Assembly (NCBI GenBank): GCA_024137785.1
Contig: JAHRHZ010000016.1
Span: forward strand, 46,976,936 to 47,040,935
Direction of reading: 5' to 3'
From: Ginglymostoma cirratum
Taxonomy: Eukaryota
DNA length: 64,000 nucleotides
In this document: positions 1 to 64,000 of the stretch, one piece after another
How the letters are laid out: every line of letters starts with the position of its first letter
Position numbering within the stretch: position 1 is the first letter of the stretch
Notes under the pieces: generated by a model
Seen by the model: the letters and a program-made list of their open reading frames with translations, nothing else
The model's database searches: none
What the model was told of the DNA's origin: nothing
Position numbers and translations under genes: made by a program

Positions 1-225
1 AAAAAAACGTTGAACAATGAGATAGGCCAAATTAAACATATCTGTATTGTAATATGATTCTATAAATAAAAGGCTACAAAAACCTTTTGTTTTCGATTAT
101 CACCTTCAGCTCACAAACACAAATTTACAGTAGTATATCATGTACACATAAAGACCTATACTTGTTCAAAAAAAACTCTACAATACAAAACCGGTCCCAA
201 CCAGATGGGCCACAATTTTTTTTTG

Positions 226-443
226 AAAACCGAAAGAACTGCAGATGATGTAAATCAGGAACAAAAACAAAGTTGCTGGAAAAGCTCAGCAGGTCTGGCA
301 GCATCTGTGAAGAAAAAAACAGAGTTAACATTTTGGGTCTGGTGTTCTGAGGAGGGGTCACTGGACCTGAAAAGTTAACTCTGATTTTTTCTTCACAGAT
401 TCTGCCAGACCTGCTAAGCTTTTCAAGCAACTTTTTTTTTGTA
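226..443 (+). mobile_element. Short non-autonomous hairpin element (Penelope-terminus-derived) with degenerate hammerhead core and 15-bp TSD
   Basis: Inverted arms aaagttgctggaaaagctcagcaggtctggcagcatctgtgaagaaaa / ttttcttcacagattctgccagacctgctaagcttttcaagcaacttt. Core CTGAGGA-G-GGGTC-ACTG-GACCT-GAAA at 347-372. Identical flanking direct repeat cacaatttttttttg at 211-225 and 444-458. Confidence 0.8.
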
Positions 444-573
444 CACAATTTTTTTTTGCTGTCCTATATTCTAAAACATTGTTAAAGTCCAAATAAAATT
501 CAGGTCACAACAAAAATAGTACAGTAATGAAAATCACTGAAACTAGATACCAGGACTAAAAGATTCATTCTCT

Positions 574-606
574 TTAAATGACTTAAATGTCATTTAAGTC
601 ATTTAA
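574..606. repeat. Perfect 16-bp inverted repeat with 1-nt spacer
   Basis: ttaaatgacttaaatg-t-catttaagtcatttaa. Confidence 0.9.
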
Positions 607-1129
607 GTGAGGCACAAAATAAAGTGACTAAACAGATGCTCAAGTCTTTTGTTGCTTCTATCAACTGGTTGGCGCGAAAGTCATCATCATGTAACCAATC
701 AGAGACCTATTATTCACAAAATGTGTGCAAAAAGATCTCTGTATTTGATCCTTATGGTTTTCCCCGTATTGAAGTTTTTTTTTGTAAATTGTAAGTCAGA
801 GTTCGACTCTGTATTCAATATCATAACAACTAGTCACCTTCCTCTGTTAATCCCAAATATATCCCCTGATAAAAAGTATAAATGCCTTTCTCAATCTGTA
901 TTTCTTCCCATCACATCCCTAATGAGCACTTCAGACTATCTTAAAAGCTGAACCAGCCACTTCTGCCGCATTCTGCTTTAAATTCATGTTGACAGCTTTA
1001 ACCTTCATCTTGGGCTGGTGATACATGGACAATGCTTGCTGTGAGACATGGCTAACTGACTGTGGTGCTTGGGTTTACCGTTGCCACATTTAGCCTGCTG
1101 CTGGTCAGTTTTAACCTTTTACCATTGCT

Positions 1130-1460
1130 TGAAACAACTTGTATTCATATATTATCTTTAATGTGTAATAAAAGATCCCCATGTTGCTTCTTAGGATGAA
1201 AATTAGAACAAAATTAGCCACAGGAGGTGATTTTTGGGCTGATGGTCAAAGCTCGACCAAAGGGTTTTTTTTTAATGAGTATCTTAAAGGAGGGAAGTAA
1301 GGTAGAGAGAGTTAGTTAGAGAATTCCAGAGTTTATGGCGTACATAGAAAACTGAAGGCACAGCCACACTTGGAGCAATTTGGGAATGCTCAAGATCCCA
1401 GAATTAAATGATGCATATATTTTGGACTTTTGTAGGACTGGAGGAGCTCACAAGGCCAGC
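1130..1460 (-). mobile_element. L2-like LINE 3' end, decayed
   Basis: Reverse complement resembles the L2-type 3' end at 37900-38150 (tggaattc...ctccttaa...gaccaagctttt...aagttgtt). Confidence 0.5.
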
Positions 1461-2579
1461 ACTTAAATACCCGACGTATAAAGGCTTATTCACCCAGTCT
1501 CTTCTTTCAACCTGCACTTAAACATTGGCCTACTCCCACCAACAATCTGGGAATCTGACGATACATGATCTATTGTGGGGGAGCAGCACTTAACAGCCTT
1601 TATGAATGATAGTGTGAAAAATCATGAGTTTTCACGTGGCATGAGAACATGAGTGAGGTTTCATTTCACTTTGTAACTGTCTTTCACAATAAATGTGAGA
1701 CAGTTGGCATGTCTGAATATGTGTGTTTGCTAGATGATTAGCACTAATGCTGGATGAGTGTCTTCTTATCTATTTTGATTTACAAACCTTGGCTTAAAAA
1801 TGTGAGCTATTTTTATGAGTGTCACTCCTGCAAATGAGCACAGCTCCATTTGTTTAAATGACTTCTCTCTCTGTTTTACCAACTTGGATTGCAAAAATGA
1901 TTGTCAACTTACAACTGTCAAAATACCAGCTTGGGTTCTGAGAAAGTTTTATTCAAGATGGAATGTTAACTCTGTTTCTGTTGCCAAGTCATGGTCACAC
2001 CGCTAAATTTACGCTATGATTTGGCTGGAGGCCAGAAACTTAAAGTAGACAAAGAGTGTGATTCCAGGTTTATACTATGTGAATAAAGCTACAAAATTTC
2101 ATGTTTTTAAACTAATGACAATAACCTTATAATTCAGTGTATAAAATATATACAGTATTGTTAATGTTGAGATGTTAGAATGAAGCAACAAGAGCGTAAG
2201 ATTTTAGGTTTTAACCTTCACTTCAACTTTAATTGTAAGATATAGGTCAATTGCAATGATAATCAGACATGTTCTGACATACCTCTAGTAGATGGGACTA
2301 GAATGTGGATCTTCTGGCCCAGAGGTTGGAACGCTACCATTGTGTAACAAGACCCTCTAAAGTACAATTATAGATTGAGTTGAGAGTGCTCATCTAAAGG
2401 TCTACTACTCCAGATTAGTTGTTAAGATCCTTTCCAGATGCAGCCGCTTAATAGCTTTTCACCTAGCCCAGAGTTACAATCGCTTGAAGCATAAACCACC
2501 ATAAACCTTACTTTTGACCTGGGCCGTAATGTTATTCTTCCCTATATAAACAATTTTAAGCAGAATATAATTTAGTATT

Positions 2580-3475
2580 AGAGAAATGGTGGAGGAACCT
2601 AATAGGTACTTTGCATGAGTCTTCATGGTGGAAGATACCAGTATCATATCAGAACTTCAAGGGGGCAGAGTGAATGTTGCGGTCATCACTAAAGAGAGAG
2701 TGCTGGGAAAACTGAAATGTCTGAAGATGCATAAAACATCTGCACCTTATGGACTGCACACCAGAGTTCTGATGGAGATAGCTAAAGCAATCGTGGAAGC
2801 ATTGGTGGCGATCTTTCAGGAACCACTGGAGTCAGGGAAGGTCCCAGAGGACTAGAAAATGCTAATGTAATACTCCTGTTTAAGATGGGAGGGAGGCAGA
2901 AGATGGGAGATGACAGACTGGTTAGCCTAAACTTGGTTGTTGGTTAGATTTTAAAGTCTGCTAATAAGGATAAGACTACAGAGTACTTGGAAGTCCATGG
3001 TAAAATAGGGCTGAGTCAGCATGGCATTATGAAGGGGAGGTCATGCCTGACAAATCTGTCAAAAGGCTTTGAGGAGGTAACAAGCAAATTATACAAAGGA
3101 GAGGGAGTGGATATGATCTATTTGGATTTCCAGAAGGCCTTTGATAAGGTGCTGCACGGGAGTTAAGAAGGATGGGGGAGAGGGGGTGGGGTTTCTCATT
3201 GAAACTTAAGAGGCCTGAGTAGAGTGGACGCGGAGAAGAATTTTCCACTAGTAGGAGAGACCAGGACCTGAGGGCACTGCTTCAGATCGAAAGCATGACC
3301 CTTTAGAACTGAGAAATTTCTTTAGCCAGAGTGTGGTGAATCTGTGGAATTCATTGCTGTAGAGGGCTGTGGAGGCCAAGTCACTGAGTGTATTTAAAAC
3401 AGAGGTAGATAGGTTCTTGATTGGTAATGGGGTCAATGGTTAACAGGAGAAGGCAAAAGAATACGGTTGAGAAAT
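2580..3475 (+). mobile_element. CR1 LINE fragment (ORF2/RT, internally deleted); its 3' end resumes at ~4710-4775
   Basis: Translated pieces GLHTRVLMEIAKAIVEALVAIFQEPLESGKVPED and ...YLDFQKAFDKV; CR1-type 3' segment gtggtgaatctgtggaattc. Confidence 0.85.
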
Positions 3476-3479
3476 ATAT

Positions 3480-4708
3480 ATTTTTGAATAAGCAATGAAA
3501 AGGATTAATGAAGGCAAAGTGGTGAACATGATCTAGATGGACTTCAGTAAGGCATTCAAGAAGGTTCTGCATTGTAGACTGGTTAGCAAGGTTAGCTCAC
3601 ATGGAATATAGAACTAGCCATTTGGATACAGAATTAACTTAATGATAGGAGACAGAGTGTGGTGATGGAGGGTTTTTTTTGGACTGGAGGCCTGTGACCA
3701 GCCTCAAGTATCGGTATTGGGTCCACTGCTTAGTCATCATTTATATAAATGATTTGGATGTGAACATAGGAGGTATGGTTAGTAATTTTTCAGATGACAA
3801 CCAAAATTGGTGGTTTCGTGGACAGCCGAGAAGGTTACCTCAGATGACAATGGGATCTTGATAAGATGGGCTGGTGGGCCGAGGTGTTACAGACAAGAGT
3901 TTAATTTAGATAAATGTGAGGTACTGCATTTTGGAAAGGCAAATCAGGGCAGCACTTATACACTTCATGGTATTGTTGCTGAGGGTGTTGCTGAACAAAG
4001 AGACCTTGGAGCACAGGTTCATAGTTCTTTGAAAGTAGAGTCACAGATAGGTAGGATAGTGAAGAAGGTGTTTGGTATGCTTGCCTTTATTGGTCAGTGC
4101 ATTGAGTATAGGACTTAGGAGGTCATGTTCTGGTTGGTTGAACATTGGTTAGGCCACTTTTGGAAACCTGCATGCATTTCTGATCTCTCTGCTATAGGAA
4201 GGATGTTGTGAAACTTGAAAGGGTTCAGAAAAGATTTACGAGGATGTTGCCAGGGTTGGAGGGCTTGAGCTATAGGGAGAGGCTGAATAGGCTGGGGTTA
4301 TTTTCCCTGGAGGGCCAGAGTCTGAGGGGTGACCTTATAGAAGTTTATAAAATCATGAGGGCTATGGATAAGAGGAATAGACAAGGTCTTTTCCCTGGGG
4401 TAGTGGAGTCCAAAACTAGAGGGCATAAGTTTGAGGTGAGAGGGGAGAGATTTAAAAGGTACCTAAGGGGCAATTTTTTCACGCAGAGGATGGTGCATGT
4501 ATGGAATGGGATGCCAGAGGAAGTGGTAGAGGCTGGTACAATTACAACATTTAAAAGGCATCTGGATGGGTAAATGAATAGGAAAGGTTTAGAGGGATAT
4601 AGGCCAAATGCTGGGAAATGGGACTAGATTAATTTAAGATATCTGGTTGACATGGATGATTTGGACTGAAGGGTCTGTTTCCATGCTGTACAGCTCTGCG
4701 ACTCTGTA
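3480..4708 (+). mobile_element. CR1 LINE 3' portion (RT C-terminus and 3' UTR) nested in an older CR1
   Basis: ORFs 3807-4118 (FNLDKCEVLHFG) and 4208-4573 (LERVQKRFTRMLPGL...LRGDLIEVYKIM); ends in ctctgcgactctg tail. Confidence 0.9.
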
Positions 4709-5664
4709 AACATGATCGAATGATGAGCAGGCTCAGTAGACCAGAAGGCCTGATACTGCTCCTTTATCTTATGGTACTAATATATAGTTAATTCCTCACT
4801 TGTTTAATCAAGTCACAATTATTGAAAACTAACTCAAACCTACATGGGTTGCAGACTAATTGTGTTTGAGCACATCACGTAGCAACTACAATCAGATTGC
4901 GCAGATTCTCAGCAATTTACCCCCTACCTAGTCAAGATTAGGGACACTGAAGAACACCAGATCTCATTAAAATTTGGAATCTGCATTCTAGCACTTGCTA
5001 TCAGGATCAATTGCAACTTTTCACAGATAGCTTCACCAAGTTAGCATTGCTACTGAAATTTTTTGAGTTTTAAGTTCGCTCAGCTGTGCAAAGCAAATAC
5101 TATTTCCGGGGTTTTCAACCACCATCTTCAGCTAGAGTGAGGTATTAATTGACTGCAACTTTATTCCGAGGTCCTCAGTTTCCAGGACATTCCAGAGCAC
5201 TGACTCCAACATTGTGCTGCTCAGAATTATCCAATGTTCTGCCGGACTTTTCTCTGAGCTTCACAATACAGAAAGAGCAGTGTTCTCAACATCAGATTTC
5301 TCATGGACCCTGCTTTTGGCGCTCTTACTCACTCTCTAACCACATGAAACTCTTGAATTCTTGAAACCCATGAAATATTCTGAGCGACTCATTGCAACAA
5401 GCCTGATCTTGTTCCTTGGCAGGACTGAATTTTAAATATTGGAACTCAAATGAAGAAAGTGCTTGGACCTGTCTATTCCCGCAATGTTCACTACCTGCTG
5501 GGGTACACTGGGAATAACAGTGCTCTTATGCCAGGAGACCGGGGTTTACACCCCACCTGCTCCAGAAGTGTGTCTCTGAACAGGCAGAATAGAAAATATT
5601 TAGATAAAAGAGAGGATTTCATCACATTCTCTCCACAGCTGCTGTCTGACCTTTCTTCATTATT

Positions 5665-5755
5665 ATTATTAATTCACAAGATGAGCACATCGCTGGCTGG
5701 GCCAATTGTCTATCCCTAATTGCCCAGGGGGCAGTTAAGAGTCAACCACCTTGTC
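5665..5755 (-). mobile_element. 3' fragment of Deu-domain SINE
   Basis: catcgctggctgggcc...atccctaattgcccagggggcagttaagagtcaacca matches the copy at 40675-40740. Confidence 0.7.
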
Positions 5756-5899
5756 GTTGCTGAGAAATTCCTGGTTACTTATTTTTTGTATATTTAAACA
5801 TCTGCTTTAATATGACAGTAAATATAACCAAATGCGTAGGAATATGAACTGCAGTTCTTTTAAAATAAAAAAATTCTGCTTTGATTCATTCCTCTTGCA

Positions 5900-6500
5900 G
5901 AGGCGATGATGTCCTGCCCGGAACCTTTCTCCAGGAAAGGCGTTGTGCGGGCTGGAGGGATGGTTTTGGGTAACGGTTCCCACCTGCCGGCGGATGAGAG
6001 AAGCGGCGGGATACTGTGCTGGTTTCCTGTTTCCGCTTGTTTCTCCCACTCTAACAATGGTGGTAACGGTGTGAGCGGCCCGACCCGAACGGATCGAACT
6101 CGACGTGAGCAGGTGAGGGCTCCCGGGGACGGAGGGCTCTCTTGGCCGGGGGCTGGCAGATCGGAGTTGGCGGCGCCTTTTGATTTCTTCCCGCCCTTCT
6201 TTCACCTCCCTGTCGCCGGTCGTGCACACCCTGCGGAGTACGGCAGCTTGTGAACAGGCCGGTGGGGAACCGGCCTCGGGGAAAGGCCCAGGCTCTGCGG
6301 CCTAATCCCAGCCAGAGCGGAGGGGGGCGGGGATAAGACGGCCGGTGAGGGTTTAACCTCCCCCCCCCTCCAATATCCCATGTTTTCCCCCAAACTCCGG
6401 GCCGCTCATTCTTCCCGCCGGTTTACAAAAAAATCCCTTTTTTATTAAAAAAGATCAGCGCCTTCTGAAACAGCCCCCTTCTCAGCGCAATTACTTCAGA
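5900..6500 (+). promoter_or_regulatory. CpG-island promoter of RLIM
   Basis: Only extended GC/CpG-rich block outside coding sequence in the window. Tandem ETS-like tttcctgtttccgc at ~6023-6036, Sp1-like gggggcgggg at ~6323-6332, no TATA box evident. Confidence 0.8.
6020..6112 (+). other. RLIM: Putative non-coding exon 1 of RLIM (5' boundary uncertain)
   Basis: Strong donor CAG|GTGAGG at 6112/6113 inside the CpG island. Vertebrate RLIM has a non-coding first exon. The TSS cannot be determined from sequence. Confidence 0.6.
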
Positions 6501-8014
6501 TAAAATCACCAGGTGTGTCCATATTTTTAAAGCCTGATTACGCCAGGTTTGTTTTCTTTTTGGTTGGGTCACTTTCTTTTTTTTTGTCTTGATGAAATTA
6601 TTTGAAGCTAATTTAGTATTTTCTCCTGTGTCACTGCCTGCCCTTAGAACTATGGGAGGGAGTGGTGGAGGGAAGGATGAGTTTTTTTTAAGCTAACACG
6701 GTTCGTCAACAGGTTCAGTTTCGTGTCTTAGTGCGAATTTATTTTTGTTCCCTCCTTTTGCCCCTCACTGTCGCCCTGGTAATAATCACCGATTGAATAC
6801 AATAGAAATCTGGCGCATTACGATCTTGGTGATTGCGTAACTGGCTTTATGTAGGTCAATAGTGCGATATAGCAGAAGATAGAAATGCACTGGTACTTTG
6901 AAACAAATAGATGCTTTTGAGCGATGTCTTGAAGCTTCCTTCTTTCTCAGGTTGGTGTACGTTTGGACTTAAAAGTGGGATATTAATGGAGACGACTTAC
7001 ATAAAACAGAGGCATTCATTACTTTTGGTGTGAAGTTTACTGATATTACGAAATGCTTTGCAATATAATTAATTGAGAATATGTCTGATATTTGCAAAAT
7101 GAAAACTTCAATGCACAAATTGTTCTGTTTTATTGACCTTTTTTTCCCAAGCTTGAGGATACGCTAACCATAGAGCTAAGATTGATATGTACAAGAAACG
7201 TGGAATTTGGGCACGTACTGTGGAGTAATTCAAACTTTCCGACTGGTTGCCTTTGAATTTATCTCAACTTTTTCAAAAAAAAATCAAACTGTATCTCCCT
7301 TTTACACATGCTCTTTGTTACAGAGGTAATAAAGATTTTTGTCGATCTTCGGTTGCCATTTCTTCCATCTTAGCTCAGTGATTTGTAAGTTACATCATCA
7401 ACAGTGACAGCTGACTTGCGCGTTGGGTGATGAATGTACAGTACTAAGAATTCTTTATTTAGAATAGGTGTAAATTTGTAGTTTTTAATTCTACCTGGGT
7501 GTAAGTGTATATTGATTTCCTTGTACTTGATCAAAAAGTGACCAGTGATTCTTATTGTTCCCCATGGTTATCTTTACAAATTTAACAATCTGTTTTCTGT
7601 ATGTTTTTCAGTACCCTGCAATAATGGTGCACAGTGTTACGGGTTATTCATTTGGTAGGATGTCTTACAGACTTTCTTGACAGGAGATAGGTCAAATCTT
7701 TGACCTCTGAACTTTTCAGGATCTCAGGGTCCTCTTGATTTTCCAGTAATTCAAGTTAGTCAAGTGTAGGTGTAAGGTTTTCTTTTTATCTTGCTACTTT
7801 TTCTTTCTTGGAATTTTCATTTTTGTTGAATCATTGTCTATGCCAGTGGGTAAGAGATTCTTGCAGAATCCTTTTTCCTGATGTTTGCTTTTAATATGTG
7901 AGATAGGATAAAAATTGGGAAATGTAACAGAAGAAAATTCAATAAATTGGTGGTAGTTTTTCTTCCCTTTTAAAAATGATTGAAGAATTCCATGAATGGG
8001 TGAACTGAAAAAGA

Positions 8015-8170
8015 AAATAAAACGTATCTGCAGACGTTGGAGATATGAAACAAAAACAGAAATTTCTGGCAAAACTCAGCAGGTCTGACTAATTATAAGT
8101 CCAGACTCAAAATGTTAACTTGGCTTTCTCCCCGCAGATGTTGCCAGACCTGCTAAGCTTCAGTTTTTGG
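8015..8170. mobile_element. Decayed hairpin element of the same superfamily as 226-443
   Basis: aaaactcagcaggtctg ... cagatgttgccagacctgctaagctt inverted arms. Confidence 0.65.
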
Positions 8171-8211
8171 ATTGTAAAATTTGGCAGCTGGGCAATTCAA
8201 CACTTTGGTTG

Positions 8212-9098
8212 TAGAGTCATAGAGCTGTACAGCATGGAAACAGACGCTTTGGTCCAGTGAGTCCATGCCAACCAGATAATCCAGTCCCTTTTGCCAGCAT
8301 TTGGCCCATGTCCCTCAATAAACCTTTCCGATTCATGTACCCATCCAGATGCATTTTAAATGTGACAGTTGTACCAGCGTCCACCACTTCCTCTGGCAGC
8401 TCATCCAGACATGTACCACCCTCTGTGTGAAAAAGGTGCCCCTTAGGTCCCTTTTAAATCTTTCCCCTCTCACCGTAAACCTATGCCCTCTAGTTCTGGA
8501 CTACCCTACCTTGGAGAAAACACTATTCACCCTATCCATGCCCCACATGATATTATAAACTTCTATAAGGTCGCCTCTCAGCCTCCAACGCTCCAGGGAA
8601 AATAGCCCTGGGCTATTCAGGTTCTCCCTATAGCTCAAGCCCTCCAACTGTGGCAATAACCTTGTAAATCTCTTCGGGACCCTTTCAAATTTCGCAACAT
8701 CCTTCCTATATCAGAGAGACCAGAATTGAATTCCGTATTCCAAAAGTGGCCTAACCAATGTCCTGTACAGCCACAACATGACCTCTTAACTCCTTGTACT
8801 CAATGCACTGACCAATAAAGGCAAGCATGCCAGATGCTTTCATCACTATCCTTTATACCTGTGACTCCACTTTCAAGGAACTATGAACCTGCACTCCAAA
8901 GTCTCTTTGTTCAGCAACATTCCCCAGGACCTTGCCATTAAATGTATAAGTCTTGCTTTGATTTGCCTTTCCAAAATGCAACATTTCATATTTATCTAAA
9001 TTAAAACTCCATCTGTCACTCCTTGGCCCATCTGATCAATGTGCCGTTGTACTTTGAGGTAACCTTCCTCGCTGTGCACTACACTACCAATTTTGGTG
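8212..9098 (-). mobile_element. CR1 LINE 3' portion, same family as 3480-4708, inverted
   Basis: Begins tagagtcatagagctgtacagcatggaaacagac, the reverse complement of the tail at ~4675-4706; body is colinear. Confidence 0.9.
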
Positions 9099-9633
9099 TT
9101 GATTTTCCTTTGACAGGTTGGCCACATTTGTGATTTTGTCCTTTCATGAGATCGTGAAAACATAAGGATGTTTGAACTTCCTTTCTTGATCGCTATGTGT
9201 TGTCTATGTTCCACAGCTGCTGCAATAAGATGCTGAGAGGGTATATATATTAAAAATAGCTTCTTAGTTCTATGATTGAGCTTGATATTATTCCATGTAA
9301 TTTTGTTTTAAGAGTTGCCCAAAGATAGTAACTGTTTTCCCTATGGGTGTTGCATTGAGGGCAGATTTTCTGTCACCGATGAGCTCAACATAGCAGAATT
9401 TATTAACCAATTTCAGCAGGGCAATTCATCCCAGTATGTTGGCACTTGGGCAGAAGTGATTCTGAGGGCTTGGAGTTTGCAAATTGGAAGACACATTCCC
9501 ACGAATTTTTTGATATCAGAAGTGCCTGGAGCCAGAAGACCAGCGAGATGGCCAAAGCTGTCCTTCAAGAATTCTCGCAAGTGTGATGTGGTTTTTACAC
9601 TTGGAGTCAGAGGGAAATGGAAACTTTAGAGTA

Positions 9634-9845
9634 GAATAGAATCCCGACAGTGTGGAAACCGGCCATTCAGTCCAACAAGTCCACATCAACCCTCCGATGA
9701 GCGTCCCACCCAATCCCTGTAACTCTGCATTTCCTATGGCCAACACACCTAACCTACACATCCCTGGACACTATGGGCAGTTTAGCATGGATACTCCACC
9801 TAATTTGCGCATCTTTGGACTGTGGGAGGAAATCAGAGCACCCGG
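9634..9845 (-). mobile_element. HE1-like V-SINE (5' truncated)
   Basis: Reverse complement contains the V-domain ccgggtgctctgatttcctcccacagtccaaagatg...catgctaaactgcccatagtg followed by a CR1-like tail. Confidence 0.75.
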
Positions 9846-10114
9846 CTGAATTACTGCACAACCATTGTCTTGCGTAGATGGAAGGATGCCGCTGGCTACA
9901 AAATTGCATTATCCTAATCAGTGTGCAACATTGTGCAGAAAGATGACAAGTACAAGTGGAAAAAGGTGCAGTAGTTCAGTAGAGGAGGATGAAATCAGTC
10001 CACGGTAAGATTGAGAGATGTGCAGTCCATGGCTGGCTTCCTTTGTGTTGTTTTAATTTTGTCATTGTCCTCGTGAATCAGATTCATCTGAGGTGCTCTG
10101 TAGAAATTCGTCTA

Positions 10115-10425
10115 GTTCCTTCCAAACACACAACTGCCACCATCTCGAAGGGCAATGGCAGCAGATAATGAGAACACTGCCGCCTGTGTGTTCCACTCCA
10201 ACCTACTCGTTATCCCAAGTTGGAAATACATCACCATTCCTTAAGTATTACTGGGTCAAAATCTTGGAACTCCCTCTGTAACATCATTGTAAGTGTGCCT
10301 AAACCAAATGGATTGCAGTGGTTCAAGGAGGCAGCTCACCAGCATCCTCTCAAGGGCAACTAGGGGTGGGCAATAAATGCTGGCTCAGCCAGCAGAGCCC
10401 ATGTCCCATGTCCCATGAATACATT
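10115..10425 (+). mobile_element. 3' end of CR1/L2-group LINE sharing its tail with the Deu-SINE
   Basis: caagggcaactaggggtgggcaataaatgctggctcagccag tail; same as 29280-29360 and 52200-52280. Confidence 0.75.
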
Positions 10426-10528
10426 TTTAAAAATCTCAAAATTGATAATAGTCCTTCCAGATTCTGAAGTAGTATAATACCTGCTGTCTCAGTCATCTTT
10501 ATTAGTTCAAAATGAGTGGTATTTTGAG

Positions 10529-10778
10529 TCCTTGGGTCTTCTGCTGTTTATTTTTTTGGCCAATTTGTATGCCCCTTCCTTTGATCTAATACTGTTCCTA
10601 ATTTCCCTTGCTAGCTATGACTAGGCCACCTTTCTGGTTTTTATTTTTGTGTCAAGGAAGAACTGTTTCTTGGCTGAAATTCTAGTTGGTTTCTGTAGAC
10701 ACCCTGGTGCTTATCCACAATGTAGTTTTGTGAACGTCCACCAACAAATTAAGTTCAGATTGCCCAGAACTTTTTTGT
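10529..10778 (+). repeat. Local direct duplication, copy 1 (~250 bp)
   Basis: Colinear with 12326-12570, e.g. ccaatttgtatg.cccttcctttgatctaat ... tgtagttttgtgaa ... gttcagattgc. Confidence 0.85.
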
Positions 10779-11009
10779 GCTCTGATGTTTTAGTGCAGGG
10801 ACAAGCAATTTGGATTGGCCTGATTACACTTCTAAGTATTTGTTATTTCTCCCAACATTGAAACCTTTGGATCTACTTCTCCGGTTGAAATTCGTCACTG
10901 TTGAGAATGGAAACCTATAACACTTCCTGATTACAGAGTTGGTAATGCTGGTTTTGTCCATGTGATCCCAGTTATATCCTTTAACTACATAAAAGTATAT
11001 ATATATAAA

Positions 11010-12275
11010 TTTGTAGAGTAGACCATTTTGCTCCTCGATCCTGCTCTGTCATTCAATATGATCTTGATCATGATCATGGCTGTTCATCCAGCTCTGAAGC
11101 TTGTTCCCGTTTTCTCCCCAGGTCCTTTAGCCCTAAGAACTATGCCTAAATCCTCCTTGAAAGCATACAGTGTTAAGACTCAGCTGCCTTCTGTGGCAGA
11201 AAATTCCATAGGCTCATCATCACAATCCTAAATGGCCTACCCCATGTCCCTAAACTGTGATCCTTGCTGGATTCCTTGGTCTTGGGAACATGCTTGCTGC
11301 ATTTATCCTATCTCGTCCTGTTGGAATTTTATAGATTTCTGAGATCCCCTCATTTTTCTAAACTTCAGTGAATATAGTCCTAACTGTTTCAGTCTCTCTC
11401 CATGTCAGTCCCTCCACCCTAGGAATCAGTCTTGTAAATCCTTGTTGTACACCCTCCAACGCCAGAGCATTCTTCTTCAGATAGGAAGACCAGCACTGCA
11501 CACAGTACTCCACCTGTAGTCTCACCAAAGCTCTTGTACAAATGTAACAAGACATCAGTGCTCCTGTACTTGAATCCTCTGGCTGTGAAGGCCATTTGCT
11601 GCTTTGACCACCTGCTGGACCTGCATGTTTACCTTCAGTGATGTACATAATAACACCTATTGCACTCGTTGCAGTTCCCCCTCTTTTTGCTTCCAAGATT
11701 AATAACCTCATGTTTATCCACAATGTACTTCATCTATCATTGCACTTGCCCATCTACACAATTCATCCAAATCATGTTTTAGCATCTCTGCATTGTCCCC
11801 ACCATTGACTCAGCTTTGTATCGTATGCAAATATGGAGATATTACATTTAGGTCCTTCATCTAAATCATTAATACATATTGTGAATAGCAGGTGTCCAAG
11901 CATTGATCCCTGTTGTACCCACTATTCATGGTCTGCCATTTAGAAAAAAAATGATTTATTTCCTGTCTGCCAACCAGTTTTCTATCCTTATCAGTACACT
12001 GGTCCCAATCCCATGCACTTTAATTTTATATACTAATCCCATATGTGGAACCTTATCAAAAGCTTCTGGAAAGTCCAAGTAAACCACATGCACCGGCTTC
12101 TCCTTATCAATTCTACTGGTTATATACTTGGAAAAATTTCAGTAGCTTTGGCAAGCATGATTGCCCTTTCATAAGTACATGCTGTCTTTGTCTGATCCAG
12201 TCACTGTTTTCTAAGTGCTATGCTATTAAATCTTTTGTAGTGGATTCAACTATTTTCCCCACTACAGTTGTCTGC
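11010..12275 (-). mobile_element. CR1 LINE RT fragment
   Basis: ORF 11358-11723 (ALVRLQVEYCVQCWSSYLKKNALALEGVQQGFTRLIP). Confidence 0.85.
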
Positions 12276-12325
12276 ATGCTTTTAATCCCTATGTTGTCTT
12301 TCATTGAAATTTAAACTGCTCCCAA

Positions 12326-12570
12326 TCCTCGGGTCTTCTGTTTTTTTGACCAATTTGTATGACCCTTCCTTTGATCTAATGCAATTCATAATTTCGTTTC
12401 TGAGCTATGACCGGGCCAAGCTTTCCTGTTTTTATTTTTGTGCTAAGGAAGGATTTTTTCTTGGCTGAAATCCTTGGTGATCTCTACAGACATCCTGGTA
12501 CTTGTCCGCAGTGTAGTTTTGTGAATGTCTGCCAATAAATTAGGTTCAGATTGCACAAAACTTATTTTAC
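12326..12570 (+). repeat. Local direct duplication, copy 2
   Basis: Colinear with 10529-10778. Confidence 0.85.
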
Positions 12571-15024
12571 TAGGCAAACTTAAACTCATTGGAACCTTCT
12601 ATTGTATTCTCCTTGGCTAATTTATTATTAATGTAAATCTGGAAGATAAAAGGGCTTTGGGTTGGGTACCCTATTCTTTGATGCATTGATAGATGATGCG
12701 TTCATATATTTCTTTGGAAAATTTTTGTATTCTGCTCATAGCTTGCTTTCCAACCTTTTCTGTGTTTACACTTTTTAACTTTTACAACTCATTTTGGTGT
12801 GTTTTCCAAGGTCTGCAATGTGTCTCTTTCTGAAATCGTGATCATTCTGTCCTCACCCCTTGAAAAAGGAGCCTTCAATGAAATGAAGCTCAATAGTGTT
12901 TCTTTTCCTCAGAAAGACCCCTTAATAACTTATTTTGACCCTCGGTTAGATGAGAAACAAAGTTATTGATGTAAAAATTTTTTTTTTTTTGAAGATGAAA
13001 AGGGAGGAAAACAGAAGAACTTTCAAGAAGTGTTTGAAAGAGCAGAGAAGTTGACCCTCTTTTAGAATGGGAGAACAACATTGAGCACTAACCTGGATGG
13101 ACTGGGGTAGTAGTTGATTATGGCTGGAGCAAATAGCTAGAGGAAATTGTTATTGAGATTTGGTAGCAAGAACAATATATCTTAAAATCAACACAATAAG
13201 GGTGACCTAATGGATTCAGAAAGGAATTGTGTATTAAATGATGGAGGGTACAGCTTTTTATGAATTAAAGGGTAAAAGAGGACACTCAGCAGGGTAAAGC
13301 ATTTATGATGTTGATGCTTTAGATGGTTCATTGGTTCCAAAATGTAGGGGAAGCTGTAGGCTTCTGGGGTAGTGGTTTGAAGGTGGAGAATTATGTTTTA
13401 TTAGCTATTATAATTAAGAGAACTTGGGCTTGAGATGATGATTTTGTGTATCATCTTATTCCATGTAACGAGGTGGGTAGGGTGATTTTTGAACAGGAAC
13501 TGGAGAAACAAGTCCTCACATGATCAAAACAGGGCAGCAATGATCCTGTTGAGGTTAAAAATTTCAACACAATATTGACTGTGCATTTCATGGCTCAGTG
13601 CTTACTGATGATGAAGTTAAGGTGTAGCACATTGTTGAAAATGGAAACCAAAGCTAATGCCCAGTCATGTTGCAAGTGGCCACAAATACACAGATGAAGT
13701 TATTTGAGTAGGTATGACTATCAGAACAGTTAACAATGGCTCTGGAGCATGTTTTGTAAAAGTGGAATGTGGAGTAGAAAGGGATGATGAGTGTGGAATG
13801 TATTGGAAACATAGAGGTGATTGCCAGTGAGAGAGCAATGTTCCCTTCTCAGTTTCTGTTTCTTGTCACTGTTTTCAAACATTTTTGTGGCAACCTTCCA
13901 AAAATTTGTACCCTCAATGGCGAAGTTGATACATCTATACTTTTCCAGGAATCCTCTTCTCCCAAGTACCAGACCCGTGTTTCCTGTAAAGAGGAAAAGT
14001 TGTCTTAAGTTAATGAATATAAATGTTGTTCTTGCATTGTGCACTTTATAAACATGTTCTTTATTGGGACCATGCACACACAATCATTTTAATTTAAATG
14101 CTGATGATTGAGTTATGGGTTACCTGTGATCAGTAACTGTTAGGCAAGATGTATAAACCAGAAGTTGTTGTTGAAGGATCTGCAGGAGTTTGGAGCTCTA
14201 AGTTGTAAGTGTTGCCAGTGTCCCTCTTCCTTCTGGCAAACCAAAGTGGAAGTACAAGGGCAACCAAGAAAAAAAAATGCAGAAATTAGGCAGATTTTAT
14301 GTAGAATTTCTAAATTGGTAATTTAGACCTTACTGAGGATGTACTTTTAGAATCTGCTAGTTAAGATTACCTGTCCCAATTAGTTATATGATGCAATTTT
14401 AGATTTTGCTGCATCTGGACGATGGAAGCATTTTGCTTAGGTCCTCGAACCTGTGTTGTATGAATCAGAAATGCTGAAAAGACACAGCAGTTTAGTCAGG
14501 ATCTATGAAATCCCAGAGAATGGTGAAATATAGAAGAAAGGAGTGGAGAGGCGACTGGCAAGCAATTTGGTAGTGTTAAATTGTTTGCGGCATGACTTTG
14601 TTTTACTTTCTTTTCCTATTTTCTTTCACCTTTGTGTGGTTGTTTTCCATGTCTCTTCATTTTGATCTTTTTGTCTTCATTTAACTGATCTTTTAACCTT
14701 CTATTCAGCAGTTTATAGATCGTTCAAATTATTTACTTTGTTTTGGTGATTCTGGTATATGGTGATTTTACATGGGTTTTTTTGTAGCTTTACCAATGTA
14801 CTTGTCTTTGATTTTGGGAAAGGGGACATGTCCAAAACGTCTTAATCCAGCAAATTTTCAATCTTGATGCAAACTAATCTGCAGTGTATTTCCAACATCT
14901 GTAATTTTGCTTTATTTGTTTAAGTGCCATTTGTATATCTTTGTTGCTACCACAGGAGAGACTGATAATTTCTAAAACGTGAAGTCCGTCAAGTCAATCA
15001 AAACTAAGCTTACAAGTTTCAAGG

Positions 15025-16235
15025 CTTTGTGCAGGGAAGGTCATGTCTCTTAAATTGATTGAGTTTTTTGAGGAGGTGAAAAAGATAATTGATGTTATCT
15101 ATATGGACTTTAGCAAGGCCTTTGACAAGGTACCTCCTGGCAGGCTGATACAAGAGATGAAATCACATGGGATGAACTGGCAAGGTGGATTCAGAACTGG
15201 CATAATCATAGAAGACAGAGTAACAGCGCTGGAAGGGTGTTTTTCAAATTGGAGCTCTGTGACCAGTGGTGTTCCACACAGATCAGTGCTGGAATCCCTG
15301 TCATTTGTAATATATGTAAATGATTTGGAGGAGAGTGTAGGTAGCCTGATCGGTAAGTTTATGGAAACACAAAGATTGAGGGAGCTTCAGATAATGAAGA
15401 GAATTTCCAAAGGATACAGCAGGATGGAGATAGGCTAGAGACTTAGGCGGAGTTCAATCTAGGCACATAAAAGGAGATGCATTTTGGGAGATCTAATCCA
15501 GGTGGAAAGTATCCAGTAAATGGCAGAACCCTTAGATTCCTCTGTATGTTGCTGCTACTAGGTGTACAGGTCCAAAGTTCCCTGAAAGTGACAACGCAAG
15601 TAGATAAGGTGATCAAGAAAGCATATGTCATGCTTGCCTTCAGTCAGGGCATTAAAGAATAGAAATTGGCAAGTCATGTTGCAGCTGAATAAAACTCTAG
15701 TTCGGTCACATTAGGAAAATTGTATATAGTCCAGGTAGTCACACTACCAGAAGGACGTAGAGGCTTTGGAGAGGGTACAGGAACGGTTTACCAGGATGTT
15801 GCTTGGTTTGGAGGGTACTAGCTATGAGGAGAGATTAGACAAACTTCATCTTTTTTCACTGGAATGTCAAAAGATGAGGGGTGACCTGATAGAAGTTTAC
15901 AAAGTTATGAAAGGCATGGATAGAACGGATAGTCAGAATCTTTTCTTAGGGTAGAAATTTCAGTCGCTAAGGGAGTAATTTTAAAGGAGATGAGAGAGGC
16001 AGGATTTTTACACAGAGGATGGTAAGTGGCTGGAATACACTGTCAGAGGAGGAGGTGGAGGCAGATTCAGTTGGAACATCTAAGAGGCGTTTGCCAGATA
16101 TATGAATAGGCAGGGAATAGAGGGATACTGACAGCAGGAGGGAAAAGGATTTTACTTTAGAAAGGCATCATGTGTCACTGCAGTCTTGGTGGGCCAGAGG
16201 GCCTGTTCCTGTACTGTACTGTTCTTTGTACTGTC
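15025..16235 (+). mobile_element. CR1 LINE RT and 3' UTR
   Basis: ORFs DVIYMDFSKAFDKVP, VTSGVP, ERVQERFTRML...GDLIEVYKVM; tail ctgtactgtactgttctttgt. Confidence 0.9.
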
Positions 16236-16354
16236 TCTAGATTTCCAAGTGCTGCACATCAGTTCCAGAGCAGGAGGAGCCTGATTAAGGCAGTAAAATT
16301 AAATCTGAACAGAAAGCTGAGACCAACACCATTTCAAGATGGTTAACACTTGAG

Positions 16355-16572
16355 TAAAAGGGAAAGTTGCCATAGTCTTACCAGACTATAGGGCTGCTCT
16401 GTCTCGTTAGAGAGAGAGAGAGAACTGGTGGTTTCACCTGAGGGTTGTCAAGCCTGAGGGGAGGGGGTGAGAAGACGAATCCTTCACTGTAATCTCAGCC
16501 AGTGCAGGAATGAATCCACACTGTCTTGTCATACTTTGCTTTCCAAGCCAGTTGTCCAGCCTAACTCTGCTG
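16355..16572 (-). mobile_element. Probable tRNA-derived SINE
   Basis: Reverse complement begins with a tRNA-like head (agttaggctgga...ggattcattcctgcactggctg); short (AG)n run near the other end. Confidence 0.45.
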
Positions 16573-19004
16573 AGCGGGGATGGTCTAAAACTAAGTTGCC
16601 AAGAGGATGTGAACATTAGGATGAAATATTAGAGGAAGAAACATGGTGTCCAGTGAACTAGGAGTGACAAATTGTACTAGTTCACAAGGGGTCAGGCAGA
16701 TTAAGATCCAAGTGTATTTGTGTAAATGCAGTTAGTGTAGCAAATAAAGTTGCTAGGATTTAGACATATGTCACCACATTGTACTATATTAGAATGGGAT
16801 AACAGAGACCTGGTTCAAAGAAACAGTCTGTTGGGAATGTAATATTCATGGCGTCAAGGCATTTGGGAAAGATAGATTAAGAGAAGAGAAGGTGGCAATA
16901 TTGATTTAAATGAATTATTATAGCATTGTACTGTGGCAGGGTGAGCAAGTCCTGCAAAATGTTTGAGATACATCAGCATGTGCATTGGCAAGGACAGAAA
17001 ACCAGGCTAATAAACATAAGATAAGAATACCACTGCCAGATGACCTGTCATGGATCAAATGATAAAGGGAGGGAGGGATCAGGCAGAAGAGTAGCTTTAA
17101 GGCTAGTCAGGTCAACCCTGACCTTATTGAATGGCGTAGCAGTCTTGCAAGGCCGATTGGCCTCCTCCATATTTTGTTCCTTTATGTTTTTAACATTTTT
17201 GCTTTAATGGTGCCAGAGAAAACTGTGTCATTACTGGGAGACTGGAGAAGCTCAGGTTGTTTTCTTTAGAGCAGGGAGGTTGATAGGAAATTTAATAGAA
17301 GTCATCATTCTGAAAAGCTATCTGGCATCTGAAGGGCTGTCAACACGAGGATGTGGGTTTAAGCTGGTTTGCGAAAAAAACAGAGGGTACCCGAGGAAAC
17401 AGTGATAACGATAAATTGATTGCTTTTTCACTTATTCCAAACCTCATAAAGAGTCTCTTTCAAAATCAAAATTCTTGACTATTTAGTAGTCCTTATTAAG
17501 TCTCTGCTCCAGTGGCAGTAATCCCAATTTCTAAAAACACTTCCTCAACTGTAGTATCTCATCTAAGATATCTAAAACATAAATTGTCCATTTGTTTTGG
17601 TGGTGCTTGTCAATCATCTCACTTAACAAGGATCTTACAGAATTCACTGCTAGTTCTCAAATATTGCAGAGGTATCTTGGAGCAAATATAAGAAGAATTT
17701 TAATGTCTTAGTTCCAACATTGCAGCTGTTCTTCTGTATTGAACTGAACTGGTAGATTATTGTTTTTAAGTATCTAGGTTAAGTCTGCTCCCATGACCTC
17801 TTGACTCAGGTGAAAGCCGTGTCGATTAAGCCAACCTGGTACTTGAAGGATATACACACCTTGTGTTATTTCTCCAACTGGCTAATTAAAATGAATTAAA
17901 TACATTTAAGGGTACATTTAGGATACCTTGATCTTGCAGATTCTTTCTTGATTATCTTGAGATCATGAAAGGAATTCCTTCGTTATTCTTGAATTTACTC
18001 CAGATTTTTCTATCTAGGCAGATTGCTTAGGGGAGAAGAATGGCCCGTGTTGTCTAATTGGAAAGGTTTGTTAAGGCCTGATGGTCTGTTCTCACATTTT
18101 ACCATGTGCTTATCATTGATATACAGTGTGTTCTAAGGTATATTGACAATTTCAAATTATAAACAAATAAAACTTGGAATAGACCAAATTGTGGTAGTTC
18201 TAATTAAATAATCTACATTTTGCTATGATTACTAAAGGCAGTTTTTTTTCCACTGAGCTAAGATTCTGGTTGCACTGATGTTCACAATGTTTGTAAGAGT
18301 TGAATAATTAGAGAGAAAAGTTTTTAATTTAACCATCCATTATTTGTCAATTGCCTGCACAAAAGCCATGCTCCAGATGTCGTACCTGACAGCAACTTCA
18401 CTATTGCAACTGTTTTCAGTGTCATTGGCCACCATTTTCCTATTTTACTGTGGACTAGGTACACACATCCAGGAGATTGACTCCGTGGCTAATTCAGTGT
18501 ACAGAAGTTGTGGCATTTTTGATAAAACTGTTCTAATGCCAATTTCATTGTGTTAGATATCTTAGTTCAATAGGTCAAATCGCTAATAAACAGAATTCAT
18601 CTTTTTTGCAGCAGAGGCACTGTTAGTCCTTGTTTGTGAGTAGCACCGTTCAAGTTATCAAAGATCACGCTGATGTTTCAGAGGTGTACCTCAGTTGTCT
18701 CAGTATCCACAGAAAATATTTATTCATGCCTATTCATGAAATGTATTCATTAACATAATTTCACGTTACTTTGCACACCCAAAAGTGAACACCATTGCCA
18801 GCAGCATTTACCCATATTAGTACACTGAATACAGCAAAATGAAACATCAGGTGGCATTATAATCTGTTGGATACAAAAATGATTTTAATTGTGTGATTGT
18901 AGTCGGCTAATGTCAATAGGGTACTTCTGTGTACAAATAGAATTTGTAATGACGGTTCTGATCACTGCCTTTGGCAGTTTAATACCTACACCTAGTTCTA
19001 TGAA

Positions 19005-19790
19005 ACATGATGTAAGAGTGAGCCATTTGGTCCTTCGAGCCTGCTCTGCCGTTCAATGTGATCGTGGCTGATCCTCTATCCCAAACCATATTCCTGCTTT
19101 TTCCGCAATCACTTGATGCCTTTAAGATCTAAAAATGTGTATATCTCTCTCTTGAATATATTCACAGACTTGACCTCCACAGCCTTTTATGACAGGGAAT
19201 GCAGCAGGTTCACTAACTACCACGACACGCATGCACATTTTCAAACACCGCCCCCACACTGTCTTCCATATCTTGAGATTGCCTCAACAGGAAAACATCC
19301 TCCCTGCCTCCAGTCTGTCCAGCCCTGTTAAAATTTGATGTTTCAATCAGCTCCCCTCTCATCCTTCTAACCATTACTGGTTACAGGCCCAATCAAACCA
19401 TTCTTTGCACGTAGGATAGTCCTTTCATCCTCTGTATCAGCCAAGTGAATTTCTGCTGCACTCCTTCGATGGCAAGTTGTACCCTTAAGCAGAGAGACCA
19501 AGACCTGCACACGCTACTCTGGGGTGTGGTCTTACCAAGGCCTTTTATACTGCAGAAAGCCATCATTACTTCTGAAATTAATCATTTTGTAATGAATGCC
19601 ACTATACTCTTTACCTTTCTTATTGCTCACTACATTAGCCTGTCTACTTTCATTTGACAGGTGTACAAAGACACCGAGATAGATCCCTCTGTACATCTAC
19701 ACTTCCCAATATAGCACTGTTTAAATAATACTTTTCCTTTCTGTTTTCTGACCTATGTATAACTTCACATTGTATCGCACCTGCCATGTA
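19005..19790 (-). mobile_element. CR1 LINE 3' fragment, decayed
   Basis: gccatttggtccttcgagcctgctctgccgttcaatgtgatcgtggctgatc CR1-tail signature on the minus strand. Confidence 0.75.
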
Positions 19791-21344
19791 ATTTGGGCAA
19801 GTGGGCAAACACCTTGAAATCTCCTTCGAACTCTCTATTCTGAAACAGGATTGAAAAGATTCATGAGGATGAACTCTAAGTTATGAGAAAATGCTGTATG
19901 ATCTTGGGGTTTATTAGCCTTTAAAGCATCTGAAAGGCAGTGTTGTTAGTAGGGATAAAAATGCTAGTAAACAGGATAAAAATAAAGGTTAAGATGTTTA
20001 AACTGAGAGTAGGATTTGTGTACAAGCTAGCGAAAGGCAAATCAAGAGCTGATAATGAGACATGCTTCAAGAACGCTTTGAACTATTAGTGCTTAGACTG
20101 ATTGGATTGAACAGGTATGTTGCCTTGTAAAATCAATGTATTTTTGAATGTGGTAATCTGCTCGTATTTACAGACATAGAGAAGCTCATAATAAGATGTA
20201 TCTTTGGGCCTTTTACACCGAATGTCTCACCTGGAGGAATTGTTCTCATTACCACAAATTAATCCAAGCTCAGAAGGCATGAGAACCCCAAGCTGTAATG
20301 TACCGTTGCTTACAACAATTAAGAGTTTATCCAGTTACTCTCTCGTTTGTATTGCCTATTTCAATGTAAAACTAGACTACCTACCGTGACTTAAACTTGT
20401 GAATTTTCCATGACTCTCAACTCCTAGCCAAGTTTGCACTCGTTACTTAGTGGTTCGTCTCTCAAGATTCTTAAGACATGAGTCATATAGAATTTGCTAC
20501 TTAATTCTTCATTGTAAGCAATTATTTTGGTAAATAATATATGAAGAACCTTGTCCTGATTTAAGTAGTGAATGTATGCTATTTTCTTCTCAGTGTTCCT
20601 GAAAATGTAGAAATTGATAATGTTGAGGTCTGGTGGGTCTAATTGCAGGTCAAGCAAGATAGTTAGAATTTTTGAGTGGAGCGTGAGGATGTGCATCACT
20701 ATTTTGAAAAATAAAGTGAAGTCAGGCATAAACACTAAGCGCATGAAGTGATTGGGAGCAAGACCAATGCTATTGAACATGTATCCTTGAGCAAGATAAG
20801 ACTAGGATAATTTGTTTTGCAAAGAAATGTCCCCTTTTGAGTGATCTGTTCTTCAAAAATTGCCTAAAGCTGAAAATAAATTATTTGAATACCCGTTGCT
20901 TCAGTATTTCATACACTCTGGACAGTTCATAACATTGTCTTTAAGTGTGACTACAGTAGTTTAGACTGAATGTTATACATAGTGATGGATGAGGTGACTT
21001 CATACAAAAGTTTTAATTGCAGGTTTCAGAGGTGTATATTTAAATGCAAACATAAAGCTACATGATATGTATTTATAGTCAGATTGGCCCAGTTAATTCA
21101 GAGCAGTGTTTCTAATTGAAAATAATTGCTTTGTGCAGTACAATTAATTTATGTAATATTTCAGACAGTCAATGTATTTTCTTTGATTTCAAGCTGAAGT
21201 AAGTAGTTTTTGGTTAGAAGACTGTGTGCAATGACAGATCAAGATACCATTCTAGGCCATTCTGTTTGAAAGCCAAGCTATTCTATGAGCTGTAAGACAC
21301 TGGGAGTCCTGATCAAAATTCTTTCAGGCAGAAGTTCTCACATG

Positions 21345-24337
21345 CTCCAGAAGCTTGTGTCATTTCACATAAACCTGTTGGACTATAGCCTGATGTTGTG
21401 TGATTTCTGACCATGTCCACTCCAGTCCAACACCGGCACCTCCATATCATGACTACCGTCAACACCACAAACTGCCGGCTCAAAGTAGAGGATTTCCAAG
21501 AAGGCCGCAAGTATCGACACATATCAAGTTTCTGCAGAAATACAAGAAAGCAGGGAAGATCCCAAAAGGACTACAGATCATGAACGCACTCAAGTCGACC
21601 TACAACACAGACTATGTCAAGAGACTCTACCGTCGCACCTCTTGCACACATCTCAATCATCTTGTACACCCACTCTACAGCAGAGGCCACAACCTTGAAA
21701 CCGGGAACGATCCATATTCTCAACTTGCACTCAACATGCAGCAGTACAGTTACAAGTCACCGCCTTGCAGATGAGGCAACAAAACTACACCACCTACATG
21801 CACACTAAGAACAAGAAACTGGAGCATCTTGGTCACCACCAGCAGTAGCCAAGCTCCCCTTGGTATCACAGTTGAGGTCGGTACCACCACAGGGAAATCC
21901 ATCGTCAGTTTATCTGACCTCGCCCTTCAACTGGACAAAATTGAAATTCTAAGCCCCACTATCAAAATGGACCTCATTGGTCTCGCAGCAGACACAGGAA
22001 TTCATCAGGCAAATGAGACTCTGGGAATTCTTTCACAAATCCCAAGATGTCAGCAGTGAGCCCAATGAGACAACCACTGAACTGGAACAGTCAACAGAGA
22101 TGCGTGGTGCAGTGACCAAAGGAGGAGTCGAGTTGGACCCCTCTGGAAGGCCGTTGCCCTCGGGTCGACATGTTCAAGCCATCAAGAGATGTGTTAACAC
22201 CAGATTCATCAGTCGCTCTCTCAATGTAGCGCAAAACGGCACTCAAGCATAATGCAACGCCATCCATGCTCTCCAGACCATTCGCAACATTGTCATCAAA
22301 CCAGCAGACAAATAAGGAGCCATTGTCATACAGAATAGGACAAACTACTGCAAGGCGGTATACAGATAACTGAACAACCAGGAATGCTATAGACAGTTAC
22401 CAGCTATGTTGAGGGCATCTTGAAACCCATTGTACAAGGAACTCTCAGCTTCTGCTGCGACACTGCAGACTTCTTACAGAAACTCACCACCCACGGACCA
22501 GTCAAACCAGGAACATTCCTCGTCACAGTGGATGTTTCGGCACTGTATACTAGCATACCCCACAACGATGGCATCGCTGCAACAGCCTCAGTACTCAATA
22601 CCAACAACTGTCAATTTCCAGACACCATCCCACAATTAATCCACTTCATTCTCAAGCACAGTGTCTTCACGTTAGACAACCAGTTCTTCACTCAGACGCG
22701 TGGAACAGTCATGGGGACTAAATTTCCCAATATACCAACGTTTTGTGCACAATTTCGAGCAAGACTTATTTGCTGTACAGGACCTCCGACCAGTGGTATA
22801 CACCAGACACATTGATGACACTTTCTTCCTTTTGGATTCATAGCAAGTCATCACTGAATAACCACTTAGCGATATCAATGAGTTTCATCCCACCATCGGA
22901 CTTACCTAGGACTACTCTTCAGAATCAGTCTCATTCTTGGACACACGTATCTCCTATCAAGGACCGACACCTCAGTACTTCACTCGACTGCAAGCCCACG
23001 GATAACTTCCCGATGCTGCATTTCTCTAGCTTCCACCCTAAACGTATTAAAGATGCCATCCCCATGGGCAAGCCCTGCATATACACAGGATCTACTCAGA
23101 TGAGAAGGAACGCGACAGACACCTGAAGGCTCTGAAGGATGCCCTCATAAGAATAGGATATGATGTTCAACTCATCGATCACACGTTCCAATGTGCCACA
23201 GCGAAAAAACACAATGACATCCTCAGAAGATGGACGCAGGATATGACTGATAGAGTACCCTTTGTCATCAAGCGCTCCACCCTTCAGCGTGTCGTTGATG
23301 ACTATGAGCACATTGCCAAGACCTTCCCTACGCCTCCACCTCTCGCCTTCAAACAACTGCCAAACTTTAAATAGACCATTGTTCGCAGCAAACTATCCAG
23401 TCTTCAGGACAACATCGACCGCAACACCGCACAACCTGCCGTGGCAACCTCTGCAAGGCATGTCAGGTCATGGATACTGCCATCACACGTGGGAGCATCA
23501 CCTGCCACATACACAGCAGATACTCCTGTGACTTGGCCAATGTTGTGTATCCCATACGCTGCAGGCAAGCCTGCCCCGAGGCATTTTATATTGGTGAGAC
23601 TATGCAGACGCTATGACAACGGATGAATGGACACTGTGCAAGGATCTCCAGACAGGAATGTTCCCTCCTATTTGGGCTACACTTCAGCGGTCAAGGGCAT
23701 TCACACTCACTCCAGTCTTTGGTTAAGCATCCTATAAGGTGCTCTTCAAGGTACATAATAACGCAGAATCACCAAGCAGAGACCGATAGCCAAGTTTCAT
23801 ATCCAAGAAGATTGCATCTTGGCTTCATGTTGAGCTACAGGTGACCCCGCCATACTGTTCTGTATCTGTAGAATCGTCTTTACTGTCCTGTTTTGACAGC
23901 ATTACTTTGATAAGTTATGATCTCTCCACCTTAATTAGTTTGTACAGTATTGAATTACGTATTACTTTGGTTTTCGACCCTTGGCATATGACTGTTATAC
24001 CCAGCACGTCATTCCAGTCGTTTAGTTTGTTTCCAGAATCACGTTTTTAATATTTTGTAATTACATCTTGTGCCTCACTTAATCGGATTAGAGGTCATTC
24101 CTTCGGTGTTCATTCAGCTGTTGACGCTTTACTCACCATCTAATACTCTTGGTCAACTACAGAGACTTATCACTCACACCAGTTGTATGATGGTTTGATC
24201 TGTTTGTCCTTGAACTCTCTGCCTATAAACTCTGGGTTTGTGGGTGCTGCTCTCTCGCTGCACCTGATGAAGGGGCTGTGCTGCGAAAGCTTGTCATTTC
24301 AAATAAACCTGTTGGACTTATAATCTGGTGTCACGTG
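21345..24337 (+). mobile_element. Penelope-like retroelement, near full length, frameshifted (RT and GIY-YIG endonuclease) with direct terminal repeat
   Basis: RT motifs FLVTVDVSALYTSIPHNDGI, QTRGTVMGTKF and HIDDTFF. GIY-YIG NVVYPIRC...FYIGETMQTL at ~23539-23615. Repeat aagcttgt..catttca.ataaacctgttggact at ~21351-21385 and ~24287-24320. Confidence 0.9.
24261..24295 (+). ncRNA. Degenerate minimal hammerhead ribozyme motif in Penelope 3' repeat
   Basis: CAC-CTGATGA-A-GGGGC-TGT-GCTGC-GAAAGCTT-GT; one mismatch in stem II; palindromic stem III (AGCT). Confidence 0.6.
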
Positions 24338-24699
24338 AATGCAAACTAAATTGCAAGCACCTGCTGCAAGAGTTTCCTTTAAAAAAATCCTTTTTTTAGA
24401 AAATATTTTTTGCTTTGAAAGGAGATTCCTTTGCTTTTGATGTGACTTGCCAACCCCACACTTTTCCCATTTATATTGGATAGTGTGTGGCAAACTGTTC
24501 TTTGAAGTCCAAACTAGGGGATGCAGTTTCATATCCTTAAGCATGATTGAGCTGCTTCGGTCTTCAACAGTTTGATGGCTTCTCATGGTCGTTTGTTTTC
24601 CCCTTGTACTAAGTTGTCAGTCAGCCCATGCAAAGACACCAACATTAACTGAATTTTACTTTACTATTTCATGGAATAATTAAGAGCTCCTGGAACGTG

Positions 24700-24895
24700 C
24701 TACTCCAGAAAATTGTGGATGCTCATTTGATGAATATATCCAAGATTAATGTTGGTCAGATTTTTGAGCGCTAAGGGAATTGGGAATTGTGGGAAATGGT
24801 GGGAGAATGGGTGTTGATGCGGAAGTTCAGCCATGATCTTGTGAAATGGCGGAGCATTCTCAAGAGCCCATATGGCCTACTATTTCTTATGTCCT
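24700..24895 (+). mobile_element. CR1 3' end, decayed
   Basis: cagccatgatcttgtgaaatggcggagca...ggcctactatttcttatg CR1 tail. Confidence 0.7.
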
Positions 24896-25669
24896 TACAA
24901 TAACATTTGAGTTCTCAACCTCTATGTTGCTGCAGCACCATCGCGACCCATAATTGTTAAAGATGTGATCTTACACGTTCTACATGCCAGGGATTCAAAT
25001 ATATAGAACTCAACGTATATCCTTCTCTAAAGCTCTTCACCCCCTTTTTCTGTCTCCATGTATCGTGCTCTCCCTCTTTCTTACTCTGACTTTCTCTCTT
25101 GCTTTACTGTCTATAAATTCCTTCAATTACCATACACTGAATGGGCATTGGCGACTTTGTAGTTCTGTATTGGTCCACGGCAACCCTTGGCAAGGGGCTA
25201 CAGTAGCTTATCATTGTGTTTTTGAAGGTGGCTGGCCTGGAATCTCTGTCAATCTTAATTGTCAAAGCCATATCAGAAGATTTTACAGGTTGATAACCTG
25301 TTGGCAGCATTATTAACTCAGTTTCAATAGCCATTAAAGCCCTGAAATGTAACCTGAGCTTATGATCCAGGAATAATGCCACAGTATGACAAGAACTTAC
25401 CCACAATATGGGATTGATTTGATGCGATATGACTCTAGAATAGAGTCTGTGTCTCAGGCAGTGAGTGTGCTACCACTAAATCAAGGCTGGAGTAACAACT
25501 GCATTGCCAGTACCTGGTTTTGATTTTGTTTTATAGCATTGCTAGGGAATTAAAGTACTAATAGGAAAAGGTGAAATTGATAGCTGGGATCACATTTAAT
25601 GTTAATACATATACATTACAACCCTGTTTTCACACCATTCTCTCTAGGTAAAATCTGTTTTATCTCATT

Positions 25670-25853
25670 ATGGAAAATGCTGCTAATGAAGATGGAGGAA
25701 ATGATCAGGCTGACTCTCAGTCTTCTAATGAAGATCAGCGCAGGCGTCAGTCAGACCGCCTGGATCGGGAAGAGGCCTTCTATCATTTTGTCAATAACCT
25801 GAGTGAAGAGGAGTACAGGCTGATGAGGGATAATAACCTATTTGGTACACCAG
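25670..25853 (+). CDS. RLIM: RLIM/RNF12 first coding exon (exon begins 25648 with 22 nt of 5' UTR)
   Basis: [10 protein letters not shown]...[33 protein letters not shown] matches the RLIM N-terminus. Acceptor ctctag|25648; phase-1 donor CAG|GTGGGC at 25853/25854. Confidence 0.95.
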
Positions 25854-26476
25854 GTGGGCAAACTTAAAAATAAATGAATATCCGTATTTTCTGAGAAACT
25901 ATAATGAAGATATGAAAATATGTCACTCCCTCACTGAGTTTTGTGCTGTATCGTGATATCCAGATAGGAGATATAATTTTAGGCTTTGTTTTTACTGGAA
26001 CACTCGATGGAGGTTGATCTTCCTCTATTATTGAATTGTTATCTTACATTAAGGAGGTTCAAGTATAGGCAGGTGTTTGTGTTACTATGGGTAGAATCAC
26101 TCAATCACATTGAGTGCTTTTGTTAATGGTTAATCGATGTGAAGAATAGCTAGCTTTATAGGTTTGCATGTGTTCTTCAGCAAAATTGTAGGTTTTTATT
26201 AGTTACAGATTCCATTCCGAATACTTTGAATAATCAAAAATACTGAGAATTTTCAATTGAAGTAGACCTGTAGAATGCTTTAAATTTTCATAATTTTGCG
26301 AGAGAGCTGGGACACAGCATTTTCTTTTTCCCCTTTTTAATCCTAATATTGTTTGTGAATGCGCAATACTGTCATTCCCATGGCATTGCTTATACCAAAG
26401 CGGATATTGCAAAGAAACAATCCAGGATGGATAAAAAGGAGAGTGATTTTTCTTTTGTCCTGGGAAGTAGTATCGA

Positions 26477-26817
26477 GGGAGGCAACGGCCTAGCGGTATT
26501 ATTGCTGAACTGTTAATCCAGGTAATGTCCTGGGGCCGCAGATTCGAATCCCACCACGGCAGATGGTGGATTTTGAATTCAGTAAAATTCTGGGATTAGG
26601 AGTCTTACGATGACCATGAGACCATTGTCGACTGTCAGAAAAACCCATCTCGTTCATTAATGTCCTTTAGGAAAGGAAACTACCATTGTTACCTAGTCTA
26701 GCCTACATGTGATTCCAGACCCAACGCAATGTGCTGATTCCTAACTGCCCTCTGGGCAATTAGGGATGGGCAATAAATGCTGGCCAATCCAACAACTCCA
26801 CCATCCCATGCATGAAT
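26477..26817 (+). mobile_element. tRNA-derived Deu-domain SINE (SacSINE1-like), full length
   Basis: A-box-like ggcctagcggt; B-box-like gattcgaatccc; central aaaacccatct..ttcattaatgtcctttagg..ggaaa; tail ggcaattagggatgggcaataaatgctgg. Confidence 0.8.
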
Positions 26818-27739
26818 AGTAAAAGTATTTCCTTTTATACATTTGGAGTTAGAGGTAAAATCATTTTGATGACTTCTCCCCAACAGTTACATAAATCTAC
26901 AGAATGGGGAGAGAGCATATTTTCAGTAGAAATTGGGCATTTTTTCTACTATACCTTTGCTAATATGTTTCTATTTCTGTTTCTTTTCAAATTTTTATTT
27001 AGTACAAAGGCTGTTCACTCTCAAAATTGAGTTTAGTGAGTTAGTTAGCCATGATGGAGCAACTTTTACTACTATCACAAATATTGTTTTGTCACAAACA
27101 AGAAAGCAAAACAATTAAAAGATCAAATTGATAACCATAAATGGTGTTGCCCTCTACCTACACTGCCAGTTAGGCACAGCTGTGTTATCATTTAAACCAT
27201 GATGTTTTAGAGTAGGGGTGCTCAACCTACAGCCTGCAGATGACATGGTCCACAGTGTTTCATACAGCCTGACATCTGTTTTACTGATAGACCAATTTTA
27301 TAAATCATTCGTAGGGTTCTCATTTAATAATTGCATACCCTTATGTGAGAAGGATTATGTACCAGGAAAATAATGATATCGAGTGAAAGTTAATATTTCT
27401 AAAATTTTTTTACGTTTTGTGTGTTTTTTTGAAGCCAGAGCATTATATAGGTAAGAATGTGTGGAGGATTTCGCAAAGTGCTGCTCCTCTGATCAGATGG
27501 CCTTTCTCTTCTGTGTGCACTGTTGCAGGCTTACAGGTGAGCCTATCAGGAGCAAAAATGAGAGAGAGAACCTGTCTGTGATTGGAGGAGCAGTGAGCAA
27601 CCCAAGGTCTGGATCCATGGTGTTAAATCTGGAGTTAGGTCTGGGAGTAGATGACTTTTGAGGAGACTCTGGCTTAAGGAAGATGGGAAGGAGATAAAAG
27701 TCACGTGGAGAAAGCAATGACAGTCTGATGGCAGAGGGG

Positions 27740-29365
27740 TACTACGGCAGTCCTTGTGTACAGGACAGGGTATACCTGCTGCAGGTATGTCTTGTAGACA
27801 AAAAGCAAGACAAAGCCAACCCAGCCAATTATCATCACTCAGCCTGCTCTCAATTATTCATAAAGTGTTCGAAAGTGTCCTCACAGTGCTGCCAAGCAGC
27901 ACCTGCCAAGCTATAACCTGCTCACTGATGCTCAGTTTGGGTTCTGCCAGAGCCACTCAGCACCTGACCTCATTACAGCCACTGTATAATCATGGACAAA
28001 AGAGCTGAATAGCAAGGGGACATCAGTTACTGTCCTTGCCATCAATGCTGCGTTCAACCAAGTCTGATATCAAGGAGTCCTACCAAATTTGGAGTGAATG
28101 GAATCAGGAAAAATTCTCCACTGGTTGCAGTCATACCTGGAGCAAAAATAGATGGTTGTGGTTGTTGCTTAGTCATATTAGCTTCAGGACGTCTCTGCTG
28201 GAGTTCCTTAGGATAGATATTTTAGGATAGATATGTTCAGCCCATTCAGAAATGTTATGACCTATTGCTGGAGCAGTTAAGACTTGAACCTGCCCTTCCT
28301 GGTTCAAAGGTAGGAATGCTATTACTGTGCCACAAGTGCCTTCAGTTCACTGGGGTATATATTTTTAACCAACCTGTTCAGAGATACTATTCATCTCTAG
28401 AGCAGGTGGGACCTGAACCTGGGCTTTTAGCTCACAGGTGGAAACACTGCCATTGCACCACAAGAACTCTTGGTTCCTTAGGATCATGTCCTAGGCCCAA
28501 CCATCTTCAGCTGCTTCATCAACAATCTTCCCTGCATCATAAAGTCAGATGTGAGACGTTCACCAATGATTATAGAATGTTCAACACCATGTGCAATGCC
28601 TCAGATACTGAAGCAGTTCATGTGTAAGCCTGGGTTGAAAAGTGGCAAATAATGCTTGTGCTACACACATACCAGGCAATGGCATCGCAATATGAGACAA
28701 TGTCACAAATGTCCCTTGATATTCAATGGCATTAGCATCACTGAATTCCCCCACCACCAACATCCTGGAGGTCACCATTGACCAGAAACTGAACTGGACT
28801 AGTGAGGGGCAAGGCATACTCCAGTGAATAATTTATCATCTGTCTCTCCATAGCCTAGCTACAATCTACAAGGCACAAGTCAGGAGTGTAATGGAATGAT
28901 CCCCACTTGTTTGAACGTGTGCAGCTCCAGCAACACTCAAGGGACTTGAAACCAAGCAGAACGATGTAGGCTATTTGATTTGTACTACATTCACTCCCTG
29001 CACTAGTGACAGTCAGCAGCAGCATATCCCATCTATAAGATGATCTGCAAGAGTTCACCAAAGCGCCTAAGACAGCACCTTCCAAAGCCATGACCACTTC
29101 CACGTAGAAGGACAAGGATAACAGATACTTGGGAACCACGCAACTTAGTCTCCAAAACCACTCACCATCCTGACTTGGAAATTAATCACTTTTAGTATCA
29201 CTTTCAAAATCTTGTAATGCCTTTTGTACTGACCTTGTGGGTCTACTGACAGCCCCTGGACTGCAGCAACTTAAGAAGGCAGCTGACCACTACCTTCTCA
29301 AGGGCAACTGAGGCATAGGCTAAATGCTGGCCCAGCCAGTGATACCCACAACCCAAGTGTGAATT
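27740..29365 (+). mobile_element. CR1/L2-group LINE (RT and 3' tail), decayed, interrupted at 28215-28472
   Basis: KKQDKANPANYH..S motif, aacctgctcactgatgctcagtttgggttctgccag (NLLTDAQFGFCQ), and the shared 3' tail. Confidence 0.8.
28215..28472 (-). mobile_element. Dimeric short tRNA-like SINE insertion with 12-bp TSD
   Basis: Two ~110-bp related units (gagcag...gac.tgaacctg...tg..cacaag); TSD gttccttaggat at 28203-28214 and 28473-28484. Monomer relatives at ~2275-2360 (-) and ~5510-5600 (+). Confidence 0.65.
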
Positions 29366-30111
29366 GGAAGGTCAGGCCATGAAGGTGAGCATCGTGGGGA
29401 GAAATTACAGTGAGGCCAATGGGTTGCTGCCACGAATTATACTTGCTTTTACTTCTCATTTTTTAAGATTATTATATAATTATTTAAGTTTGCATTTAAG
29501 TATCGTTTGGGGGAAGGGGTCAGTATGATTTGGAGTATGGCTGTGCTTGACCACTTTCATCTCAACTGGTAAGGTAATAAAATCATGATAGAAATGTTTG
29601 AAGTGCAGTGATCCATGGATTATTTTCTTGAAGTTAAAGGAGCAGAATAAGCCATGCAGAAAGAGAGGGATAAATGTCTGTGTACTGGAAGGGGGTGGTG
29701 TTGAGATGTGACATGGAAGTGAACAAGAGAGATAACTGTGAGTGAGAAAGGAGGCAAGGGATGGGAGTGTGGGAAAGGAAAACAGACTGGAGAGAGAAGG
29801 ATACCCCAGACTGAAATTCAACTCTCCTCTAACCCCGCCCCCCACCTTTCCTGTGAATTCCACAGAGGCCAACTCGAAACGTGCCCTACCAAAGGTTAGC
29901 ATTATTTAAACCTAACTCCTTAGCTCAACCTAGTCAGTACCCCTTCTCTGATTATCATGACTTGGAGCTCATTGTTTTTCCTGGCTTGGCTTCTCAAACA
30001 AAAAAAATTGGCTTTTTTTTTAATTGAGCTTTTGTTGCGTGGCACGTTTTGATCATTATTCCTCTAAATTATCAATCTGTTGCTTGAGAATTTTTTGATA
30101 AAATTCATGTT

Positions 30112-30842
30112 TAAAGAATACAGGCATGGACTATTTTCTGAACGGTGAGAAAATTCATAAAGCCGAAGTACAAAGGCATCTGGGAGTGCTAGTACAGGAT
30201 TCTCTAAAGGTTAACTTGCAGGTTGAGTCCGTGATTAAGAAAGCAAATGGAATGTTGTCATTTATCTCAAGAGGGTTGGAATATAAAAGCAGCGATGTGC
30301 TTCTGAGACTTTATAAAGCTCTAGTTAGGCCCCATTTAGAATACTGTGTCCAATTTTGGGCCCCACACCTCAGGAAGGACATACTGGCACTGGAGCATGT
30401 CCAGTGGAGATTCAGACGGATGATCCCTGGAATGGTAGGCCTAACATAGGTTGAGGGGAGATCTAATAGAAACTTACAAGATAATGCATGGCTTAGAAAG
30501 GGTGGACGCTGGGAAGTTGTTTCCGTTAGGTGGGGATACTAGGACCCGTGGGCACAGCCTTAGAATTAGAGGGGGTCAATTTAAAACGGAAATGAGGAGA
30601 CATTTCTTCAGCCAGAGAGTGATGGGCCTGTGGAATTCATTGCCATGGAGCGCAGTGGAGGCTGGGACGTTGAATGTCTTCAAGGCAGAGATTGATAAAT
30701 TCTTGATCTCGCAAGGAATCGAGGGCTACGGGGAGAGTGCGGGTAAGTGGAGTTGAAATGCCCATCAGCCATGATTAAATGGCGGAGTGGACTTGATGGG
30801 CCGAATGGCCTTACTCCCACTCCTATGTCTTATGGTCTTATG
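30112..30842 (+). mobile_element. CR1 LINE 3' portion, comparatively young
   Basis: ORFs 30126-30449 (LYKALVRPHLEYCVQFWAPHLRKDILALE) and 30451-30756; tail cctatgtcttatggtcttatg. Confidence 0.92.
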
Positions 30843-32134
30843 TTTACTGTTGTGATAAGCGTTATCTTTCTGAAGTTTGCTCACTAGCCCTTCTAGGATG
30901 GGGAGCAATCATAATGTGGCCCAATCCACAGGAGCGCACCCCTATTTTGGAACTAGTTCAAACTTCCATATCTAGTTTCTTCAGTACAAAATGCGGATAA
31001 TACCAAAAAACATTACTAACTTGGATGGAATAGTCATTGCTAAGTGGAAGGAAAGAAGTTTTGCGAGGAACAACAATGTTTGCAACTTTCCAACAATCCC
31101 TTTTGTTACAATTTGCACAGCTTTCTAGTAGCATTCCTTTGACTTCTTTTAACATGTTAAATAATACCAGTTATTTGGGGATTTTTGGTTCAGTAGCTTC
31201 CCATTGTTCAGGGTGATACTTGTAAATAGCAGGTCTTGATTAGCTTTGTGAATGACCAGTCTTGCTATCAATGATTAAACACCAAATTCTGAGATTTACA
31301 GTAATATTGTTTGTACCAACTGAATTTTAATTTGTGCCTTTATTCAGTTGATAATTGCAGTGGAAAGTTCCATGAACTTAGTATTTCCAGGAGGGCCATT
31401 GGACCCTGACAAACACTGACATTTCAAGCAGAGCTTTATAGTTACCTGTTGTGAATTTTGCCATCTTTATCATGTGTTGCAAGCAATATTCCAATTTTTT
31501 TCCTGCTTATGCAGAAAGGGAAGCATGATCAAAATCATTTGCAAAAGTATTTGAATTGATATTATTTTGTTTCCTTGTTTCTTTAACGGGTTGTTGATTC
31601 CTTTTTAATTTGATCCTTTTAATAAGCCAATAGTATTTACACATTTATGGATGTTTAAACTCCAGTTTAATTTTAATACATAAAACAATACATTTAGATT
31701 TTCATGTATCTGAGTGTAAAATATCACTTATCCTGCAAGGTCTACTAGCTGGATGTATTGACCTTGTTTTTAATGGCACTGAGCGGTTCCTAGGCTTACC
31801 TGCCCTGGGAATTAGTCCTGCAATTTGACATCACTGGGAAACTGTGAAATTCATCAGAACTACTGTATCCGTGCTGAAATTCAGCAACAAAAGAATAGAA
31901 ATATGGGACATAATAGAATGGAGAAGGGGGGTTTGATCTGTTTGAGTGATGAAAGAAAGATTTGTATTTATCTAGAACTTTTCAAGGCCTTACTGATTGG
32001 TTAAAATGGCTTACATCCAATGACTTGAGCAGAGTTTGTAAATGCGGTTGGTGTTTGGTATATTTGTGGATTCTTGGTACCTTTTCAAGTGATGCCCAAG
32101 CTTAGCAGCACTAGATTGTGTGTTTTATTTTCTT

Positions 32135-32695
32135 GTGGGCTACTGGCTGACCAGCATTTATTGCCCATCCCTAGTTGCTCTTTAGAAGGTGGTGGTGAGC
32201 TGCCACCGTGAACTACTGCAGTCCCACATGCTGTTGCTAGGCCCACAACGCCATTACTGAGGGAATTCCAGGATTTTGACTCAGCGACAGTGAAGGAATA
32301 GCAATATATTTCCAAGTCAGGATAATGAGTGGCTTGGAGGAAAACTTGCAGGTTCTGGTGTTCCTGTGTATCTGCTGCCCTTGTCCATCTAGATGAAGGT
32401 GGTCATGGGTTTGAAAGGTACTGTTTAAGGATCTTTGGTGAATTTCTGCAGTGCATCTCTTAAATAGTACACACTGCTGCTACTGAGCGTTAGGTTGAGA
32501 TAGCAGCTTTGTGCGATTGTGCCCATCAAGGGTACTGCTTTTTCCTGGAATAGTGTCAAGCTTCTTAAGTGTTGTGGGAGCTGCACCCACCCAGGCAAAT
32601 GAGGAGTATTTCATCAGACTTCTGATTTGTGTCTTATAGATTGTGGACAGGCTTTGGACGTTCAGGCGGCGTTAGTTGCTGCAATATTCCTAGGA
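32135..32695 (-). mobile_element. CR1/L2-group LINE 3' end
   Basis: ctggctgaccagcatttattgcccatccctagttgc is the reverse complement of the shared tail. Confidence 0.8.
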
Positions 32696-32787
32696 ACCTT
32701 GCAGATATTGAAATCACTATCTAGTCCCTGAGTGTGTCTCTGTCTTTAAGTGATCACACATGAGAATGTTTCCAGTTGTCAGCAAAA

Positions 32788-32866
32788 TAGGCCCGAAACG
32801 TCAGCTTTCCTGCTCCTATGATGCTGCTTGGCCTGCTGTGTTCATCCAGCTCTACACCTTGTTATC
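32788..32866 (+). mobile_element. 5'-truncated PLE-terminal repeat (same family as 54767-54864), lacking CTGATGA
   Basis: taggcccgaaacgtcagctttcctgctcctatgatgctgc...acaccttgttatc ends at the same nucleotide as the 54864 copy. Confidence 0.85.
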
Positions 32867-35800
32867 ATAGTTAAGGATAGCTAGTTCCCCATTGCTTGAC
32901 AATCTTTGAAAATCAACTTCTTATCTGAAAATCATATATGGCAACAGGATAGAGAGAGTATGGTGCGTGCATGTGTTTGTTGTGTGTGTGTGCCTTCTCT
33001 ATACTTAGTGCAGTTTCTGAAATTTACAGAATTCTGACAAAACTACAAGTGTGTAGTTCATGCAAAAAAGTCCACCTGAATTAAACTTGGCCTCTTGAGA
33101 AATTATTTTGAAATGAGCTTGTGCTAAGAGTCTGAAGATTTTCATTGTGATATGAAACGTGACCAAAATAAGCTAGTTTTTTTTTTAAAAAGGCATTTTC
33201 TTTCTCATCCCCAGTGTTGCTCGTGAATTTTAGAATACACTTTTTTTTTTTGCCTGTTGTTTTTGTATGGTTCTTTCCTCTTCCAACCACCCCTTTTATG
33301 TCTGCTAGCTTGCTTTTTTTTTATCTGCTCAGATTTTTGTCTCTTTTGTTTCCTTCTGTCTCTGTTCTCTTCTGCTTTCCTCCACAGGGGTAGCTTTTGG
33401 CTCACAGATCAAGAGAGTGAACTGACCAGGGCACAGTTCAACTTTCAGGTCGTGTGAAGAATATGGCCAGGGCAGTGGGCCAGCACTGGATAGTGAGAGG
33501 TGATCAGTATGACACCACAAAATTTTAAGTCAGGTGGGTGGCATATAGAGCACAATATTAAAAATTGAAGAGTCAGAGGATTGAAAGGTAAATATGTGTG
33601 GTAAGTATGCATGCTGAATCTGAAAGGTTTAAGAGGAATCTGCTGGATGTAAAAACTTGAAAGTAAAAACGTTTCATGCAAAACTTTATGTACTGATCTC
33701 TGTCCTTCTGTTCTGTACTCTTCTGTGTGATCTTTCATGTGTTTGGTGCTGTCAGTGGATGCAAGGAAGAATTTTTTTATGCCTGCATTTTTAATGAGAA
33801 TAACTTATATTCACTTTGGGAGACTGCAATCCTTATTGAAATTTCTACTGTCATTTGAAATGTTCTGGTACGTTAGGGGTAAAGTGAAATTTATATTTGT
33901 GTGTTAAGTGTTAGTCACTGCATCAAAGTTAGTTGCTCTTTAAATTTGAAGAGGTGGTGCCCCCATTATGTATAATATTGCTTAGGTGCCTGACTAGGTA
34001 CCATTTCACAGCGGAAGTAAAGCTTATTTCTTCAATCACCGTTTGTAGTGAATGAGTTTCACTGTTTGAAATGCTGAAATGATTACCTTAATATCGGCAG
34101 GGCAACAGATACTAGCTGCTCGCAATCAATAGAATGCAAACCAAAATCTTAACTGTGAAGTAGCATATGATTTATTCTAACACTTAAAATAATCATTTTG
34201 CAGCCTTTGATTTTTAGCAAAGGTATATCGTTTATGAAAATATAAAAATGTTGTTTTACGGTTATATCTGTGTGTAAAGTGTCTAACATCATTTGCTGTA
34301 GACATAATGCTTGTTTTCACAGTGCAAGCCTATTTTCTAGAGTCTGCAGTGTATATAGTTATGATGAGAAATTTGCCTGGGACTGTACTTGTTGGAGCAG
34401 AAAGATATAAGTAGCTTAGAGGATTATTTAAATGTTGAAAGAGTTTAAGTGGGTAAGTATTATAGAATTGTATTTGTTGGCCAGTGAATCAGTAATATTG
34501 AGTGTACTTAAGCTCAGGGTTAATATGAGAACCAATAGTTAGAAGCATATTCTCATGAGATGGTGCTGCAATATGGCCTCTGATGTCTAGTCTTTTGAGA
34601 AATTTTAAATTTCACAAAAATCAGCTCCTGTATCAGAACATTATAAATCGTGTTCCCTGAGATGACTGTGCTTTGTTCTTTTTAAAAACTTTTTGTTCTC
34701 AAAAGAACAAGAAAGTGGAAATTAGAAGGCTGCACAGCTACCCGTCTCTGTCTATTAATTAGAATGTCTCATCTGTGATTTTCTGCAAAGTCCTATTAGT
34801 GGAATTAATACCAATCATTCACCATCTTTCCTGAGGTGATCAGCAGATTAGAGAAATTCCTCTCCAGAGTTTTCTGAAAGGAAGGATTGGAAGGACTTGA
34901 ATGATTAAAAATGTCATTCAGGAGTAAATTTGCTTAATTTACTTTATTCTGAATATATTAGTTCTGCCCTGATTAAGAAGGAAGATTGTAGTCCAGTTAT
35001 TTGGATGGTTTTGGAGAACATCATTATATTATGCACATGATAAAAATTAGTTAAGAAATTAAGCAAAACCACCTGGTTTAATTGCTGTAAACCCATGAAT
35101 GATGTCGGTCTACTCATGAAAAGCCATCTTTCTCATCAAACCACATTTTAAATTGTAACTCTGTGGAAGTAGAGTGAAGTCATGCTAATGATACTTAAAA
35201 CTGAAACTCAGGAACAAAACATGATCTTGCTGATCTCAATGTCTGCGTTGGACCATTATTATTTGAACTCTTGACTCATTCAGAATCGTTCAAAGCTACA
35301 TTATGCATTTTTATAGTAGGTTACAATATTTTCGCCACAACTTTTGCATTAACTTCTCCTGTACACCTGAAACTTGATCTTTATTTATTGGAAAATCGTG
35401 TGCCTCGTTTACTGAGGCTTGGTGACTAAAATCAGTGCCTCATGCAGTGCAAATTGTTATAAGGCCTGAGAGTGTCGAATTTAATTCCCAATCTACATTA
35501 ATTAATTGATCTCATTTGGTGAAGTAATTATATCATTGCAATTGGCCTTGGTGCCTCTGTTCAGAAAGAGTTAATCTGTGGGAATTGCTATTGCTGCTTG
35601 CCATGCAGACCGTCTTGTTGGCAAAATGAATGCGTGTGTGTAGATGTCAGGTGCCTCTATTGTGCATTTTTTAGTTGATTAACTCAATGCTGTTATAGTT
35701 CAAATGAAGGATTAGTTAGCAGGGTTTACTTGTTGGATCCTGCATCATTGTAACCTAGTAAGAGTTGGTGCTTTCAGGAGGCAAAAAAAAGGGTACTCAG

Positions 35801-35933
35801 TTTTACTGAATCAGGATATAAAATGACAGTTTCTTCTCAATGACTGTGACTCCTGGGTATAAGTCAGTCACCAAAATGTATGTTCTAATTTACTGGCAGT
35901 GTTCAAGGTACTTGTCCTCATTGTATTTTGAAG

Positions 35934-36041
35934 GGGAAGTCACAGAAGAGGAACTTATCAGGCGTTTACAACAGGTGAAGGACGGTGTCATTCAGAACAA
36001 CCCTGACACACGGAGAAGTGAAGGCTCTGGTGACAACAGAG
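35934..36041 (+). CDS. RLIM: RLIM second coding exon (108 nt, phase 1-1)
   Basis: (G)EVTEEELIRRLQQVKDGVIQNNPDTRRSEGSGDNR; acceptor ttttgaag|, donor AG|GTAAGC; frame joins both neighbouring exons. Confidence 0.93.
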
Positions 36042-37469
36042 GTAAGCAATTAAATAATGGTCCCAGCTGTGTGGTATATAAACTTAATGTATGAACTATA
36101 TATTTTGGCATGTTTCCACTTTCCCTATCTTTGGGGTCAACATAATATGCACATGGGCATAGAATGACAATGTGTCTGCAACAGTATTTGAGCTGACTGA
36201 TTACAACAGATCACTATGATGTTACAATCTGATGCTTCTCTTTCCCTGGAAGGACTTAGCCAAAATTTTTTTGTCCTGGAACCCTCCCCCTCTTCCTCCA
36301 GTTTGATGTAGAATTTGGGCAATTAACCGTTTGACAATTTCTGTATTAAAGACTAGCTAATTCATTTTGTGGTCAGGCTGTTTCCCACCAGTATCCATTC
36401 TTTCCTCTGAGTAACCTTTTGTTCCTTGTGAGTGCAAGAGCTGAGGCTGTCTTGCTCACTGTCCAAATTTATGCAGTATCCACAAGGAATAACTGAACTG
36501 TACTATATCTATGACCGCTGAACTGGCCATCATATCTATATTAGTGCTGTCAAGTTAAGATGTTTCATTTCAGTAACGTCCACCTTTCATAGGATTAATG
36601 CCTGGCTGGACTGGATTTGGAGAAATTGTAATCTATTAGCACGTGAAAATCATGACACTTAAGTAGATACTGCTGCCTCCTTTAAAGTCCCACCTTAAGC
36701 CATTGAGCCTATTTATTCACTATGGTTACCAAGGCTGTGTTGACTTACTCTTTTATGGTGTCCTTTGCAAGCGGGCAAAATGTTTCGCTTCTCCACGAAT
36801 GATCCTCATTAGTTTTAGCTCCTGAGTTGTTTTGGATTTCCAAAACCAGCCAGTTTCCAGGATTTCCCCTCAGGAATTTTCCAAGGAGTTTAGCTTTCTG
36901 GACCGGTTGGCAAAATCTGAGAACAAATGTTAAGGGCATAATACTGTCAATCTCAGTGCATGTGTGACTTAAGAAAAGGAGTTAATTGAAGATGTTGGCC
37001 TGTTCACAAACCTGTTTACAAACATTCATCCGGTCATAAGGCAACATACATCATTACCCAAATCTCCAAGTAGCTAAAGAATTGTTTGAAAAACACAAAT
37101 GAGGCACAAAATTGGGACTTCAGCACAGATTCTGTTGGACTAGAATGTGTCATTTGAACGGATGCTGCAACTGATACTATTAAAGGACTGCTGAAACAGT
37201 GCTAAACGCTATTTTGATATTAATGTTTTGCCAGAAGCTGACATACGCATTAACTCACTATAATCAGTGATCTGTATGATTGGTAATATAAAACTGAAGA
37301 CATGATCAATCTGCCAAGATGAACAACAACATAATTTGCCCCATGCTATTGAGCACAAAATTGATAGGAAGTACTAAAAGATGACAGTTTTTAGTTGAGA
37401 ATCACCGATCTTACTGTACCTTGTTCAGTCATGTAGTATTTAAGATTTATCAACCTTTGTGCCTGTCAG

Positions 37470-38152
37470 CCTGAACCACACTGTTCACAAACTTGGTGTC
37501 ATACTTGATTCTCTGAGCTCCCACTGCATCCACAGCATATTTAAGAAAATCTGTTTCTCCCTGTATAACGTTACCTTAATCTGCCCTTCCATAACTCATC
37601 TGCTGCACCCATGTCGTTGTTAGCTCTGGATGTGACTACAATGCACTCCTTGCCACCTCCCATTTTCTACCTTTTGTAAATTTGAGATTATCAAATTCTG
37701 CCCATGGCCGAACTTGCCCCATCCTATTCACTCATCTGTGCTTGTTCACCTCTGTGATTCTTGGTTCAAAAATTCCTTGATTACAAAACTCTCATCTTGT
37801 ATCAGATCCCTGTATGACCTCAGATGCTCCGTATCTCAAATCCCACCCCCCCCCAGGCCTAAAATCCTCCTTAGTATCTGCGCTCGTAATTCTGAGCTCA
37901 CGTGTCCCAAGTTTTAATAACACGATCTTTGGCAACTGTCAATTTCTGAAACTCTGGAATTCTCTCCCTAAACATCTCTTCCTTTCTCCTTTGAGATTCT
38001 CCTTAAAACTGCCCAGTTGACCAAGCTTTTGGCAATTTAAACAGCATCTCCGTAGAAGGCTCAGTGTCCTTTTTTTTTTTCTCAATGCTCTGAAAAGTGC
38101 CTTGAGATGGTTTGCTCAAATGAAGGTACTCTGTAAATGAAAATTGTTGCTA
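37470..38152 (+). mobile_element. L2-like LINE 3' fragment
   Basis: aacttggtgtcatacttga (LGVIL), KLWNSLP motif in ORF 37814-38020, tail aaatgaaaattgttg. Confidence 0.65.
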
Positions 38153-39779
38153 AAGGAAGTATTTTTAAATCTAGACTCGCCAAACTTGTATGGCCTGTTA
38201 ATTTGGCCTTCAAAAACAAGGGTATTCAATTCTAATTATGCTTATTTATCCTTTAATGTCAATTAAGAGCCTTGAAGAATGCTGTTCTTGACACTTATAC
38301 CACATTTGTCGATCATTTCTCCATCAGATGTTTTAATTCGCAAAACTATGTACTTAAATAATTCATACAGTTACCTGAGCATGCCTGCTGTAACCTAGTT
38401 ATATAATTGTGCTTTGTTACCCACAATTACTTGCCAGAACAAATGCTCCTTTTGTCGACGTGGCTTCAGAGCTTCTTTTTTACTTTTGCTGAACTAGTTT
38501 CACAAGTTTTTCTGCTGTACCCAATTTGTATGTGTTCCTCATGTACCTCCAGCTGTTCCTTAACCATCTTCCCAACTACACTGATCACATGGACTTATAC
38601 TTTACCCTCTTTTAACCCCTTAACTTTACTGGTCATGGTCCTGGTCTTCACTCCCACAGCTACATTACTATTTACTATTGTTGAATTTCCCCACTCTGCG
38701 AGCACTGACACTATTGTGCATCTCTACTTATTGTGCTCTTGGATGATCATCTTTTAGTTTCTTGGTAACTCTCTTCTCATCCCTTTGATTCCACTGACAA
38801 ATCTCCAGCAGCAGAGGTATTGATATTGTGCTCCTAGAATGTCTACTGTTTTCCCTTAAACTTCATAACTGTCACTGAATCTGAGCACTGTTTTTGTGGA
38901 TGCCCATAGTTGACGCCACCCTGGCTACATCATCATCATCATCATCCCTTCACAGTTTTACTTTTGGGCTTCCTCATCTCTGTCGTCTCCTCCCTGTTCT
39001 CCACTTAGGAGTAACATGTTTCTCCTCGTATGCGTAAGCTCAAAATGCCTTTGTGTCCACTTAAGTGCATGTTTTGGAATAAAAAGGCAATCTTACACAA
39101 GGCCATTCCTGTTCATCTCATTGTAACTCTCATTAATTGTCTGTAATTTTTTACAAAAGGTGCAGAAACAGAGACCTCTTGTGAAACGTGCTTAAATATT
39201 TGTAGCTGAAGGAACAAGTTAAGTTGGCTTCTCTGCCACTTTTGATCTCATTTATTTTGTTGAGACTCCCTTCTTAGTAAACTGCTGATCAGTCAGTTCT
39301 TACTTTGGCCCCCATATTAGTTGACATTGTAATTGGTTCCTTTCTTTGAATACTATAAACTTTGTCTCAAGCCTCATTGCGGTCCTATTTCTCCGAGAAA
39401 GGCCTTTTGTTCTTGCATATTAGTGTCCTATTCTCAATCTCCTGTTTCATTGTAAAATCCTTAAGTGTGTTTTCATCTCCCAGGTCCATTTATAGTATTG
39501 CGCATAACTGTCACTGAAGGTTGCAGAGGACTGAAGAAGAATGTCCTAATGTCAGAGAAGATTCTGTTTGTAACTTTGATTAGGGGCATTTCAGATGCTT
39601 TGTCATGGACGGTGACTTGATTGAATTCATCAAACGTGGCGTTGCAGGAAGAGCAGAGACCTGGGAGACAACAGTGTGTTCAAGGACTTGAGGATGAAAA
39701 TATGAAAAGAAAACTGGCTTCTATGTAAGCTAGATTGTACTTGGCAGAAAGTGTGGGAGTATGGTTAACTGCATCGGTG

Positions 39780-40605
39780 TACCTTAGTGCAGTGTTCTAA
39801 ACTTTTTCCTCAGAAAAATTCAGTGGTTACAGTTCTTGAGATTATACAGGCAATAGGAGACAGGCTAGCAGCTGTGGATGTGAAAGATGACTAATTTTAT
39901 ATCGCTATTTAGGAATGTCATTGGAGATTCTGGTTCAGTTTCAAAAGACAAAGCTGTCGGTATAAGGACATGCCATTTGGCGCCAATCTGGCACCCAAGG
40001 TTTTACAAAGTGCCTGTCTGTACTCACAACACATCAAGGATGCCCACGTTTATCTGCATTGGATGACAGATTCATCGGAGCACCTTGGAGTCCGGCTGGC
40101 ATGGCCATGCAGCAGGTAATCAATACAGTCCAGCAGTTGGGTTCATAGTCAATTAATGTTCTTCAGAGCATTATCTTGAACTATCGGGCTGGTTTGTATG
40201 ACTCAGATTTGGTTTTCTTTTTATTGAGATTAATTAGTTTCAATGAAAAGCTCTCTACAAACATTTGGCTGCCATTTCTGTGGTTCTCAAACCTTGCTTG
40301 CAAGATTCCATCAAACTGTTCACCCAGTGAATGTCCATTTCTCAACAGGTAAGGATTGACCAAGCCTTTGCTCTTGATCTCACTTGGTGGTCACAATGAT
40401 AATGGTAATGTCCCAGTCTGGATGGATGGCCCAATTATAAGGAATTGGGCTTGTAACAGATGGATAACAGAAAAGTCCACTGAGCACATCAGATCCTTGG
40501 GATTTGAGATGATCAGGTTGACTATGGAAGACTTCCAGTTTTTATTCCGGGGTAAGTTAATACATGCATGACTGGACAATGTCACATCATCAGCAGATAG
40601 GGAAG
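39780..40605 (+). mobile_element. Ancient DIRS-type (tyrosine-recombinase retrotransposon) RT/RNase H remnant
   Basis: Broken translation AVDVKDD*FYIAI...YKDMPFGANLAPKV...LDD...QLGFIVN followed by EHIRSLGFEMIRLTMEDFQFLFRGKLIHA*LDNVT. These match the order and spacing of DIRS motifs DLKDAY / LPFG..APR / YLDD / LGFxVN / HINxLE...DN. Confidence 0.65.
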
Positions 40606-40649
40606 AGTCTTTCAGCACCCCTGTTGTGATGCAAACTGCAAAGTTTTTT

Positions 40650-41011
40650 TTAAAATTAACTCATGGGATGTAGGCATCGCTGGCTAGGTCAGCATTTATC
40701 GCCCATCCCTAATTGACCGGGGGCAGTTAAGAGTCAACCAGATTGCTGTGGGTCTGGACTCACCTGATAACAATAGTCCATATTTAAGAATGGCAGTTTT
40801 CTTCCCTCAAGGACATTAGTGAACCAGATGGGTTTTTCCAACAATTGACATCAGTTTCATGGGTCATCATTAGACTCTTCAAACTAGTTTTTTAAATTAA
40901 GTTCAAATTCCACCATCTGCCATAGCGGGATTCGAACCGGGTTTCCAGATTAATACTGGGTTCTCTGGATTAAAAGTCTAGTGATAAAACCACAAGGCCG
41001 TTGTCTTCCCC
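40650..41011 (-). mobile_element. tRNA-derived Deu-domain SINE, full length
   Basis: Reverse complement of the 26477-26817 family; B-box (gggattcgaacc at ~40927-40938). Confidence 0.8.
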
Positions 41012-41589
41012 TAATACGCAGACTCGCTCTTGCTCTCCCTCTCCCTCTGCTTCAAATTTCTTGCTGCATTGTAATGAAGCAGCCTGTAGTTTTAGCAAGA
41101 TACAAATAGAAAACACTAGAGATATTCAGTCTGACAACATCTGTGGAGAGCTTCACCTAGTGAAGCTACAACGCGAGAGTATGTGTACTAAACAGCAGAA
41201 GATCTTCTACAAAACCGTATTAAGTAGAGTTAAGTCATTTCAAAGCCACGGGTCAGAGCAAAACTCTCGAATGGTGGTGGACAGTTAAACAGATAAGTGG
41301 CAGCAGGGGCACTATAAGTATTCTCATGCGCAATGAATGAGGAACCCAACACATCAGTACAAAGAACAAAGCTGAAGAATTTGCAAATATTTTAGGTAGA
41401 AGTGCCATGTCTCTTCATCCTTGCAAGATCATTAGCATTGCAGATACCATTTTGTAGCCAATTTAATTTACTTCATTGATATCAAGAAGCTGCCGAAGAC
41501 ATTGGCTATAAAGCAAAGGTTATTGAATCGTACAAAAAGGTTATGGGCTCCTACAGCATCCCAGCAGTCATACTGAATTTGAGTTCCAG

Positions 41590-44505
41590 AGTTAACCTTG
41601 GAGGGCGGTGGGTTCAGTTGTAGGAGAAATTAGAAAACCTAAATTAAAGGAGGAAGTAAGAGTGCAGGTTAGTGATGTGGCTGATGGTTACCAGACAATA
41701 AAAGTCAGGGACAGAACAGGTGATTGTCTTTATGCACCAAGGATTTATAAAAGAGTAGGGAAATTTACCAGTAGAACAAATTTGAAAGCTTTTCATCTAA
41801 TTGCACAAAGCATTCAAAACAATATTAATGAGTTAAATTTAATGAGCAGATAGAAACAAAAGGGTACGATTTGGTAGTATTACTGAGACATGGTTACAAG
41901 GAGACTAGGTCTGGGAATTGAATATCCAAAGGTACTTGGCTTTTCGGAAGGATAGACTGAAAGGAAAAGGAGGTGGTGTAGCTTTGCTGGTGAAGGAAGG
42001 GATCAGTGCTGTAATGAGAAGTGACATAAGCATGGGAGATCAAGATGTGGAATTAGTCTGGGTAGAATTTAGAAATAGCAAAGGGAAGAAGTACTTCGTA
42101 GGAGTAATCTGTAGGTCTCCAAATGTATATTCTACAGTGGGGTACAGTATAAACCAGGAAATATTAGAGGCTTGCAAGAAAGGAACAGCGATAGTTGTGG
42201 GTGATTTTAATATGCACATAGATTGAAAGATTCAAATTGGCAAGGGTAGCCTGAGGCAGATTTCATTGAAAGTATTAGAGATTGTGTCTTGGAGCAGTGT
42301 ATTGTGGAACCAACCAGGGAGCAGGCTACTGGGATTTGGTATGAGGAGAGGTTAATTGATGACATCATAGTTAAAGATTCTGTAGGGAGTAGTGACCGTA
42401 GTATGATAGAATCCAAAATTCAGTTTGCGGGTGAGAAAGTGGAGTCTCACAGTAGTGGGAAATTACATAGGCATGAGAACGCTTTTGGCCTGAGTAGATT
42501 GGACAGGAAGGCTAAAAGGTGAGACAGCAGATGAGCAGTGGCAGTTTTTAAGGAGCTACTCAATTCTTTGTAACTAAAATATATCCCAGTGAGAAAGAAA
42601 GATGGTGAGGGGGATGAAAACAATCCTTGGCTAAACAAGGAGGTCAAGGACATTATAGAGTCAAAAACTAAGGTGCACCGTATTGGAAAGGCCAGGAGGA
42701 TTGGAAAACTTTCGAGTGTAAACAAAGGGATACTAAAAAAGTTAATAAAAAGTGCTATGGTAAATTATGAGAGAAAACTAGCACAAAATATAAAAAAGTA
42801 TAGCAAATGCTTCTATAGGTATATAAAAGGGAAAAGAGTTGTTAGTCTTGGTCCCTTTGAAGATGAAATTGGAGAGTTAATGGTAGGGAACGCTGAAATG
42901 GTAGAGATGCTAAATCAATACTTTGCCTCAGTTTTCATGGTAGAGGACAGTAGCACCATTTCTACCGGAACGGGCAAGTCAGAGGCAATAGAAAGGGTAG
43001 AACTTAGAACAATCAACATTGATGGGGGAAAGGTACTTAGCAATCTATTGGGATTGAGGGCAGACAAGCCCCCTGGGCCTGATGGCCTACATCCTAGGTA
43101 CTAAAAGTAGTGGCAGGGGAGATAGTGGATCCAGTGGTTACAATATTCCAAAATTCCCTGGACACTGGAAAGGTTCCAGTGAATTGGAAAATGCTATGCT
43201 TATTCAGGAAGGGAGAGAGGCAATGTGGGGGAAATTACAGACCAGTTAGTTTAACATCTGTTGTTGGCAAAGTGTTAGAATCAATTATCAAGGAAGCAAT
43301 ATCAGGACATTTGGAAAGTCAAAATGCTATCCATCAGAGTCAGCATGGGTTTATGAAGGACAAATCATGTTTGACTAATTTGCTAGAGTTCTTCAAAGAT
43401 GTAACAAGCAAAGTGGATAATGGGGATTGTGTAGATGTAATATATCTGGACTTCCGGAAGGCTTTTGATAAGGTGCGACATGAAAGATTAATTCACAAGG
43501 TTGGATCGTATGGAATTGGGGTAATTTATTATTTACAGCAATCTACAATCCAGCTAAAGGACTTGGATGCAGGGATAGAAGGCTCTGTAGCCAGACTTGT
43601 GGATGACACAAAAATAGGTGGGATGGTAAATTGCAATGAGGAAATAATAACCTTACAAGTGGATATATATAGGTTAGGACAGTGGGCCAAAATGTGGCAG
43701 ATGGGAGTTTAACATGGACAAGTGTGAGGTCATGCATTTTGGCTGAAAAAATGGGAAGGCAGCCTATTATCTAAACAGGAAGAGACTTTGGGGTGCCCCG
43801 GTGCACAGGGATGTGAGTGTCCTCGTTCATTAGCCGTAGAAAACTAGCTTACAGGTACAGCTGATAATAAAGAAAGCGAAAGTAATGTTGGCTTTTATAG
43901 CTAAAGGAATAGAATATAAAGGCAAGGAAGTATGGTTGCAACTATACAAGGCATTGGTGAGACCGCACTTGGAGTATTGTGCAGTTTTGATCCCCTCATT
44001 TGAGGAAGGATGTGGTGGCATTGGAGGCATTTCAGAACAGGTTCACTAGATTGATCCCAAAGATGAGGGGTTTGTCATATGAAGAGAGATTGAACAGTTT
44101 AGGCCTATACACCCTGGAATTTAGAAGAATGAGGGGAGATAAAATCGAGGTATTCAAGATGATAAATGGTATAGATAAAATAGACATGGAGTGGATGCTT
44201 CCTCTTGTGGGGCATTCTACAGTAAGAGGTCATTGTCTTAGGACAAGGGGTACCATATTTAAAACAGAGTTGAGGAGAAACTACTACTCCCAAAGGTTTG
44301 CGAATCTGTAGAATTCGCTGCCCTAAAGTGCAGTGGATGCTGGGACGTGAGTAAATTTAAGAAGGAATTAGACAGATTTTTTATTAGTTACGGGGTAAAG
44401 GCAGGAAAATGGGGGTGAGGAGCATTTCTGCCATGATCGAATGGTGAGCAGATTTCAGTGGGAGTGGGCCGAATGGCCTAATTCTGCCCCTATATCTCAT
44501 GAACT
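41590..44505 (+). mobile_element. CR1 LINE, near-complete ORF2 (APE endonuclease and RT), frameshifted
   Basis: RKDRLKGKGGGVALLV and IVVGDFN (APE); PGPDGLHP, NYRPVSLTSVVGKVLE, YLDFRKAFDKV, VDDTKIGG (RT); CR1 3' UTR. Confidence 0.93.
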
Positions 44506-44629
44506 TATAAAAGGTTGGTGCCACAGCACAATTCATGTAACACAATTCCCAATTACATCTTGCGAACTAGAAAAAGACCCATTTATATACATATTATTTC
44601 CTGTTGGTGAGCTAGCTTTCTATCCATAA

Positions 44630-46560
44630 AGACCATAAGAAATAGGAGCAGAATTGGGCCATTTGGCCCATCAAGTCTGCTCCACCGTTCGATCCTGGCT
44701 GATATGTTCTCAACTTAACTCTTCTGCCTTCTGCACATGACGCTTGATTCCCTTATCAATCAAGAGCCTACCTACTGATGTCTTAGATATTGTTGATGAC
44801 TTGGCTTCGACAGATTAACCACTCTCTGGCTGAAGGAATTCCTCATCATTTCAGTTCAACAAGGTCGTCCTTTCACTCTAAGGCTGTATCCTTGGGACCT
44901 AGTCTGTCTTGCTAGTGGAAACAGCTTCTCCATGTCCAGTCTATTCAGGCCATTCAGTATTCTGTAAATTTCAATCAGATTCTTCCTCACCCTTCAAAAC
45001 GCTGAGTACAGACCCAGAGCCCTCAACCACTCCGTCTATGACAAGCCTTTCGTTTGCAGGATCATTTTTGTAAATATCCTGTAGACACCCTCCACATCCT
45101 TCCAGAGCTTTATACAGCCTCAAAAGCACATCCCTGCTCTTGCAATTTAGCCCTCTTGAAAGCCATGCTATTACTGCATTTGCCTTCCTAACTGCCAACT
45201 GAACCCTCATGTTAACCTTAAGAGGATCCTGAACTAGGATTTGCAAGTCCATTTGTGTTTCAGATTTCCAAAGCTTTTCCCCATTTGGAAAATAGTCTAT
45301 GGCTCTATTCCACCTACCAACTTTCTTGCATTGTATTCCATCTGTTACTTCTTTGCTCCCTCTCCTTGTCAGCCCAAATCCTTCTGCAGTCGCCCCACTT
45401 CTACGACACTGCCTTTCCCTTCACCTATCTTTGTGTCATCTGCAAACTTATCAACAACGCCCGCCATCCCTTCATCCAGACTATTAATGTATGACGTGAA
45501 TAGTTGTGGTCCCAGTACAGACTCAGCAGAACTCCACGTGTCACCGGCTGCCATTCTGGAAAAAAAAAACCTTTATCCCTATTCTCTGCTTTCTTCCAGT
45601 CAGCCAATCCTCTCTTCGTGCCAGTTCCTTGCCCCTGACACCATGGGCTCTAATTAAGCAGCTTCCTGTGCAGCACCTTGTCACAGGTCTTCTGGAAATC
45701 CAAATAGATCATTTCCACTGATTGTCCTTTGTCTGACTTGTTTGTTACCTCTTCAAAGAGTTCTAACAGATTTGTCAAGCGTGATGTTCCCTTGATTGAA
45801 GCCATGCTGACTCAACCCCTTTTTACCATGCACTTCCAAGTACTTTACACTCTAATCCCTAATAACGTTCATATAATTTCTCCTCTCTACCTGATTGGTT
45901 TTCTGAACTTGGGTTATTTGTCTCTATTGAGCTAATGCCACCATTAATTAATATAACCATCTCGCTACCATTTCTTAGCTTCCCGTTCTTCCTAAATGCT
46001 CAGTACTCGTCAAGATTCAGATCCCATTCTGTCTGATTGTACTTATTTCTGTTGTGCTATCAGTTCCTCTGTCTCATTTTGAATGCTGTTGCATCCAGGT
46101 ATAGAGCCTTTAGTTTTGCCATTTTTATTATTTTTGTAACCTAACTTTTTCAGTTAATTTACATTTTAGATACGTCACACTCTGTTTATAATTTCCCATA
46201 TTAATACTTATCTCTCTCACCTCTTCTCTATTCTTCGGTTTACGAAATCTTCCCAAATGTAATTCTTTGTCCCCACTATTTTGTTTACCTGCCTTCATAT
46301 TGCCCTAATTACAATGCTCGCTAGAACGCCCTTCCCACACGGTTCAGTTGTAGAGAGCCCAACAGTGCAGATCCACTTTGCCCAGTCCCCATAAATTTAA
46401 ACCTGTGTCTCCCACATCAGTCTTTGAGTCATGCATTTATTTCTCTAAACTTACTCAGTTTGCTCATGGCTCAGTTAACAGTCTCTGAATTATTACCTTT
46501 GAGTTCCACTTTTTAATTTGGTGTCAAGTTTCTTGTAGTGCAGTTCAAAACCTCATTTCT
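44630..46560 (-). mobile_element. CR1 LINE fragments (RT and upstream parts), internally deleted
   Basis: SVLGPQLFTSYINSLDEGMAGVVDKFADDTKIG on the minus strand; tail accataagaaataggagcagaattgggccat. Confidence 0.85.
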
Positions 46561-46588
46561 GTCTCTCTTATTTGTACCTACATATGAT

Positions 46589-48462
46589 AATGCCGTGGTA
46601 TTGTTGCTGCATTCGTAATCCAAAAGTGCTCCGAGAATCTGTGTATGAATCTCACTACAGCAAATGGTAGAGTTTGAATTTAAAATGAATAATGATGGTC
46701 ATGAAACTGTTGTTGATTGTCATAAAACCCATTTGATTCACTAACGTCCTTTAGGGAAAGAAATCTGCTGTCCTTACCTGGTATGGCCTGCATGTGACTC
46801 CGGACCCAATGCAATGCAATTGACATTCAACTTCCCTCTAAAATGGCCTAGTAACCCACTCAGTGGTATCAAACCATTGCAAAATCTCAGTAGGATGAAA
46901 CCTGGCAGACCGCCTTATATTGACCTAAGCACTAGAAATGACAGCGGCAACCTCCACGCCGTTGAACCAAAAGTCCTTCTTACTAACATCTGAGGGCCAA
47001 AGTTGGAAGAGCTATCTCTCAGACTAGTAAGCAACATCCTAAAATTGACTGTAAGATATGATTCCCATAGCTATGATTATGTCCCAGTCATCACTATCAC
47101 TATCCCTGGATATACCCTGTCCCACTGTCAGGACAGACCCAGCAGAGGTGGCAGCACAGTGGTATACAGTTGGGAGGGAGTTTCTCTCTGAGCCCTCAAC
47201 ATTGACTTTGGTCCCTGTAAAGCTTCATGGTACCAGGTCAAATGTGGGTGAGGGAATCTCCTGATTATCATGTGTTGCCATCTCTTAGTTGATTAATCAG
47301 TAGGCCTACATGTTGAACACCACTTGGAGGATGTCCGTCATCAATGGATCACATCTAAATTCTGCATCCTGCCATGACTCGTCCAGTCTTGCATGATGGT
47401 GGACAGTTGAACAGCTCAGTGGAGGAGGGGGCTTCACAAATATACTTAACCTCAGGAATGTAGAAGCCCAGCAATCAGTCCAAAAGATAAGGCAGAAGCA
47501 TTTGTAACGATCTTCAACGGGAAGTGCCAAGTGGTTCATCTTGGCCTCTGCCAAAGGTCCCCAGCATCACAGATGTCAATCTTCAGCCAACTTAATTCGC
47601 TCTACATTATAGCAAGAAACTGCTGAAGGCACTAGATAGTGCAATCTTTGTGGACCTTGACAATATTCCAGCAATAGTACTGATCACTTGTGCTCTTGAA
47701 CCTTTCATGCCCCCTTTGCCAAGCTGTTAGTACAGCTACAGCACTGGCATCAACTTGACAATCTGGAAGAGTGATCAGGTAAGTCCTATTCCCACAAAGG
47801 ACAAATTCAACTGGGCTAATGGCTGCTTCATCAGTCTAGTTTTGATCATCAGTAAAATGACGGAAGGGGCTAGAAATACTGCTATCAAGCGGCACTTGCT
47901 TGGCAATAACCTACTTACTGATGCTCAGTTTGGATTCTGCCAGGGCCAATTGGTTCATTACCTCATTACAGCTTAGTACAAACATGGATAAATTTCCAGA
48001 AATGAAGTGAATGTGACTGTCCTTGACAGGCCATGTTTGAATGAGGATCCATAGTAAAAATGCAATCATACTTAGCAGCAAGATCAACAGCCACCACCAT
48101 CTCCCTTTGTGGAAGTTTATTGCCTTAGCTCCACGACATCTCTGCAGATGTTTCCCAAAGTAGTTTCCTAGGCGTGACCACCTTCAGCTGCTTCATTAGT
48201 GACCTTCCCTCCATCATAAGGATGGAAGTGGGAATGTTCACATGATTGCACAATGTCCAGTACCATTCACGACGACTCATACTGAAGCAATCTGTATTCA
48301 AATATAGCAAGATCTTGACAACATTCAGGATTGGGCTGACAAGTGGTAAGTAATGTTCACACTGCACAAATGACAATGACCACCTCCAACAAGAGAGAAT
48401 CTTAGCCATTGTCCTTTGGCATTCAGTGGCATTGCCATACTGCATCCCCCACTGTCCCGGGA
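46589..48462 (+). mobile_element. CR1/L2-group LINE with tRNA/Deu-SINE-like 5' head, copy A
   Basis: Head 46589-46840 matches the Deu-SINE; then APE piece IPGYTLSHCQDRPSRGGSTVVY and RT piece NNLLTDAQFGFCQG. Confidence 0.75.
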
Positions 48463-49139
48463 GCTAGCAGTGACGAGGCTAGTGTTGTTTCAACTTTTTT
48501 AAAAAATTTTTAATAAATAAACACTACTAGTAGGATTTATTGCCACTCAAACTTTACTGATACTAATAAAATCTCACACTTAAAGACAAATTTCCTGGGT
48601 TTTAAAAGATAGGGTGATTGCACAAAATATTGCCAACTAATCACTTACATGTTTCAACTATTTTTGCCAGTTGTTATTACAGTGATATTATTTGATGTTT
48701 GGTGTGTACAGAATTGACCTCCTATGGGCTCTCTGTCACCTCTTGTGCAGACTCCTGTTCTCATGAATGCTGATAAAGTTAGAAAAGGAACAGAGCATCT
48801 CACTCCTCTCCTCAATTTCCTTATCAAACTCTGTATTACATGCACTCAAGTCAACATTCGACCAAATATGACACCTCACCAGCCTAGCAAAATTGAAGTA
48901 AATGGAAATTGCTGGATGGATTACACTCCACTGGCTGTAGGTATATCAAGCACCAAGGAAGTTGTGTATGGTTGTTGGAAGCCAATCATCTCAGCCTCAG
49001 CACGAAACTGCAGGAATTTCTCTGGGTAGTGTCTTAAAGCAGCTGAAGATGGTAAAGCGTATCAATAATTATCCTTGATTCTTAAGTCAATAAATGGAAC
49101 GTTCCTTGACAATTCCACAGTGTTAATATGAGCACACAA

Positions 49140-49820
49140 CTTAGGAGCCGAAATAGGTAATTTGCCTTTTCAAACCTGCTCCACCTGTGAACAAGATCAT
49201 GCCTGATTAGTTTGGGATTCAAATTCCACATTCCCCTCTACACCAAGTAACCTTGAGATTTTTGTTAGGCGAGTTAATCAGTCTACCTCTCCCTTAATGA
49301 TTCAATGATCCCACCATTATGTCTTCTATGGTAGAGAATTCCAAATTCACAGAACCTTCTGCAAATTTTAAAAAATGTTCTATTAATCTCTCTTGAAAGG
49401 ACGATTTGTCATTTTTACATGGAACTCCTTGTTCTGGGCTCATGTTTTCCATGTCCACCTTGTTGAGACTGTGGTCACCTGTGACTCTTCTCTACCACAG
49501 TGAATACAATCCCAGTCTGTCTGACCTTTCCTCATAAGACAACCCATTCATTCCTGATATGAATCTAGTAAACTTCTTCTGAAGTTTATCCTTCCTTAAG
49601 TAAAGACACCAAAGCCACACACTGTATTTAATATGTGATCTCACCAATGCCCTATATATAACTGAAATATAACATTCGTACTTTAATGGTCAGTTCTTCT
49701 TGTGATAAAAGACAACATTTCATTAGCTTTCTTAGTTACTCCTTAGGATACTCTTCACATATAATTCCCTACGTATTTTTATGTCATCTGCAAATTTAGT
49801 TACCATGCCATTGCTCCTGT
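49140..49820 (-). mobile_element. CR1 3' fragment, decayed
   Basis: taggagccgaaataggtaatttgccttttcaaacctgctccacc CR1-tail signature. Confidence 0.7.
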
Positions 49821-49829
49821 CATGAACTG

Positions 49830-52292
49830 CAGGCGTGAGGTAGTTATTGAATTAATAATCCAGAGGCCCAAGCAGATGGTGGAATTTAGATTAATAAACC
49901 TGGAATTAAAATCTAATCTAATGATGACTGTGAATCTGTCAATTGTTGTAAGAACCCATTTGGTTCACTAAAGTGAAATCTGCTTTTCCTACCTGGATAG
50001 TCTACATGTGACTCTGGACCCACTGTAATGTTGTGGATTCCAAAAGCCATCTGAAATTATCTAGCAAGCCAGTCAGTTGTATCAAACTGTTAGAAGGCCT
50101 AAAGAAAGGAATGAAAGTGGACACACCACCTGGCATCAACCCAGGCACACAGGAAATAACAGCAGCAAACTCAGCCTTAGCAATCTTTTAAAGTCCTTCT
50201 GATTGACTTTTGGGACTTGTGCCAAAATTGGTTGAGTTGTCCTGCAGAGCAGTCAAGCAGTAGCTTGACATCATTTGTAGGATACGCTTCCTCGTGTATG
50301 ATCATGTCCCGGACAACGTAGCCATCCCTGAAAATGTCCTGCTGCCAGGACAATTCAGAACTAGCAGCATACTTCAGTTGGAGGGGAATTGCCACGGGAG
50401 ATTGCCTCAAGATTGACACCAGGCCCCATGAAGTAACTTGGCATTGGGCATGAAAACCTCCTGTTGGATACCACCTACTAACTACCCTCGGCTAATGAAT
50501 CAATACTCCATGTTGAAAACAACTGGAAGGAGCATGAGGGTGACAAGGACACGGCATGTACTCAGTTGAGGACATCGGTGTTCATCATCTAGATTCGTTC
50601 AGTAGTGCCGCTACATAGTAAGTTGGCTAAGTCCTAAAAAGTATAACCAGGTCTGTGGTAAGTGGTGAGAGAACCAACAAGGGGAAAAAATTTACATGAC
50701 CTCATCCTTACTGATCTACCTTTCATAAATGCATCTGTCCATGACAGGACTGACTTCGCACATTTCTTGTAGAGATTGTCCCGTTTTCATATTTAAGATA
50801 CTCTTCCATCATGTGTGGTAGGACCACTGAGGTAAATGGGATAGATTTCTATTTAGGAAGTCAAAGAAAAGGGCAACTTTGAGGCACTGTGGGCCATCAG
50901 AAGTAGATTTGTATTTGACCACAAATCTGTAGTCTCATGTGCTAGCCTAGCTCCCCTCGTCACTTGCTCAACAGTAGCTTGCTCATTAGCATTTAGTTTG
51001 CATTCTGCCAGGGTCGCTTCATTACAACATTGATGCAAATATAGTTGAACTGCAGCGAAGAGATGAGGTAAGAGTAACCTTAACAGCAAGGCAACATTTG
51101 ACAAATGATAGCATCGAGGAGCCCTAGCAAAACATGTATAAATGGGTATTAGTGGGACAGCTCTGAACTGTTTGGAATCATACTTAGTGGAGAGGTGGAG
51201 AAGAAAGGAAGTGATTGTGGTTATTGGAAGTTAATCTCCCCAGTTCCAGTCATTGCTACAGGAACCTTTTCAGGTAAGTGTCTAAAGCCCAATCATCAGC
51301 TGCTTCATCAATGACCATCCTTCCGTCATAACGTCAAAAGTAGGGATGTTCACTGGTGGCTGTACAGTGTTCATTTGCAAAAGCTCAAACTGAAGCTGTC
51401 CATGTTCATATTCAGCAAGATTTGGAAAGTATCCGGGCATAGATTGGCATTTCTGTGGCACAACTGTTACCAAACAACGATCATTTTCAACAAGAGAATC
51501 TATCCATCAGCCTTTAACATTCAATTGTATTACCATTGTTGAATTCCTCCATAATTAACACTCTAGGCGTTACCATTGACGAGAAAATGAACTAGATCAG
51601 CCATTTGAATGCTGTCGGTGTAAAAGCAAGTCAGAGGCAAGGAATTCTAGGAATAATGACTTCCGTACGCTATCCACCATATATAATGCACATCTCAGGG
51701 AGAGTGATGGAATACTTTCTACTTTCTTGGATGGTTGTCGCTCCACACCACTCATGAGAAAGAGCCTAGACCCCATCCATTACCTTCAACATGCATTCTC
51801 TTCACCACTGATGCAGAAACCCGCCACGGTTCTTTTGACAATACCTTACAACATGTGAAAACTGATGCTGTAACTCAGGAACAAAACAAAGTTGCTGGAA
51901 AAGCTCAGCAGGTCTGGCAGCATTTGCAGTTCTGAGAAAGGGTCACTGGACCTGAAACGTTAACTCTGTTCTTTTTTCAACACAGATGCTGCCAGACCTG
52001 CTGTGCTTTTCCAGATACTTTGTTTTTGTTCTTTCCAGCGTAGTTTGTGCTACCTTAAAAGACAAGGACAGCAGAGATGTGTGCAGTACCATTTGCAAGT
52101 TCCCCTCCAAGTCACTACCATCCTGACTCTTTATCGCAGGGTAAAAGTTATGGAACTCCTGTCTTAACAGTATCACATGTTCACAAACTTAATGGATTGT
52201 AACAGTTCCTCATCACCTTTTCAAGGGCAGTTGGGGAAGAGCGATAAATGCTGACTTAGCTATCAATGCACACATCCGTCGGCAAAATTAAA
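49830..52292 (+). mobile_element. CR1/L2-group LINE with tRNA/Deu-SINE-like 5' head, copy B, with 3' tail
   Basis: Head 49830-50060 and continuation colinear with 46589-47300; RT region 51280-51600; tail aagggcagttgggg...ataaatgctgacttagc. Confidence 0.7.
51858..52031 (+). mobile_element. Hairpin element (same family as 226-443) inserted in LINE copy B
   Basis: caggaacaaaacaaagttgctggaaaagctcagcaggtctggcagcat ... atgctgccagacctgctgtgcttttccag; core CTGAGAA-A-GGGTC-ACTG-GACCT-GAAACGTT at 51932-51961. Confidence 0.85.
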
Positions 52293-53179
52293 AGAAAAAA
52301 TATCTGCTTTATATCCTAATTGTTTTTGAGTTTGCTGCCAGTTTTTATTTTGAGGTTTTTATTGTTGACGTGCCAATCTAAAAGATGGGTTATTATTTTC
52401 TAACTGCTCAATAGGTCCCAAATTACTGTGCCTCAGAGCAATTTCTAAAGTAACCTGTGGCGCAAAGTCTCAAGGCAAAGAGATAACAGTTGGCTAGTTT
52501 GATAGTTGAATGTAGTCTGCTAATAGGAAGTGCTACAGAGAAGAATCCAGAGACGGAGTGTAAATGCCTCAGTCTGTGGCCGCATTCTGGACAATTCTCA
52601 GTCAGACTCAAATCAGTGTTCATTAGGCAGGTTTGCTCAGAAATAGCGTGTAATTTGATTTTTCAACCTTCTGTCGTTGCAATTTGTATTACGCTGTTCC
52701 GAAAAGGCCTCTGAATTTTCATTTCTATTTTATCACCCCAGTCATTCCTGTAATAACATACACGTTCAGAATTAGAAATTTGTGAATTGGTTTGAAGTGT
52801 ACTAAACACAATTTTTCTTGTGAATAGTCATTTCAGAATTGGTGGGAGAGGGCTTGTGATATATTGGGAGGAATAGTCTTAGATTGGGCAGTAACTTGGT
52901 AACTAGAGGGGATAAACAGAAGGTATTTACCAAAAAAATGAAGAGGGAAATTAATGTATTTATTTTTACCAGTTTGTTTGTAAATGAAATAACTGAATAT
53001 TGGAGGCAAAATCCTTACAGAAAGAGGGCTTGGGTATGAGCAAAGTGGATAATATTGGAAATGGCAATGGAACTGATTGGAAATAAAAGGTACTGCAGAT
53101 GCTGGAGAATCCGAGATAACAAGGTGTGGGGCTGGATGAACACAGCAGGCCACGCAGCATCATAGGAGCAGGAAAGCTT

Positions 53180-53207
53180 GACGTTTCGGGCCTAGACCCT
53201 TCATCAG
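53180..53207 (-). ncRNA. Minimal type I hammerhead ribozyme core (minus strand)
   Basis: Reverse complement CTGATGA-A-GGGT-CTAG-GCCC-GAAACGTC. Confidence 0.75.
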
Positions 53208-53212
53208 AAAAT

Positions 53213-53612
53213 NNNNNNNNNNNNNNNNNNNNNNNNNNNNNNNNNNNNNNNNNNNNNNNNNNNNNNNNNNNNNNNNNNNNNNNNNNNNNNNNNNNNNNNN
53301 NNNNNNNNNNNNNNNNNNNNNNNNNNNNNNNNNNNNNNNNNNNNNNNNNNNNNNNNNNNNNNNNNNNNNNNNNNNNNNNNNNNNNNNNNNNNNNNNNNNN
53401 NNNNNNNNNNNNNNNNNNNNNNNNNNNNNNNNNNNNNNNNNNNNNNNNNNNNNNNNNNNNNNNNNNNNNNNNNNNNNNNNNNNNNNNNNNNNNNNNNNNN
53501 NNNNNNNNNNNNNNNNNNNNNNNNNNNNNNNNNNNNNNNNNNNNNNNNNNNNNNNNNNNNNNNNNNNNNNNNNNNNNNNNNNNNNNNNNNNNNNNNNNNN
53601 NNNNNNNNNNNN
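53213..53612. other. Assembly gap (400 N)
   Basis: Run of N. Confidence 1.
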
Positions 53613-54104
53613 ATTTTACTATCCTCCATGTGTCTATCCAAGAGTCGCTTAAAAGACTCTAGAGTATCTGACAAAAGAAATTCGTCCTGATCTTATTTTG
53701 TTTTGAATTCTACGTTCACATAACCTTTGATTCCCTTGCCTAACAAGAATCTATCCACCTCTATCTTAAAACCATTCAATGAATCCTAAACCAAAAACAA
53801 ATTGTCTCATTAAAGATGGTGACATTAGATGGACAATTGTTTTCAGGTATCAAATTCAAAGTACCATTGTGTGTTTGATGTTGATTTAACGTACCTGGAT
53901 GTACCATGGCGTTCAGTGTTTCATGGGGATGCAGACTGTCTTTGTTTATCTGACCACTTCATTTAATCTTGTGCACATTTACGTATGCTTTCTGATGTCT
54001 TGCATGAATTTTGTTCCATGAGTATTAGTTTGATATTTAATGGAGGGCTTTAGTGATAATTTGGCTCAGTGGCTCTAAGTTGAAAAGTTTTGCAAGTTGT
54101 CTTT

Positions 54105-54520
54105 TGAGCAAAGGTTGGACAGGCTAGATTTGTATCCACCCGAGTTTAGAACAGTAAGTCAAGAATTGATTGAAACATATAAGATTCTGAAGGGGTCTTG
54201 ATAAGATGACTGAGGAAAATATGCTTTCTTTTGTGGGACGTTGGAGAGCTAGGGGTTATAATTTAAAAATAAGGGTTCACGCATTTAAGATAGAGATAAG
54301 GAGAAGGTTTTTCTTGCAGAATGTTGAAAGTTTTTGGAAGATTTTCTTTCAAAAAGGGCAGACTCTTTGAACATTCAATAGATTCTTGATCAACAACTGG
54401 GTGAGAGAACAACAAGGGCAGCCAGGAATGCAGATTTGAAGTTACAAACAACAATGATGTTATCGAATGGTGGTGCAGGCTCAAGGAGCTGAGTGGCCTA
54501 TTCCTACTTCAAATTCATAT
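54105..54520 (+). mobile_element. Old CR1 3' fragment
   Basis: ttgattgaaacatataagattctg (LIETYKIL); tail atcgaatggtggtgcaggctcaaggagctgagtggcctattcct. Confidence 0.75.
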
Positions 54521-54768
54521 CTTTGTAAGTTGTATGTGTAAATCCAATTGCAAAACTTAGCGCGCTGAGTGAGTAGTGCATTGTCAGATAAGCCAACTTT
54601 GGGATGAAATGTTGAAGTAATTGCTCTGTTTACCTCGACATAAAATTGCAAATGGTATCACTTGATGTAGTGGAGAAGTCTTGACCAAAATTTAGATCTC
54701 AATCAAAACTGCCAAAACTTGTCATTTATCACAGTGTTGTCTGTGGGACCTTGACTTATGTAAATAAT

Positions 54769-54802
54769 TTTCTGATGAAGGGTCTAGGCCCGAAACGTCA
54801 AG
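54769..54802 (+). ncRNA. Minimal type I hammerhead ribozyme motif (sense to RLIM, last intron)
   Basis: TTT-CTGATGA-A-GGGT-CTAG-GCCC-GAAACGTC-AAG; all core nucleotides present, 3-bp stem I, palindromic ACGT stem III. Confidence 0.75.
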
Positions 54803-55070
54803 CTTTCCTGCTCCTATGATGCTGCGTGGCCTGCTGTGTTCATCCAGCCCCACACCTTGTTATCATGGAACTGATTGGAGAGCTGTTTCAGACAGTTTAT
54901 GTAGATGAAGCAAGCGGAGTTGCCTCTTTTTCTACAATTCGAAACAATCATACTAGATTTTATTCCAACAGTGTGGAGGATTCATATCATTCAGTGTATC
55001 AAAAGGATCCTACAAGGTGGGTGTACTAAATCTTCTAGTTGCTAATGAATTCTTTTATTTTACCCCATAG

Positions 55071-56770
55071 GTGCTGAGGGTTCAGAAGAAGGATCAAGTG
55101 GAGATTCTCTTCTAGAGTGGTTAAATGCTTTTAGACAGACTGGGAACACAACGAGAAGTGGACAAAGTGGGAATCGTTCCTGGAGAGCAGTCAGTCGTAC
55201 AAACCCAACAAGTGGTGATTTTAGATTCAGCTTGGAAATTAATGTCAGTCGGAGTAGAATTGATCAAAGTGCTGAAATGGAAAGTGAGCAACCTATGGAC
55301 ACTTCAAATGTGGTAGGAACAGTGCCTGCAGCAGAAGAAGCAGTGATACCAGTACCATCAGAAAATATAAGTGCACCCCCATCAACAGCAATGCAACCAC
55401 CACCAACTGTAACAGATCTACCAATGGTTATGACAGAAGAAGGTATTCAGAGTCAGCCTGAAAGGTCAGCTTCCACTGGAACACGACGAAGTCGAGGACC
55501 AAGTGGAGAGTTATCTTACGAAAACAGATATGAACTTTTGAGACATGAGCTTGAAACCCAAGCTCAACATCAAGGTCGCCCAAGAGGTGGTAGAAGTAGA
55601 AGTCCAGAACGCCGAAGGTCTTCTAGAACCAGGAACAATCGAAGTCGGTCACCCTTGCATCCAGTCAGTGAGGGGACGAGTAGATCACGACGTCAAGGAC
55701 TTTCCCAGAGGCCTGATAGATCCATTTCAGAAAGTGGAACAGAAGGAATTTCCAGAACTAGACAGCATGTCGTGTCCAGACAGAGTCGGGTTGGAGATGG
55801 GGTCCAGTCTGAAACAACTAATCACGTTCCTGTTCTTGAGCCAAATGAACGTAGAGAGCCTTCCCAAGAAGCTGCTGACTCTTCAGAAGCTGTGGTCAGT
55901 GATCCCTCTGTAGCTGGGCGCCGACCACCAACCATTATGTTAGATCTTCAAGTGAGAAGAGTGAGACCTGGTGAAAATGCAGATAGAGATAGTATAGCCA
56001 ACAGGACCCGGTCACGATCCCAAACATCTGACAACACTGTTGTATATGAAAGTGAGCGCGGTGGGCTCAGGCGCACATTCTCCCGCTCTGAGCGAGCAGG
56101 GGTGCGAACTTATGTCAGCACCATTCGTATTCCTTTTCGCAGGATATCTGATTCGGGCCTTGGAGAGGCCGCCTCGGTTGCCCTCCAAACAATACTACGC
56201 CGAATAATGATGGGTGGTGAACTGAGTTCATTTGTGGACAGTGACAGCGATTCTGAATCTAGCAACAGGGGCCAAAGTCAAGTGCACGATGTTTCTGAAT
56301 CGCAGAACAGTACAAGCGAATCCCCAGGCATGGCTTCTGAAGGCAGAACGGGCGAGCAACAGGCAGGAGAACAGCGGAATGGCAGTGAAACAGATAGCAT
56401 AACTGGAGGTAGGAGAAGAGAAGGTCAGCAAACCCGAGGCTTATTTGGCCTTGAAGAAAGTGGTACTTTGCCCATACTTAGGCTTGCTCATTTCTTCCTG
56501 CTCAACGATGAAGATGAGGATGATCAGCCCAGGGGACTGACTAAAGAACAGATTGACAACTTGTCCACGAGAAATTTTGGAGAAAGTGATGCTATTAAAA
56601 CCTGCAGTGTGTGTATTAGTGAATACACAGCAGGAAACAAGCTGCGCAAGCTACCCTGCTCTCACGAGTATCATGTTCACTGTATTGATCGCTGGCTGTC
56701 TGAAAACTCCACATGTCCCATATGCCGTCAGGCTGTTTTAGTTCGCACCGCTGGTGAAAGTGTTGGCTAG
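55071..56770 (+). CDS. RLIM: RLIM terminal coding exon: SR-rich/basic region and C-terminal RING-H2
   Basis: Acceptor tcttttattttaccccatag|. Encodes [89 protein letters not shown] and CSVCISEY...[24 protein letters not shown]. Total CDS 184+108+1700 = 1992 nt. Confidence 0.97.
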
Positions 56771-58840
56771 TATACAATCTCCATCAGTTTGTGCTCCAGT
56801 ATTGATGTAATGTAGAAATAGCTAGCTGTACCAAACAGTGAACCATATAAAATTGTACTTCAGAATGTAGTGGAGAAATTCAAAATAGCCATACCTAATA
56901 CATTTACCTGGTCTACCCTTTGCAAGGAAAGACTTCTCTCTTTTTGCTAATCTTTAATCAGGATTTGGGCACTTCTTAAATTCCTTCATTTGTGAGTGTG
57001 CAACATTGCACTGTGTTTAAAGACAGAAAATTTAACCATGCTTTGAAACAAACTATCGATACAGCTTTTAGGACACAGCTTCTGACATTTGTGTCTGTTG
57101 GTGTAACCTGTTTTAAGGATGTGTTATTAGCATGGTAAATAAGTAACAAACTTTAATGCTTTGCTGCATCCTCCACTCATTTTCTAAAAGTTGAATTCTT
57201 GCCCTGATTTCTTTCTTGTTTGTGCTTCATTTGGGTTAGCTGTATTGAATTTCAAGGTTTTCATTTTTTAAAATTTTTTTGATCAAAGGCATTTCCTTTT
57301 CTGATGTGATTTATGTGCACACTTAGTGTATTTTAACAATTCAGGATATTTGTTCACAATTCATGGCAGGGGCTGTGTACTTGCAAAGAAGAAATTGGTC
57401 ACTTTTTAAAAAAAAATTGCAATGCAAATTGTCACTACTTATTAAAAAAAAAGTCTAATTTACTGAACATCTTTAATGGACAGGTTGCCTTATTCTACAA
57501 CATATATCAAGTCTATGGGACAAATTTGAGACATGCAGTTAAGTCTTCTGTGCAGTGGAGTTATCTATTATCCTTTTTTTTTTTAAAAAGAACTCCAATT
57601 TATATCCACCTTTTTGTGGAGTTACTCTGGGCCTCCCTTTTATTGACTTTTGACTTTTGCCTTTCCACCTTTCATCTCCAGGCTTTTAAGAATATTTTAA
57701 AGTGTGGAATGACCCACTGGTTCAATGAAACAGGCTTGCACTTTTGCCTTTGGGAAACTGGCTGTTTTTGATTTCTCTACAGTCAATTGGAACAGCAGCA
57801 GAACTGTGTGGAGTGCGCTAGCCGCTGGCCGCATTTCTGCCACTTTCCGACACTGCGCTATATAATCTGTGCCTAATAAAAGACCTGTGACTTCACAGCT
57901 TGCGCTTAATTGACATTTTGGTTTTGTTGCAACCCTACAGCAATACGTCTGTGGGCAGGCTGTGTGGCACTGCTTTGAAATCCTGATGGAATGTTGGTGA
58001 CTTCTGTACTTGCAGATCTGGTCTGCATGCAATATAAGCTCCAGTGTTCTGTCAGATGAAAATGTTGCATTTATAGGATGTATGGGGAAGGATGCTGCAG
58101 CGTGTTAAGACACACTGGAAATTGCAGTTTTGTAACCATGAAATTAAAATGTTACAGTTGTAATATAACTGATATAACTGAATTGAAGAATCATAGGGCT
58201 TTTTTTCTGGGAGGATGGCTGTTTTTCTTGGATATATATACACAGGATAATGGAAAGTAACGTCCTTACTTTTTGATTTGCCTATCCTGATGTGTGTGGA
58301 AAACCCGTTTTTGTACAAAAATGACCAGATATTAATAGTGTCCTGTATAAATTTTAAATGCCAATATTGTAACATGTGCATTTGCATTACCAAAATAGTT
58401 TAGTTCAACAGAACAAATGTTATTAGAAAAGAATGATGCTATGACACAAAATAGGAATCCCACAGACTGTGATCAACCCTGCCTAAGGTGAACTGTATAA
58501 TAAAGATTCAAAGCAAATTAGGAGACATGTGCTTTAAAAGGTCCAGGGAGAGTTCTTCCTTCAGCTGCAGGAGTCCTACCAAAGTGCATATACTTTGGTT
58601 TACTGTACAGGGCTTGTTTAAAGTGATTTAGTTTATTTATGTAACCTGTTGTACCAATTTTTGTAAATTAGTAACTGAGTTTTCATGCAGATTTACAAGT
58701 TTGATTACCCAGTTATCATTTAACTTTTCTGGGAGAAGAAACTTCAAATGCAAATAGACATTATCTTTTGACATTGACCATTTTGAAGAGTTGGGTTATC
58801 CATAAATGTTAATAAAATATTGCACGAGAAAACAACTGAC
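56771..58840 (+). other. RLIM: Putative RLIM 3' UTR (repeat-free)
   Basis: Follows the stop codon; U-rich, no recognisable TE; AATAAA at 57875, 58499 and 58811. Confidence 0.6.
58811..58816 (+). terminator. Candidate polyadenylation signal
   Basis: AATAAA followed ~25-70 nt downstream by GT/T-rich sequence (gtttgtcc, gtttattcctttgcttt). Confidence 0.55.
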
Positions 58841-59224
58841 AGTTTGTCCAATGTTTATTCCTTTGCTTTCCTGCTCTCTTTGAATCTCCTTTTTGGATTT
58901 CTGTTTAGATCAACACATATCCATTAACTCACTTAACCATTTGTCTGTTAAAATATTACCATTGTTAAATCTCTTGTCACTGTCCATGTTCCAGAACATT
59001 GAATGTTTAATCTCTATATTTATGTATTAATCAAAAAGCATGATTAAGATTTTATGAGATCAACTTCAAACATTGTTGAAGTTAAAGACTTGTTTATGTG
59101 GAAACTGAGTTTGGAAATTTACCATCAGTCATCGTCATCTGGGCAATTTTATTGCAGTGCTTTTTTTCATTTTCAAGACCAAGGTGAGACAAATCAAAAT
59201 CATGGAGTATTACAGCATGGAAAG

Positions 59225-59985
59225 ATTGATTTATTGTCACATGCGACTAGAGTACAGTGAAAAGCTTTGTTTACATGTAGTGCAGGCAGATTATTGTAAG
59301 CAAGGACATTTAGATCAAAAGTTGTAGGAAAAAACTTAGAAGCATACAGGTTACATTGCACAGGGCGTGTGCTAGGCAAGATCAATGTTAGCAATATTAA
59401 CGTTATTTGAGACTAGAGAGCCTATTCATCAAATAGCCGGGAAGAAGCTGTTCCTGAACCTGTTGGTGTGTGTGCATTTGTGTGTTCAAGCTTCTGTATC
59501 TTCTGCCTGATGGGAGATGTTGTAGGTGATTATTACCAAGGTGTGATGGATCTTTGATTTTGGCAGCCTTTTTATAGCAAATGAGCTGCGTAAATGGAGC
59601 CAATGGATGGAATGTTGGTTTCCATGGTAGCCTGGGATGTGCACACCACCTTCGGTAGTTTCTTATGCCCTGGGCAGAGTAGTTGCCATACCAGGCTGTT
59701 ATGCATCCGGACAGTACGCTTTCAATGGTACATCTGTAGAAATTGGTGACGGTCCCTATGGACATGCCAAATTTCCTGAGGCCTTGTTGTGCCGCCTTGA
59801 CCGTCACATCTATGTGGTAAGTCCAGGACAGGTTGTTGGTCATCATTACTCTAAGGAACTTGACGCTCTCCACCCTCTCGACCTCAGTTCCGTTGATGAA
59901 GATGGGTGCATGTTTTCCTTTCTTTCTGAAGTCAATGATCAGTTCTTTAGTTTTGCTGACATTGAGAGAGAGGTTGTTCTCAATG
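59225..59985 (-). mobile_element. Rex1/Babar-like LINE 3' portion
   Basis: NNLSLNVSKTKELIIDFRK...VERVESVKFL...LSWTYHI...FYRCTIESVLSGCITAWYGN (ORF 59403-59990). Confidence 0.85.
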
Positions 59986-62966
59986 CCCATCTAATCTGTG
60001 CCACTAATTGAGCACCTAACTACTCTGGTTGCATTTCCCAGTCCTCTGCCTAGAATCTTGTATGTTGTGGTGTTTCAAGTCTTTGCCTAAATGTTATAAT
60101 GGTTCCTGCCTTTACTATCCATTCAGTCAGAGAGTCCAAGATACATACCACCTTCTGGGTGAAAAGAAAGTCTGCTAAAACCGTTCTAAACCTCTTGCCC
60201 TTTATCTTAAATAAATGCCCTCTGATAGTTGTTCCCTCTATCCAGAGGAAAGGTTTATTCCCATTCTGTGCCCTCTATAATCTTGTAGATCTCAATCAGG
60301 TTAATGTTTGAGTATTTACTTAAGTGTGAATGTCATCTTCTGCCCATTACATGGCTACTTGTAGAAAAGACAACTATTGTGACAATCAACCACAATTTAA
60401 TGGAACCTTTCAAGTAAAGGTGACTGTGGATTTTCTTCAGTGTTTTTAATCATTTATGGATTGAATGTGTTGCTGGCAATTATTTGACTGTGAAAGAATG
60501 ACATGATCTGCCTTCTTACCTGCTACAGTCCATCACGTGTAGCTACATCTACAGTGCTTTAAGGTGAGAGTTTCAAAATGTTGACCGCCTGATATTGTCC
60601 CATACCTGAATGGTATGTGAGTTGGAGGGGAATTTGCAAATGGTACTGTTCCCATACACCTGCTGCCTTTGTGTACTAGATGTGGTGGCTCTCATTCAAA
60701 GATGCAGTTTGAACTGCATGAACAATTCTGGACATTCATTAATTGGCATTTTGCAAATTGTTTTGAAGGAGAAATAATTTCAAATTCTGAACATTTATCG
60801 CCAGTGCCCTTTAGTGTTTGAATTGCTGTAAGTAACTTTTTATGAAAAACAAAGATGGCTATGTATTATAAATATAGAGCTACTGAAAAAAAACTGATAT
60901 AGGTATGAATGTATCATTGGAGTATATTTGTGCTAACTGTTGCCTCAAATTTATTTTTGTCTCCTTGTGACAAGTTAATTAACCATGTCTTGCACATGAA
61001 GTTGGCAGACTTTATGCTGCATTCATGCAGCTTTTATTCATTTTGCTGAAGTTGCCTTGTAAGCCAGCCTGATATTAAAAGAATATTGTAAATTGCATCT
61101 GTGTAGAAATTCAGTGTAAGAGGAAAATCCATTTGGTTGTTGTTAACATTGTATTGTAGATCAGTAATGCTCAAATGTATTACTCTAAGTGGTGGAATTT
61201 GTCTGTATCTGATTCTGGATAGTCTGAAACTCAATAATAAAATAGCAGATATTTTTGTTAATGAAAAGATTTATACAGTATATATGTTGATAATGTTCTT
61301 ACTATCTTCAATAGTCCCAACACTGAATCAGGTGCTCAGAAAAGTGGTAAAATTCTTTCATTTAATGCAGTTTTAACTCCACAGTTAGGTGTGACTTAGT
61401 GCTTTTCGTAACTAAGTTCCATTTATTATAATTCTGTCAATGAAGGAAATATTTTCCTTGAATATCTGCACTTGAACTAGGATTTCAGAGCAGGAGAATG
61501 GGAGAGAAAATTGAATGGATACATTATGCATCTTTCTTTTAGTCTTGGTTGTTGACATTGAGAAGGTTACAGTCTGGATTAGGACATCGGGGAGTTTCCT
61601 CTTGAACTGTGCTGTAACTTGCTGGAAAAGCAAGTTAATCATGTCACCGTGAAAGCAGCAGAACCCAGGATGTTGGTGAACAGCACAATCAGGAATATCT
61701 TCTGAAACAGTGGAATTTAAACATCGAGAGAACAGGAACCACCCAGCAGAGAATGAATTATTGAAAGAAATCAGGTATAAAAGACAAAAGTAGTTTTTTC
61801 CCCTTTTTAATGAAATTGCATTCTTTAATAATCTTTTAATTGTCTCCATGTAGAAACGAAATTGAATTAGGGCCACCTTAAATTGTTGCGTCTGAGAAGA
61901 TTATTTGAATTGCATTAAATATGTGATTTTTAAAAATGTCTTCATTATGTCTTTGTCTTTGGAAGTTATTTAACTCAATTGGGAAGAAAAAGGCAAAGGT
62001 TTCATAACTTGAACAGCATGTTAAGTGATTTTATTTTCATCAGCATGTTTCCTATAATGTTTTTCTCTTGTCCAGTGAGACTTGAAATAGAAGTACTGAA
62101 AGGTATGGCATTTTTAGTCTTTGTCCTGAACCACTGTAATTTGTTTAAATTTTCAGTTCATTGGTACATCTTATCACTTTAGTTGTAGCAGTGTTGTCCA
62201 TATGATTAAGAGTCTTTGGTACATTACTATTAATAGCTATTACTTTGAAGAAATGTACTGGGAAAATTGCCGAATGGCTTAATGAGCTTTGAATATGTTG
62301 GTGGAAAGAAACACCTCACATTTTAAACTTTAAAACTATCTCAGACAAAATCATCTGTTTCATATAGTTGGGAGAAAAAAAATCAAAGGAATTAAATAGA
62401 AGGTGGTATTTAGTAAGTTTTCAGTGCTATTCCAAAAGAAGCTTGACTTTAGTATTAATGCGGTGACTCACTATATTGTAATGATCAATGTAATCTAAGC
62501 TAGGAAATGAATGCTCATTTTAAATTAGAAGATAGCAATGAAGTTCGTGAAATCTTTTACAGCCAGAGCCTGCAAATCAGTGTGTGATCATCAATAAAGG
62601 GAAATATTTGCATAGCATTTACAGAATTAATTTCCTGTTTTATAAGTTATATTTATAGATAATTTCCATTGTAAATTTACCTCCACATTTATAACAGAAC
62701 TTTCTTTAAGCTATCATTGTAAATACATGCGCATCATCTCCATTGGCGAAGGCACCGTTTCATGTGGAACGTTTACAGCAGTATCCATTATAAACTTACA
62801 CAAACTTCCATTAAAAATGAGCACAGAAAATATATTGCCATGGTATGCAGAGAAATGCATGATTGTAAACAAGTAGGTGTAGATTTGTTCTCAGGTTTTG
62901 AGAGTAGATTTGTAGCTCGGGTTGTGGATATTGTGGTTGGTTGCCTTGCCGAGCTGGTTTGTTGTT

Positions 62967-63010
62967 CCGCAGACGTTTCGTTACCCTGCTGGGTAACATC
63001 ATCAGTGCAG
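62967..63010 (-). ncRNA. Intact minimal type I hammerhead ribozyme
   Basis: Minus strand CUGCA-CUGAUGA-U-GUUACCC-AGCA-GGGUAAC-GAAAC-GUC-UGCGG: 5-bp stem I, 7-bp stem II, palindromic stem III, GUC cleavage triplet. Confidence 0.85.
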
Positions 63011-63765
63011 CCTCCGATGAAGCGCTGTAGTGTTTTCCCGCCTGTTATTTAAACTCTGGTCTGTTGAGCTGGATTACCTCACTTCTAGTTTTCCTTCGCA
63101 ATGGAGTGTATATGGGGGTCTAGCTCTGTGTGTTTATTGATGGCTTTCTTTGTGGAGAACCAGGCCTCTAAGAATTCCCGTGCTTGTCTCTGCTTCGCCT
63201 GTCCCAGGTGTCCTGGTGTTGTCCCAATCGAGTTGGTGGTTTTCCTTATCCATGTGGATGGAGGTGACTGAGTATTGGTCGTGTCTTTTTGTTACCGGTT
63301 GTTGTTTGTGTACTGTTGTCGTTAACTTCCTTCCTGTCTGTCCAATGTAATGTTTGTCGCAGTCTTTGCTGGGAATCTTGTATACAACATTGGTCCTGTC
63401 CATGGTGGGTCTTTGGTTCGGGGTAGCAGTTGGCATAGGGTTGATGTGGGTTTGTGTGCTACTGTGATGCCCAGTGGTCGTAGGAGTCTTGCAGTCATTT
63501 CAGATGTGTCCCTGATGTAAGGTAGCGTGATGAGTGTGTTGGGGCGTGTAGTATCTTCCTGATGAAGTTTGTGTAATAGGCATCTTCTGACTCAGTTTTT
63601 CAGGTATCCGTTGTCTTTGAATACTTGGAAGACGTACTTTTTTTTCTCTTTGGCGTAGTTCTGTGTTGCTGCGGTGTGTTGCCCATTTAAATAATGTTCT
63701 CATGCAACTTCATTTGTGTGTGTTAGGGTGGGTGCTGTTGAAATTCAGTACTTGGTCTGTCTGTC

Positions 63766-63790
63766 TGTGTGTGTGTGTGTGTGTGTGTGT
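63766..63790. repeat. (TG)n microsatellite inside the Penelope ORF
   Basis: tgtgtgtgtg... run. Confidence 0.9.
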
Positions 63791-64000
63791 CTTTCCTATG
63801 TTCCTTTGTTAGGAATTCCCCATTGGTCCTGCGTTCTACCATGACGTCCAGGAATGGGAGCTGTTTGTTCTTTTCGTCTTCTCTGGTGAATCCCAGTGAG
63901 GGTATTGTTTATTAGTTTGTGTGTCTCCTCTAGTTTGGCCCGTTTAATAATGACAAAGATGTCGTCCACATGGCATATCCATAGTTGTGGTTGGATTAGC

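Follow-up and report, generated by a model that had tools for sequence, protein, structure and literature searches.

A young Penelope-like insertion in an intron of a predicted RLIM-like gene of Ginglymostoma cirratum, with an interior that is probably mis-assembled

Results

The insertion and its host gene

The window analysed here, a 64,000-nucleotide stretch of the Ginglymostoma cirratum assembly, holds an insertion with inverted arms and a TSD, which lies in an intron about 190 bp upstream of a large coding exon (Table 1). The exon matches Pfam zf-RING_2, and its best match in the PDB is RLIM (E 4e-49). The host gene is, as predicted from this homology, that of an RLIM-like RING E3 ligase, and we take RNF6, the paralog of RLIM, to be the alternative identity for this exon.

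Table 1. Features of the insertion and of its surroundings, in positions of the window
Feature	Position	Strand	Remark
TSD, left copy	53067-53081	+	Single copy at the empty site of organism A
33-bp PLE tail, on the left arm only	53082-53114	-	Other copies of the family likewise have it on one arm
Left arm, inverted pLTR end, putative minimal hammerhead motif (core about 53180-53207)	53115-53212	-	
Stock assembly gap of 400 N, length unmeasured	53213-53612	.	11 of 13 internal N runs exactly 400 in L001-L098
1154-bp interior, likely mis-assembled	53613-54766	+	100% identical to the sequence beside another copy of the family, G000:C289:14919864-14921017 (-)
49-bp stretch (hammerhead core) common to the window arm and the C289 copy	54767-54815	+	Switch point inside
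Right arm, pLTR end without tail, putative minimal hammerhead motif (core 54772-54799)	54767-54864	+	
TSD, right copy	54865-54879	+	
Large last coding exon, predicted RLIM-like RING E3 ligase gene	55071-56770	+	ORF; Pfam zf-RING_2; PDB match

Direct comparison within the window showed the two arms to be exact reverse complements over 98 bp, as had been reported in an earlier reading of the letters alone (the first-pass annotation), and the 15-mer of the TSD occurs exactly twice in the 64-kb window. That annotation had the unit flanked by this 15-bp TSD; the duplication is indeed exact, but the left arm does not touch it, a 33-bp tail standing between the two. The left segment (arm and tail) is accordingly 131 bp long and the right one 98 bp. 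Such a one-sided tail and TSDs of 12-17 bp are also seen in other copies of the arm family, and the inverted pLTR layout with a tail of 30-40 bp on one end is that of EN+ Penelope-like elements (PLEs). The left arm terminates at the last base of the shared arm end, which is the common truncation point of the family, and it is abutted, as annotated, by the 400-N gap, the sole N run of the window. The length of about 1.8 kb given earlier for the unit does not hold in the same way, as it includes a gap of placeholder length and an interior whose proper place is probably another locus. The same intron region carries a small hairpin insertion that is older and comes from a related PLE family (51883-52026), with 44-bp arms of 91% identity and a decayed hammerhead core, and another 81-bp piece of the window's arm family (95%) lies at 32788-32868, without the first half of the hammerhead core.

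Identity of the element and of its hammerhead motif

The element that the arms belong to can be recognised from a relative at locus L211, where a body with matches to RVT_1 (E 4.7e-6) and GIY-YIG (E 6.5e-4), both below the Pfam curated cut-offs, terminates in a family arm (91.8% identical to that of the window). The reverse transcriptase and C-terminal GIY-YIG endonuclease of an EN+ PLE are thus found in this relative, the window copy being without an ORF. Between the two domains of L211 lies a C-X4-C-X2-C linker, which conforms to the CX2-5CxxC motif that marks Neptune/Nematis (PMC8557442). On this homology, the window arms are assigned to the terminus of a known EN+ Penelope-like element with a Neptune/Nematis-type linker. 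The L211 body itself (L211:1116-3930) is 5'-truncated, with RT, linker and GIY-YIG interrupted by stops and frameshifts, and has an inverted internal piece ahead of it; L026, L168 and L192 are partial tandems in which the tail runs on into more element sequence and a second arm. Inverted 5'-truncated PLE insertions with a one-sided tail are described as troubling short-read assemblies (Craig et al, 2021; PMC8557442). In the part of that paper drawn on here, these insertions share with the window the inverted repeats, the tail of 30-40 bp on one end, the TSD and the pLTR hammerhead, whereas the window copy differs from them in having no ORF and an apparent interior of host DNA from another scaffold.

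The conserved core letters of the hammerhead are present in the arms, with a loopless helix III and a helix I of only about 3 pairs. The core letters and helix II expected of a minimal type I hammerhead were found at 54772-54799, helix II being seen in a 76-nt fold. A search of the arms against Rfam returned nothing at the gathering score and nothing by E-value (the lone chance match had E 5.7), and monomer folding yielded no three-way junction (z 0.25). A stable monomer fold and an Rfam match are both missing, as is expected of a dimer-type motif. The arm motif is probably of the minimal, dimeric hammerhead type and would be a putative ribozyme. The earlier statement that each arm has an intact core therefore stands for the core letters, but not for a helix III loop, an Rfam match or a hammerhead fold of the monomer. 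Metazoan PLEs carry minimal hammerhead motifs, some of which are mentioned as lying in pairs on opposite strands, 100-700 bp from each other (Cervera and de la Pena, 2014; PMC4209133). The motifs, as described in the portion of that paper used here, resemble that of the window in their loopless helix III, their short helix I and an unpaired base before helix II, and differ in a helix I of 4-5 pairs as opposed to about 3.

The site is empty in a relative

In organism A, a relative about 95-98% alike, the contig passes directly from 53066 to 54865 in 3 of 3 runs (X1, X4 and X9, from three studies), and this empty orthologous site holds the 15-mer once. The insertion is real and its TSD is true. 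It postdates the split from organism A, since the site is empty there, and the identity of its arms (100%) and of the family copies (97-100%) suggests that it is young. The annotation had called it a recent PLE insertion with a TSD and had proposed looking in a relative for an empty site with a single TSD copy; both the call and the check were borne out. A further run, X15, is near-identical to the window, with 0-1 differences in the flank pieces. Its contigs lie on both intron flanks at a depth of 3-5 and none lies on the unique interior bins, a missing cover that was not counted as evidence. In the same run, a 4109-base contig is joined at the exon acceptor (55069) with 341 letters from elsewhere.

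The interior exactly matches sequence beside another family member

The interior contains no stop-free stretch longer than 81 aa and has no blastn match to the PLE body, in agreement with the annotation, which had seen no PLE ORF there; a tblastn comparison of the interior with PLE RT/EN gave a chance match only (E 0.48). Old repeat fragments, which we take to be of the CR1-type LINE, are found at about 53613-53680 and 54100-54500. The interior had been read as such fragments amid unique-looking sequence, and the second half of that reading is lost: one other full copy exists, 100% identical over 1154 bp (40 copies scored of 3587 candidates), on scaffold C289. The sequence adjoins there, in the same orientation, a solo copy of the arm family with its own 10-bp TSD, which supplies the donor locus beside the same PLE repeat that had been suggested as a check. 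C289 is gap-free at this place, and the flank continues into the end of a LINE-like repeat. In organism A, the orthologs of the interior are found on contigs of their own, and these continue past 54770 without an arm, so that C289 is the ancestral home of the interior. C289 was considered as a haplotype duplicate of the window and rejected, as the similarity ends at the interior and arm.

The identity between window and C289 reaches 49 bp into the arm and then breaks at 54816, 54825 and 54826, where the right arm of the window agrees with its left arm and not with C289. The two arms differ from that of C289 at 3 of 98 positions (94.9% identity over 136 bp), as against 0 differences in the 1154 bp of the interior. 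A single C289 transcript is excluded as the template, because the interior is of the C289 type and the arms are not; for the same reason, a switch must lie inside the 49 bp, either in the cell or in the computer. These observations bear on the reading favoured by the annotation, that cargo was mobilised by transduction (which here would mean one RNA that included the 5' flank of the C289 copy) or in a Pack-like, non-autonomous element. The donor segment directly adjoins a family arm in the same orientation, and host DNA between pLTRs with a TSD is known in Adineta vaga (PMC3846280). In flank transduction, however, the element part of the new copy should be that of the donor element, and the window arms lack the C289 variants; a Pack-like element should have several copies with both termini and the same cargo, and only the window and C289 hold the interior among the 40 copies scored of 3587 candidates, so that there is no cargo-bearing family within that set. 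The model would have to invoke a third copy as the source, one that has window-type arms and is missing from the assembly. The transduction or Pack-like model appears largely refuted by the mismatch of the arm variants, and we regard it as very improbable.

The capture reported in Adineta vaga deserves closer comparison. Host DNA, an NRPS gene in one instance and non-coding sequence in others, is framed there by pLTRs of Pen3a, and both a TSD and an empty site are on record (Arkhipova et al, 2013; PMC3846280). Going by the part of that report used here, unrelated DNA between pLTRs, the TSD and the empty site are common to both. The Adineta cargo, in contrast, lies in a full arrangement between two direct pLTRs, whereas the interior of the window lies between inverted arms and abuts a gap; the donor arm of the window mismatches the window arms, and the join is known from the assembly alone. 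Cargo would be joined to both arms in a capture of the Adineta type; in the window, the left join is a gap and the right join crosses a 49-bp repeat.

Centres and fillers in the arm family

The arm end has 899 exact 41-mer copies genome-wide in the assembly (G000), and our sample consists of 89 regions from 97 of the first 100 listed matches among them, L101 having been dropped as the same unit as L100. Two arms and a TSD were found in 38 of the 89 regions, 25 of them gap-free and 13 with a 400-N gap. The centres of the gap-free units measure 0-15 bp in 20 of 25 cases, and 34, 40, 71, 138 and 149 bp in the rest. Gap-free fillers of 40-248 bp number five, all with donors 0.6-4.4 kb away at 98.5-100% identity. 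The longest belongs to L054:1359-1827 (G000:C16, about 30 kb upstream of the window), a gap-free unit with two identical arms and a 14-bp TSD, whose filler is a 248-bp inverted exact copy of C16:46943765-46944011, 4.4 kb away, the donor being without an arm. The others, L171, L180, L140 and L120, have fillers of 40-149 bp with donors 0.6-1.4 kb off, three inverted and one direct, and no adjacent arm was seen at the donor of L171. Real fillers are therefore local and short in 5 of 5 gap-free cases. L167, L110 and L132 were examined as long fillers and rejected as separate neighbouring insertions.

Among the 13 other two-armed units with a gap in our sample, none has more than about 50 bp of foreign, non-PLE sequence against the gap, from which it follows that an assembly error of the kind discussed below is uncommon. 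Some gapped copies (L022, L032 and L038) have long arms that extend into the PLE body. The insertion in the window could likewise be longer than a tight hairpin, its arms reaching PLE body sequence within the gap, and the interior would be misplaced all the same; both of its arms, however, have the truncated type of end, which continues into the body in only 2 of 93 cases, and we give this version hardly any credence.

Gaps, repeat hub and graph node

Loci L001-L098 contain 13 internal N runs, 11 of them of exactly 400 and 2 of 10; runs of 100, 3000, 5000 and 10,000 are also present in the assembly. Ten of the eleven 400-N runs lie at PLE arms, a proportion to be read with the fact that most loci were chosen for the arm, yet 2 of the 3 others do likewise. 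Several gaps hide overlaps of their two sides, so that 400 N is a placeholder and not a measured length. Gaps of 10 N and 100 N fit the linked-read assembler of PMC5411770, the use of which we infer from gap sizes; it works with k=48, writes paths as lists of graph edges and joins read-pair paths over 200 bp, according to the part of its description drawn on here. A documented 400-N convention was found neither in the parts of PMC7757076 and PMC5411770 covered nor by literature search.

The arm end is a large repeat hub in the assembly, 78 of the 89 sampled regions sharing at least 47 bp with the window arm. The interior begins exactly where the C289-specific edge would begin for k=48, as one of the 32 other copies examined, a copy of the LINE end in C77, shares positions -1 to 46; k values of 47, 49 and 50 predict interior starts at +1, -1 and -4. 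The first five bases of the C289 flank imitate a hairpin with a one-base centre, a type of centre that was counted in 4 of 93 arm ends. Four other copies with this continuation were found, and among them C289 alone has the full 47-bp end in common with the window as well. The features of a De Bruijn mis-walk are present here, namely an exact duplicate, a switch in a repeat of at least k and an end at a graph node by a gap. The first five letters of the interior are also those of the arm, which resembles a near-zero microhomology junction as in the gap-free L054; this was rejected as evidence, because the position is that of the k=48 node as well.

Other remote exact copies end in gaps

If hairpin-like branches attract wrong extension, other look-alikes are expected to be exact duplicates that end in gaps. 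Hairpin-like letters begin 1 of 30 foreign continuations (L184), a count to be taken with a rough regex sorting of arm ends, since L133, L164, L174 and L176 among these 30 'other' ends are junction stutters. At L184:2542-3058 (C13:61038598-61039114), 517 bp are 100% identical to the flank of an arm in C268, 50 bp of arm are shared, and the copy ends in a gap of 10,000 N; the 19 kb that follow showed neither a partner arm nor a TSD. The 29 matches of a pattern search included the pair of the window and C289 and a third pair, C145/C249 (L233), whereas a control pattern with 13 matches gave 0 duplicate pairs. The third pair (C145 near 29876042-29876258) is exact over 217 bp and shares 75 bp of arm; 400 N follow, and a partner arm is not in view. 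When this duplicate was tested for a graph node at its end, the best shared stretch was 43 bp (28 other copies of 1888 candidates). All three remote arm-adjacent copies are thus 100% identical and end in an N gap, and C13/C268 and C145/C249 are likely to be the same assembly error as the window.

Discussion

We propose that a tight hairpin PLE insertion was probably extended wrongly by the assembler into the flank of the C289 copy, and that its true centre is likely to be only a few bases long. The first-pass annotation had named a mis-assembled simple hairpin as a caveat; from the switch of donor, the graph node and the parallel cases, it now appears to be the better-supported reading. In such a scenario, inferred from the anatomy of the family and from PMC11167929, the PLE endonuclease would have cut both strands 15 bp apart, and reverse transcription would have proceeded from both ends, with RNA of one kind as the template and with start sites 33 nt apart. 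Both cDNA copies would have halted just past the hammerhead motif and then been joined, and the near-perfect hairpin would have left the insertion centre unresolved in the assembly. The path from the right flank would have entered the 47-bp end common to hundreds of copies and left it via the C289 branch, the entire unbranched C289 edge being written as far as the next repeat node and the remainder filled with 400 N. For Poseidon of Anolis (PAc), it has been described that both strands are cut and extended and that two RT start sites set the tail (Frangieh et al, 2024; PMC11167929). Two-site initiation of this kind matches the arms of 98 and 131 bp in the window; PAc, however, belongs to a different clade, and end joining and cargo are not treated in the part of that study used here.

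Several observations count against an assembly error. An edge start at k=48 is equally expected if a real filler extended into the gap, and a 150-bp read could cover the 50 bp from the interior to the first diagnostic base. The assembler of PMC5411770, moreover, joins read-pair paths over 200 bp, so that a jump of this kind should as a rule be avoided. Genuine templated fillers are present in the arm family, and the window has both arms and both TSD copies, unlike C13/C268 and C145/C249.

These points lend themselves to a capture by homology, in which an arm end invaded the C289 copy, or the RT jumped to a read-through RNA of C289, within the 49 bases in common. Copying would then have taken in 1154 bp or more of the C289 flank, and the product would have been joined to the other arm inside the present gap, either when the cDNA ends were joined or after breakage of the hairpin. 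Arms that are identical and yet unlike those of C289, a crossover within 49 bp and 100% identity in a young insertion are all accounted for in this manner. The window also has a complete pair of arms and TSDs, which the two other remote-donor cases lack. Real fillers between arms are known from the five gap-free units described above, and look-alike donors could likewise be preferred in the homology-guided repair of a broken hairpin. L1 is on record for template switching and templated insertions, together with twin priming (PMC11702581). If the interior is real, these processes would provide the mechanism class, as they are set out in the part of that work drawn on here, with the difference that L1 is a non-LTR element with poly(A), whereas the window arms are duplicate copies of one RNA end. 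Against such a capture stands the contrast between the gap-free fillers, all local and of at most 248 bp, and the remote arm-adjacent copies, all ending in N. The latter also start hairpin-like in 3 of 3 cases, compared with 1 of 30 foreign continuations, although the second and third were selected on this trait. Arms more than 1 kb apart would, furthermore, leave a hairpin-type gap flush with the left arm for no obvious reason. We consider homology capture unlikely, albeit worth retaining.

The two outcomes have different consequences. If the assembly error is the true explanation, what was really inserted is a hairpin of a known and ordinary kind, specific to its lineage and situated in an intron, and 'cargo' of PLE arms in this assembly should be trusted only when gap-free, because sequence at the edge of a gap can be borrowed from the flank of another copy, as in three cases here. 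If homology capture is true, the window would hold visible inter-chromosomal copying of flanks guided by PLE termini, which would be a route to the duplication of host DNA and of relevance to end joining in PLE insertion. No report of inter-chromosomal flank copying by PLE termini was found in a thin literature search by title or abstract start. In a more general form, cDNA ends or fresh hairpin tips would invade sister copies on other chromosomes via the hammerhead-bearing arm and copy their flanks; we hold this to be doubtful. The family would in that event move kilobases of host DNA between chromosomes, with the window, C13/C268 and C145/C249 as three events.

A minor observation concerns the arm end itself. 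The 899 copies share one stop position, which lies a few bases upstream of the hammerhead core. Stuttered repeats of that end are often present at the junction, and the common stop may mark the 5' end of the RNA or a stop of the reverse transcriptase.
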